A stretch of 64,000 nucleotides of DNA from Scenedesmus sp. PABB004 (taxonomy: Eukaryota): assembly GCA_014905635.1 (NCBI GenBank), contig CM026547.1, forward strand, positions 4,030,001 through 4,094,000, given 5' to 3'. Positions 1 through 64,000 of this stretch are shown here, piece after piece. The number at the start of each line of letters is the position of its first letter. The stretch's first letter is position 1. A model generated the notes under the pieces. The model was not told where the DNA came from. It saw only the letters and a list, made by a program, of their open reading frames with translations, and did not search any database. Both the position numbers and the translations under genes were made by a program.

Positions 1-136
1 GCGAGGTTTGCGCTGCCGTGCGCGGCTGCGCGACACCACCACCCCGCTCCAGCACACCGCCGCAGGGCTGCGCCGACCGCTGCCGCCCGCCGACCCGCCG
101 CTGCCGCGAGCGCGCTGCTGCCGGCGGCCGCCGCCC

Positions 137-2303
137 ATGCTGGCGCGCCTGGGCCCCGCCCCGCTGCGCTCCCTGCGCTCCCTGCGCTCCCTTCGTGCTC
201 TGCGAGTCCAGCGCGCCGCGCCCTGCCGCGCGGCGGCCGCGGGGCCGCCGCCGCGCAGCGCTGGCGCGCCGCGCCCAGCCTGGCAGCAGTCGCTACCGCA
301 GCAGCCGCAGCCGCAGCACTGCCAGCACCGCCGTGCCGCCGCGCCTCGGCTGAGCTTCCACTCCTGCGCGCCGTCGCGCTTCGCGGCCCGGGGAGCGGCG
401 GCGGCCGGCGAGAGCGGGAGCGGCGGCGACGCGCTCAGCGTCACCGCGGTGAAGCGCCAGGTGCGGCCCGCGCAGCGGGTGCGGTGCCGCTGCGGCGCGC
501 GGCGCCTGGGCCCACCGCGGCGCGCGCCCGCCGCCGCAGTACGACGCCGCAGCGGCCCGCCTGGGCGCGGCGCTCGGCCTCGCCGACGTGCCGGCCACGC
601 GCGCGCGCCTCGCGAGCCTGCAGCACGACGCCGGCGCGCCGGACGTGTGGGACGACCCCGCGCGCGCGCAGGCGCTGGTCACTGAGATCAGCGGGCTCAA
701 GGACGAGCTCGCAGAGATTGAGCGGTGAGCTGAGCTGCGCGCCGCCGGGGCGACCCGAGCGGAGCCGCGCCGGGCCGCGCCGCGCTGCGCCGGGCCGCGC
801 CGAGCCCAGCGGCGAGCCCCCGTCCGGGCGCCGCCGCGGCCACCGCCGCGCAGGTTCAACGGGCTGCTGGAGGATGCAGCCTTTGCGCTCGAGCTGGCAG
901 AGCTGGAGGCCGGCGGCGGCGACCCGGCCGGGGCGGAGGACGGCGAGCTGGGCTCCCTGCTCGCGCAGGCGCGCGCGCCCCTGACGCAGCTCGCCGCGTC
1001 GCTGGAGCAGTGGGAGATGCGCGTGCTGCTGTCGGGGCCGTACGACCAGTCCGGCGCGCTGCTGACCATCACCGCCGGCGCAGGCGCGCACGGCGCCCGC
1101 TGCTGCTCTCCCGCGCCGCGCCGCCGCGGCTCCACGCCGCGCCGCGCCGCGCTGCCGTGCCGACCGCGCGCCGGCCGCGCGCGCCGCAGGCGGCGTCGAC
1201 GCGATGGACTGGGCGGAGATGCTGGAGCGCATGTACGTGCGCTGGGCGGCGGCGCGCGGCTACGGCTGCGCCGTGGCGGACCGCAACCCCGGGGAGGAGG
1301 CGGGCATCAAGGGCGTGGAGCTCACCATCACGGGGCGCTGGGCGTACGGCTACCTCCGCGGTGCGCGCCCGCGCCCGCCGCCGCAGCGTCCGCCGCCGCA
1401 GCGTCCGCCGCCGCTGCCGCGCGGGCGGGGGCGGCGTGTGGACCCGTCGGCGGGCGCGGGGCGAGCTAGCAGCGCGTCCGCGCGCGCAGGCGAGAAGGGC
1501 ACGCACCGCCTCGTGCGCTCGTCGCCGTTCAACGCCAAGGGCCTGCGGCAGACGAGCTTTGCGGGCGTGGAGGTGCTGCCGCTGCTGCCCGAGGGCCCCG
1601 CGGCGCTGGCCATCCCCGACCGCGACCTGGAGGTCAGCTTCATGCGCGCGGGCGGCAAGGGCGGGCAGAACGTGAACAAGGTCGAGACGGGTGAGCTCGA
1701 GGGCGCGGGGGGCGGGAGCAGCAGGGAGTGGCGGGAGTAGAGGGAGGCGAGCGGCGACAGTGGCGGGCGGGGCGCGGCGGCGCGCGCCGCGCGACGCTCG
1801 CCTGCGCCCGCCGCCGCCGCAGGCGTGCGCCTGCTGCACCTGCCGACGGGGCTCGCGGTCAAGTGCACCGAGCAGCGCACGCAGACGGCGAACCGCGCGA
1901 TCGCGCTGCAGCGCCTGACCGCGAAGCTGCTGGTCGTGATGCAGGAGCAGAGCGCCGCCGCGCTCGCCGACATCCGCGGCGACGCGGTCAAGGCGGAGTG
2001 GGGGCAGCAGATACGGTCGTATGTGCTGCACCCCTACAAGCTCGTCAAGGACGCGCGCACGGGTGAGCAACACGCGCGGCGCGGACGGGCGTGCGGGCGC
2101 GGGCGGGCAAAGGGCAAGCAAACAGCAGCAAGCGCCGGTCCAACGCCGCGCTGGCCCGACGCCGCGGCGCAGGCTGCGAGACCGCGGACGTCGCCGGCGT
2201 GCTCGACGGCGGCGGGCTGGACCCCTTCATCGCCGCGGTGCTGCGCGCGCGCGGCGCGGCGGCGCAGGAGGCGCGCCTGGCGGCGCCCGCCGGCGGCGCG
2301 TGA
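137..2303 (+). CDS. prfB: Peptide chain release factor 2, organelle (probably plastid) targeted; multi-exon
   Basis: Arg/Ala/Ser-rich N-terminus from ATG 137. Spliced exons give VWDDPARAQ, ITAGAGGVDAMDWAEMLERMY, GEKGTHRLVRSSPF (RF2 SPF motif), RAGGKGGQNVNKVET (GGQ) and WGQQIRSYVLHPYKLVKD. Introns include 461-539 (GT-AG) and 1084-1189 (GC-AG). TGA at 2301-2303. Confidence 0.93.
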
Positions 2304-2714
2304 GGCTGCCGCCACGCTGGGGGCGCGCTGTGCAACCGCCCCCCCCCCCCCCCGGCTCGGCCCCGCGCCCCGCGCTCTTCGCCGACCACCGGCCTGCGCG
2401 CCGCCCGCCGGCGCCGCCGCCGACTGCCGACGCGCGCGCTCACTCGCTCGCTCGCTCGCGCTCCGCCCGTGCCGCGCCCGCCGCCGCCGCGCGCGCGCTT
2501 CGGCCGCCGCCGCCGCCTTTGCTGCCCCCTCCCGCCCTCGCGCTGCAGCGCGCGATGGGTCGCAGGTCATCCTGCAGTTGGCTAGCCGCGGCGGCGGCGG
2601 CCGCGGCGGCGGCGGCGGCGGCGGCCGCGCCGCGCTGCCGCGGTGCCGGCAGCGCGGTTGGGGAGCGCTCGGCCAGCGCGCTCTGCACCAGCGCGACCGC
2701 GCGACCGCGCCACC

Positions 2715-2797
2715 GCCGCGGTCGCCTTGAGCTGGTTGCGGCAGGCGCACGCCATCATGCCGCGCACGGAGCGCAACCAGCTCAAGGCGACCGCGGC
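2715..2797. ncRNA. Long hairpin, candidate pre-miRNA (perfect 26-bp stem, 31-nt loop)
   Basis: 2715-2740 GCCGCGGTCGCCTTGAGCTGGTTGCG is the exact reverse complement of 2772-2797, and imperfect pairing extends outward. It lies between genes. The hairpin is seen directly; miRNA identity is inference. Confidence 0.5.
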
Positions 2798-3457
2798 AGG
2801 GGCGCACGTGCTGGGCGGCGCCGCGTGGGCGAGCGCCGAGGGTGCCGTCGCCCCCCGAACGCGGCGCCCCGCCGCTGGCGGGCAGCGCGCGCGCGGCGGC
2901 GGAGCTGGCGCGGCGAAAGGGCTGGGAGGCGCCCGCTGGCGGTGGCGGCGGGGCGGCGGGAGAGTGCGGACGGCCGGCGGTGGAGCGGGCGGCTGACGCG
3001 CGTCGCAGGCGTCGCAGCGTCAGCGGCGCGTCCGGCGCAATGCTACACCTCGCCGCTCGCGTGCGCGGGCAGTCGGTCAGTCGACACCGCCCAGCTCGCA
3101 AAACCAGCGCACGCGTCGGCACGCACGCCAGCTCACGAGTTCAGCCGCCCGCACCCGCCGCGCCGCCCCGGTCCCGCAAGCGCCGGCTTCGGCACCCTCG
3201 CCCAGCGCGCAGCACCTGGTGCGGGGCGGCGCGCGGGGCGCTCGCGCACGGCGCTCGCACGCGTCGCGCGGCGTGCTGCTCTCTGGCGCGGGCGATCCAG
3301 CGAGGGGCGCGCCGCCTGCGTGCATGCGTCGGGCTGTCGATCGCGGCGAGAGCACCGCCGAAAGCGGCGGGGCCCGCCTGGGGCTTGTGCGCACGCGCCC
3401 AAGGCGCATCGCCCACACCGTCCTGCCCCGGCCGCCTCGCGACCCCGCAGCGCCGCC

Positions 3458-4480
3458 ATGCTCTCGCCGGCGGTCAAGCTGGGCGTCGCCAAGGCGCCCG
3501 CGGTGTCGGCGCCGCGCTGCGGCGTGGTATTCGCCCCCATTCGGCCGTGCTGCCGCGTCGTCGCGCGCGGCGAGGTCTTCCCCGGTGCGCGGTGCTGCGG
3601 GACGGGGTGGCGCTGGGCGCTGCGCCCGGCCTCTGTGCGCGCCGGCACGGCCACGCCGGCCGGCGATCGCCGAGCGCCGCCGCCGCTTCTCCCGCTGCTC
3701 GCGCCGACCTGGCGCAGGCCCCGCCGAGGAGAAGGAGTCGGCGCACGAGGCCTTCCTGCACGCCTTCGAGGCCGCCAAGCCCGTCACGCTGCGCATGCCG
3801 GGCCTGCAGCAGTTTGCCGCGGCGGTGCGTCGCCGTCGGTCGTTCGCCGCGTGCCGCCGCGCCGCGCGCCGCGCCTGGCGTCGCGCTCAGCAGCGTGCGC
3901 GGCGGCCTGGATGGAGCAGGCCGAGGGCGCGCCGTGCGCAGGCGCGCGCCGCGCCCACGCCGCGCGCCGCGCCGCGCCCACGCCGCGCGCCGCGCCCCCG
4001 CCGCCGCGCAGATCTGGGAGCGCCGCCGCCGCATCCCGTCGACCACCTACAACGACCCGCTGGACCACATCTTCACCGAGTTTGACGAGGACGGCGACGG
4101 CAGCCTGACCGCGGCGGAGGTCGCGCACGCGCTGCAGTCGCGCGATGTCAAGGCCACGCCCGAGCAGGTCCAGGAGTTCATTGACGGTGCGCCGCGCCGC
4201 GGCGGGAGTGCAGGCCGCGCCCCCAGGCCAGGGCCGGGCCCAGGGCCCAGGGCCGGCCGGGCGCGGTCGGCCGGCGCCGGGCGCAGGCAGCTGCGCCGCG
4301 GCAGCAGCCGCAGCCGCGCCGGGCCCGACGCGGCCGGGCCCACGCTGCCGCGCCGCGCCGCCGCGCCGCGCAGCGATCGATGTGAACAAGAACGGCACGG
4401 TCGAGCGGTCCGAGTTTGCCGACTTTATCTTCCACATGGCCGTCGCCGACCTCAAGAGCGTGTCGAGCATGTCGGAGTGA
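3458..4480 (+). CDS. Small two-EF-hand calcium-binding protein with transit-peptide-like N-terminus; 4 exons
   Basis: Starts MLSPAVKLGVAKAPAVSAPR. EF loops DEDGDGSLTAAE and DVNKNGTVERSE sit in spliced exons. TGA ends at 4480. Confidence 0.85.
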
Positions 4481-4883
4481 GGGATGGACGCGCGCCGCCG
4501 AGGGATGGCGCAGAGGGCTGGGGTGGGGTGGGCAGCGTGGGCGCGGTGGGGCGGCGGCAGGCGGCAGCGCCTGCCCGCTGCGTGTATAGTGCCCCGCTGA
4601 CGGGGCGCGCCGGCAGTCCCGGCGAAATTTTATGCAGCCCCTGCGCGGGCGCGTCACGCTGCTACGTGCGCGGCCGCCGCGTCGGCGGTGTTTTTCCGGC
4701 GCGGAAACCCTATGCGCGGCGCGCGCTCACGACGACGACGCGGGCGTACAATGGCGGGTGTGTGCGCCCGGCGGCCGCTGCTCTGGCGGCCGGCGGATTT
4801 TGCATAGCGTACCAGTTTTACCGTGTGTGTGTGCTTTCAGCCGCTGCACTGCAGCAGCAGCAGCTGGGCTTCCGGGGGCCGCG

Positions 4884-4888
4884 TGTAA
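4884..4888 (+). terminator. TGTAA chlorophyte-type polyadenylation signal, probably of the EF-hand gene
   Basis: TGTAA about 400 nt downstream of the EF-hand stop. UGUAA is the known poly(A) signal in Chlamydomonas and relatives. Confidence 0.4.
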
Positions 4889-4904
4889 CAGGACGCCGAG
4901 ACCC

Positions 4905-5009
4905 TTACAGCGCGGCGCCCTGGCTCGCCGTCCAGTCGAGCAGCCCGTCCAGGTCGAACGCGGTCGACGAGTCGCCCGACTCGCGCGCCGCGCGGCCGCC
5001 AGAGGGGCT

Positions 5010-5042
<33 letters not shown>

Positions 5043-5463
5043 CCCGTCGCCGCCCCGCTCGCTGCCGGCTGCGATGCGCTCCGCCGGCCGCGCCGCCGCG
5101 CCGGCGCCGGCGCCCTTGGCGGCGCGCCGCGGGCCCGGCCCGCCGCCGCCGCGGCGGCCGCCCGCAGCGGCGCCCTGCAGCGCCGCAATCTCCAGCGCAA
5201 GGTCAACGTCGCCCCTGAACACGCGCCCCCCGCTGGCGCGCGCGGCCTGCGCGGCGCGCTGGTACTCGGCGGCGACGCCGGGCAGGCGCCCCGCGGCGGG
5301 GCCCTGCGGCTGCAGGCCCAGCGCGAGCCCCGCGCCGCCGCCCAGCGCGCCCGCGCCCGGCGCGCGGCCGGCCTGCGCCGCCGCCCACGCGGCGCTCGCC
5401 GCGCCGGTGCGGCCCAGCACGCCCAGCGCGAAGGCCGCGCTCACAGGGCCGGCGCCGCTCGGC

Positions 5464-5494
<31 letters not shown>

Positions 5495-8149
5495 GCGGCG
5501 GGGCGGGCGCGCCTGGCAGCGCGCCGCCGCGCGCCGCCGCCGCCGCGGCCGAGCTGCCCGCGCCGCCGCCGCCGCCAGGCGCCGGCACGCCGTCGCCGTC
5601 GCCGTCCCCCGGCTCGCCGGGCTCGCGCGCCAGCTGGCGCAGCAGGTAGGCCCGCCGCACGGTGGCAAATGCGTCTCCCGTGATGAGCCTGAGGGTGAGA
5701 GGGTGCGCGCGCGCCGCGCCGCGTGACGCGCGCGGGGCGCGCAGGCGCCGCCGCTGGCGCCGCCACCGGCCCGCCTCCCCCTCCCCGCCCGCTCCCCGCC
5801 GCGGCCCCGCCCGCCCGCCCGCCGGCCGCGGCGCGCCCCGCCCCGCGCCGCGCCACCGCGCCGCGCGCCGCACCGGTTGGCGGCGGCCATGATCGCGCGC
5901 TCGTAGCCGGTCGCGCCAAAGAGGCCGAGCAGCGTGGAGCGGAACTCGCCGAAGCGCTCGCCGCCGTAGCGCGACAGCACGCGGCCCACGATGTCCAGCA
6001 GCGGCAGGGTGTCGGCCATGAGCGCGACCAGCTCGTCCAGCAGCAGGCCAAAGAGGTCGCGCGACACGCGGCCCGCCGCCGCGGCGCCGCCGCGCGGCAG
6101 CAGGCCCGGCAGCGCGGCGAGCGGGAGCTGCCCCGCCGCGGCGGCGGCGAGCGCGGACAGCAGAGGGCCGTCCGCGCCGCGCCGCGCCGCCTCGTGGCCG
6201 TCCGGCGCGGCGCACGGCGCACCGGAGGCCCCCGGCAGGCCGCGCAGCTGGGCGACGTAAACATCCATCAGTCCAAACCACAGCTCCCGGCCGTCCGGCG
6301 CCGCGCCGGCTGCGGCGCCGGCGGCGCCGGCGCTCGCGCGCGGCGCGCGGCCCTTAGTGTTGCGCTGGCAGAACGCGAGCGCCGCCTGCTGCGCGTCCCA
6401 GGCCGCCCGCAGTTCGGGCGGCACCGCGGCGGCGGCGGCGGCGGCGCCGCCCGCGCCGGACGCGCCGAGGCCGCCCGCGGCGCCCAGGCCCCTGAGCCGC
6501 AGGCGCGGCGACAGCTCCGCCATCCACGCCTTGTGCAGGTCGACGCAGACGCAGCAGCCGCCGCCCGCCAGGCGCGCGTGCGGCAGCAGCTGCGGGCCAG
6601 GCGCGCCGCCGGCGGCGGGCGGCGCCAGGTGCGCGGTGGCCGCTGCGGCGGCGACGGGGTCCAGCTGGTGCAGCAGGCTCGCCGCCGCCGCTGCCGTCGT
6701 CTCGATGAGCACCTCGCCGAGCTCGTTGGCCTCGCCGCTCGACGCCGCGCCGCCGGCGCGTGCTTCCTGGCGCGCCGCCTCGCGCCGCAACTGCGACACG
6801 AGCGGCTCCAGGCCCCAGCAGCCTGTCGAGCCTGCGCCCTCCTCCTGCACGGCACTGCCGTCGCCGCCACCCGCCAGCGCCGCGAGCCGTGCGGCGAGCG
6901 CGGCGGGCAGCTGCAGCAGCGGCAGCCCGCCGCTTGCCAGCGCGCCCGCGAGCGCGGCGTTGCTGTCGCGCACGCTGCTGGCGTGCAGGGCCGCCGCCGC
7001 CTCAAGGTCGCCCATGCGTTCGTGCAGGAAGGCCTCAGCGTCGCGCACGCCTGCGGCGGCGCAGCGGCGCGGCGCGGCGGCGGCAGGGAGCGTGCAGGGC
7101 GCTCAGCGGCGGGGCAGCGGCTGTGCGGCGCAGCCTGCCCCCCCCCCCCGCACGCGCCGCCACCGCCGCAGCGCACCCGCCGCCGCGCAGGCCTTGATCG
7201 CCGCCGCCACGCTGTAGTTCTGGTGGCCTTGCAGGAAGGGCAGCACGCCGGCCGGCTCAAACTGAGCCAGCAGGCGGACGTAGAGGTCAGCAACCTCGCC
7301 CCGCGCCAGCAGCCGCTCCGCGCCCGCCGCGCCGGCGGCGGCGTCGGCGGCGCCCGCGGCGGGCAGCTCGGCGCCCGCCGCCTCGGCCGCCGCGGCGGCG
7401 GCCACCGACGCCGCCTGCAGCAGCACCGCCTGCTGCATCGCGGCGCGCAGGAAGGCAAACTGGAGGCGCGGCTGCGGCTCCAGGCTGGTCAGGACGGGCA
7501 CGAGCTGCTCCGGCTGGTGGCGCAGCAGCAGCGAGGCGGTCGCCGCAGCGTCGAGCGCGACCAGCGCGGCGCCCTGCGACAGCACCGCGCCGACAAACGC
7601 GGCGCGCGCGCGCGCGGCGGCGGCGCTGCCGCCGCTGCCGGTGAGGGAGCGGTCAATGTAGTCAAACACACCCTCCCCGGCAGGTGCGCTGCCCTGCGGC
7701 TGCTGGGCCTGCTGCTGCGCCGCCTGCTGCGCGAGCTGCAGGTGCGCCGCCAGCGCTGCGCCGTAGTCACCCTGCAGGTGGTGGATCGCGGCCGCCGCGC
7801 GGGGAAGCCCGCGCGCGTCGCCAGCGCGAGCGCGTCGCGCGCCTGCGCCGCGTCCAGCGCGGCGGAGTCGAACGCCGGCGCGCCCTGCAGCGCCGCGTGC
7901 TGCGCCGGCACGCCGCCGGCGCCGGGCGGGCCGCCGCGCGCCGCGCCCGGGTGGTTGACGCCGACGACCTGGACGACCGCGGTGAACTGCCGCTCCAGCG
8001 CGCGCCGCGCCGCCGGCGCCGCGCCCGCCGCCTGGGCCGCGAGGTGCCCCAGCAGGCGCAGCGCAAAGCCCGGCCGCGCGGTGACGCGGCCCGCCGCGAG
8101 CAGGGAGACGACGTAGTCCATCGCGATCACCGCCGCGCCCGGCGCCGCA

Positions 8150-8190
<41 letters not shown>

Positions 8191-10174
8191 ACTGGCGCCC
8201 GCGCCGGCCGCCGCGGCCGCCGCCTCCCAGGCCTCAAACTTGCCGGCCTCCAGCAGGGCGATGATGGCGTTGACCACCACCTGGCGCGGGCAGCGGGCGC
8301 CGCGCGTCAGGCACGCTGCCGGGCGGCGGCGCACTGAGCTGCGCGCCGCGCGCCGCCGTGCGCGCCCCACGCCGCGGTGAGCGCCCCGCCCCGGGCGCGC
8401 CTGTGTCGCGACCAGCACGCTCTCCAGCTCGCTTGCCGGCTTGCCCGCCGCGGCGCGCAGGTCCGTCTCGACCGCGTCCCAGCCGGCGGTCGCCTCGGCC
8501 AGCACCGCCACGACCGCGGCGACGTCCACGGCGAGGAGCAGCTGCAGCGCGGGGTGCGGGTCGGACAGCCCCGCTGCCGCCGCAAACGGCGCGCCCGCGC
8601 CGGCGGCGCCGCCCGGCGCCAGGGCCGCCGCCGCCGCCGCCGCGCGGCCGCCCGAGGCCGCCCACTCGGCTGCGAGGTCGGCCGTGCCCAGGAAGAGCAG
8701 GCTGCCGAGCAGCGTGGCCTTGACTCCGTCGAGCCCGCCGGGCGGGGCGCTGCGGCGCGCGGGCGGGAGGGCGTGGACGCGCAGCGCGGAGCGCGGCGGC
8801 CGCCCACCGCGCGTGCGCGCGCCGCGCCGGCGCCCCCACCTCAGCGCCGCGCCCGCCCCCGGCGGGAAGGCCAGCCCCCTGAAGCAGCAGCGCAGGTACA
8901 CGAGGGCCTTGTAGCAGTGCGCCTGCGCGTCCGCCGGCGTGCGCGCGGCCGCGACCGCCGCGAGCAGGTCGAGCAGCGGCCGGCGGTAGTCCCCGAGCGC
9001 GCGGGTGCTGATGTAGGCGAGCGCGCTGTAGAGCCCAGCGCCCTCGCACAGGCGGATGACCTGGTCCAGGTCCAGCGACGCGACGCTCAGGTGCAGCACG
9101 CAGCCCTCGACGCGCCGCGGCTGGCCGGCCGCCGCAAACTGGCTGACCAGCGCCTAACGACGACGACGACGACGCGGCGGCAGCGGCGGCGGCGGCGGCG
9201 GGCGCGGCGCGGCGGGCTCAGGGCTGCTCGTGGGCGCAGCGGGGCCGGGCGGGCGCCCTGCGGCGGGCGCCCCAGGCGGCCAGCGCCCCGCCGCACCTGC
9301 ATGACCTCCGGCGCCAGCCCCTCCAGCAGGTCGGACAGCACCGCGGCCTCGATGCACTCCAGCAGGCTGCCCAGCGCGGGGCTGGGCGCGGGCGCTGGGC
9401 CCGGGCCGCCGCCGCCGCCGCCGGCGGACGGGTGGCGCGCAAACAGCGCAAACACGCGGCTGAACAGCACGTCCGGCCGGCGCAGCAGCAGGCAGGTGCA
9501 CACGGCGACCTGCGCCGCGTCCGCCACGCCCGGCGGCGGGCCCGCTGCCGCCGCCGCGGGCGCGGCTGCTGCCTCCTGCAGCGCCGCGCCGGCTTGGCCG
9601 AGCAGCAGGCTGAGCAGCCAGGCCTCCAGCTGCTGCGGCTCCGCGCCCGCGCCCTCGCTGCGCGCAAAGCCGCTCACGCTGCCGCGGCGCGGGGCCTGCG
9701 CGCCGCCGGCGGAGCCCGCGCCGCCGGCCGGCGCGGCGCCGCGCTGCGCCTCGCCGGGCTCGCTGCGGCGCGCCCGCTGCTGCGCCGCCGCGAGCGCGTG
9801 CCAGAAGCGCAGCGCGTAGAACAGCCCCAGCCGGAACTTGCGCGCGTCCTGCAAGCGCGGCGGCGGTGGCGGCGTCAGCCGGCGCGGCGCTGGCGACGTC
9901 ACCCGGCGCCCGCCCGCGTGGCGGCCGCCGGCCGCGCCGCGCCGCGCGCCTGCAGCGTCTTGAGCCGCTCGCTCCAGGGCATGAGCCGGCCGCAGAAGAC
10001 GCCGCCGGCCTGGCCTAGGAGGTAGATGCGCTGCCCAGCGCCCACGACGGCGGGCCCGCAGTCAGCGCCCCACCCCGCGAGGCCCGGCCCGCCGGCGCCG
10101 CCGACGCCCCACTGCCGGTCCGCCGGCTGGTCCATCCACTCCACCTGCTCCTGCACATGCAGCTGCAGCGGGCA

Positions 10175-10230
<56 letters not shown>

Positions 10231-11526
10231 CGCTGCCGTCGCCGCTGGAGCCGAGCACGAGCAGCAGGCTGCTGAAGCCCTGCTGGCAGACCACCGCCAC
10301 CGCGTCCGCGTCCAGCCAGTGCAGCCCCAGGATGGGCAGCGGCTCGGTCGGGCCCAGCTGCGGCTCGGCGGCGCCGCCACCGGGCGCCCGCCCTGTGCCA
10401 GGCGCGGCCTGGCCGCCGCTCCAGGTGCCGCCGATGCTGAGGGGAAAGTGCGCCGCCACCTGAGCCGCGGCGGCTGGCGTCAGCGCCTCCAGCGTCGCCT
10501 GCATCCGCTGCGCCGGCCGGCCGGCGCTGAAGCTGCCGCCCGCGCCACGCCGCAGCTGGCCCGCCGCGGCGGCCGCCGCCGCGCCGAGCGCAGTGGAGGC
10601 GTGGCTGTCCGTGGCTGCGCGCGGCAGCAGCAGGCCGCGGTGCGTCAGGGGCGCAGGCCAGCCGGCAGGCGCCGCGCGCGTGAGTGCGAGCGCCGCTCGC
10701 GCCCACCTGCCGCCGCCAGCTCGCTCAACGGCACGTGGTCGCCCACCAGCGGCACATCAAACATGACCAGCCGACTGCCCCAGCCCAGCGCCAGCACCGC
10801 CACGGGCACGGCAAGCGCCCCCTCGCCGGCCGCGCCGCTGCCGGCCAGACCCTGAGCGCGGCGGCGCCCTTGCGCGAGTGCGGCAGCCACGCGGCGACCG
10901 GCACCGCCGCCTGCGGCCCTGGCGTGGGCTGTGGGATTGAGAAGAGCATCGTGAGGTCACTGCCGGAGGGCTTCAGCCGCGCGACGTACGCGTGGCTGGG
11001 CGTGGTGAGGCAGCACACGCCCTCGCCCACGCGCCAGGCGCCGTCCTGCGGCGTGCAGCGCGGCGGCAGCGGCCGGCGCGCCCGTGAGGGCGGGCAGGTG
11101 GGCCGAGGCAGGACGCGACGGCGCGCACGAGCTGCGTGAGCTGCGCCGCCGCGGGCGAGGAGGGCGCTTGCCCTCCTCTTCGGCAGCCCACCTCGAAGAA
11201 GGCCCGCCAGGCGGCCTCGTCCGCGCCCGGCGGCGGGCCCCTGGGGCTCAGCGGCGGCGCCGCGGCGGCGCCGCGCGGGCTCGCGGCGCCCGCGAGCGCC
11301 GCGGGGCTGGGCGGCGGCGTGGTGAAGGGCGCGAGGTGCGAGATGCCCAGCAGCGCGCCGTACTGCCCGTTGGCGAGGACGCGGGAGCTGACGCTGGTGC
11401 GCAGGAGGAGGCTGGAGAACGTGTGCGCGACCAGCCGCCCCCGCGCGTCGCCCGAGAGCAGCAGCGAGGTGCCGCGCCCGGGCGGGAACGACGCGAGCGT
11501 GAGCCGCGCGCCATGCTGGGCTGCGG

Positions 11527-11557
<31 letters not shown>

Positions 11558-13429
11558 TCATTGTCGTCGTCGGCGGCGGCGTGGCGGCGCAGGGCGGCGG
11601 AAGTGGCGCCGCAGCGCAGGGTCGCGCCCCCGGCGACGTACCGATGGCTGCCACCTGGCGGGGCCCCCGTTTCTGCAGCTCCCACACCGTCAGCGCCCCG
11701 CTCGCATGTCCCACCGCCAGCCAGAGCGCGTCCGAGGGCGCGGCCACGACGCTGAACCCCAGGCAGCACACACCATCGCCAGGGAGGCCCTCGCCCAGCT
11801 GCCACATCGCGGCGCCGCCGGGCAGGGAGCCGTGGCCCGCACCGCCGCCCGCGGGCGGCGCGCCGGGGCCCTGCGGCTGGGGCAGCTGCAGCACCAGGGC
11901 GCTGCCCGTCGAGCTGCCGACCGCCAGGTACTGCCCAGACGCCGCCACGACCTGCCGCGGCGCGCGCGCGGGCCCGCGGGCATGAGCGGTGGGAGCCAGG
12001 GCGGCCTTGCGGCCCAAGCCGCGCCCGCGCCCCTGCAGCCTCACCTGGAGCGGGCCGTGCGGCGCCAGCGCCGCCGCCAGCACGGCGGCCCAGTCCACGG
12101 CGCCGCCAGCCGCGGCGCCCGCGGTGCTGCCGCCGGCGCTGGCGGACGCCGCGAACAGCCCCGCCAGGCTCTCCAGCTTGAGCAGCACCGCGCCGCCGAT
12201 CATCGCGCCGCCGCTCGCCGCGGGGCGGCCCGCGGGGTTCCAGTCGGCCCGTGCATCGGACAGCAGCTCCGCCAGCCGCGCTTGGGGGTCCAGCGGCACA
12301 AAGGCACCGTCGCTGCCGCCGTGGTAGAGCCGCTCCTCGCTCAGCCAGGCCTGCTGCAGCGCGAGCTCGTGCGGCGGCAGCGCCCCGCCGGGCGCCGCGG
12401 GCGTCGCCGCGGGCGGCGGCAGCTGCGGCAGCGGCAGCGGCAGCGGCGCCGCCAGCTGCGGCGGCTGCGGCGGCAGCGGCGGCAGCGGCGGCAGCGGCGC
12501 CGCCAGCTGCGGCTGCTGCTGCTGTCGCTGCTGCTGCTGACGTCCCGGCACGCCCGTGCCGACCAGCGCCGCCACGTCTTCGGTCGCCGCGTCCGCTGGC
12601 GCCACCAGCGCGGCCGCTTCCTGCTCCTCCAGCACCTCGGCCATGTCATGCAGCATGTCCAGCACGTCATCGTCGGCGTCCTCCGCGCCGCCGCTGGCCG
12701 CGCCTGCGGCCGCTGCCGCGCCCGGCGCTGCGGGCGCGCCTGCGTCGCCGGTCGCGCCGCCGGCAGCGAGAGGGTCGCCCGGCGGCGCGGCGCCGCTCTG
12801 GGCTTCTGATTGTGCTGCTGCACCTGCTTCTGCTGCTGCACCTGCTTCTTCTGCTGCTTCTGCTGCATCTGCAGCTGCATCTGCGGATGCTTCTGATGCC
12901 GCGCCGCTACACGCCAGCGGCGCGCCACCAGCAGGCCCGTCGGCGAGGGCCGCCGGCACCGCCGCCCCTGCCGCTGCAGGCGCTGCCGCATCCACCAGCA
13001 ACGTCTGCTCAGGGGCTGCGTCGTCTGCCGAGCGCGCTGGCGCGGGCGCATCGCGAGCGCCGAGGTCGATCAGCAGGCTGGCAAGCAGGTCGTCGTCCGC
13101 GTCGCCGCCGGGGCCGGCTGATGCTGCTCCTGTGGGGCCTGTGGCTGCCGGCGGTGCCAGCAGGTCGCTGAGCAGCGAGTCCAGGTCGACGCCGTCTGGC
13201 GGCGCCGCCGGCGCCTGCTCGGCCGGCTGCTGCTGCGCCGAGTGCGGCGCCGCTGCTGCGCCGTCGGGCGCGGCCTGCGTTGCGCGGCGCGGGCGGCACC
13301 GAGTGGTGGAGCAGAGCGCCGCCTTGCACGTCGGCAGCGTGATCGCTCCGTGGCAGCCGCCTGCCTGCGCCAGATGGCCCTGCGCACCGCGAGCAGCGAC
13401 GCCAGCACGCCCTCGACGTCGTCGTCCAT
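4905..13429 (-). CDS. VPS8: Vacuolar protein sorting-associated protein 8 (CORVET subunit) homolog; multi-exon, apparent frameshift near 7802
   Basis: Start MDDDVEGVL (ATG 13429). WD-like segment WLAVGHASGALTVWEL; Vps8 core LLECIEAAVLSDLLEGLAPEVMQ...VEGCVLHLSVASLDLDQVIRLCEGAGLYSALAYI; clathrin-repeat YVRLLAQFEPAGVLPFL...DAEAFLHERMGD; C-terminal ERFGEFRSTLLGLFGATGYERAI. Stop at 4905-4907. Confidence 0.85.
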
Positions 13430-13753
13430 GCTGCTGCCTCGCGCCCCGCGCCGCCCGCCCGCATCGCCCAGGCGCGTCCAGATCGTCACGCTCGGCGGTC
13501 TTCGAGGCGAGGCTCGCGGCGGCGGTCGCCGCCAAACCGCCCCCGCGTCCGTTCGCGCGCCGCTCGCTGTCGCGCGCGGTGCAGGCAAAGAGCGGGTCCT
13601 GCCGCTTCCCAGTGTGGCGCCCAAGCTCAGCCGCTCGTCCCGCTCACCCGCGGCAGTCACGACAGCCCCGGCGGCGGCGGCAGCGGCAGCAGCGCGCGCG
13701 GCGGCAGCGGCGCGTGTGCCGGCAGCGGTGCGCGTTGCGGCCGCGCGGCGGCC

Positions 13754-14339
13754 ATGGCGGCCATGGCGCTCCGCCCTGCCGGCGTGCCGCGCCTGGAGGA
13801 GGTCTGCCTGGCGGCGGCCGCGGACGGCGCGGCCTGGCGCCAGCAGCGGCGGCGCGTGGAGCTGCTGCCGCCGCACCTCGCCGACGCGCTGCTCGCCGCG
13901 TTGCTCGCCAACGGCCGCCTGGGCGGCGCGCCGGCCGGGCTGGAGACCTTCCGGCACAGCGCGACCGCGCTGCACGTCGACGCACGCCTCCACCTCGCGG
14001 CGTCGGCGCCGATGGCCGAGTGGGTCGCTTACGTGGGCACGCTACGGTGAGCGCGCGCCACCGCCGCTGGCCTCGCCGCCGCCGGGCCGGCGCCGGCGCC
14101 GCGGCCGCGGCCGCGGCCTCACCGCGGCGCCCGCGCCCTCGGCCCGTCAGGCAGCTGCGCGAGCTAACCTTGGCGCACGCGCCGCGCCTGCGTGACAAAC
14201 ATCTCACGCCGCTGACGCGCCTGGCGGGCAGCCTGACGGCGCTCGACCTGCACGGCTGCAGCGGCCTCGCGCGCGCCGCAGCGCAGGGCGCCGCCCTGGG
14301 GCAGCTGACGGCGCTGCGCTCGCTGAGCCTGGCAGGTGG

Positions 14340-14392
<53 letters not shown>

Positions 14393-16309
14393 GGCCGCGC
14401 GGCGGGGGCCGCACGCGCAGCCGACACGACGCCCGCCCCGCGCACTGCCGACACGACGCCTGCCCCGCGCGCAGGCACGGGCGTGCGGCCGCCGCTGCTC
14501 GCGGGCCTGGCGCACCTCACCCAGCTGACGCAGCTCGACCTGGGCGGCTGCGAGGTCGGGGACGGCGACCTGGAGCACCTGCCGCGCCTCACGGCCCTGC
14601 GGTTGCTGGTGCTGTGGGGCTGTGCGGCCACCGACGCCAGCAGCGCGCGCTGGCGGTCCCTCCCGAGGCTGTCCAGCCTGGACCTCTCCTGGAGCCGCGT
14701 GCGCAGCGCGGCGCCGCTGCTGCTGAGCAGCCTGACTGCGCTGGACCTCTCGCACTGCGCGCTCGACGCGGGCGGGGAGGGGCCTGGCTGGGCCTCGCCA
14801 GCGACGGCGCTCGTGCGGCTGCGGCTGGTCGCTGCGGAGCTGAGCGCGGGCTGCGCAGAGCTGCTGGAGGGCGTCATCAGGTGCTGCGGGTGGCGCGGCG
14901 CGCGCGCCGCGCTCGCCTCGCCCCGGCGCCCCTCACAGCGCAGCCGCGCCCCGCCACCCGCCCGGCGCCTGGCAGCGCGTCGGGGGCGAGCCTGGAGCTG
15001 CTGGACCTCACCTCGGCGCGCCTCCCCGCTGCCAGCCTGCTGCCGCTGCTGCTGTCATTGGAGGCGGCGCCGCGGCTGCGCGCGCTCAGCCTGGCAGGCG
15101 TGGGCCTGCCCGACGACTGGGCGCCCGCGCTCATGCCGTGCGCGGGCTGCCTGACGTCCCTCGATGTGAGCAGCAACCCCCAGCTTACGTCGGCGGGCCT
15201 GTGCGCCCTGCTGCCGGCGGCGCAGCGCTTGCAGCACCTCAACCTCGCCTGCACAGGCGCGGACGACGCGGTGCTGTCCGTGCTGCAGCAGCTTCCGTGC
15301 CTGCGCTCACTCGTGGCGTCTGAGACCGCCGTCGCGTGGGCGGCGCCGCCCGAGCCTGCGCCCGGCAGCAGCGGCGGCGGCGGCGGGGACGGCGCGGCGA
15401 CGCTTGCCTGGCCGCGGCTGCGCCGGCTGGATGCACGAGGGTCGCAGCTGAGTGACGCCGGGTGCTTGCAGCTCGCGCAGCAGCTTACGCCGGCAGCAGC
15501 AGCAGGCAGCGACTGCGGCGATGACGGCGGGGGGCTGGCTGCCCTGCTGGTTGGCCCAAAGCTGGGCAGGCGGGGCCTGGCGGCGCTGACCGCTGTGCTT
15601 GGCCGCAGCCTGCGCTCGCTCAGCCTGCAGGTGCGTTCGGGCGGAGCTGGGGCGGGTAGCAGCTGCGGACTGGCTGACTGGCCACGCGCGCCGACGAACG
15701 CCGTCGCCGCCGCCGCCGCCGCCGCCGCCTTGGCAGTGCGTGCAGCTGCAGGACAGAGACCTGCGCGTGCTGGCACCGCTGCAGCAGCTGCGCGAGCTGG
15801 TGGTGTCCGGTGTTGACCCCTGGCTGCTGTCCGACACGGCGCTGGCGGCGCTGAGCACCGACGGCGACGAGCTGCCGCGCCTATGCAGCGTGGTGCGGGA
15901 CGGTAGGCAACTGCTGGCGGCGCCGCCGGCTGCAGCAGCGGCGGCGCCACAGCCGGGCCAGGCAGGCAGCACGTCCTGGCTCGACGCAGCGCCCGCCACG
16001 CTGGCAGCGGCCACGTCGGGCGGCGGCGGCTCGAGCTCGCTGGCGCTCAGCCCCGCCGGCGCCGGGCGGGGCCGGCGCAGCCGCACCCCGGCGGCCGGCG
16101 GCCCTGGCGAGGCTGCGGCGGGCTTTGACGAGCGCTGGCGCTACTCCTCGCCGCAGCTCCTGGCCCTGCGCGGCTGCGACGCGGCTGGCGGGGGCGCGGG
16201 CGCGCCGTGGCCAGGGCTGGCCGAGCTGCGCGCAGCGCTGCCGCCGGAGCTGCGGGCGGTTGACGGGGTCGGCGGCACTGCGCGGGGGCCGGCATTAGAG
16301 CCGCCCTGA
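13754..16309 (+). CDS. Leucine-rich repeat protein with C-terminal eIF4E-binding motif (CERES-like); multi-exon
   Basis: N-terminal PRLEEVCL...ELLPPHLADALLAAL. Many LxxLxLxx repeats (LTALDLHGC, LTQLDLGGC, LSSLDLSWS, LTSLDVSSN, LQHLNLACT). C-terminal FDERWRYSSPQLLALR matches YxxxxLL. Confidence 0.8.
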
Positions 16310-16953
16310 CCCGCTGCTGTGTGTGTGGACGGCTCGGAGCGTTGCCCCCGACCGCGCCCGGTCGCCCCGGGTCGCAAGGACCGCTGCAAGAGCTCCGCCG
16401 AGGCAGCCTGCGAGCGCAGCGCGGCCGCGCACGCAGCGCAGGCGCCGCCAGCGTTCGGCAGCGCGCTGGAGCCGCCGCGCGCGGGCCGGTCTCGGGCGTA
16501 CGCTCGTGGTCCCGCCCGACCCGCCGTGCGGCTGTGCGGCGCCGTCATGCCGCGCCAGCGGAGCTGGTCGGGCGGGCGTGCGACGCGACGCCCGCCGGCG
16601 CCAGCGCGCGTCGTGGGGCGTGTTGTCGCGGGCTTCACGACGCACTGGCGCGGTGTGCGCGCGCGTTCGAGAGACTTCGTCGCACTGCAGGTTTGTGTCA
16701 GTCCAGCCCGCGACGCACAGCTTCGCGCGCCCCGTCACACCGCCTCCCGTGCGTCGCGTCACCCCGCGCTCACGCCTCCACACGCCGCGCACCCGCACCC
16801 GCCCGCAAAGCACCCCGCGTCATCGCTGCGCATGCGCGGCGCGTGAGGGCTGCGCGTGAATGTACGGCCTGGCGGTGACGTCCTGCTTCGAACTGAGCGG
16901 GCCGCACCGCAAGCAGAAGGCTGCCTGAGCGCGTGCCTGCTCTGGCGAGCGGG

Positions 16954-19139
16954 ATGGAGGTGTCCAGCCTGCAGAACGCCTGGATCGACTACTACCTCAG
17001 CGCACTGGTGAGGGACCGCGGCGCCGCGACCGCCGCGGCCCGCGCACGGCGTCCTGGGGCCCCGGGCGCGGCGCGCGGGGCGAACGCACTCAGCATCGCG
17101 TCCGCCCCGCGCCTCGCAGCTGAGCGCGGGCCTGTCCACCGAGTACGGGCGCAAGGCGGTGGAGGAGAAGGAGACGGCGCAGGATGACGCCGACAGCAGC
17201 CTGGTGGCGCGATACTACACCAACCAGATTCTCTCGATGGACGAGGACGCCATCCAGCAGGCCTGGCTCAAGGTGCGCGCGCTCCGCCCTCGGCGCAGCG
17301 CGCGCCGCCGCGTGCACCGCGCCAGGCCGGCAGCCCGGCCGGCGCGCGAATGCGCGCCGCGCGCGCGCCGGCGGCGCCGCTGCTGCTGCCGCGCGCCGCG
17401 CGCGCCCCGCCGCGCGCCGCCGACGCGCGCCGCGCGCCGCCGTCGCCCGCGCCGCCGCCGCGCCGCCGCAACAGGTGGCCCACAAGTCCAGCGTGCGCCT
17501 GGCGGACAAGCAAGACGCGCGGCTGCAGTACCTCAGCTGGCGCGTGTGGGGCATGAAGCGGCGGCGCGCGGTCGTCGCGCAGCAGCGCGCCGCGGAGGAG
17601 GCGCTCGACGCGGAGGGCTCGGACGCGCGCTCCGACGACGCGCAGAGCCCCAGCGGGCCCGTCGACGCGGACGACCTCGCCCGCCTCTTCAGCGGCACGG
17701 CCCCGGGCGCGCCCGCGCCGCACGGCGGCCTGCCCGCGCTGCCGCGCCTGCCGCGGCTCGCGGTCAAGCCCGGCGCCGACGGCGGCAGCGAGGGCGACAG
17801 CGAGGAGCGCGACGCGGCGTCGCCCGACGCGCCGAGCAGCCCCTCGGCCGTGCCGCACGAGGTCGTGCAGGCGAGCGTGGGCGCCGAGCGCTTCCCCAAG
17901 CTCTACTGCGTCCTCATATCCATGCACGGCCTCGTGCGCGGCGAGGCCATGGAGCTGGGGAAGGACCCCGACACGGGCGGCCAGGTGCGCGGCGCGCGAC
18001 GCGGCGCGGGCGGCGGCGGCGGCGGGGCGGGCGGCGGCGGCAGCGGCGGGGCCGGCAGCGGGGGGCAGCGTCGTGCATTCGCGGCCGGGGCGCGCTGCCG
18101 GCGCGGCAGCGGGGCAGCGCGGCGGCGAGGGCCGCTCGGCGCGGCCGCCGCGCCGCCGCCTGGGCCGCGGCGGCGCCCGCCGCCGGCGGCGCCTCTGGAA
18201 CCCTCCGCCCACGCTCCCCCGCCGCCGCTCCCCGCACCGCCGCGCCGCTGCCGCCGCGGCGCCGCGCAGGTCAAGTATGTGGTGGAGCTGGCCAAGGCGC
18301 TGTCGCGGCACCCCGCGGTGCACCGCGTCGACCTGCTCACGCGCCTCGTGCGCGACCCCAAGGTCGAGCCGAGCTACGGGCAGCTCGAGGAGCCGCTGAC
18401 CGACCGCGTCGGCGCGCTCGGCGGCGCCTACATCGCGCGCATCCCCTGCGGCCCGGTCAACACCTACCTGCGGTGCGGCGCGCCGCGCGCACGGCGCTGC
18501 GCGCTGCGCGGCGGGGCGGGCTGCCCCGGGCGGCGCGCGCGCGCCGGCAGCGGTCGCCAGCAGCGCGGCCCGCGCGCCCACGCCCGCCGCCGCGCCGCGC
18601 GCCCGCCGCGCGCGCCCGCGCAGCAAGGAGGCGCTCTGGCCGTACGTGCGCGAGTTTGCCGACAACGCGCTGACCTACGTCTGCTCCACCATGGCCGCCC
18701 TCAGCGCCGCGGGCGAGGCGTGCGAGCTGTACGACCTGCACGGCCACTACGCCGACGCGGGCGAGGCAGCGGCGCTCATGAGCTACACGGTGCGTGACCG
18801 GCGCTGCCCCCGCGCCGCGGCGCGGCCAGCTGCCCCCGCGGCGGCCGGCCGGGCCGCGCCGGGGCCACGCGCCGCCCCGCGCGCGCCCCGCGCGCCGCCT
18901 CGAGCTGCGCCGCGCGCGGCTTGGCCGGCCGCGCCGCGCGGCGCCCTCTCTGACCCGCGCCGCCGGCGCTGCACCGCCCGCCGCAGCTGGGCGTGGACAT
19001 GGTGCTCACGGGGCACAGCCTCGGGCGCAACAAGCTGGACCACCTGCTCAAGTCGGGTGCGCGGCGCGGCGGCGCGCGCCTGCGCGCGCGGCGCCCGACG
19101 GCCCTAGCCCGCCCTGGGGCGCCTGGCGTCGGCGCCGAG

Positions 19140-19193
<54 letters not shown>

Positions 19194-21358
19194 TCTCGCG
19201 CGCGCGCTCACGCGCCGCCGCGCCGCGCGTGCGTGCAGGCACGATGTCGCGGGCCGAGATCGAGGCCTCGTACGCCATCGGGCGGCGCATCGAGGGCGAG
19301 GAGCGCGCGCTCGACGCGGCGGTGCTGGTCTTCACGAGCACGCAGCAGGAGGTCAAGAATCAGTGGGGCCTCTACGACGGGTGCGCCGCCGCAGCGCCGC
19401 TGCAGCGCTGCTGGCGCGCGCGCGCATCGAGGCAGACCCCGCGGGCCCGCGTCCGCCCCGCCGGCGGGGGGCCGCGCGGCGCCCGCGCCGCCGCGCCGCC
19501 CTCCCTCACCCCGCGCCTCCCTCGCTCACGCCGCGGCTCCCTCGCTCGCGCCTCCCTCGCTCGCGCCGCGCTCGCGCAGGTACAACGCCGACCTCGAGCG
19601 CGTTGTGCGCACGCGCGGCCGGGGGCGCCACTTCCCGGCCATGCGCGTCATCCCGCCGGGGCTGGACTTTTCCAACCTCAAGATCGCCGCGCCGCCCGAC
19701 CCGCTCGACCCCGCGGGCGGCAGCGCCGGCGGCGGCCTGCGCACGTCGAGCAGCGGCGCGCTGCGCGGCCGGCGGCGCTCGAGCACTGCGGCGAGCAGCA
19801 GCTGGGCGTTCCTGCCCGCGCTGGCCCCCGGCGGCGACGAGCCGCACGCGGAGACGCCCGGCTCCACCGGCGCTGCGGGTGCGCGCGCACGCGCGGCGCC
19901 GCGCGGCGCCGCGCCGCGCCGCCTCACCCGCCCCGCGCCGCCTCACCCGCGCCCGCGCCGCGCGCCGCGCCGCGCGCCGCCGCAGAGCACTCGCTGCACG
20001 TCGGCTCGCCGCGCACGCCCGCGTCGGGCGGCGCGCCGGGCGCGGGCCTCGCGGGCGCGGGCCCGTTTGGCCGCCCGCCGGGCGCGCCCGAGGACCCGCC
20101 GATCTGGCGGAGCATCTTCCGCTTTCTCCGCAACCCGCGCAAGCCCGTCATCCTGGCCATGTCGCGCCCCGACGCCAAGAAGAACATCACGACGCTCGTC
20201 AAGGCGTACGGCTCCAACAAGGCGCTGCGCGAGATCGCCAACCTCGTCCTCGTCATGGGCAACCGCGAGGTCATCGACGGCATGGCCCCGGGGTCGGCCA
20301 AGGTGCTCGACGCCGTGCTGCGACTCATCGACGCGTACGACCTCTACGGCTCCGTCGCCTACCCCAAGCGCCACACCCAGGACGATATCAGCGACATCTA
20401 CCTCCTCCCCGCGGCGACGCGCGGCGTGTTTGTCAACATCGCGCTGCAGGCGCGCGCCGCGCCGCGCCGCACCGCGCCACGCAAGCCGCCGCTGCACCCG
20501 CCGCGCGCGCCGCCGCCGCAGCGCGCGCGCGCGCGCCCGCGACGCGCGCGCGCGCCGCGCCCGCCGCGCCCGCGCCGCTCCGCGCGGCCCTGCTGCCGCC
20601 CGCTCAGCTCCCCGCGTCCGCCCGCCCGCCCGCCGCCGCGGCGCAGGAGCCGTTTGGCCTTACGCTCATCGAGGCGGCGGCGCACGGCGTGCCGATCGTC
20701 GCGACGACCAACGGCGGGCCCGTGGACATCGTGCACACGCTCAAGAACGGGCTGCTGGTCGAGCCGACCGACGTGTCGGGCGTCGGCGACGCGCTGCTGC
20801 GCCTGCTGACCAGCCCGTCGACCTGGGACGAGTTTGCCGCCGCGGGTGTGACCAACATCAACGCCTACAGCTGGTCCTCGCACTGCATCAAGTGCCTCAA
20901 CGCAATCGAGGCGGAGAAGGTGCGCCGCCCGCGCCGCCGCGCCGCTGCCGCGCCGCCGCCGCGCCGTTGCCGCGCCGCTGCTGCGCCGCCGCGCGCTCTG
21001 CGCCGCGCGCGACACGCCGCGCCCGGCGCGCCGCGCCGCCCCCGCCCGCAGCTGAGCGCGTGCAAGCGCACGCGCCACGCGACGCTGCGGAGCAACTACT
21101 CGGCGAGCCTGGAGGACTTCAACCTCATGGCCAGCAGCGGCAGCTTCACCGCCGCGCTGCGCGAGGCCGCGGGCGGCGGCAGCTTCAGCGGCGCCTCGGG
21201 CGAGCGCGCGCTGCTCAGCCCGCGCGCCTCGGCGGCGGCGGTGAGCCACAGCTTCACGACCGACGACGTGCCCGACGCGCACAGCGGCGAGCTCGCGCCG
21301 CTGTCGATCAACAACGGCGCGAGCTTTGCCGGCGGCGGCGAGCAGCCGGCCTCGCCGC

Positions 21359-21389
<31 letters not shown>

Positions 21390-22581
21390 GCGCGGGCCGG
21401 ACCGCCTGCTCGCGGCGAGCTCGATGCCGCTCACAGGCGCCTACGGCGGCAGCCCAGGCGCCGACACGCCGCGCTCGCCCGCCGCGGCGGCGGGCGCGCC
21501 GAGCGCGTTTGCGGCGGCCGCGGGCGGCGCGGCGTCGCCGTCTGCGCCGCGCATGGGCATGGTGCGCGACAAGTACGTCGTGTTTGTGCTCGACAGCAGC
21601 GACACCGTGGCCGGCCTGAGCAAGCTGCTCGCGCGCAAGGGCAAGGCGCTCATGGGCCTCGCCGCCGCGGGGCACAGCGTCGGCCTCGGCGTCGCGAGCG
21701 CGTTTAGGCTGGCCGAGACGGCCGAGCTCCTGCGCGGCACGGGGCTGGTCATGGCCGACCTGGACTTTGCCATCACCGGCGCGGGCGCGGAGATCTGGTA
21801 CTGCGGCGCCGCCGCGGCCGGCGCGGCGGGCCGCGCCGCCGCGGCCGCGGCGCGCGCCGCCGACGGCGCCGCCGGCGACGGCGGCGGCGACGCCGACGAC
21901 GCGGCGCGCGGCAGCGACTGCCTGCTGGACGAGCAGTACGACGCGCTGCTGGACGGCAAGTGGGACCTCGTGTCGGTGCGCCGCGTCATCGCGCAGTGCC
22001 TCGGCGAGCGCCACTTCCTCGCCGGCGGCGCCGCCGGCAGCGCCGGCAGCGGCGGCGCCGGCGCCGCGCCGCGGCCCAAGATCCGCGTCGAGGCGGCGAG
22101 CGGCGCGCACCACCTGCTCGTGACGCTGCGCCCCGGCGGCGACGCCGGCGGCGCGCGGCGCATGACCGGCGCGGAGCTGCAGGCGCTCATTGGTCGCATC
22201 AAGCGCCGCCTGCGGCGCAGCGGGCTGCGCACGCAGGTCGTCGCGCAGCTCGAGGGCGGCGACGTGAAGCTGCACATCACGCCGCTGCGCGGCAGCCGCG
22301 CGCTCGCGCTGCGCCACCTCACCTACAAGCACAAGGTCGACATGACCAGCCTGGTGCTCGTCTGCTGCGCGCGCGCGCTGCGGGCGCCGCCCGGCGGCAG
22401 CGCCGCGGGGCTGGACGCGACGTTCTCGTGCAGCGACCTCGAGGATGTCGTCGCGGGCGTGCAGGGCGTGGTCGTCGTGCCGCCGCCGCCGGGCGCGGCC
22501 GACGGCGCGTCGGAGGGCTTTGCCGTCGACCTGGGGCTCTACACCCACGACGGCCGGCTGCAGGTGCTGCAGCTCAAGTGA
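16954..22581 (+). CDS. SPS: Sucrose-phosphate synthase (plant-type: N-terminal, GT4 and SPP-like domains); multi-exon
   Basis: [139 protein letters not shown]-terminal [13 protein letters not shown]. Confidence 0.97.
19141..19190 (+). repeat. (CT)25 microsatellite in an SPS intron
   Basis: 50 nt of uninterrupted CT. Confidence 0.97.
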
Positions 22582-22647
22582 GGGCTCAGGGGAGGGCTCA
22601 AGGGGAGGGCTCAAGGGGAGGGCTCAGGGGAGGGCTCAGGGGAGGGC
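22580..22647 (+). repeat. 12-13-bp tandem repeat GAGGGCTCA(A)GGG, about 5.5 copies, starting in the SPS stop codon
   Basis: Direct reading of the sequence. Confidence 0.92.
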
Positions 22648-23486
22648 CGGCGCGGCCGCCAGCGCGGCGCGGCGCGAGGGGAGGGAGGGCGGCGGAGCGC
22701 GAGCGACCGGGGCGCGGCGCCGCGCGGGCGCCGCGCGGGCGCTTGCTCGGATGGCGGCGCGGAACGCAACGAGCTCGAGTGTGCGCGCCGCGCGCGATCG
22801 CTTTGCACCTGTGTCGGCTGCCGCGAGCCAGCCGTCTGTGGGACACCAGTTTTGCCGAGGACCTGCGTGCGCCGCGCGTGTGCTTGACCGACGTTGTTGC
22901 TGCGACGCCTTGGGTGTCGCTGGGAGGGCACGAGGGCGGGGGCCGTCGACGGCGGCGACGCGGAGCGGCGGCGGGGGTGCTTCCATCGCAGCGGGCAGCG
23001 GGCAGAGCCGCGGCGCGCTGTGGCACGTGCGCGCGCGGGCTTGTACCAGACGGCTGAGTGTACATGAGCTCCACGTCGCCACGGCTGCGGGTATATTGGT
23101 CCCAGGGTCCAGTCGGTCAGCGTGGGTGGGTCGGTCGCGGGGGTGCGTGCGTGCACGTGGGCAGCGCAGCAGGTGGTGTCGTTGGCCGTCGTGCCTTGCC
23201 TAGGCGAGTGGGGCGGGGGTGTATGTACCTTGATGTGCTTTGCTAGGACGTGCGCGCATGGTGTGTGGTCGGCCCATCACAGGCGCGGCGCAGCGCGCGC
23301 CGCCGCCCCCGTCGCGCGCGCGCGCGCGCGCGGGGGCGCAGGCGTCGGCGGCGCGCCCGAGCACTGCACACCCCTGTGTGTTGCTGAATCAACGACATGT
23401 GGCTGCGACGCCGCCAGAAGCGGGGGACGGCGGGGGGGGGGGGGGGGGGGGAATGAGTTAACCGCGGAGCACCACCTCCCCCGCGC

Positions 23487-26400
23487 TCACTCCACGTCGA
23501 TGCCGGTGACCACGCCCACTGCCACGGTGCGCCCGCCCTCGCGCAGCGCGACGCGGCCGAGGGCCTTGACGTCTGCGAAGAGCTCCAGCGGCAGCGGCCG
23601 CACCGGCGTCACCTCGACCAGCGCCGTCTGCGGCCGCGGCGGCGCCGGGCGTCACGCGGCAGCGCCGCCCGCCCCCGGCCCCGCGCGCGCGCGCGCCGCG
23701 CGCGTCGCGCCGCGCCGCGCCGCGCCGCGCCGCGTCGCGCCGCGCCGCACCTGCCCGCCGAGCAGGCAGCGCGGCTTGCGCGCGCGCGCCGCGCCGCTCT
23801 TGGCGTCACAGAGGCCGAGCAGGGACGAGATGACGCCCGCTTCGCGCGCGGTGTGGGCGTGGATGGTCACCGCGTGGCCCTTGAGTATCGGCAGCGGCAC
23901 CGGCAGCACCAGGACCTGCACCGTGAAGCGCGCCGCGAGGTGCACCGGGAAGCGCGGGTGGCAGAGCACCGCGCCCGCGTGCAGTGCCGCCGCGTCGACG
24001 CCGGTGAGCACGACGTCGGCGCTGTCGCCCGCGAGCGCGAGCGGCGCGTGGTCCTGCGCGCGCGGCGGCGCGGCGCGGCGCGGCGCGGCGCGCTCAGCGG
24101 CGGCGCGGGCCCGCCCTGCCCCACCGCGCCCGCGCCCGCTCCCTCGCGGCGCCCCCGCCGTCGCCGTCGCCGCGCGGGCGCGCACACCTGGCCGTTGACG
24201 TCGAGGCTCTTGACCACCGCCGTCTCAAAGCCCGGCACGACCAGCACGCGGCTGCCCGGCCGCAGCGCGCCGCCCTCGAGCTTGCCCCCGACCACCACGC
24301 CGCCGCCCTGGCGCGGCTTGCCCACGTCCTGCACCGGCACGCGCAGCGGCGCGCCTGCGGCGGCCGGCGGCGGCGGCGGCGGCGGCGCGCTGGCCGTGGG
24401 CGCGGGCGCGCCGCGCCGCGCGGCCTGCGGGCCGCGGCGCGAGGCCCCCCACAGCCGCCTCGCCCCCGGCGCCCCGCGGCGCCCCGCGGCGCCCCGCGGC
24501 GCGCTCGCACCCGCGTTGCGGGGCTTGGGCCGGAACGCGTCGATCGCCTGCACCAGCGTAGGCCCGCGCCACCACGCCGCCAGCTGCGGCGCGGTCGGCG
24601 GCGACACCAGGTTCTGGCCGGCGGGCCCGACCGCGGGCAGCCACTGCACGGCGGCGTCCCGGAAGCCCACGGACTTGAGGAACGGCAGCAGCTGGCCGCG
24701 GATGTACTCAAACCGCTCCTGCCGCGGTGTTGTGAGGCGAGGGTTTAGGCCAGGGGTCTAAACCCTGGGCCCCGCACACGCGGCGGCGAGCGCGCGCGCG
24801 GCGGCGGCGGCGCGCCGCACCTGGCTGTACTCGCACGTGTCCAGCTTGCTCACCACCACCGCCAGCTGCTCCACGCCCAGGCTGCGCGCGAGCTGCGCGT
24901 GCTCCTGCGTCTGCCCGCCCGGCGGCGCCTCGCCAAAGCCGCCGCCGCCGGCGCCGCCGGCGCCCTCGCCGTAAAAGCCCGCCTCAAAGCCGCCTGCGCG
25001 CGGCGTGCGGGCACAGCCGTTGCGTGCCCGGCGCTGCGCGCGCCGCGCGCGCGCGCAGCTGCCCCCTGCCGGCCTCGTCAGCGCGCACCCGGTGATCCGT
25101 CGACGAGCAGCAGCGCCGCGTCGGCGAGGCCCGCGCCGGCGATCATGTTTGGCACAAAGTCGCGGTGCCCCGGCGCGTCGAGCAGCGTGACGTCGTGCCC
25201 CGGCGTGACAAAGCGCGCGAGCGCGACGTCCACCGTCACGCCGCGCGCGCGCTCCTCGGGCCGCTCGTCCAGCACCCACGCCCAGCTGAACGACGCCTGC
25301 GCGCGCACGCGACGGCGGCGGCGGCGGCGGCGGCGCACGGCGCGGGTGAGTGAGCGGTCCGCGCCGCCGCGGTCCGAGCGCGCCGCCGCTGCGGCTCGCC
25401 GCCCCACGTCGTGCGCCGCGGCCCCACCTTGCCCGCGGCGGCGGCGTCCTTTTGGTTTTTGTGCACCTCCTTGCTGCTGACGTGGCCGAGCTCGTGCAGC
25501 AGCCGGCCCATGAGCGTCGACTTGCCCGCATCGACGTGGCCCATCACCACAAGGTGCAGCCCCCGCCGCCCCGCGTCGCTCGCCGCCTCCGCCGCGAGCG
25601 CGGCGTCCACGTCCCTGCGCGGCGTGCCGCGGCGTGGCGCGGCGCGGCGGCGCTCGTGGCGGGCGCTCGCGGCGGGCGCCGGCGGCGAGGCCGCCCCCGC
25701 CGGGTGCCGCGACCCCGGGCGCCGCGCCGCGCAGCCGACCCACCGCGCCAGCTCGGGCTCCAACTGGTACTCGCGCAGTGGCCGCCACGGCACGGTGGGG
25801 CCGCCGGCACCGCCGCGCGCGCGCTTGCCGTCGCCGCCGCCGCCCAGACCGTCGCCGCTGGCGCTGGCGCTGTCGCTGGCGAGGTGCAGGCCGTCCAGGT
25901 CGTGCAGCGCCGCGTCGATGCTGTGCTGCGACGCAAGCGCGATGCCGCCGCCGCTGCCGCTGCCGCCGTCGCCGCCCTGCTGCTTGCGCGCCTGCGCCGC
26001 CTGCTGCTGCTGCTTGACCGTCGGCGTGCGCGAGGGCGCCAGCGGGATGCCGACCGTGGGCCGCCCTGCGCGGCGGCGGCGGCGGCTGCCGTCGGACGGT
26101 GCCGGCAAGGGGCTGCAGACCGGCTGCCTCGCGGCGCGGTGCGCACCCGCCGGCCCCGCAGCCTTGGCCCTGTCGTCCGGCGAGGGGGAGGCAAAGTCAA
26201 AGCCAGGCTGCTGCGCCGCGGGCGACAGCGGGTACGCCGCCCCGCGGTGCTGGATGTTGGCCACGTGCGCGACGGCGGCTGCGACGCGCGGGCGGTGGCG
26301 CAGCGGCGGCGGCAGTGGCAGCGGCGGGGCGGGCGGGTGGGCGGCACCGGCGCCCGCGCGCACCGCTGGCGGCGCAGCAGGCGCCGCCTGCCGCCGCGCC

Positions 26401-26834
26401 TGCTGCCGCGCGCGCTGCCCCGGCCCGCGCACCCCCCCGCTGTGGTCTGCCGTCGGGCCTCGGCGGCGGCGGGTCGGCCAGCGCTCGCGCCAGCACCGAA
26501 GCACCTGCTGCTGCCGCTGGCGCGTTGGGCTTTGCGTGCGGCGCCGCCTTGGGCTTGGCGTGGCCGTGCGCGCCCTGCGCCCGGGGCGGCGTGCGGCGCC
26601 GGCGTGTGGGGTCTGGCGGGCCAGAGGCGGCGGGCCGGAGGCGGCGCGGCTGCCGCCGGCCGGCGCCGCTGCTGCCGCGCCATCTCCGCCGCCGCGCAGG
26701 CCCCACACGCCGCGCACCTTGGCGCCCGCGCCGGTCACGGGCTCGTCCCACTCGTCCTCCTCGTCGTCGTCCCAGTCATCGTCGAGGTCGTCGTCGTCGT
26801 AATAGCCCGCGCCGCCGCGCCGCTGCCCGCCCAT
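23487..26834 (-). CDS. HBS1: HBS1-like translational GTPase with a Ski7-type N-terminal motif; multi-exon
   Basis: Acidic N-terminus [90 protein letters not shown]-terminal [28 protein letters not shown] at 26201-26172. Confidence 0.92.
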
Positions 26835-26987
26835 GCTGCGCCCGGCAGCGATCGATGGCGCCGCGACGGCGACAGGGGCGGTCGGGAGTAGCAGCGCTTC
26901 CGGCGGCCAGGCGTGGCGTTGCAATTACGGAGGCGCAGCGTTGAGCCGCCGCGCTGTTGCGGCCGCGGCGCGGTGCCGCTCCGGGCC

Positions 26988-27019
26988 CCCGACACCGGGC
27001 CCGACACCGGCCCCGACAC
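26988..27019 (+). repeat. Three tandem CCCGACAC(CGG) units in the short divergent promoter between HBS1 and the ubiquitin-like gene
   Basis: Direct reading. The two start codons (26834 minus, 27027 plus) are only about 190 nt apart. Confidence 0.7.
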
Positions 27020-27026
27020 GAGAGCG

Positions 27027-27473
27027 ATGGACCTGGGCGGCGCGCTCGAGCGCTCGCGCGCGGCGGCCGGCGCCGACCGCGCGACCGAGCGCGCGGCGGA
27101 GGAGGGCGACGACGTGCAGCTCGTGCTGCAGGTGCGTGTGGGAGCTTGTGGCGGGTGGCGCAGCGGCGCCGCGCGGCTGGGAGCAGCCAGCGGCGCCCGG
27201 CGCGCGACCGCTGCGCGCGCCGCTGGCTCCAGCCGCGCCCTGCCCGCGCCGCAGCTGCCGGACGGGACGCAGCACACGCGGTCGTTCAAGCTGGGGGCGA
27301 CCGTCGCGTGGGTCAAGATGGCGATCGAGCAGCAGTTTGGCGTGCGGGTGGGCCAGCTCTCGAGCGGCGGCAAGGCGCTGATCGACCCGCTGTCGCTGGC
27401 CGACTGCCCGGGCATCTCCGCGGACGCCGCGCCCTGCCTGGTGCTCGTGAGCGAAGCCGGCGCGGCGGCGTAG
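27027..27473 (+). CDS. Small ubiquitin-like (beta-grasp) protein; 2 exons
   Basis: MDLGG...VQLVLQ|LPDGTQHTRSFKLGATVAWVKMAIEQQFG...GGKALIDPLSLAD has a ubiquitin-like pattern (LPDG, TVxxVKxxI, GKxL). No C-terminal di-Gly. Confidence 0.7.
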   Translation: MDLGGALERSRAAAGADRATERAAEEGDDVQLVLQVRVGACGGWRSGAARLGAASGARRATAARAAGSSRALPAPQLPDGTQHTRSFKLGATVAWVKMAIEQQFGVRVGQLSSGGKALIDPLSLADCPGISADAAPCLVLVSEAGAAA

Positions 27474-27625
27474 CCGCGGCCGGCGCAGCAGCGCCTGCCG
27501 GCAGCTGGCGCGCGCGTTCAAACTCGCGGGGGGAGGGAGGGAGGGATTCCTTTGCACGTGCAGTGTGACACGGCGCGGGCCCCGCCGGCCGACCGACCGT
27601 TTGACCGAGCGACCAGCGCGCGCGC

Positions 27626-29688
27626 TCACATCGCGGCGGCCGCGGCGGCCACGATCTCGTCGCGCACGAGCGCAAACGCGGCCACGAGCGCGCCGAGCTG
27701 CAGCGCCTCGCTGCAGCCGTACGCGAGGCGGTGCTCGATGTCCGCCAGCTTGTCCACGAGCGTGATGCGCACGCGCGGCGGCAGCGCGTCGATGCTGAAC
27801 ATCCACCTGCGCGCCGCGGCGCGGCACGGCGCGGGGCGGGCGGGCGGGGATGGGCGGCGGTGCTCGGAGGCGCGCGCGCACACAGGGCCGAGCACGGGGC
27901 GACGGACAGGACGGGCGCGGGGCGCCGCGCGCGCGCGACGCACGGGTGCAGCTCGCGCACGATGTCGACGAGCGCGACGCCGCGGTCGACCTGCAGCTTG
28001 GCGATGCCTGCGGCGCGGCGGCGGCGCGGCGCGGCCGTCAGCGGCCCGCCCGCCCGCCCCAGCGCGCGCCGCGCCGCGCGCGCGGCGCTGCTGGCGCCCC
28101 GGCACTCCGGCGCCCCCGTGCGCGGCGCGGCGCGCGCGGCGTGTCCGCGGGCTCACTCTGGAAGGCTGTGACGAATGGCTCGTTGAGCAGCCAGTTAATG
28201 ACGGCCTCGATGTCAGACGGCAGCGGGTTGCCGGTCGTGAGGTACACGCTGGTCTCGTCCACCACCTCGCACGCCATGTGCGCAGACTGCGGCGTTTGAA
28301 CGCAGTTGAGCGTGCGCGGGCGGGCGCACAGGCGCGGGCGCGGGCGCAGCCGGCGGGGAGCGGCGGCGGAGGGGGGTGGGGGGGGGGGGGGGCGTGCGCG
28401 CGGGCCGCGCGCCGCGCGCCTGCAGGATGTTGAGCGTGCGCCGCATGTCGCCGCAGCCGAGGCGGATGAGCGCGTCCATGCCGCCGGGGCCCATGTTGAC
28501 CCTGCGGCGAGCGCGCGGCGGGCGGTGCGCTCGCGCGCAGCGCCCGCGCCCGCGCCCTGCCGCGCGCGCGCGCCGCTGCTCCCCGCGCGCGCGGCCGCCC
28601 GCCGCCGCGGCGCCGCCCCCTGCCGCGCACCCCTCGGCGTCCACAACGTGCTGCAGGCGGTCGCGCACGTTGTCCTCGTCGAGGGGCGGGAAGCGGAAGC
28701 GCGTGCAGCGCGACTGCAGCGCGGGGATGATCTTGCTCACGTAGTTGCAGATGAGGCAGAAGCGCGTGTTGCGCGTGTACTTCTCAATCACTGCGCGCGC
28801 GCGCAGCAGCAGCAGCAGGCCGCGGGGTGCGCGTGGGTGCGTGTGCGTGTGTGGGTGTGGGTGTGCGTGGGTGTGTGCATGGGCGCGCGTCGCGCCGGCG
28901 GCGGCGCGAAGCAGTCGGGAGCCGCGGCGGCGCGCGCACCGCGGCGCAGCGCAAACTGCGCGTCGCGCGTCATCGCGTCGCACTCGTCGAGGATGACGAG
29001 CTTGAACTTGGTGCTGCGTGGGTGAGGAGCAGCGGCGGCGGGGGAGGAGGGCAGTGAGGGCGGGCCGGCCGGCCGGCGCGGGCGGGCGCCGGGTGCGCCG
29101 CCGGCCGCCGCGCAGCGCGGGCCGCGCGCTCGCTCGAGCTTGGCCGACCGCGCGTGCACGGGCGCGGGCGCGCGCGCGCGGCGCGCGCCTGAACACGCTG
29201 CGCGTGGAGGCAAAGTCCTGGATCTGCTGGCGCACGACGTCGATGCCGCGGTCGTCGCTCGCGTTGAGCTCGAGCGTCATGTTCGGCAGCGCGGCGCCGT
29301 ACATCGACCGCGCGACCGCGAGGATCGTGCTCGTCTTGCCCGTCCCCGGCGGGCCGTAGAGCAGAAGGTGCGGCAGCCGGTTCTCCGACGTGAGCTTCTT
29401 GACTGCGGTGTGCGGCGCGGCGGTTGGCGCCGCCGCGCCGCCGCGCCGCGCCGCTGCGCCGCCGCGGGCGCCGTGGCAGGCGCGGCAGCGGCGCGGGGCG
29501 CGGGGGCGCGCACTGGTGTCGATGATCTCCTTGTGCGCCGCGACGTCGTCGAGCGACTTGGGGCGGTACTTTTCGACCCACGGCGCGCCGCGGCCCTCCG
29601 TCAGCCGGTCCACGCGCGCCTTGCTCGGCGCCGCCGGCGCCGGCGCGGGGTCGGTCTGCATGGGCTCCGGGCCGCCGCCGGGCGCCAT
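27626..29688 (-). CDS. RFC5: Replication factor C small subunit (human RFC5 / yeast Rfc3 type); multi-exon
   Basis: PWVEKYRPKSLDDV; LPHLLLYGPPGTGKTSTILA; LELNASDDRGIDVVRQQIQDFAST; FKLVILDECDAMTRDAQFALRR; IEKYTRNTRFCLICNYVSKIIPALQSRCTRFRF. Confidence 0.95.
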
Positions 29689-30398
29689 GGCGGCGCGCGG
29701 GTGCGCGCCGCGCCGCGCGCGCGGGGCGGCGCCGCGTCCGCTGCTGCCGCGCCGCGCCGCCGCGCTGCGCCTGCCGGGCCGCGCGGTCGCGGTCCGGGGC
29801 TGTGCCGCGCGGGCTGAGGCGCGTCCCTGGGCGCGGGTGTGGCGCGGCGGGCGCTGAGGGGCGTGGGGCGCGGGCTGCTGCTGATGGCGCCGGGCGCGGG
29901 GCTGTGGGGCGCAGCGGCGTCTCGGGGCGGCGTGATCGGCGGCTGTGCGAGCCTGGGTGCGCCTCGGGAGGGGAGGGGCGGCTGACGCTCCGCGCTGGGC
30001 CCTCGCGCGCACTCCTGGGCCCTGGCGCGCCGCCTCGCGTGCGGTTGGGCTTCGCGCCGATGCCATCCGGCTCCGCGGCTCCCGCCCACACCCAGCTCGT
30101 GCCGACGCGGCGTCGCTGGCGCGCCCGCACGGGACAGCCGCAGCAGCTCGCGGGTCGTTCAAATCCTGGGCGCCCGCAGGCCGTGCAGCATGCGGCCCTG
30201 AACGGGAGCTGACGTGCACCGACGCCACGCGCAGCGCCAGGCCGCCCCGGCCGAGCAGGCGCCCGCAGGCGCTGGACATCTGTGCGCGGCAGCGGTGCGC
30301 GCCGCCGCCGCCCCTGGGCGACGCCGGGCGCGGCAGGCGCCCGCCCGGCGCGTGAGGGCCATCAAGAGTAGCCATCTAGTAGCGGGGCAGCGGGCGGC

Positions 30399-33300
30399 AT
30401 GTCGTCCTCGGCGCAGGCGCCGGGCGCCAGCGGCGGCGCCGCCGCGCGCGGTGGCGGCGAGCCCAAGGCCAAGCAGCCGCTGCGCTCCGACGCGACGCGG
30501 CCGTCCCCCCGCAACGCCGGCGGCGCCGCACTGCTGGGCGCGGGCGGCGCCGCGGCGCGCGGCGGCGGCCGGCTGTCGGCGCTGAGCGGCGCGGCGGCGG
30601 CGGCGCCGCCCGGCGGCGGCGCAGCAGCCGGCGCCGGCGCGGCGGCCGCGCGCCCGGCCGGCGGCAGCGGCGCGCCCCGCGCCAGCGCGGCGTCCGCGGC
30701 GGCCGCCGCCGAGCTGGCCCGGCAGAAGGCGGCCGAGGCGGCGGCGGCGGTGCTCGAGGCGCAGACCAAGGCCGCCGCGGCGGCGGCGTTCCAGGGCCGC
30801 GGCGGCGCCGCCAGCGCCGCGCACGCCACGCCGGGCGCGGCCAGCGACTACCTGGCGCAGAGCAACGCGCTGTACGGCGCGGAGAGCAGCATGACGCCGT
30901 CGGTGCGGCAGCGCGACTACGCGCCGTCGCTCTCGCCCGACATTGAGCAGCTCGCGCGCGGCGGCTGCGCCGCGCCGCCCGGGCGCGGCACTTGCCGCGT
31001 GCGCGCCACGGGGCGGGCCGGGCGCGGCGGCGGCGCCGCCCAAGGCGGCGACGTCGTTCCTGCCCACGACCGGCGACCTCTTCGCGCAGCCGGACCAGGG
31101 AGCCGCCGCGCAGGTGCGACGCCCCGCCGGCCGCGCCGCCGCGCGCGCGCTCAGCGGCCCCGCGCGCCCTGCCCTCGGCGCGCCCGCTGACGGCCGACAA
31201 TCCGCACCCGCGTGCCCCCCGCCCCCGCCAGCCGCTCGTGCTGGACGTCGCCGGCACGCAGCTCGTCAGCCCCGCCTGGAACCAGGCGCGGCCCTGGCTG
31301 ACCGGCAGCTGGCTCATGGCCTTCCCGCCAGACTTCCTCGCCGAATCGGGCTGCGGCGGCGGCGGCGGCGCCGCGCCGCCCCCGCTGCGCGACCTCGGCG
31401 CGCTCGGCCCCGCGGAGCAGGAGGCGGCGCTGGTGGACGACCTGCTGTCTGTGTTCATGGGCCAGGCGGGCGAGTACGTGACGCACGAGCTCGCCGAGGG
31501 GCCCAAGTGGGCGCGCCTCGCGCTCACCGTGCGCGGCGTCGCCGACGCGGGGCTCGTGGAGCAGGTGCGGCGCCGGCCCGCGCCGCGCCGCGCGGCACGC
31601 CGCCGGCGCGCAGCGCAGCGCTGCCGCGCCCAGAGCGCCGCCCGGCCCAGCGCGCCGCCGCCGCCGCCGCCGCCTTGGGGGGCGCCGCCAGGTGGAGCGG
31701 CTGCTGCCGCTGTGCGAGTGCGTTTACGTCATCAAGCGATTTGTGGAGACGCGGTCGCGCATCGAGCACCCCATGGTGGCGCAGGTGCGCCGCTGTGCCC
31801 CCGCCGCGCGCCCCCCGCTTCGCACCCGCGCGGCGCCGCGGCGCGCGTCCGCGCCGCGCCCCCGCTCCCCCGTTGCCCCGCCGCCCCCGCGCCTCACGCC
31901 CGGCCCGCGCGCTGTGTGCGCCGCGCAGGCGCTCGCCGCGGCGATGCGCAAGCTGCAGGAGGAGTGGTGGCTGCTGGTGGTGCAGCTTGAGCACAAGGCC
32001 CTCGCCGGCGAGCTCAGCCTGGCGGGCCTGGTCTACTACTGCCAGGCGCCCGCCGCGAGCCTGGAGCTGCTGGCCAGCATCGCGGTGAGCGGCCGCCGGC
32101 GCCGGCGCGGCGCGGCGCAGCTGGGCGCTGCCGCCGACCGCGCGCCGCCGCCGATCGCGCGCTGCCGCCGCCAGGGCGAGGCGTCGGACGCCGACTCGCT
32201 CACCTCGGCGGGGCTGCTCAACCTGCTGCTCGCGCGGCAGCGGTCGCTCGCGGGCGACCGCGCGGGCCAGGCGCTCGTGGGGCAGCTGCTGCACGCCGCG
32301 GCGGAGCCCTACTTTGCCGTGCTGCGCCAGTGGCTGTGCTGGGGCGTGCTGGACGACCCCTATAACGAGTTCATGATCAAGGTGCGGCTGGCTGGCTCGG
32401 CTGGCTGGCTGTCTGGGTGTATAGGTGTTGGTGGTGTGCCTGTGTGTGGGAGTCGTGATTGCGGGTGGGTGTTTCGATTGCGTGGGTGTGCTGAGCTCCG
32501 CGGCGGCGGCGCGAGCGAGGCGCCCGCGCCCGCGCCGGACGCCGCCGCAGGAGGACCCCGCCGTGCAGCGCGACGCGCTCACGCCCGACGGCCAGCCCGC
32601 GTTCTGGGGCGCGCGGTACCGCCTGCGCGGCGCCGTGACCGGCGGCGGCGGGGGGCACGACGTGCCGGAGTTCCTCGCCAGCAGCAAGGAGGCCATCCTC
32701 GTCACGGGTGCGGCGCGCCCTGCGCCCCGCGCCTCGCCCGCAGCGCGGCCGCGGCCCTGCGCCCGGCCGGGGCTGCCGCCTGTGCACGCGCCCGGCCCTA
32801 AGCCCTAAAGCCCTGCTGAACCCCCTGCCGCCGCCGCCGCTGCCCCCGGGGGCGCAGGCAAGTACCTCAACGTCATTCGCCAGTGCGGCCAGCCCGTGCC
32901 GCCCGCGCCCGACGCGACGCTCGCCAAGCTGCGCTACGGCGGCGGCCCCGCCGACGGCGGCGGCAGCCCCGCGTTCCTGCAAGGCGCGCGCACGCCGCGC
33001 GCCGTGCGCGCGAGCCGCTGGCGGCGCGGCGTGGGACCCCGCCGGGCGTGGGCGTGCGCGCGCGCTGAGCGCTGCCGGGCACCGCCGCGTCGCGTGCGCC
33101 GCGCGCAGGCATCCAGGAGGCGCTGTCGGCGGCGGCGGGCGCGCTGCTGGGGCTCATGAGGGGGCCCCAGGGCCGGCTGATGAGCTGGCTGCACAGCCTC
33201 AAGCACTTTTTCCTGCTCGATCAGGCGCGCCGCGCCGCCGCCGCCGCTGGCTCCCCGCGCCACCATGCCCCTGCAGCGCGAGCTGGCGCCCGCAAGGGGG

Positions 33301-35212
33301 CGCGCCCGTCCGCCGCCCGACGCGGCTCCCCCGCGGCGCGCGCCCGCCCGCCCGCCGCAGGGCGACCTGCTCGTGCACCTGCTGGAGCAGCCGGAGCTGT
33401 CGCAGCCGCCGGGCGCGCTGCCGCCGCACCGGCTGCAGGGCCTGCTAGACGCCGCGCTGCGCAGCAGCAGCGTCGCGGCGAGCCCGCACGTGGAGGTCGT
33501 CGGCGAGGGCGTGCTGGGCGGCGTGATGGACCGGCGCAGCCTGATGCAGCTCGTCACCGCCGCGACGTGCAGCCTCGACGGCGGCGACGGCGGCGGCGCC
33601 AAGGTGCGGCGCGGCGCGTGCCGGCCCCGCGCCAGCCCGCCGGCACAGGCCAGCCGCCGACGCACCTCACCGCGCCCACGCCCGCGTCGCCGCCCGCGGC
33701 GCAGCTGGCCGACGCGCCGGCCGCGCTGCTTGCGGGCGACGGCGGCGCGAGCTGCCTGGAGAGCCTGCTGCTGACAGTGAAGCTGAGCTGGCCCATCACG
33801 CTCGTGGTCAGCCGGCGCCAGCTGCTGCACTACCAGGTGCGCACGGCCTGCCGCCAGCCTGCTTGCGCGCTGGCTCGGCGTGCGCTGGCCCCGCGCCGTC
33901 GCCGCCGCCGCCGTGCCGACGCGCCGCGCCGCCCTGCACCGCCTCCGCAGGTCATCTTCAAGCACCTCCTGAGCCTGAAGTGGGCGGAGCGCGACCTCGG
34001 GCGCCTGTGGCAGGGCCTGCGCACGACGAAGCGCCTCAGCAAGTGCGGGCGGCGGCGGCGCCGCCCAGCCGCCCCGCGCACCCGCGCGCGCCGCCGCGCC
34101 CAGCCTTGCCCGTCGGTGCCGGCCCGCGCCCGACCCGCGCCGCCCGGCGCCGCGCCGCCGCAGGGAGGACCAGGTGCGCTTCCGGCCGTGGCACCTGCTG
34201 TGCTCGCAGCTGCTGCACGTCGTGGGCGAGGTGGGGCGCTTCACCTCGTTCGGCGTGCTCGAGCCCCTCTGGACTGACATGTATGCGGCGCTCGGCGGCG
34301 CCGGCAACATGGACGAGGTGCGCACGGCCTGGCGGCGCCCGCCGGCACGCGCGGCCCTGCCCTCCGAGCCGCGCCGCGCCGCGGCGCCGGCCGGGCCGCG
34401 CCCGCCGAGCGCGCCCGTGCCCACCGCCGCGCGCGGTGCTCGCACGCAGGTGATCGCGCTGCACGACGCGTTCCTGTCTGCCGCGCTCGAGCGCGCGCTG
34501 CTGACCGAGGGCCGCACCATGCGCCACGTCGGCGTGCTGCTCGCGGCCGCGCACGAGCTGGCGCGCGACGCGGAGGGCCTGCTGGGCGGCAACGAGCGCG
34601 GCGCCAAGGGTGCGGCGTGGTCTGGCGGCCGCGGCCGGCGCCCGCCCCTGCACGCCGGCTCCCGCTCCGACGCCCACCGCCCGCCACGCCGTCCGCGCCC
34701 GCGCGCGCGCAGGCCCCGCCGCCGCCGCGCGCGGCGGCGCCGCGCCCGCGGTGGACGCGCAGCGCCTGATGTCGCTCTTTGCGCGCGACGCGACGCGCCA
34801 GGCGGCGCTCGCGGCGCTGCAGGCCAAGGTCGACGCCGCGCTGCTCGCGCTCGTGGGCGAGCTGGAGCAGCACTACCAGGCGCTGCTCTGCGCCGGCCCC
34901 GACGCGCCGGGCGGCCTCGCGGCCGGCGGCATCGCGGCCGGCGCGGCGGCGCTGCGCATGTCGCTGAGCGTCGCGGTCGGGCCGGGCGCGTCGGCGCTCG
35001 GCGGCGCCGCCGGCGGCGGTGACCTTGCGGGCCGCCTGGGCGGCGGCGGCCAGGCGCGCGGCGGCGCCGGCGGCGTCGGCGACGCGAGCCGGGAGCTCGC
35101 GAGCCTGCACAACCTCATCCAGCGCCTGGAGCTGGCCTGCCGCATGGGCGGCGGTGGCGCGCGGGCGGGCGGCGGCGGCGGGGCGGCGGCGTGGGGGCTG
35201 GCCGGGTACTGA
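30399..35212 (+). CDS. GCP2: Gamma-tubulin complex component 2 (Spc97/GCP2 family); multi-exon
   Basis: QEAALVDDLLSVFMGQAGEY; AEPYFAVLRQWLCWGVLDDPYNEFMI; VPEFLASSKEAILVTGKYLNVIRQCG; SLKHFFLLDQ|GDLLVH; SWPITLVVSRRQLLHYQ|VIFKHLLSLKWAERDL. Confidence 0.88.
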
Positions 35213-35695
35213 GTGGTGGCCGGGCGGGCGGGGGCGTCTGGGGCGGCGCTGGGCACCTTGCAACAGCTCTGTTGCAGAGTGCGCCGCGTCGCAATCAGTG
35301 CGCAGCCCCCGCGCGCGCGCGGGGCGCTATAACTAGGTGGCCTCGTCGGGCCCAGAAGCGCAGAGTTGTGTTGGCAAAAGGGCCGTCCGCCGTTTCGAAT
35401 GAATGAATGCAACAGACCGCCGCCGCGCTGCCGTTGTGTGCCGCCGTGCGTGCAGCACGCGCGGCGCGGCGCGCGCACGAACACAGGGCTCGCCGCCGCC
35501 GCCCGCCTGCGTGCGCCGCTCCGCGCGAGGAGCCTACGTAAAACAAGGGTCTCGCGCTGGGTGCCAGGGCCGGACAATCGGTCCGCCGAGGCGCACGCAC
35601 ACACGCGGCGCGCGCGGCAGCAGTGCGCCGCGCTCTCAACGCTCGCCTTCACGAGTTGCCTCTGGCCTTTCTAGCTAGCCCCAAACAAGCAGCCG

Positions 35696-36857
35696 TCACC
35701 ACACGCACTCGGTCTCGAGCCAGCGCACGACGTCCGGCCGGCGCTCCGACGGGTGGCGCGTCGCGGCGGCCTCGAGACAGCGCGCCACGTCCATGGGACA
35801 GCCGGCGCCGCGCAGCCACACGAGCGTCTCCAGGTGCCCGCCCTTGGCCGCCGCCGTCGCGGTCGCGGGCGACCAGGGCACGGGCGAGGGCGCGGCCTCG
35901 CGCATCCAGCGCAGCAGCGCGGTGCGGCCCGCGCCCGCCGCGGCGGTCGCGGCGCGCTCGTCCCACGCCGCGCCGCGCGCCACGAGCCACCGCAGCAGCG
36001 CGGCCCGCCCCGTCGCGGCGGCGGCGATGCACGCCCAGCCGTCGGCGAGCGCGTCCGGGTCAGCCGCGGCGAGGAGCTCCAGCACCGCTGTATGCCCGCC
36101 CGCCGCGCTCGCGACGACGCACGCGCGCAGGTCCCAGGGGCAGCCGCGCGCGCGCAGCCACTCGAGCACCTCGACGTGCCCCGCCGCCGCCGCCTCGGCG
36201 CACATGCCGGCGTCGAGCTGCGTCGCCTCCTGGAGGCCGAGGAAGCGCAGCGCCTGGAGGTGCCCCCCGGCCGCGGCTGCCTCGGCCGCCGCGCTGAGCT
36301 CGTACGGCGTTAGGCGAAAGGCGTCCAGCAGCCACGCGAGCACGGGCACGTGCCCCGCCGCCGCCGCCGCCGCCGCGCACGGGCCCGGCGCAATGGGGCA
36401 GGGCGGGGACGCGGCGCGCATCGCGCGCAGCGCGGCCAGGTGCCCGCCCGCCGCCGCGGCGGCCGTCGCGGCCGCCGACCAGGCCACGCCCTCGCCGCGC
36501 AGCCACGCCACGGCGGCGGTGTCCCTGCGGGGAGCAGGCGGCGCGCGGGCGCCCGCTCGCTCAGCCACGCGCGCCAGCACAGCGCCGCGCCGCGCTGCTG
36601 CGGCCGCCGCTGCGCGCCGCGGTCTATTCGCACCCGGCGGCGGCCCTGGCGACGAGGAGCTGCTGGCGGTGCTTGGGGTGGGACGCGCAGAGCTGCTGGA
36701 CGACCCAGAGCGGCGCGGGCTCGCGAGCGCTCAGCAGCGTCCCCCGGGGCAGCGCTGCGCGGGCTTCGCGGTCAACGGCCCGGCCCGCCCAAGCCTGTGC
36801 GCACGGCGGCAGGCGGCGTAGCACCTCGACGACCAGGTGCGACGGCAGGGGCGCCAT
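35696..36857 (-). CDS. Ankyrin-like repeat protein of the expanded chlorophyte 'AAxxGHLEVLxWLRxxGCPWD' family; 2 exons
   Basis: About 7 repeats such as AAAAGHVEVLEWLRARGCPWD and AAKGGHLETLVWLRGAGCPMD. F-box-like start MAPLPSHLVVEVLRRL. Intron 36633-36525. Confidence 0.8.
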
Positions 36858-37246
36858 CTGGTTGGTGCGCTCGCACTTCGGGCGCTGCTATGGCGCTTCT
36901 GACGGGCCCATGACTGCTAGGGTGGTGGCGGTGACACCGATGACGGGCAGGGCCGGCCAGCGGGGGCTGTCAACAGGCGGATTGAGGAAGGAGTCAGCGC
37001 GCGGCGGTCCGCTGTCTGCCCTAGTCCCCCTTTTTTTTCAGGGCTCAGGCGCACCTCCTGAGCTCCCCGAGCTCCCACGCAGCTGCCGCGACCGAGCAGC
37101 AGCCCGCCGCCGCCGCTGTTGCTGCCCGCGACGGCGGCCAGCGCGGCGTGCCAGCTCGGCGCCGCGGCCGCACGCAGCGCCCGGCCCCGGCACGCGCAGC
37201 ACGCCGCTATCAACGACAAAATGCCCCCCTCTTGGTCAAGCACGCC

Positions 37247-38356
37247 TCAGCCCTGCGTCATGAGCGCGGCCTTGAGCATGTGGCTGAGCCCCGGCAGCTT
37301 GGACGACTGGGCCCCGAGCTTCGCGACCTTTGCCTGCGCCTCGGCGAGGCGCTCCGCGCTGGACGCCTGCAGCGCCGCGACCTTGCGCTTCAGCGCGGCG
37401 CGGCGCTTGTCGCTGGCCGCGAGCACCTGCGGCGCGCACGCGGCGGCGCGGCGTCCGTGCGGCGCGGCGGCGCCCGCGCGCGCGGCCGGCCGCGGCCGGC
37501 CAGCCCGCCCCTGCCCCGCGGTGCGCTGCCGGCCGCGCGCGCCTGGCCCTTGGCCTCGTCGAGCTGGCTGTAGATCTCGTTGTACTCGTCCCACTGCACG
37601 TGCAGGTCCTGCGCGCGCGCGGGGGCGGCGCTCAGGGGCAGCGGCGCGGCGGCACGCCGCCGGGCACGCGCAGCACGCGCGCTGCCACTCGTCGCGCCCC
37701 GCGCCCGTCGAGCCCCTGCCCCGGCGCCCTGCAGGCCCCTGCTTGCCTGCTGGTACTTGGCGTTGAGCGCCTCGATGTGCTTGAACTTGTCGGCCAGGCG
37801 CTTGGAGAGCCCGCCAAACGTGCTCGCCGCCAGCGCCGCCGCGTCCCGCATGTCCTTGGCCGCCGCGGCCTGCAGGGCCTTGTGCTGCGCGCGTGCGCGC
37901 GTGGCGAGGCGCGGCGCGGGCGCGGCGGGCGTCGCAGCAGCCCAGCGGCGCTGCGCGGCCGCGGCGCGCGCGAGCAAGCATACCGCCCGCGCCCGCGGGC
38001 GCGCGCGCCTCCTTGGCGATGGTGGCCTGCAGCTCCGCGAGGACGGCCTGCTGCTTCTGCTGCTGCTTGGCGGCCTTGCTGCGGATGACCTTGGCCAGCG
38101 CGTCCTGCAGGTCCGCGAGCCCCGCCTCCGCGTCCTCCTCCTCCTCCTCCGCGTCGAGGAAGCTGTTCAGCTTGCCCATCAGCCGCGCGCCCTGGTCGGC
38201 GGGCGACGCGGTGTCCAGGCCGCCGAGGCCGCCGCCGCCGCCGAGCTTCAGGCCGCCCGCGCCGGCGGCGGCAAGCGACGGCAGCGCCGGCAGCACGGGC
38301 GCGTTGGCGGCGCCGCCGCCGCCGAGCGGCGAGCGGGCGGGCTTGGGCGCGGCCAT
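37247..38356 (-). CDS. Short coiled-coil protein resembling the ASY3/ASY4 (Red1/SYCP2-SYCP3-type) meiotic axis core; 4 exons
   Basis: Spliced product ...KQQAVLAELQATIAKE|HKALQ...KRLADKFKHIEALNAKYQQ|DLHVQWDEYNEIYSQLDEAKGQ|VLAASDKRRAALKRKVAAL...ERLAEAQAKV. All three introns are GC-AG. The gene is well supported; the family call is from a recalled sequence pattern. Confidence 0.6.
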   Translation of the reverse strand: MAAPKPARSPLGGGGAANAPVLPALPSLAAAGAGGLKLGGGGGLGGLDTASPADQGARLMGKLNSFLDAEEEEEDAEAGLADLQDALAKVIRSKAAKQQQKQQAVLAELQATIAKEARAPAGAGGMLARARRGRAAPLGCCDARRARAAPRHARTRAAQGPAGRGGQGHAGRGGAGGEHVWRALQAPGRQVQAHRGAQRQVPAGKQGPAGRRGRGSTGAGRDEWQRACCACPAACRRAAAPERRPRARAGPARAVGRVQRDLQPARRGQGPGARGRQRTAGQGRAGRPRPAARAGAAAPHGRRAAACAPQVLAASDKRRAALKRKVAALQASSAERLAEAQAKVAKLGAQSSKLPGLSHMLKAALMTQG

Positions 38357-38847
38357 GCGGGCGGGCCTGGGCGCGTGGGGCGCCCCGGCGGCGGTGCTGG
38401 GACGCGCGCTGCGGCTCGCGCGCTGCGGCGAGCAGCGGCGGCGGTCGCGGCTGCTGGGCGAGACGCGGCGGCTCGCTGCGGCCGGGGCGTCCAGCAGGGG
38501 TCGTGGCGCGTGCGCGGGCTGGCGCTGGGAGGCGGGCGCGAAGCGGCGGGCCGGCGCCAGCGGCGGCGGCGGCGGGTCGCGGCGACGAGGCGCGGCGTGG
38601 CGGCGCGGGCGCGCTGCGCGGCGGGAGGGGCGCGTGTGGCGGTGTGTCGGTCGTGCCGCGTAAGCCGGCAGCGGCAAGGGCGCGCGGTTCAACTGGAAAG
38701 TGACGGCGGCGCAAAAGCGCTCGTACGCCGCGCCGAGCCGCCAGCATCGGCGCCACGCCGTCGACGCCGCCAACAACGCTCTACGCCCACAGCTCCGCGC
38801 CACAACGCCGCAACACCGCCCCTCGCCATGCCGCGCGGGCGCCGCGC

Positions 38848-41245
38848 TCACCCCTCGACAACGGCCGCCGCGGTCGCGTCGTGGATGCGCTGCATGACAG
38901 CGTCCGTCAGCTTGTGGCTCACCTCCAGCGCCTTCATGTTCTCAGCGATCTGCAGCACACCGTCAGCGGGGCACGCGGGCTCAGCGGCGCCGGCGGGCCG
39001 GCGCGGGCGGCGCTTGGGCGCACCTGGTCGACGCGCGTCGCGCCGGTGATGACGGTGCTCACGTTGGGGCCCTTGAGGCACCTGCGGCGCGGCGCCGCGG
39101 CGCGTGGGGCCGCGCGGCAGCCTGGCGCCGCGCCCCGCAGCGCAGCGCAGCGCCGCGCCGCGCGCCCGCCCACCATGCGAGCGCGAGCTGCGCCAGGCTG
39201 CAGCCCAGCTCGTCCGCGATGGGCTTCAGCCGGTCCACGGCCTCCAGCTGCGCGCGGCGGAGGCTGGCGGCGTCGGCCCCTGCTGCCGGTCGGCCGCGTG
39301 CTGCCCCCGCGCCGCGCCGCGCCGCGCCGCGCCGGGCCACGCCGCGCCGCGCCTGCGCGCGCTTCTCGACCAGCTTCTTCTCGGCCAGCCACTTGCGGCG
39401 GCGGGGCGGGGCAGGGAGCGGGCGGGGCGGCGGGTCGGGCGGTGCGCGCCGAAGGCGCCCCGCTGTCTCCGCGCCGCGCTGGTCGCCGCCCGCCGCGCCG
39501 GTCCACACCTTGTACTCTGCCAGCGCGAAGCGGCTGCCGGTGGGGATCTCTCCGCCACTGTACTTGCCGGTCAGGATGCCGCTCTGGGGGGCGGGGCGGG
39601 GGCGGGGCAGGGCGGGGTGCGGCGGGGCGGGGCACGGCGGGGCGGGCAGAGTGCGCGCAGCGTTTGGTCTGGGCGGGCTCGGCACGCGCTGGGTTGCCAG
39701 GCGGCGGCGCGGCGCGCGCCGCACCGCGAGGGGGCTCCACGTGGTCAGGCCTAGGCCGTGGCTGCGGTGGCGGGCCGGGGCGGCGGCGCGGCGGCGGCGC
39801 GTGGCGCGGCGCGGCGCGCGCGCGTGGGGCCAGGCAAGGCCTCGACCCGCCACACACCCGCCCGCCCCGGGCGGCGCGGCACCCACCTGGCATACAGCGG
39901 CTTGAGCTCGACCTCCACCTGTCGGCGGGCGGCGCGGCGCCGTCAGTAGCCGGACGCGCGGGCGTGGCAGGCAGCAGCACAGCAGGGGGGCCGTGCCCGC
40001 GCCGGGGCCACGCGCGCGCGCGCGAGCCGCGCACAAACCTTGTGGCGCGCAAAGATGTTATACTCAGGCTGCTCCATCGCCGGCCCGACCAGGCCCAGGC
40101 GCTCGGACACGCGCCACGCCTGCCGCGTCCGGCGGCGGCGGCGGCTCGCGCGCAGGGCTCGCGCGAGCGAGGGAGGCGCGGGGGCGCGCGCCGGCGCGCG
40201 CGCAACGCGGCGGCGCGGCGTGCACCTCCTGCAGCTGCTCCGCACTCCACTCCGAGGTGCCCCAGTAGAATGCCCAGCCCTGGTCGAGGACAAAGTTCAT
40301 GGCGCGGACCGTCTGCGAGAGCGGCGCGGCGTGAAACGGCAGGCGGCGAACGGCGGGCGAGCGGCGCGCGGTGTGAGCTGCTGCCAGCGCCTGCCCCCCA
40401 CGCGGCGCGGCGGCGCGGCGCGGCGCGGCGCGGCGCGCCTCCTCGATGGGCGTGTCGGGGTCGGGGCGGTGGCAGAAGAGCAGGTCGACGTAGTCAACCT
40501 GCAGCCGCGCGAGGCAGGCCTGCGCCGCGGCGCGGCGGGGCGCGCGCCGCGGCGTGAGGCGCGGCGCCGCGGGGCCTGCGCGGCGCGGCGGCGGGCGGCC
40601 TGCGCGGCAGTGCGCGGCGCGGCGCGGCGGCGGCACCTTGGTGCCCTCGATGATGTGCTTGCGGCTGAGGCCCTTGTCGTTGGGGCCGTCGCCGCCCCAG
40701 AAGACCTGCGCGCGCCCGGCGCCCGCGGCGGCGGCGGGTCAGCGGCGGGCGGGCGCCGCGCCGCGCCGCGCGTGCTGGGCGGGGCCGCGGCCCGTGGCCG
40801 GCCGCGCGCGCGCCTTGGTGGAGAGCACGATGTCGCTGCGCTTCCAGCCGAGCTCCTTGATGGCCTTGCCCATGATCTCCTCCGCCTGGCCCTTGGCGTA
40901 CACCTCGGCGTTGTCAAAGCTGCCGCGGCGGCGGCGGCGCGGGGGAGTGGCGGCGAGCGGGCGGGCGGCTGGGGCGGCGCTCGGGGTGCAGCCCTCACAA
41001 GTTGACGCCCGCCTCGCGGCAGGCCGTGAGGAGCTCCTTCGCTTGCTTGAGAGGGATTTGCGTCCCAAACGTGACCCACGCTCCGAAACTCAGCGCCGAC
41101 ACCTGGCGGAGCGATGCGGCCGGGGCGGCCGCGCGCGATGCGCCGAGCAGCAGCGCGGCGGCGCGCGCCGAGCTGCTGTGCTTATCGGCAGCGCCCCTGC
41201 CACGCGCACCTTCAGGCCGGTCGAGCCGAGGCGCCTGTACTCCAT
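38848..41245 (-). CDS. KAB1: Voltage-gated K+ channel beta-subunit-like aldo-keto reductase; many exons
   Basis: [117 protein letters not shown]. Confidence 0.93.
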
Positions 41246-41566
41246 GGCGGCCGCGGCGAGGGCGGCGAGGGCGGCGGGCGCGCGGCGCTGTCACGGGGCG
41301 GCGCGTGGGGGCGGTGCTGACTGAGGCGCGAGCGTGTGGGCGTGAGGGAAGGGGAGAGCGCGCACAGCGCTGGCGTCTCAAGCAGCGAGCAGAGAACCCT
41401 CGCCGTGTGACGAGCGGGGCCGCTGCGCTACCCGCGAAGCTGCGACGCCGCCGCCGCCACTCTCGCCCTCCCCCCGCCAAGAGCCCTCCCCGGCGCCACG
41501 GGCCCGTGGTCTGGACCGTTCCAGCCCTCGCTCTCGCTTGCGCAGCTCGCGAGTGGCGCGCGCGAG

Positions 41567-42742
41567 ATGGCGGTTGCCGCTGCTGTGGGCGGTGCCGCCA
41601 CAGCAAGGGCGAGCGCCGGGCGGCGCCTGCCGCTGATCAGGGTGCGACGGAACAGCTGTTGCTCAGAACGCTGCCGCAGCCGGTGCCGCCGCCGCGCTCG
41701 CTGCCGGTGCCGCCCGCTGCCGGCGGCAGAGGCAGCCTGCCGCTGCCGACCGCCGCCCGCTCCCGCCGCCCTCCGCTGGCAGGCCCCGCCAGCAGCAGCA
41801 GCAGCAGCAGCAGCAGTCACAGCAGCGGCCGGCGCCGCGCAGCGCGGCCGGCGGCGGGCGGCGGCGCCGCCGCGCGCGGCGCCGCGCAGCGCCAGCGGGG
41901 ACGGCACGCCGGGCGGGCGCCTGGGCGAGGTGCTGGCTGGCATCGACGCGCTCAACGCGCAGGACCCCCGCGTGGTGGAGGTCGACGGCGCGCCGGTGCC
42001 GTACGAGCTCGCGTACAGCCGCTGGCTCTCGGCCTGGGTCGCGAAGCTCGAGCCGGAGCCGTCCGAGGAGCTCACCATCGTCGCGCGGGGGCAGCACGTG
42101 CAGCGCTGGCGCACGCCGCGCAACAGCTTTCCAGAGGTGCGAGCGCGGTGCCCGTGCGGTGCCCGTGCGCCAGCGCGGCCACCGCCGCGCGGCCGCGTGC
42201 GAGCGGGGCGGCCGCGCCGCCGCCGCGCCCCCCACGCCGCAGGGCAAGGCGGGCTACTTTGCATGGCGCGAGGGCCTCAAGCGCGCGCACGCGGGCACCG
42301 TGACGGGGCTCATGGCGGCGGCGGGGTACGACGAGGGCGCGCGCGCGCGCGTGGAGCGCATGATCCTCAAAAAGGACCTCAAGACAGACCCGGAGAACCA
42401 GGCGCGGCGGCCGGGGGGCGCGGGCGAGCCTGCGGGGGGACCTGCGGGGGCGTGCGGGGGCATGCGGGCGCAGCAGCGCAGCGGGGGCTCGTCGGCGGCG
42501 GTGCGCGCGCGCCGCTGCGGCCGCGGCCGCGCTGACGAAAGCCCCCGCGCGCAGGTGGTCGAGGACGCGCTGTGCCTGGTGTTCCTGGAGCGCCAGTTTG
42601 CGGACCTGCTGGCCAAAGAGGGGCCGGACAAGATGCTTGGCATCATCGCCAAGTCGTGGGCCAAGATGGGCGAGCGCGGGCGCGCCGCGGCGCTCGCGCT
42701 GCAGCTGCCGGCCGACCAGGCGGACGTCGTGGCGCGCGCGCT

Positions 42743-42777
<35 letters not shown>

Positions 42778-42782
42778 GCTGA
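41567..42782 (+). CDS. DUF4202 domain protein with organellar targeting-like N-terminus; 3 exons
   Basis: IDALNAQDP...PYELAYS; ARGQHVQRWRTPRNSFPE|GKAGYFAWR; KKDLKTDPENQ|VVEDALCLVFLE; IIAKSWAKM. Confidence 0.85.
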
Positions 42783-42870
42783 GCGCGGCGGCGCCGCCGC
42801 CGCGAATGCGCGTGGGACTGATCTCTGTCCGAGGCGTGGCGCGCGCTGCGCGAGGGTGAGCAACTGATAT

Positions 42871-43114
42871 GATGATGATGAGGCCGGGCACGGCCGCCGC
42901 CGCGCGGAGCAGCGGGCCAATCTCCGCCCGCGCCCGCGCGGCGGCGCGTGCCGTGCCGTGCGCGCGCGATTGATCTCTGTCCGTGGCGTCGCGCGCTCGC
43001 CTGCGCGCGGTTTAACCACCTGGAACCCAGCCCGCGGTTCAGTCGGCAAGGCAAGGCTCCTGCAGCTGGTGCGACAGGCCTCCCCCACCGGGCAAGCACC
43101 CACCCACACACAGA

Positions 43115-43154
<40 letters not shown>

Positions 43155-43517
43155 TGCCGTTGCCAGCGCCCCGACCGCGCCGCGCAGCGCCGCCACAGCG
43201 GGTGCTGCTGCTGCCCCCGCCAGCGCGCTCCCGTGCAGACCGCGTGCCTCTGCATCCGACACGCCCGCCCGCCGCCGGGCTGGGGCGGCATGCAGCGAGG
43301 GCCGGCGGCGCAGCAGCAGCGCCGCGGCCTTTGCGCCCCCGCCGCGCCGGCCTGGCGAGCAGGTGCGGCGCGGCGGCCCCGCGATCGCCTGATGCGCGCG
43401 CCCCCCTCGCCCTTGCCGACGCTCGCTCACGCGCCGCGCCGCGGCCGCCGCGCAGCGCCGGCGCTGCCCGCGCAGCAGCAGCGCTGGCCCCGCGCGGCGC
43501 CGCGCTGCGCGGCGGCG
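42871..43517 (+). repeat. Copy A of a ~640-bp inverted duplication (promoter, 5'UTR, exon 1, intron 1 and start of exon 2 of SCY2)
   Basis: Highly similar to the reverse complement of 51773-52411, for example the shared CGGTTTAACCACCTGGAACCCAGCCCGCGGTTCAGTCGGCAAGGCAAGGCTCCTGCAGCTGGTGCGACAGGCCTCCC. Confidence 0.95.
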
Positions 43518-46212
43518 GCCCTGCAGCAGCCGGGCGTCCCGCAGCAGCTGTGCCGCAGCGGCTCCTGGCGGCGATGCAGCAGCGGTGCCAGACAGGCAGC
43601 AGTCGCAGCGCCGCAGCCGGCGGCGCGCGCCCCTCAGCGGAGCACGGCGGCAGCCGCGTACGCCGCGCATGAGCCGCCCCCGTTCGGCGACGCCGGGTGC
43701 GTGGCGCGCGGGGGCAGCTGCTCGGGGCCAGCAGCCTCGCCGCCGACGCCAGGGCGCGCACCGAGCCTGCCCCACCCCCGCCCCGCCCGTGCGCGCGCCG
43801 CCGCAGCGGCGGCTGGCTCGCGCGGCTCGTGCCCGGCTGGGTGGTGCGCAACCGCACCGTGCTCGCGCGGCTGCTCGTGACGCTGGCGATGCTGGCCGTC
43901 ATACGCCTGGGCTACTTCTTGCCAGTGCCGGGCGTCGACCTCGCCGCGCTGCCCGCCGCGGCGGCGGGCATGGAGGGTGCGCGCGGCAGGCCCCGCCCTC
44001 CCCGCCCCGCCCCTCCCCGCCCCGCGCTCCTCCCATCCCCCTGCCCATGCCGCCGCCGCCGCCGCGCCGGCGCCGCCGGCAGGCGACCGCATGATGCGCG
44101 CGCTGTACGGCCAGTCGCAGGCGCTGCCGGCGAGCGTCTTTGACCTCGGCATCTCGCCCCACATCAACGCATCCATCGTCATGAGCATCCTGCTGCTCCT
44201 CCCAAAGGACCTCCTGCCCTTCGCCTGGGCGACGCGCCTGCGCGACGCGCGCAAGGAGGGCAAGGGGGTGCGCCGCGCCGCGCCGCGGGGCTGCGCCGGC
44301 TGCGCCGGCTGCGCCCGCGCCGCCCCGGCCGTCTCTGAGGCGCCCGCCCCCCTCCCCGCCGCCGCCCCGGCCCTGGCGCACCCCTCCTCCCCAAAAAGGG
44401 TGAGGCGCTGATCAATGACCGCATCAACCAGCTCGCCCTGGCGTTCGCGCTCTACCTGGTGCGGCCGCGGCACGCAGCGCGGCGCCGCCAGCCGCCGCGC
44501 CGGCCGCCGCGCCCCGCGCCGCCCGCCCGCGCCCACCCGCGCCGCGCCCGCCCGCCCGCCGCGGCAGGCGCTGCTGCGCGCGCTGGAGCTCGCGCCGTTT
44601 GCGGCGGCGTCGCAGGGCTTTGTGGCCCAGACGGTGCTCGCGCTGGTGGCAGGCAGCTTCATGATCCACCACTGCGCCAACACCATCACCGCGTCGGGCG
44701 TGGGCAACGGCAGCACGCTCGTCATCTGCATGGGCATCGTCTCAGGTGCGGCGCTGCGCAGCGCGGCCCCACCCCTCGCCCCGCGCCCCGCGCGCCGCGC
44801 GCCGCCGCCTCACGCCTTGCCCCGCGCGCCGCCGCCTCACGCCTTGCCCCGCGTGCCGCCAGAGTACGGGTCGACGCTGCACCAGGTGCTCGTGGGGCTG
44901 GAGGCGTCCAGCCTCGCGCCGCTCGGCCTCGCCGCGCTGCTGGTGGGCTACCTCGGCCTGCTGCTCTTCACCGTCTACCTCGCGAGCAGCGAGGTGCGGC
45001 TGCCGATCGTGCAGTACGCCAAGACGCCGCCGCCGGTGCGTCGCGCGCTGGGCGCGCCGCGCGCTGGGCGCGCTGTGCGCTGCACGCCGCGTCGCGGCGC
45101 GCGCCTCGCCAGCGCGGGCCGCGAGCGCCCCCGCGCGCCGCGCCGCAGGAGCCGCCGCCGCCGGGCGCGCCGCCCGCGGGCGGGCGCGGCGAGCTGCTGT
45201 CGGCCGCGCGCGCGCTGCTCGACCGCAAGGCCAGCGCGGCGGGCAAGCAGGGCGCGCACTTCCCGCTGCTGCTCAACTCCTCGGGCGTCATGGTGCGCCC
45301 TGCGCGGCGCGCGTGTGCATCGCCGCGCGCCGCCGCGCTCCGCCGCGCCCAGGGATGCCACCCCGCCCTCGCCCTCGCCCACGCCACCCCGCCCGCCCCG
45401 CCCCGCCCACCCCGCGCCTCACCTCCCTCACCTCCCTCGCCTCCCTCGCCCCCCTCGCCCCGTGCCAGCCTATGATCGTGGCGAGCGCCGTGTTTTACGG
45501 CATGCTCCCCCGCCTCGCCGAGCTCGTCGGCCTCACCGGCGTCGCGGCCTTCATTACCGGCCTGCAGGCCACCGCCTGGGGCCTGCTCGCGTACGGCGCC
45601 ATCGTGTTTGCCATGGAGTTCCTGCCCTTTGGCGCGGTCAACCCGCCAGAGGTGGCCGAGTACTTCACGATGGTGCGCCGCCGCGCCGCGCGCCGCACGC
45701 GCGTGTGTGTGTGAACCCAACCGCGTCAGCCTCGTTGCCTGCAGGCGTGCACGCCCGCGCGCGCCTCGTCGGTCGCGGGCCAACCGCGAGCTCGCCGCCG
45801 CGCGCGCAGATCGACGTCGGCATCCGCGGCGTCGCGCCGGGCTACGCGACGCAGCAGTTCCTCGCCGCCAAGCTGCGCCAGTGCAAGCTATGGGGCGGGC
45901 TCGCGCTCGCGGGGCTCGCGATCAGCGCAAACCTCTTTGACCAGCTCTGCCTCAGCGTCGTCGGCACGAGCCTCGCCACCACCAGCCTCGTCATCATCGT
46001 GGGCGCCGTCATGCAGACGTCGCGCCAGGTGGGGGCGGGGGCAGCGCGCCGGGCGCGCGGCGCCGCGCGGCGGCCAGCGGCCGGCGGCCGGCGGCGCACA
46101 CCCGCGTGCGCGTCTGCGCGCGCAGATCGAGTCGCTGATGGAGGGCCCGAGGCTGCAGCACAAGCTGGACAGCGAGCGCGCGATCATCCAGTCGCTCTCC
46201 ACGGGCGCGTGA
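43290..46212 (+). CDS. SCY2: Plastid preprotein translocase SecY, SCY2 (inner-envelope Sec2) type; multi-exon
   Basis: RLLVTLAMLAVIRLGYFLPVPGVD; SVFDLGISPHINASIVM; ITASGVGNGSTLVICMGI; HFPLLLNSSGVM|PMIVAS; IRGVAPGYATQQFL...WGGLALAGLA; TTSLVIIVGAV. The divergence pattern fits SCY2 better than SCY1. Confidence 0.85.
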
Positions 46213-46357
46213 GCGAGGGCGTCGGCGGGGGTCGTCACGCGTCCCTCGCCACGTGCCGCACGCCCGCCTGCCGCGTGCGCGTGGCGTTAACCGCTGCTCG
46301 CGCCCAACGGTGCCCAACACCTGCGACCCGCGCGATCGACTGCGGGCAGGGCCAGCG

Positions 46358-48151
46358 ATGCCGGCAGGCCGCTGCGCTGCCGCGGCGCTCAGCGCCGCAC
46401 CGCCGGCGCCGGCGCGTAATCCGCAGCACGCGCAGCGGCGGCGAGGAGGGTCGCGGCTACAGCCACGGCGCCGCGTGGCGGCGCGGTCGGGCGGGCAGGA
46501 GCCGCAGGAGGCGGCGCAGCGCAGCGGCTGGCGCTGGCCGCGCCTGCCCAACCCGTTTGCCGGCGAGGAGAGCGAGTACGAGATCGTGTACGTGACCGAA
46601 ACCGAGGGCGCTGAGGAGCACGAGCACAGGCAGCAAGCCGCCGCGGCGACAGCGGCGCCGCCGGGCGGCGAGCAGCGGCAGCAGCGGGCGGCTGACGCGG
46701 CCGACGCCGAGCCTGGCACGCCTCCCCCAGCACCGCCAGCCGGCGCTACCGAGAGCAGCAGCACGCCAGAGGCGCTGGCGGTCGCAGGGGCGGCGCAGCG
46801 GAGCGCGCGGTGCCGGAGACAGCGGCGGAGGAGCTGGCGACGGGCGCGCTGCCGGCGGCGGCGCCGGCGGCGGCGGGCTACTGGGCGTCGTCTGCGGGCG
46901 GCTGGGTCGTTGCGATGGCGCTGCTGCTGGCGGTGCGGCAGGGCCGGCTGCGCGCGGACGCTGAGCGCCTCGACGTGCGCGCGCTGCAGGCACGGCAGCA
47001 GAGCAGCCGCGTGCAGGTGCGGCCGGCGGCCGGCGGCGGCGCTGGCGGCAGCAGGGAGGAGCGGCGCGGGCAGCGGCAGCAGGGAGATAGGAGGAGGCCG
47101 CCGCTGCCGCCGCGCGCTCACGGCGCGCCGCCGATTGCCGCAGAGCCGCGAGCTGCGTGAGCGGCGCGCGCAGTACCTGCAGGAGCAGGCGGCACTGAAG
47201 GAGGCGGAGGCGGCCAAGCGGTGCGCTTGAGAGGGGTGGAGGGACTTGCAGGCCAGACGCCAGGCGGCGGCGCCTGCGTCGCACGCGCTCCGGCAGCAGC
47301 CTGCGAGCGCGGGCGAGCGCCGCCCGCGCGCACGCCGCCCCCGCCGCCGAGCGCAGGCTCGCGCAGACGGCGCGCCGCGCGCAGCAGGAAAAGGCGGCGG
47401 CGGCGGCGCGCGCGGCAGAATACGAGCGGGCAGTGCGGGAGGAGCTGGAGCTGCTGCGCGCGCGCCGCGCGACGGCCAAGCAGGTCCGCGGCAGCGCGCG
47501 CCGCTCCTGCACCGCCGCACGGGGCCGAGGCGCTGAGGCGGCCCGCGCCACGCGCGCCGCTTCGCCCGGCGCAGGCGTTTGAGCAGGACCAGAGCAAGCT
47601 TGACGAGGAGCTGGCGGCGCGCACGGCGCGCGAGGTCGCGCTACGGGAGGCTGAAGCGGCGCGGCGCGAGGCGGAGGCCGAGGCGGCGAGGTGGGGGGCT
47701 GCGCCGCGAGGCGCGCGGCCTCGCGCAGCGCGCGCCAGGCTTCGCTGTGCTGATGGCGGCCCCCGCCTGGACGCGCGCGCACGCGCAGGGCGGCGGCCAC
47801 TGCAGAGGCGGCGCGCCTCGCCGCCGAGGCCAAGGCGGCGGCGGAGGCCGCGGCGGCGGCGGCGCGCGAGGAGGCGGCGCGGCGGGCGGCGGTCAAGGCT
47901 CAGATGCGAGCGGACAGCACTCGGTGAGGGGGAAAGGCCCAGTGCTGCGTGCCCGGCGTCCTTGCGAGGGGGTGCAGGTGCGAGCCGCGCGCCCTGACGC
48001 TGCGCCGCCGCCGACGCGCTCGCGCGCAGGATCGAGCTGCAGCTGCAGGGCACCGCGACGGCGGCCGCCACGCCCAGCCGGCAGCTCGAGGTCACCGTCA
48101 GCGTCGCGCCCCAGCAGGCCGGCGGTGGCGCTGCTGGCAGCGCCGGCGGCG

Positions 48152-48211
<60 letters not shown>

Positions 48212-50422
48212 GCCTGTTTGACTCGCCAGAGGCGGCGGTGGACGGCGCCACCACGCTGGCGGCCGCCGCCGCGCAGGGGGCAGTCGCGCGGCTCGCTGAC
48301 GCGCTCGAGGCGGCCGCCGCCGACGGCGTCCCCGTCGGCGGCAGCGTCGCAGAGGGCCTCTCGCTCTCGCCGCCCGCCCGCAGCGGCGGCGGGGACGCGT
48401 CACAGCAGCAGGGCTTTGCCGGGCTGAGCCCCGCCGACCTCACGCTCTGGCGCTGGCTCGCCTGCCTCAAGGTCGAGGCCGCCGCGCGCACCGCGGTGGG
48501 CCAAGTCGCGCCGCTGGCGGGCGGCGGCCAGCTGGACCAGCGCTTTGAGGTGGGCCCGCAGCGCGGGGCGCGGGCGCGGGCGGGCGTGCGGCGGGCGTGC
48601 GCGTCCGTGCGGGCTGGGCTGGGGCCCCGGCCAGTGACGCGGCGTGGCGCGCTCGCCCGACCCTGCCCCCTCCCTCCCCTCCCCCGCCGCCGCACGTGGT
48701 TCAGGTGTACGTGCGCTACGCTGCGCTGCCGCCGGGCCACGCGCGCGACCTCGCGGCGCAGCTCGCGCGCGTCGCGGAGCGCGTCGCAGAGGAGCAGCTG
48801 CCGGCGGCCGCCGCCGCGCTCGACGAGCTCGTCTGCTGGGCGCTGCAGGACTTCGCCGCGGCCGGGCCGCGCGACGCCGTGGCGCTGCGTGACGCCGGCG
48901 ACGGCGGCGGCCTGCGCGCGGTGCTGGGGGAGCTGCTGCGCGCGCGCGGTGCCGCCGCGCCAGCGTCAGCCTACCTGGTGCCGGCGTGCGTGTATGCCCT
49001 CCTGCTCAACACCGCGGACGCGGCGACGCAGGCGGCCAATGCCGGCGCCGCGGCGGCGGGCGCGGCGGACGCGGGCGGCGAGGGCGCGCAGGAGCTGCTG
49101 GACGCGGCGGCGCCGCCGGACGGCGACGCGCGGCGCAGCATCGTGGGCGCGCGCGACAGCCCGCTGCAGCGGCTGGTCAAGAGCCAGCTGGAGGCGCTGG
49201 TCCGCGACGCGCCGCAGGACAGCCTCGCCGCGCCGGCGGCGTCGCTCGCGGCGCTGCTGGGGCGGCACCACCCCGTGGCGCGCGCGCTCGCGGCGCTCGC
49301 GGCACGCAACACCAGCCCCGCGGCGCGGCAGGCGCGCGAGGTGCGGCGGCAGCAGCAGCAGCTGGCCAAGGCGACGCAGCTGCTGGAGGTGAGGGGCGGC
49401 GCAGGGGTGCTGCAGCGCGCGCAGAGCGGGAGCGGCCGCGGCGGGCGCGGCGGCCGCAACGCAGGCGGCCGCGCCGCGCGCGGCCCACGCGCGCCCGTCG
49501 CGCTCGGCCTGCGCGCGCCGCGTGCAGGGCTCCGCCCTGGTGGGCCCGGGCGGCCTCGACCCCCAGGAGGCCCGCCTGCGCCAGGCGCTCGTGCCCGTCC
49601 CCGAGCGCACCTGGGCGCTGCGCAACGTGGCCAACAGCATGCTCCGCAGCGCGCCGCCGGCGGCCGGCGGCGACGGCGGCTCCGCGGCGGCCGAGGAGGC
49701 GCTGGGCATGCTGCGCCAGGCGGCCGACCTCGCGGCGGAGCACTACGGCGCGCGGCACCCGGGTGCGGGGCCGGCCCCACCGCCGCCGCTGGCGCGGCGC
49801 CGCCGGGGGCTCGCGGTCGACCCTGTGCCCGCGCGCCGCGCGCGCCCGCTGGGACGCCCACCCGGCCGCCTGAACCCTACCTCGGCCGCGCGCAGGCCAG
49901 CTGTCCACTCTTCTCGACTACGTCGCCGCGCTGCTCGCGGTGCCGGGGCACGCGGCGGCAGCGGCGGCCGCGATCCGCGCGGCGTGCGGCGTCGTGGAGG
50001 CGGTCGGCGAGCGCTACCGGGGCAGTCCGACCTGCTGAGCCTGGTGCTGCTGTACGAGTCGGCGCAGGCGGAGCTGGACGTGCCGGGCGTGCTGCCGCGG
50101 GGCGACACGCTCATGGCGCGCCTGCAGCGTAAGGCCGCCGACGCGTTCGGCGTGCTCGACACGGCGCAGGCCAACCTGGTGCGCTGCTTGGCGCGGCGCG
50201 GCGCGGCGCGGCTGGCAGCGCGCCGCCTGGACGCACAGCGCGCCGCCGCGCCGCACGCAGGTCATGTCCAAGCGCAAGCTGCCGCCCGGGTCGCCCAACA
50301 CGGCGCTGCGCGAGCTCGCGCGCGACTGCACCGAGCAGCTGGGCGTCTACGCCGCCAGCCGCAAGCGCCTGACGCGGCTGGAGCAGTGGAACAAAGACCT
50401 GCCGCTCACGCCGCTGCGGTGA
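46358..50422 (+). CDS. Uncharacterised large protein: transit-like N-terminus, hydrophobic segment, coiled coil, poly-Ser, C-terminal TPR-like helices; multi-exon
   Basis: Consistent GT-AG exon chain with GC3-rich codons. WVVAMALLLAV; ELRERRAQYLQEQAALKEAE; ERTWALRNVANSML...EEALGMLRQAADLAAEHYGARHPG; ends LEQWNKDLPLTPLR with TGA 50420-50422. Confidence 0.65.
48156..48209 (+). repeat. (CAG)18 coding microsatellite, read as AGC poly-Ser
   Basis: Pure CAG run. The exon frame reads GGASSS...SRLFDSPE. Confidence 0.9.
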
Positions 50423-50555
50423 CGGCGGGCGTGCGCGCACGGGCTGCAGCGCTCCCGCTGCTGCTCCCGTGAGCGGCGGCTGGGACGCGGGTGCGCTGAC
50501 CTTTTAACAGCGTGCTGTCATCGCCGCCGGCGCGCCGCCCCTCCCCGCGCCGGCG

Positions 50556-51997
50556 CTACCCAGCGCGAGCCAGGAGCGCCTCCAGCTCCTCCCGGCTTGG
50601 CAGACTGGGCATCGCCCCAGGCCGCGACACGCAGATGCTGGCGGCCGCCGCGGCAAAGGCCATGGCCGCCGCGGGGGGCCGCCCCTCGAGCAGCGCGACG
50701 GCAAAGGCAGCAGTGAAGCAGTCGCCGGCGCCCGTCGTGTCCACCACGCGCGGCGCCGGCACCGCGGGCTGCCGCACCACGGCACCGTCCGGCCCCAGCA
50801 GCATGCTCCCGGCGGCGCCCAGCTTCAGTAGCACGGCGGGCGCGGCGCCGCCGCCGCCGCCGCGCTGCTCCACCGCCGCGCGCTGCAGCGCCGCCGCGGC
50901 CGCCAGCAGCTCCGCCTCGCTGGCCGTCGGCAGCCCGGTGAGGCGCTGCAGCTCCGTCTCGTTGGGGCTTATGACCGTGAGGTGACGCAGCAGCTCGCCC
51001 GACAGCGGCGCGTCGACGCCGCCGGCGTCCAACAGCACCACGGGCACGCCTGCGGCCGCCGCGGCCTGCAGCGCGGGGCAGCAGGGCACGGACGGCGCGG
51101 CGCGCCGGTGCGGTCAGGTCAGGCTCGGCCGCGGCTGCGCGCGCTCGCGGCGCCAGCTCCGCTGGCGGCGGGCACGCTGGAGCTGCTGCTGCCGCCTCGG
51201 CCCACCTCGGCGACCGCGACGTTGACGGCCTCGGGGATCTCTCGCTGCAGCAGCAGCGCGCCCGCACCCGCGATGAGCTGCGCCGCGCGTGCGGCGCCAG
51301 GCGGTGTGCGCGCGCAGCGCGGCGCGGCGCAGCGCGGCGCGGCGCGGCGCGGCGCGGGCGCGAGCGCCGCGCCCGCGCGCACCTGCAGCGCGTCCGCGCT
51401 CAGCTGCCACGCCTCGGGCGCCTGGTTGGCGCCGCCCACGATGATGATGCTGTTCTCCCCCGAGTCCTGCAAGAGGATGACCGCGGTGCCGGTCGGCGCA
51501 ACCACCTCGCGCAGGTGGTTGAGCCGCACGCCCGCGCCCCCGAGCGCGGCGCGCAGCGGCGCGGCGTTGCTGTCCGAGCCGACCGCGCCGACAAAGAACG
51601 TGCCGAAGCTTCGGCCGAGCTTCGCCGCCGCGGCCGCCGTGTTTGCGCCCTTGCCGCCGGGGAACAGCTCGAGCGACGCGGCGCCGATCGTCTCGCCGGG
51701 CGCGGGCAGCCGCTCGACGCGGAGGACGAGGTCGGCGTTCACGCTGCCAACCACCACCAGGGGCTGCGACATCGCCGCCGCGCAGCGCGGCGCCGCGCGG
51801 GGCCAGCGCTGCTGCGCGGGCAGCGCCGGCGCTGCGCGGCGGCCGCGGCGCGGCGCGTGAGCGAGCGTCGGCAAGAGCGAGGGGGGCGCGCGCAGCAGGC
51901 GACCGCGGCACCGCCGCGCCGCACCTGCTCGCCAGGCCGGCGCGGCGGGGGCGCAAAGGCCGCGCCGCTGCTGCTGCGCCGCCGGCCCTCGCAGCAT
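50556..51997 (-). CDS. RBKS: Ribokinase (PfkB family) with an N-terminal transit peptide shared with SCY2; multi-exon
   Basis: VVVGSVNADL; PAPGETI; FPGGKGAN; PTGTAVI; GENSIIIVGGAN; LLLQREIP; SPNETEL; VDTTGAGDCF. Confidence 0.95.
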
Positions 51998-52411
51998 GCC
52001 GCCCCAGCCCGGCGGCGGGCGGGGGTCTCGGATGCCGAGTCACGCGGGCTGCACGGGGGCGCGCTGGCGTGGGCAGCAGCAGCAGCACCCGCGGCGGCGG
52101 CGCCGCGCAGCGCGGTCGGGGACGCTGGCAGCAGCAGCGGCGGCGGCGGCGGCGGCGCGCGCTGTGCATGCGTGTGTGGTGCTGGCCCGGTGCGGGAGGC
52201 CTGTCGCACCAGCTGCAGGAGCCTTGCCTTGCCGACTGAACCGCGGGCTGGGTTCCAGGTGGTTAAACCGCGCGCAGGCGACGAGCGCGACGCCACGGAC
52301 AGAGATCAATCGCGCGCGCACGGCACGGCACGCGCCGCCGCCGTGCGGGCGCGGGCGGAGATTGGCCCGCTGCTCCGCGCGGCGGCGGCCGTGCCCGGCC
52401 TCGTCATCATC
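51773..52411 (-). repeat. Copy B of the ~640-bp inverted duplication (promoter and N-terminus of ribokinase)
   Basis: The reverse complement matches 42871-43517. Similarity stops at the base immediately before the ATG of MSQPLVVVGS (51772-51770). Confidence 0.95.
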
Positions 52412-54503
52412 CAAGTGCGTCCTCCACCGCCGCCGCCTCGCGCCACAAGCAGCACGCGCTCTCCTCTTAAGCTACAGCTCAGAACTCACGCAGCGACAAT
52501 GGGGCGCCAGGGGCGCCAGGGCGCGGGCGCGCCGCCGCCGCGCCCCGCGCCCGTTCTTTTTGAGCGGGAACTGCCACACACAAACGCACCAAGCGCCCAC
52601 ACGGGACAGACGCTCCAACAACGGCAGCAGCAGCACATGCACGCATGCATTCCCGCTCCAGCCAGCCGCCCGCCCATGCCGCCTGCGGGCGCCGCCGCCC
52701 CCGCCGTCCGTCCGCGCCCGCCCCAAAAAGCCGCGACTCGAGTCGGCGGCGCCGGGCGCTCCGTCGTCGACCGCCCCCGCCGCTTGATTGGGCGAGCCAA
52801 GTGTGGGTTTGGGGGAGGTGTAGCAGCCACCATCGCGCCCAGGGGTTTGCCCGACCGCGCACGAGGCGGCCGCCAGCAGCGCACACCACCACCGCGGAGG
52901 CCTGAAGGCCTCGCCGCGAGCAGAGAGCTGAGAGCTGAAGAGATGCAGCGCCAGCGCCGCGAGGGGGGTGCTTGATTGGCGCGCGCGCGCGCCCGGGCAG
53001 CAGCAGGGGCAGGCAGGCCGCCGCCGCCCGCCCAGGCGCGCGCGCGCGGGCGCGGCTCAGCCTGCGGTAAGGGTCTGCAATCGAGCAGCAGGACAGAGGT
53101 AGGTAGGCGTGTGTGTGTGTGTGTGTGCGGGTCGGCCGCCGCGCCACCGGACCGCGCAAGCCCCCCTTGCTCAAAAAAGCGGGGCCGCGCCGCGCCCGAG
53201 GCGAGCGGCCGCGCGTGCACGGCGGGCGAGAGTCGCGCTGCCCGCCTGTCGGTCATGCGTATCGGGTTTTTGTGTCTGGGGCGGCAAGCGGCTGCCTGCG
53301 GCGTCGTCGTCGCGCCGACACTCGCCCATGCTGCACGCACACACATCAGCAGTGGCATGGGCACACCTCCGCGTGCGCGGGGGCTGCAGGGGCGCGCTCC
53401 GCGCGCCATTCTTGGCAGGGTGAGGGATGGGACCGTGCCCCGCCCGCCGACCGCCCCCCCTGCCCCGCCGGGCGCGGGCGCGCGCAACGGTTTGTCTGTG
53501 CGCGCGCCGCCGCCCGCGCCCGCTGCTGCCCGCCTGCCCTGCCCCGCGCGCAGCAGGGCGAGAGAGAGTGTGTGGTGGTGCGCCGACACGCTCAGCTGCA
53601 AGTGCTCAGTGCCGGCGCGCGCGCGCGGCGGGCTGCCACGCGCGCCGCCCGCGCTCGTCCCCAGCAGGGGGCACGCAGTCGCCCCCCTTGGTACTCCTAG
53701 CGGGCGCCGCCGCCTCGCGTGGTGAGAGCCGCGCGGCGGCGCCCCGCACCCTGCCGCCCTGCCTCAGTCGGTCGGTCGGTCCTCCCGCGTCTCCCCAAAA
53801 GCGGCGGCGCCCCGCGCGGGGCCATGCATATCATGGCGCGCTTGGGGGGCCCCCCGCAGACGGCGCGCGACGACACAGACACGCACACGCACACGCACAC
53901 ACATACGCAAGGGAGGAGGGCACACGCGTGTAAGCTGTCATGCGACGGCGCTCCACGCACAACGCACGCGCGCGTCGTCGCACCGGAAAAACACGCCGCC
54001 AAACGGGGGCACGCGCCGCCAGCAGCTGCGCAGTCCTGCAAGACCAGGCGGTGTCGCTCGCCGCCACTCTCGCCGCCCGCGCGCCGCCCAGCAAGATGCC
54101 AGGGCGCGGCGCGCGGGCGGAATGCCACCGCCGTTCGCTCTCGGGCCGGCCAGCAGCAGGGGCAGGGGCAGCATGCACCGCGCGCGCGCGCAGGCGCGCG
54201 GCGCCGCCGCCGCCGCGGGGGCGGCGCGCGCGCGCGCCCGGCGTCGACGGCTCTCGCACCGGGCCCGGGTGCGCCGCTGCCGCGGCGGCGGCGGCGCGCC
54301 CGCGGCGCCACGTCCAAAAAGTCGCTTCATAGGCTAAAAAGCCTCTCTCGGCGCACACCTGCTGCTGCTAACAGAGGCCGGCGGCGCAGGGCCGGCCGGC
54401 GCAAAACGAAGAAGCTGGACCAACGCTAAACGAGGATGGATTCGGCAGGGGTGCATGCAGACGCCGCTCGACTCGATTCTTCTCGCGTGCCCGCCCGGCC
54501 GCG

Positions 54504-56219
54504 CTAGAAGCCGGGCGGGCCGGCGGGCGCAAACACGGCGCTGGGCGAGGTGGGCAGCCACCAGTCCTCCATGCCGGGCAGCCCGGCGCCGCCGAGGGAC
54601 GGCAGCATCGTCGCGCCGCCCGCCGCGAGCGCGCCGCCGTGCGGCGCGGGCACGAGCGCGGGCGACAGGCTGCCGTCGGCCTGCCAGGCGTCGCCGTCGT
54701 GCGCGAGCGCGCCGAGCGCGGGGCTGGCCATGCCGCCCTCCCAGCTGCCCCACGACTCCCAGGCCGCGGCCTCGCCGCCGCTGCTGGACAGCGCGTTGTC
54801 GAGCTCCGCCGGCCCCGCCAGCCAGCTGCTGCCCGTCACGCCGCCGAGCGGCGGCCCGAGCGCCGGCTCCGCGAGCGCCGCCGCCAGGAAGGCGCTGGGC
54901 GCCGAGCCCTGGCGGCGCGCGGGCGCGGCGCGCGGCGCGCCGCCGCCGGCCAGGCTGGTGCGGATGGGCTTCAGGCCTGCGGGGGCGTCAGCCACCGCAG
55001 GCCCCGGCGCGGACGCCGCGCGCTGCGCGGGCGCGCGCGCGCGCGGCGCGCGCGCGCCCTTGCCGCGCGGGCTCGCGCCGCCGGCGCCGGGCGCGGCCGA
55101 CTCGCCGCCGCTGCCCTGGCCCGCGGGCGCGCCCGCGGCCGCGCCGACCGCGGCGTCGCTGCTCGTCGTGCGGGGCGCCTTCCTGGGGCGCGGCGGCGCC
55201 GCGCCGGTGCTCGCGGCGCCGCTGCCGCCGGCGCTGCCGCTGTCGGTGAGGCTGCCGCTGCTGCCGCTGCTCGTCGGCGCGGCGGCGCGCTTGCAGGCCA
55301 CGGTCGGGCGCGGCGGCGCGTTGGCCGCAATGTCGGCGAGGATGCGCACGCTCGGGTCCTGCGCGTCGAGCCAGGCGTTGAAGCCCGGGTCCTCCGCGTG
55401 CATCTTGCACTTGAGGCTGCAGTAGAGGCTGCTCTTGTCCATCATCGCGCGCCCGTCCACGGTGCACTGCGCCGGCGCGGCGGTGCCGTTGTTGGGCTTC
55501 TTCTCGGCCGCAGCCTCGCGGTTGAGGTAGATGACCTTGCTGCCGTTGAGCGTGTACTGCTGCACGCCGCCGATGTCGGCGCCAAAGCGCACGATGTCGG
55601 TCGCCTTGACCACGTCCTTGAAGCTCGCGCGCCGCACCTGCAGCAGGCTGCCCGTGCCGTTGAGCTGGCACTCGGGGCAGTGGCTGCAGAAGACCTTGTG
55701 CGGGGCCTTGGTGTCAAACAGCGTCATCAGCTGCTCGCGCTTCGGCGTGCGCGCGCCGTTGCAGCAGCCGACGCAGGGCGTGAAGTAGGAGGGGAAGGTG
55801 ACGAGGCGGTACAGCCACTCGCGCGGCCCGCCGCTGCCGGGGGCCGTGCCCGGCCCGCCGCCGGGCGCGCACGCCGCGTGGCCGCAGCCCGCCGCCGCCG
55901 CCGCGCCGGCGTGGCCGGGCATCATGCTCGCCACGCCGCTGCCGCGGCCGCCCGCGGCGCTGCCCGCGCTGCCCGCGCCGCCGCTCGCGGGCGTGCCGGA
56001 CGTCGCGCGCGACGCCGGCGCCGCCGCCGCGCCGCCGCTGGCGCCGCCGAGCGCGGTGCCGGTGGAGCAGCTGCTCGCGGGCGGGCTGATGCTGCCGACG
56101 CCGCAGAGCGCCGGCTGCTGCTGGGCGCACTCGCCGGCAAAGGGCGAGAAGCCCGCGGCCGCGGCGCCGGGCTTGCCGCCGGGCAGCGCCGGCAGCGCAA
56201 ACATGCCGGCAGCAGACAT
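54504..56219 (-). CDS. PLATZ-family zinc-binding transcription factor with divergent ligands
   Basis: WL...YFTPC; FCSHC; LLQVRRASFKDVVKATDI; DIGGVQQYTLNGSKVIYLN; C-x(13)-CSLKCK. An acceptor at 56223 and a CAG|GTAAG donor at 56697 indicate an upstream exon, so the true start may lie further 5'. Confidence 0.88.
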   Translation of the reverse strand: MSAAGMFALPALPGGKPGAAAAGFSPFAGECAQQQPALCGVGSISPPASSCSTGTALGGASGGAAAAPASRATSGTPASGGAGSAGSAAGGRGSGVASMMPGHAGAAAAAGCGHAACAPGGGPGTAPGSGGPREWLYRLVTFPSYFTPCVGCCNGARTPKREQLMTLFDTKAPHKVFCSHCPECQLNGTGSLLQVRRASFKDVVKATDIVRFGADIGGVQQYTLNGSKVIYLNREAAAEKKPNNGTAAPAQCTVDGRAMMDKSSLYCSLKCKMHAEDPGFNAWLDAQDPSVRILADIAANAPPRPTVACKRAAAPTSSGSSGSLTDSGSAGGSGAASTGAAPPRPRKAPRTTSSDAAVGAAAGAPAGQGSGGESAAPGAGGASPRGKGARAPRARAPAQRAASAPGPAVADAPAGLKPIRTSLAGGGAPRAAPARRQGSAPSAFLAAALAEPALGPPLGGVTGSSWLAGPAELDNALSSSGGEAAAWESWGSWEGGMASPALGALAHDGDAWQADGSLSPALVPAPHGGALAAGGATMLPSLGGAGLPGMEDWWLPTSPSAVFAPAGPPGF

Positions 56220-57572
56220 CGACTGCGCGCGGCGGCGGGGCGGCGGCGGGGCAGCGCGATCAGCGGGGGCCGCTCCCGGGCGGGGCGCGAGAGGTGGGGC
56301 GGCGGCGGCGGGGCCGCGCAGCGCCCGGTCGGCATCGGGTGAGCGCCCCGACGGCGGCCAGCCCTCCCGGCGCCCGCGCGGCCCGCCCGCGGGCGCGTGC
56401 TGCGGAAGACGCCGCGGAGCGCCTGACGGCGCGCGCCGCGCGGGCGACGGGCGCCCGCGCGCGCCGGCAGGGGCCCGCAGGCCCCCGCGGGGCGTTGGCC
56501 CCCCACCGCGCCGCCCGCAGCTCGCCGCGGGGAGCAAGCACGCCGGGGGCGCGCCGAGGGGGCCCGAGGCGCCGGAGCGCCGCACGCGACCTCCCCGGCC
56601 CGCCCCGTCGCGCCCAGCGGGGCCGCCGCATCCGGCCGCTGTCACCCGGGGCAGCCGCCCGCGCGTTGGCGGCCGGCTGCCTCGTGCGGGTGCTTACCTG
56701 ATCCAGGTGGAGGGCCGTGCGTCCGGTGGAGGCCTGTCCGCTCTTTTTAGAGCCCGCGCGGGGCGCTGCTGCGCGCTGGCGCGACAGAGGGCTTCCGGGC
56801 GGGGCCGTGAGCGCCTGCGGCGGGCCCGGGGCCCGGTGAGCGCCGGCCCGAGGCTTCGGTAGGCCTCCGGCATCGCTGCTGCGCCAGCACCGGCCCCGCC
56901 GGCCTCGCGGGCCCGCACCTCTTCTTGATGGCTCGCCTGCCGCCCGCTCCCGTGCCAGCCCGCTCGCGCCGTCTGAACAGGCGTGTCGCACCCCTCACAA
57001 CCCTTGCGGCTCCCCAGACAGGCACGCCGTGAGGGCGAGCAACGACAGAGCCTGGCCGCCAAGAGCCAGACCCTAACCCGCGACCCCGGCACCAGATGCT
57101 TGCGATTGCGCACGCGAACGGGGCGCCCAACCGCCCAATACTGTGCCCAACCGCGGCGAAAGCTGGTCGCCGGCCGCGCAGGCGCTGCCGAGCACGCGCG
57201 ACTGCAGGTCACGCGCGGCGCGCAGCGGCGGCGGCGACCGCAGCTCACCGAGCGCGCGCACCAGGCTTCCTGGGGCCGCCCAGCGGCAAGACCAGCGCGT
57301 CACACATGCCCAGCTGCACCCCAGGGGCCGCAGCAGGCCGTGGCCGCCGGGACGCCGCCGGGCCGACCCGCGGGCTGCCCGCAGCGGCTAGGCGCACACC
57401 GAGTGTGGTGCGGGCGCGTGTGTGTGTGCCTCCAGCAGCCTGCATCGCCAGCCAGGCAGCACCAGAGCCGCTTCGGGAAGGGGAGCGGCAGGAGAGGGGC
57501 CGAGCTCGGGTGTTGACTGCTGGCAGCGCCAGCGCGTCCGCAGCCGCCAGCCACCCAGCCGGTCCCTCCCGA

Positions 57573-60996
<3,424 letters not shown>

Positions 60997-61031
60997 TCAT
61001 CGAGAGGCTCGCCCCGCCGCCGCGTCGGTCG

Positions 61032-62992
61032 ATGCCGCTGGCGGGCCTCCTGAGCCCCACGCTCGGGCAGGCAGCGCCATGCAGCAGCCGCCCGCGCACG
61101 CCGCCGATGCCGCCTGCGCTCCCCCGCCCGCGCCGCGCCGCCGCCGCGTCCGCCGCTGAGGCGAGCGCGGCGCGGCGGCGCGGCTGCGTGGTGCGCGCCG
61201 CGGGCGCCGCGGGCGCCGAGCCGGCGGCCTCGCGGCTCGGCTGCGTGGCGCGCGCCGCGGGCGCCGCAGGCGTCGAGCCGGCGGTCTCGCGGCTCGGCTG
61301 GAGCTCGGGGTTTGCCTCGACCTACTCGCTCGGCGCCGTAATCGGCGCGGGCGCGTTTGGCGTGGTGCGCGAGGCGGTGCACAGGGGCAGCGGGCGGGTG
61401 CTCGCGGTCAAGGTGCTGCGCAAGGCGGGCGCGCGGCTCGAGGCCATCGCGCACGAGGCCGACGCCTGGCGCCAGGCCCAGGCCGGCAGCCGCTTCGTGG
61501 CGCGCCTGGAGGGCCTCTTCGAGGTGCGCACGCGCTGCGCGCCCCCGCTGGCCGCGCCGCGCTCGCGCGCCTGCGTGTGCCGCTGGCGCCGTCGCGCTGA
61601 CGCGCCTGCGTGCCGCTGGCGGCACGCGCTCGCGCGCCCGCGCGTGCTGCCGCGCTCACGCGCGCCCGCGGCCGCGCCGCCGCGCCGCAGGACGACGAGC
61701 ACGCGTACATGGTGTCGGAGCTCTGCGCCGGCGGCGACCTCAAGTCGCGCCTCGACGCCGCGTGCGTGCTGCCGGAGGCCGCCGCGGCGGGCGCGATCGC
61801 CGCGGTGCTCGACGCGGTCGCCGGCCTGCACCGCCAGCACGTCTGCCACGGCGACGTGAAGCCCGCCAACATCGTGCTGCTCGCCGACGACGGCGACGGC
61901 GGCGCTGCGCCGCCGTCGGCTCGGCTCGTCGACTTTGGCAGCTCCCGCCGCGCCGCGCGCGGCCCGCTCACGGCGGCGTGCGGGTCGCCCGCGTACTCGG
62001 CGCCCGAGGTCACGCTGCAGCGCTACGGCGTGGGCGTCGACGTCTGGGCCGCGGGCGTGGTGGTGAGCCGCCGCCGCTCTTGCCGCTGCTCGGCCGCCGG
62101 CCCTGCGCCCCGCCGCCCCGCGCGGCGCCCCCTCACCCACCCACCCCGCGACGCCCCGCGCCGCCCCGCGCCGCCCCGCGCCGCGCAGCTGTACCAGATG
62201 CTGTCTGGGCGCCTGCCGTTCTGGCCCCACCGCACGATGGACGACGTCGCGCGCCTGCCCCACTGGCAGGTGCTCAGCGACGTGCGCACCGCGGAGCTGC
62301 AGTTCCCGGCCGACGCGTGGGCCGGCGTGAGCGCGGGCGCGCGCGACCTCATTGCACGCATGCTCGACCGCGATCCCGCCGCGCGCATCACCGCGGAGGC
62401 CGCGCTCGCTCACCCCTGGCTCGCAGCGGCGCGCGGCGCGCCGGCGCCCGCGCCGGCGCCCGCGCCGGCGCCCGCGTCGCCGGCCGCGCCGCCGGCCGCG
62501 CCGCTGGCCAACAACGTGGTCTCGGCCGCCTTTGCGCTCGCCCGCGGCGGCGGCGCGCCGAGCCCGAGCCGCGCGGGCGGCCTCGTCACGCCCGACGCGC
62601 CTGGCGGCGGGCGCGCGCGGCGGCCCGCCGTGCCTGCAGGAGCTGCAGCGCGTCGAGGCTGCGGTCGCCGCGCCGGCTGCCGAGTGAGGCGGCCGCGCGG
62701 AGAGGCGGGCTGGTCAGCGGCTGCCAGGCAGCGGCCAGGCCCTCCGGCCGGTGCAGCGCCCGCCGCCATGGCTGGCGCGCACACACACACACCAGACATG
62801 CACGCACGCGTGGCAGCTGCCCGGGCGCCCGCTGCCCGGGCACCTGTTGCGCCCCCTGCATGCGCCCCACGCGGCGCGGCGGCGCCGCCGCCCCCCAGCC
62901 GGGGGCGGCGCAGGCTCCAGGTGGCGACAGCACCGGCAGCACCCGCCGCCGTGAACGTGCGCGGCCGCCGCCTGCCTGTCTCGTGCCAATGA
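61032..62992 (+). CDS. Ser/Thr protein kinase, CAMK/CDPK-like catalytic domain without EF-hands; 3 exons
   Basis: IGAGAFGVV; AVKVLRK; YMVSELCAGGDL; HGDVKPANI; LVDFG; GSPAYSAPE; DVWAAGVV|LYQMLSGRLPFW; RITAEAALAHPWL. The C-terminus is uncertain: the frame is open to 62992, but a better-coded tail in another frame ends at TGA 62687. Confidence 0.9.
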
Positions 62993-63689
62993 ATTGCCAC
63001 CGCTGTGTGCGGCGCGCCCCAGCGCGCGGCGGCAGCGGCGGCGGCAGCGCGGCCTGGGATGTCCTGCAAGCTCTGAACCTGGCCGCGCGCCAACAAGCAC
63101 TGCCGCTGCACGGCGGTCGCTCGCCCCCCCCCCCCCCCGGAGCGCCGGGCGGCTGCCGCGCACAGCACACACACATGCATGTGTGTTGCGCGCCCCTGCT
63201 GTGGTGGTCTGGGCGCAGCAGGCAGGTCTCACGCGCGCGCTGACGTTTGATCCGACGCAGCCACGACCGAGGGGCGGGGGGTCGGGGCACGACTGATCGA
63301 GGGGGGGGGGGGCGCTGGCTCGCAGCCATTGCGCGGCCGCCAGTGCCCGTCTGCGCTTGTGCATTGCCTTCGCTCTGTCTTCCATCTTCCACTGCACCAA
63401 TTCGCGCCACCCCCGCGACCACCACCAGGGTTTGGCGCCACGCGCGACACAGTCAGCCCAGCTCACTTCAGGCAGGCAGTCGCACCATCCCTTCATTGCA
63501 GTCCCGACCGCGACGCGGCGTCCCCTCCTGCATTGCTAAGTGCTCGTGTGCGTGCGAACCGAGCTCTCTCTCGGGGCGGGCGCTGCAAGCGCCGTGCTGC
63601 CCGCCAGCGTGCGCGCGTCGTGCGCGGCGCGCGCGCGCGTCTGACGTCTTGATCGGCCACCCCGGCGGGCGCGGGGGCGCGCTGGATCA

Positions 63690-64000
63690 ATTGATTGATT
63701 GGCCGCTGATGGAACGGCAACCGACGCAGCGTGACGCGGCGACCGCGGCGCGGTCAGCCGGCGGGGAGTGACAGCCAGACCGCATCCGCGTCGCACGGCG
63801 TGCCCGCCCGGTGCCGGCGCCGCCGGTTGGCACCACTGCATTGGCGTCCAGCTTCCGGCGGCCTGGGCCGGGGCGAGCGCGGGCGGGGAGGTCGCCGGCC
63901 GCCGCCGCGCGCGGGAGTGAGAGGCGGCCGCCAATCGCCCGCGCCAATGGGTGCCGCCGTGGCGCGCCTGCGTGCCGGCGCCGTCTCTCCGCGCCATGCG
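63690..64000 (+). promoter_or_regulatory. Probable promoter of the next gene (several CCAAT/ATTGG boxes, GCCATG at the window end)
   Basis: ATTGG near 63698 and 63840, CCAAT near 63931 and 63944, ATG at 63996 in GCCATG context. Confidence 0.3.

Follow-up and report, generated by a model that had tools for sequence, protein, structure and literature searches.

A recent duplication has placed one and the same 5' module in front of two unrelated genes of Scenedesmus sp. PABB004, an SCY2-type SecY gene and a ribokinase gene. In the window, i.e., the whole 64-kb stretch of DNA that was analysed, the module occurs as copy A (42871..43517, + strand), which runs from the SCY2 upstream region over the first ATG, exon 1 and a 93-nt intron (both putative) into exon 2, the first 62 nt of which it includes, and as the inverted copy B (51773..52411, - strand), which abuts the ribokinase start codon. 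From the structure of the locus, we consider it rather probable that the duplication is real, that SCY2 is the parent, and that the copy was placed at ribokinase's own start codon.

The inverted pair 42871-43517 (+) / 52411-51773 (-) was recovered by repeat search, MAFFT, and blastn alike, and the alignment confirms the near-identical, inward-pointing copies that a first-pass annotation of this DNA had reported. Aligned by segment, copies A and B differ by 30 substitutions in 630 aligned columns (95.2% identity), with 26 gap columns; blastn, counting gaps, scores the pair at 91.5% over 656 columns. The gaps trace back to seven events, and most gap columns are due to the length of a GCC microsatellite in the presumed leader (43113..43160, +), which is about 14 nt shorter in copy B. 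Both edges are sharp, as the flanks of the copies are unrelated (mismatches in 53 of 89 aligned columns on the left and in 45 of 81 on the right). With thresholds of 120 bp and 85% identity, self-blastn of the whole 64-kb window gave the module pair and nothing else, and no third copy of the module was present within the window. At the repeat junctions, inspection of the sequences by eye gave nothing convincing in terms of microhomology or target-site duplication. The host DNA is very GC-rich (80% GC). For the genome of Scenedesmus sp. PABB004, 78.5% GC and 1.31% repeats are reported (PMC12571836), and given this reported repeat content a repeat of 640 bp is unusual in this organism.

The outer part of the module is formed by a distal block (42871..43099, +), which is the best-conserved part with 4 substitutions in 229 columns and a candidate promoter. 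It contains a CCAAT within an imperfect palindrome, found in both copies as previously annotated, the 19-nt motif TGATCTCTGTCCGTGGCGT, and an ORF of 31-34 codons beginning in an (ATG)n run at the module's outer edge. Folding of the block, with the palindrome around the CCAAT, yields z-scores of -2.2 on the + strand and -2.8 on the - strand; this signal is too weak, and the block was rejected as a structured RNA. An Rfam scan of 42000-53500 with E up to 1 gave two sub-threshold chance matches, none of them inside the module, and a tRNA scan of 40000-56000 gave none.

Putative SCY2 exon 1 (43290..43362, +, 73 nt; 51997-51925 in copy B) carries the first ATG of the frame and is followed by the putative 93-nt intron (43363..43455, +, cag/GTGCGG...GCGCAG/; 51924-51832 in copy B). 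The ATGs at 43290 and 51997 are both present, and M(Q/L)RGPAAQQQRRGLCAPAAPAWRA and PALPAQQ(Q)RWPRAAPRCAAA agree with the first description of the peptides. With respect to the exon 1 and GT-AG intron annotated earlier, the splice words are present, but "exon" and "intron" are readings, as the frame is also open when unspliced: The length of the 93-nt stretch is a multiple of three, and it is open in frame in both copies, so that its removal is not needed by the frame. Judged from its sequence, the stretch is a probable intron. Its splice words agree with those of the other introns at the locus, where the best-scoring donor reads GTGCG in seven of eight SCY2 inter-HSP gaps, as does one of the two exact ribokinase donors; intron lengths at the locus range from 105 to 176 nt.

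Substitutions are unevenly distributed over the module. The distal block and the putative exons (2/73 in exon 1 and 0/59 in exon 2) diverge less than the proximal leader (11/124) and the "intron" (5/93) in a pooled contrast (Fisher p=0.001), while the exons against the "intron" alone (2/132 vs 5/93) do not differ significantly (p=0.13). This pattern resembles constraint and would lend mild support to translation of the shared peptide in ribokinase. The same mosaic would also arise without selection if the two inverted copies underwent patchy gene conversion. Codon-position GC periodicity was found neither in the module nor in the SCY2-specific N-terminal exon, and this measure does not discriminate here.

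Behind the module, the two copies diverge abruptly into SecY2 and ribokinase, and the earlier gene identities hold with the respective Pfam matches. On the SCY2 side, only 43456-43517 of putative exon 2 (43456..43696, +, donor cgg/GTGCGT) are common to copy B; the remainder is an SCY2-specific N-terminal extension. SecY-homologous sequence begins at about 43808, roughly 290 nt past the repeat end, and SecY Pfam matches (PF00344) extend over 43881-46592 on the + strand. The SCY2-type SecY body (43807..46212, +) has about nine exons and ends with the stop codon TGA 46210-46212. Its conserved frame (ORF 43673-44140) has no ATG ahead of the conserved part; it is reached from the frame of ATG 43290 via a putative 110-nt intron (43697..43806, +, cgg/GTGCGT...CAG/), and the only ATGs in the SCY2 frame are 43290 and 43392. 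Long N-terminal extensions are also present in full-length SCY2 relatives (P0128, P0130, and the ORFs of the metagenome loci L001 and L002). Relative P0126 matches TIGR00967 with E 7.5e-52 and 176.6 bits, below the cut-off of 253.6 of this bacterial model; among the streptophyte Atlas clusters, the one nearest to P0126 is "SCY2, chloroplastic" (features 0.92, TM 0.79).

A diverged tandem relic of the module segment 42936-43012 is located at 42783..42862 (+, 80 nt), outside the inverted repeat and on the A side only. The relic includes the 19-nt motif, which has three matches in the window (0.03 expected); no such relic lies just outside copy B. Because the SCY2 frame needs the ATG of the module and the relic adjoins copy A only, copy A is probably the parent, and SCY2 to ribokinase, the direction also proposed in the first-pass annotation, is the likelier one. 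A phmmer search with the 135-residue SCY2 N-terminus against 1.84 billion representatives gave 0 matches; therefore, nothing independently marks this N-terminus as a conserved presequence.

The ribokinase gene (50556..51772, -) consists of exons 51772-51383, 51277-51206, and 51065-50559, followed by the stop codon TAG 50558-50556. These three exons reproduce the NCBI protein HT031_000780 (Scenedesmus sp. PABB004) exactly, and the public gene model begins at ATG 51772, leaving out the shared peptide. PfkB Pfam matches are found on the - strand at 50559-52039. Among NCBIfam models, that of ribokinase, TIGR02152, matches best (E 1.2e-69, residues 6-316 of 323), with a score of 234.9 bits, which is below the curated cut-off of this bacterial model (299.65); orthologues of the protein bear the name ribokinase. 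As annotated before, the similarity of the copies stops directly before an in-frame ATG, namely at 51773, and ATG 51772 opens MSQPLVVVGS. Upstream of it, an extension (51773..51997, -) is in frame and stop-free, with 75 codons unspliced and 44 without the 93-nt intron; the sole indel between ATG 51997 and ATG 51772 measures 3 nt. Copy B has furthermore acquired an out-of-frame ATG at 52169, which would be harmful if inside an mRNA leader.

Among the 113 motif-bearing ribokinase homologues, the segment ahead of the first strand is shorter than 30 residues in 82, and 31 are long forms. In 18 of these 31, a Met is located at most 16 residues from the catalytic domain, where Met is three times as dense as elsewhere in the extension (p=0.001). 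The previously noted arrangement of two ATGs thus exists in its layout and echoes that of such homologues. Ribokinases of L001 and L002 have the proximal Met only and no presequence, so that green algae do not necessarily require a plastid form. The DNA upstream of copy B is interrupted by stops in several frames and lacks coding periodicity. As TIGR02152 aligns from residue 6, most homologues are short, and the DNA beyond copy B appears non-coding, ribokinase presumably kept its own original start, ATG 51772.

Copy A is preceded by a DUF4202 gene (41411..42782, +, ORFs with DUF4202 Pfam matches), whose stop TGA 42780-42782 lies 88 nt before the copy. Between SCY2 and ribokinase, a multi-exon gene X (46400..50470, +, bounds approximate) is located, for which no Pfam family was found; in an Atlas search, its best score (0.84) was to chlorophyte TPR-like clusters, a lead only. 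Thus, the local order is SCY2 then gene X on the + strand and ribokinase on the - strand. This differs from L001 and L002, two high-GC algal contigs, where SecY2 and ribokinase stand in tandem with 1.6-1.9 kb between their reading frames and the shared repeat is absent. The gene order on these loci suggests that SCY2 and ribokinase are old neighbours.

The proposed origin is a young local inverted segmental duplication of about 640 bp beginning 88 nt past the DUF4202 stop codon. The copied stretch would have comprised the SCY2 upstream region, the first ATG, the 73-nt first exon, the probable 93-nt intron, and 62 nt of exon 2. It would have been set 8.3 kb away in opposite orientation, directly against the pre-existing ATG 51772 of ribokinase, with template switching or ectopic repair between the two genes, neighbours even then, as the likely mechanism. 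In transcripts beginning in copy B, the first in-frame AUG would be AUG 51997. Their product would be a ribokinase fused to the N-terminal 44 or 75 residues of SCY2, and the old AUG would serve as a second start.

A rearrangement of another kind is unlikely, yet it is the alternative that survives best. In a micro-inversion, the 8.3-kb segment would have been inverted by staggered breaks, with the sequence between the nicks duplicated inversely at both ends; the shared peptide would be incidental, ribokinase would use ATG 51772, and copy B would be at most a new upstream region. The geometry, inverted duplicates of otherwise unique sequence around a segment, is exactly what this model predicts, and an imperfect palindrome lies at the module's outer edge. 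A precedent is given by Ranz et al. 2007, who reported inverted duplicates at 17 of 29 Drosophila inversions, with a median of 321 bp, up to about 1.9 kb, and about 88% identity (PMC1885836). Order and orientation unlike the tandem of L001 and L002 indicate that the neighbourhood was rearranged at some time, but inverting both gene bodies keeps their mutual orientation, so that this contrast is no test of the model. With a module native on the right, no more than about 88 nt would have lain between the ancestral DUF4202 stop and the ribokinase ATG, and the model offers no explanation for the relic beside copy A. If it was native on the left as ribokinase's own, an orphaned SCY2 5' exon is expected beyond copy B, where the DNA looks non-coding.

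The reverse direction, in which the module is ribokinase's own promoter and presequence and was captured by SCY2, appears improbable. It would accord with the long N-terminal extensions and proximal Met among the ribokinase homologues and with the report that plant ribokinase acts in plastids (PMC12589546). However, SCY2 must then have lost its own start and been fused in frame, with no ATG in its frame downstream of the repeat; the relic marks copy A as native, and the similarity halts exactly at a start codon that homologues also use.

It is very improbable that one copy is an assembly artefact absent from the organism. Chimeric long reads can yield inverted repeats a few kb apart, but the substitutions and gap events listed above separate the copies, unique sequence is joined to each copy on both sides, and both genes are left intact. 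Reads of one DNA run (X1, share 0.05) gave near-identical contigs of 159-260 nt, e.g., at 44083-44208, 45462-45721, and 52717-52877; among the matches listed (8 of 351), none of the 8 read-derived pieces bridged the repeat junctions. Many read "joints" were rejected, as their sides of 20-31 nt look like GC-rich noise.

Finally, membership of the module in a dispersed mobile family, be it a transposon end or the mobile targeting cassette considered in the first-pass annotation, is hardly credible: It would account for two copies in inverse orientation and nothing else, while further copies in the 64-kb window and a target-site duplication at the edges are lacking, a Pfam scan of 117 ORFs gave only SecY, PfkB, and DUF4202 and no transposase domain, the encoded peptide has no protein match among the 1.84 billion representatives, and the reported repeat content of the genome (PMC12571836) is low.

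Concerning the function of copy B under the favoured SCY2-to-ribokinase duplication, background composition has to be considered. Over all six frames of the 64-kb window, acidic residues are absent from 30% of the 45-aa and 16% of the 75-aa stop-free windows, and the six-frame composition amounts to 21% Arg and 22% Ala. An Arg/Ala-rich, acid-free N-terminus, which had been put forward as transit-peptide-like, is therefore uninformative, as it equals the background of this 80% GC DNA. Likewise, the chance of an in-frame, open upstream ATG is about 0.2, the product of one third (frame) and about 0.59 for a stop-free 75-codon stretch, the latter estimated from six-frame window counts; ATG 51997 would be expected about once in five cases by chance and hence is not evidence of use. 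From the earlier proposal that a plastid-targeting and expression module was captured, the recent duplication and its likelier direction from SCY2 to ribokinase stand, whereas composition and open frame do not count as evidence.

It is nearly an even question, tending slightly to the negative, whether copy B now supplies ribokinase's promoter and leader. That the shared peptide imports part of the ribokinase into the plastid is possible but more doubtful. The full combination is unlikely, namely that copy B is a working promoter-plus-presequence cassette, that SCY2 and ribokinase are co-expressed, that a plastid form with 44-75 SCY2 residues exists besides a cytosolic form from the old AUG, and that the arms could recombine, flipping the 8.3-kb segment without harm to either gene. 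Such a harmless flip is conceivable because both genes begin with the same module. If true, the cassette rebuilds with borrowed parts the twin-start design of other green-lineage ribokinases.

How nuclear genes gain or swap organelle-targeting peptides and promoters has mostly been pieced together from cases that are old and eroded. At this locus, the donor can be compared with the recipient at 95% identity, both junctions are known to the base, and the original start codon of the recipient has been preserved. Should transcripts and import bear out the fusion, the locus would be a rare case "caught in the act" in a green alga, and also a simple test bed in which a membrane translocase and a soluble kinase carry one peptide. 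Should ribokinase transcripts begin downstream, it would be no more than a neutral structural variant.

By its sequence arrangement, the locus appears as a young example of a known process, the capture of a 5' region or presequence by duplication. The nuclear rpl32 of Populus and other Malpighiales carries the transit peptide of Cu-Zn SOD1, acquired by duplication or shuffling of the 5' part of a gene for a plastid-targeted protein, as reported in PMC8018952. As in that case, two mature proteins that are unrelated (SecY vs PfkB/ribokinase) share a homologous N-terminal coding segment from a plastid-protein gene; in the present case, its translation in ribokinase and the import are predictions. 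Unlike in rpl32/SOD1, the copy is young (95% identical) and takes in about 420 bp of upstream DNA as well, the donor is a neighbour at a distance of 8 kb and inverse to the recipient, and the module was added to a resident nuclear gene that had a start codon of its own rather than to a newly transferred organelle gene. Classical intron-mediated exon shuffling differs in that the junction lies in an intron; here, the module adjoins the recipient's catalytic exon without an intervening intron, and copy B terminates within an open exon, one base ahead of ATG 51772. Terminal-inverted-repeat transposons differ as well in their target-site duplications, further copies, and transposase.

The locus shares with the staggered-break inversions of Ranz et al. 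2007 (PMC1885836) that a chromosomal segment is flanked by inverted duplicates of unique sequence with a length of a few hundred bp. However, each of the two variants of that model leaves a feature of this locus unexplained, and while many of the Drosophila duplicates decay according to that report, both copies here lie at presumably working 5' ends. Alternative in-frame start codons and "twinned" presequences as routes to dual localisation are reviewed in PMC7456531, and the ribokinase gene has the corresponding layout of a distal ATG, an extension, and a proximal ATG directly before the catalytic domain. Unlike twinned presequences, its distal part is borrowed from another gene, and use of either start is a prediction.

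The window, whose GC content is about 80% throughout, contains one inverted pair, copy A at 42871-43517 (forward strand) and copy B at 52411-51773 (reverse strand), on which find_repeats, MAFFT and blastn concordantly agree. The MAFFT alignment, counted by segment, comprises 630 aligned columns, of which 30 are substituted (95.2% identity), plus 26 gap columns, 15 of which fall in the microsatellite segment 43100-43165. The edges are sharp: mismatches affect 53 of the 89 columns flanking the left side and 45 of the 81 flanking the right. When the full 64 kb was compared with itself, no other pair reached both 120 bp and 85% identity. The duplicated module described in the first-pass annotation is thus confirmed by three methods and in all its sequence details: the ATGs at 43290 and 51997, both peptide stretches and the CCAAT were found, and similarity to the ribokinase copy ends, as had been claimed, one base ahead of the ATG at 51772.

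A Pfam scan of the region from about 41 to 54 kb (117 stop-to-stop ORFs) revealed SecY (43881-46592, forward), PfkB (50559-52039, reverse) and, on the forward strand, DUF4202, whose stop TGA (42780-42782) lies 88 nt ahead of copy A. With the SecY relatives P0126-P0128 as tblastn queries, about nine exons of the SecY gene were located at 43808-46203, followed by a stop codon at 46210-46212. The nearest streptophyte Atlas cluster of P0126 is 'SCY2, chloroplastic' (features 0.92, TM 0.79); this match of a relative, not a tree, is our lead for assigning the gene to the SCY2 type. In Arabidopsis, SCY2 resides in the inner envelope (PMC5853536). Searches of a collection of 5.8 billion proteins returned none identical to the SecY2 exons (43290-46212), although the ribokinase neighbour is present there exactly; the top match to the SecY2 gene, from another Scenedesmus, is 89% identical. 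The gene may be missing from, or mis-modelled in, public annotation. Its intron 44746-44862 harbors a 27-nt tandem repeat (44793-44849, two copies, 97% identical). Between SCY2 and ribokinase, a multi-exon gene on the forward strand (about 46400-50470) has no Pfam match; Atlas offers a lead to TPR-like clusters of chlorophytes, scoring only 0.84. The gene contains an extended CAG run (48148-48213).

The ribokinase homologue that matches best is HT031_000780 (NCBI; Scenedesmus sp. PABB004, 323 aa); the reverse-strand exons 51772-51383, 51277-51206 and 51065-50559 give it letter for letter, so that the window belongs to this genome or to one nearly identical to it. A comparative study lists PABB004 at 39.8 Mb, with 78.5% GC and 1.31% repeats (PMC12571836). 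The public ribokinase model begins at the first base past the repeat. Its residues 6-316 align to the NCBIfam ribokinase model (E 1.2e-69, 234.9 bits; the bacterial cut-off of 299.65 is not reached), and since the alignment starts at residue 6, there is no spare N-terminus. Most homologues start where ribokinase has ATG 51772: the first-strand motif occurs in 113 of the 120 homologues listed, and 82 of these have fewer than 30 residues ahead of it.

For SCY2 the situation differs. ORF 43673-44140, which holds the first conserved SecY exon, has no ATG ahead of the conserved part, so that the gene must have an exon further upstream. From ATG 43290, the frame is stop-free up to a donor cgg/GTGCGT at 43697; with the acceptor CAG/ at 43806, it continues in phase into GGWLARLVPGW..., where the conserved part begins. 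As 43290 and 43392 are the only ATGs of this frame, the SCY2 start codon lies within the repeat. Just outside copy A, a relic at 42783-42862 corresponds, in diverged form, to module segment 42936-43012. Within it is a 19-nt motif with three matches in the window (0.03 expected), the third in copy B; outside copy B, nothing like the relic was found. On these sequence grounds we favour SCY2 as owner of the module, while ribokinase looks like a recipient that retained its own start. Beyond copy B (52412 onward, reverse strand), several frames contain stops and GC falls to its lowest level in the window, which resembles an old leader or promoter. No coding periodicity was found at 52412-54575 (about 2.2 kb), which may be the original ribokinase promoter region. 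CCAATCAAGC occurs twice in this stretch (near 52795 and 52975 on the reverse strand), and a (CA)n run lies near 53110. In the simplest history, a copy of the SCY2 5' region would have been inserted between the old ribokinase leader and the ribokinase ATG.

Scanning a SecY2 alignment against JGI metagenome contigs returned three loci. L001 (2567-8035) and L002 (9119-14758), two unrelated algal contigs of 74-76% GC with intronless genes, each carry SecY2 and, downstream of it in tandem, ribokinase; the reading frames are 1.6-1.9 kb apart. Neither locus shares a further gene with the window at E 1e-8, no repeat of 80 bp or longer at 80% identity was found inside either, and their ribokinases have the proximal Met only. 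The SecY and ribokinase records of Monoraphidium minutum give the same figure for the longest contig, 418,868, which suggests that both genes reside on one contig. The SecY2-ribokinase pairing thus appears to be conserved among distantly related green algae, without an obvious functional link. For such old neighbours, duplication via a local template switch or ectopic repair is plausible.

Alternatively, the repeat could be the footprint of a staggered-break inversion, an event that leaves a segment flanked by inverted duplicates of unique sequence, as is the case here; 17 of 29 Drosophila inversions show such duplicates, with a median of 321 bp (Ranz et al. 2007, PMC1885836). However, a module originally at the right end would put the ancestral ribokinase ATG only about 88 nt past the DUF4202 stop and leave the relic at copy A unexplained. 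A module originally at the left end and belonging to ribokinase would predict an orphan SCY2 5' exon beyond copy B, where none is visible. We consider an inversion the less probable origin. An assembly artefact is unlikely, as the copies differ at 30 sites and by several indels. A transposon was rejected: the edges show no target-site duplication, the window contains no third copy, and Pfam gave no transposase domain among the 117 ORFs. Rfam, scanned over 42000-53500, gave no known RNA in the module.

Further features accompany the module. Both copies start with an (ATG)n run (42869-42973, forward; 52410-52306, reverse) opening an ORF of 31-34 codons for M(M)(M)(M/T)RPGTAAAARSSGPISARAR(T)AAARAVPCARD, whose frame is left intact by the 3-nt indel between the copies; it could be a chance product of GC-rich DNA or an upstream ORF. 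At the module's outer edge, 42882-42960 forms a long imperfect palindrome with CCAAT in the loop (fold z-scores -2.2 and -2.8), a possible fork-stalling or break site. Copy B alone has an ATG at 52169-52167 (reverse strand), which is not in the ribokinase frame and is followed by 200 or more open codons. Within a leader it should hinder ribokinase translation, which hints at a transcription start downstream of it.

Copying SCY2 sequence to this position would place a second potential start before ribokinase. ATG 51997 is in frame with ATG 51772, the 75 codons between being all open; 44 remain once a 93-nt putative intron (43363-43455 in copy A) is removed. Its borders read cag/GTGCGG...GCGCAG/, and GTGCG is read by the best-scoring donor in seven of eight SCY2 inter-HSP gaps and by one of the two exact ribokinase donors. 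Introns of the locus measure 105-176 nt. CAGGTGCG occurs at 0.24 and GCGCAG at 2.75 per kb per strand, which speaks against use of the shared peptide by ribokinase. Substitutions between the copies are unevenly distributed (distal block 4/229, leader 11/124, exon 1 2/73, 'intron' 5/93, exon 2 0/59; pooled contrast p=0.001), which fits a functional layout. Gene conversion between the inverted arms can yield the same mosaic, and exons versus intron alone do not differ significantly (p=0.13).

Among the 31 homologues with at least 30 residues before the domain, 18 have a proximal Met in the last 16 of these, at a density of 3.8% versus 1.3% further upstream (p=0.001). This enrichment points to a distal plus a proximal start as a recurring design, at least in predicted proteins, and suggests that alternative starts, possibly with dual localisation, are widespread in green-lineage ribokinases. 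The transit-peptide-like composition put forward in the first-pass annotation carries no weight: in a six-frame background of 21% Arg and 22% Ala, 30% of the 45-aa and 16% of the 75-aa stop-free windows of any frame are equally acid-free. With about 59% of 75-codon stretches stop-free, as estimated from window counts, an in-frame and open extension has a chance probability of roughly 0.2. The gain of ATG 52169 in copy B and the omission of the extension from the public model both speak against its translation. Judged from sequence, translation of the extension is nearly an even matter, tilting towards no, and plastid import of ribokinase via the shared peptide is rather more doubtful. The earlier interpretation is supported in part; its functional claims are predictions.

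Other genes are known to have acquired targeting peptides from existing plastid-protein genes; one is rpl32, with the transit peptide of SOD1 (PMC8018952). A review covers exon shuffling as well as alternative starts (PMC7456531). In the part of the literature mentioning strain PABB004 that was examined, no account of this locus was found. Compared to known presequence capture, the present case is young and local, includes upstream DNA, and has as recipient a resident gene retaining its own start. It differs from classical exon shuffling in the defining feature, as the junction between module and recipient does not lie in an intron. The locus is best read as a further, putative instance of targeting-peptide capture from a plastid-protein gene.
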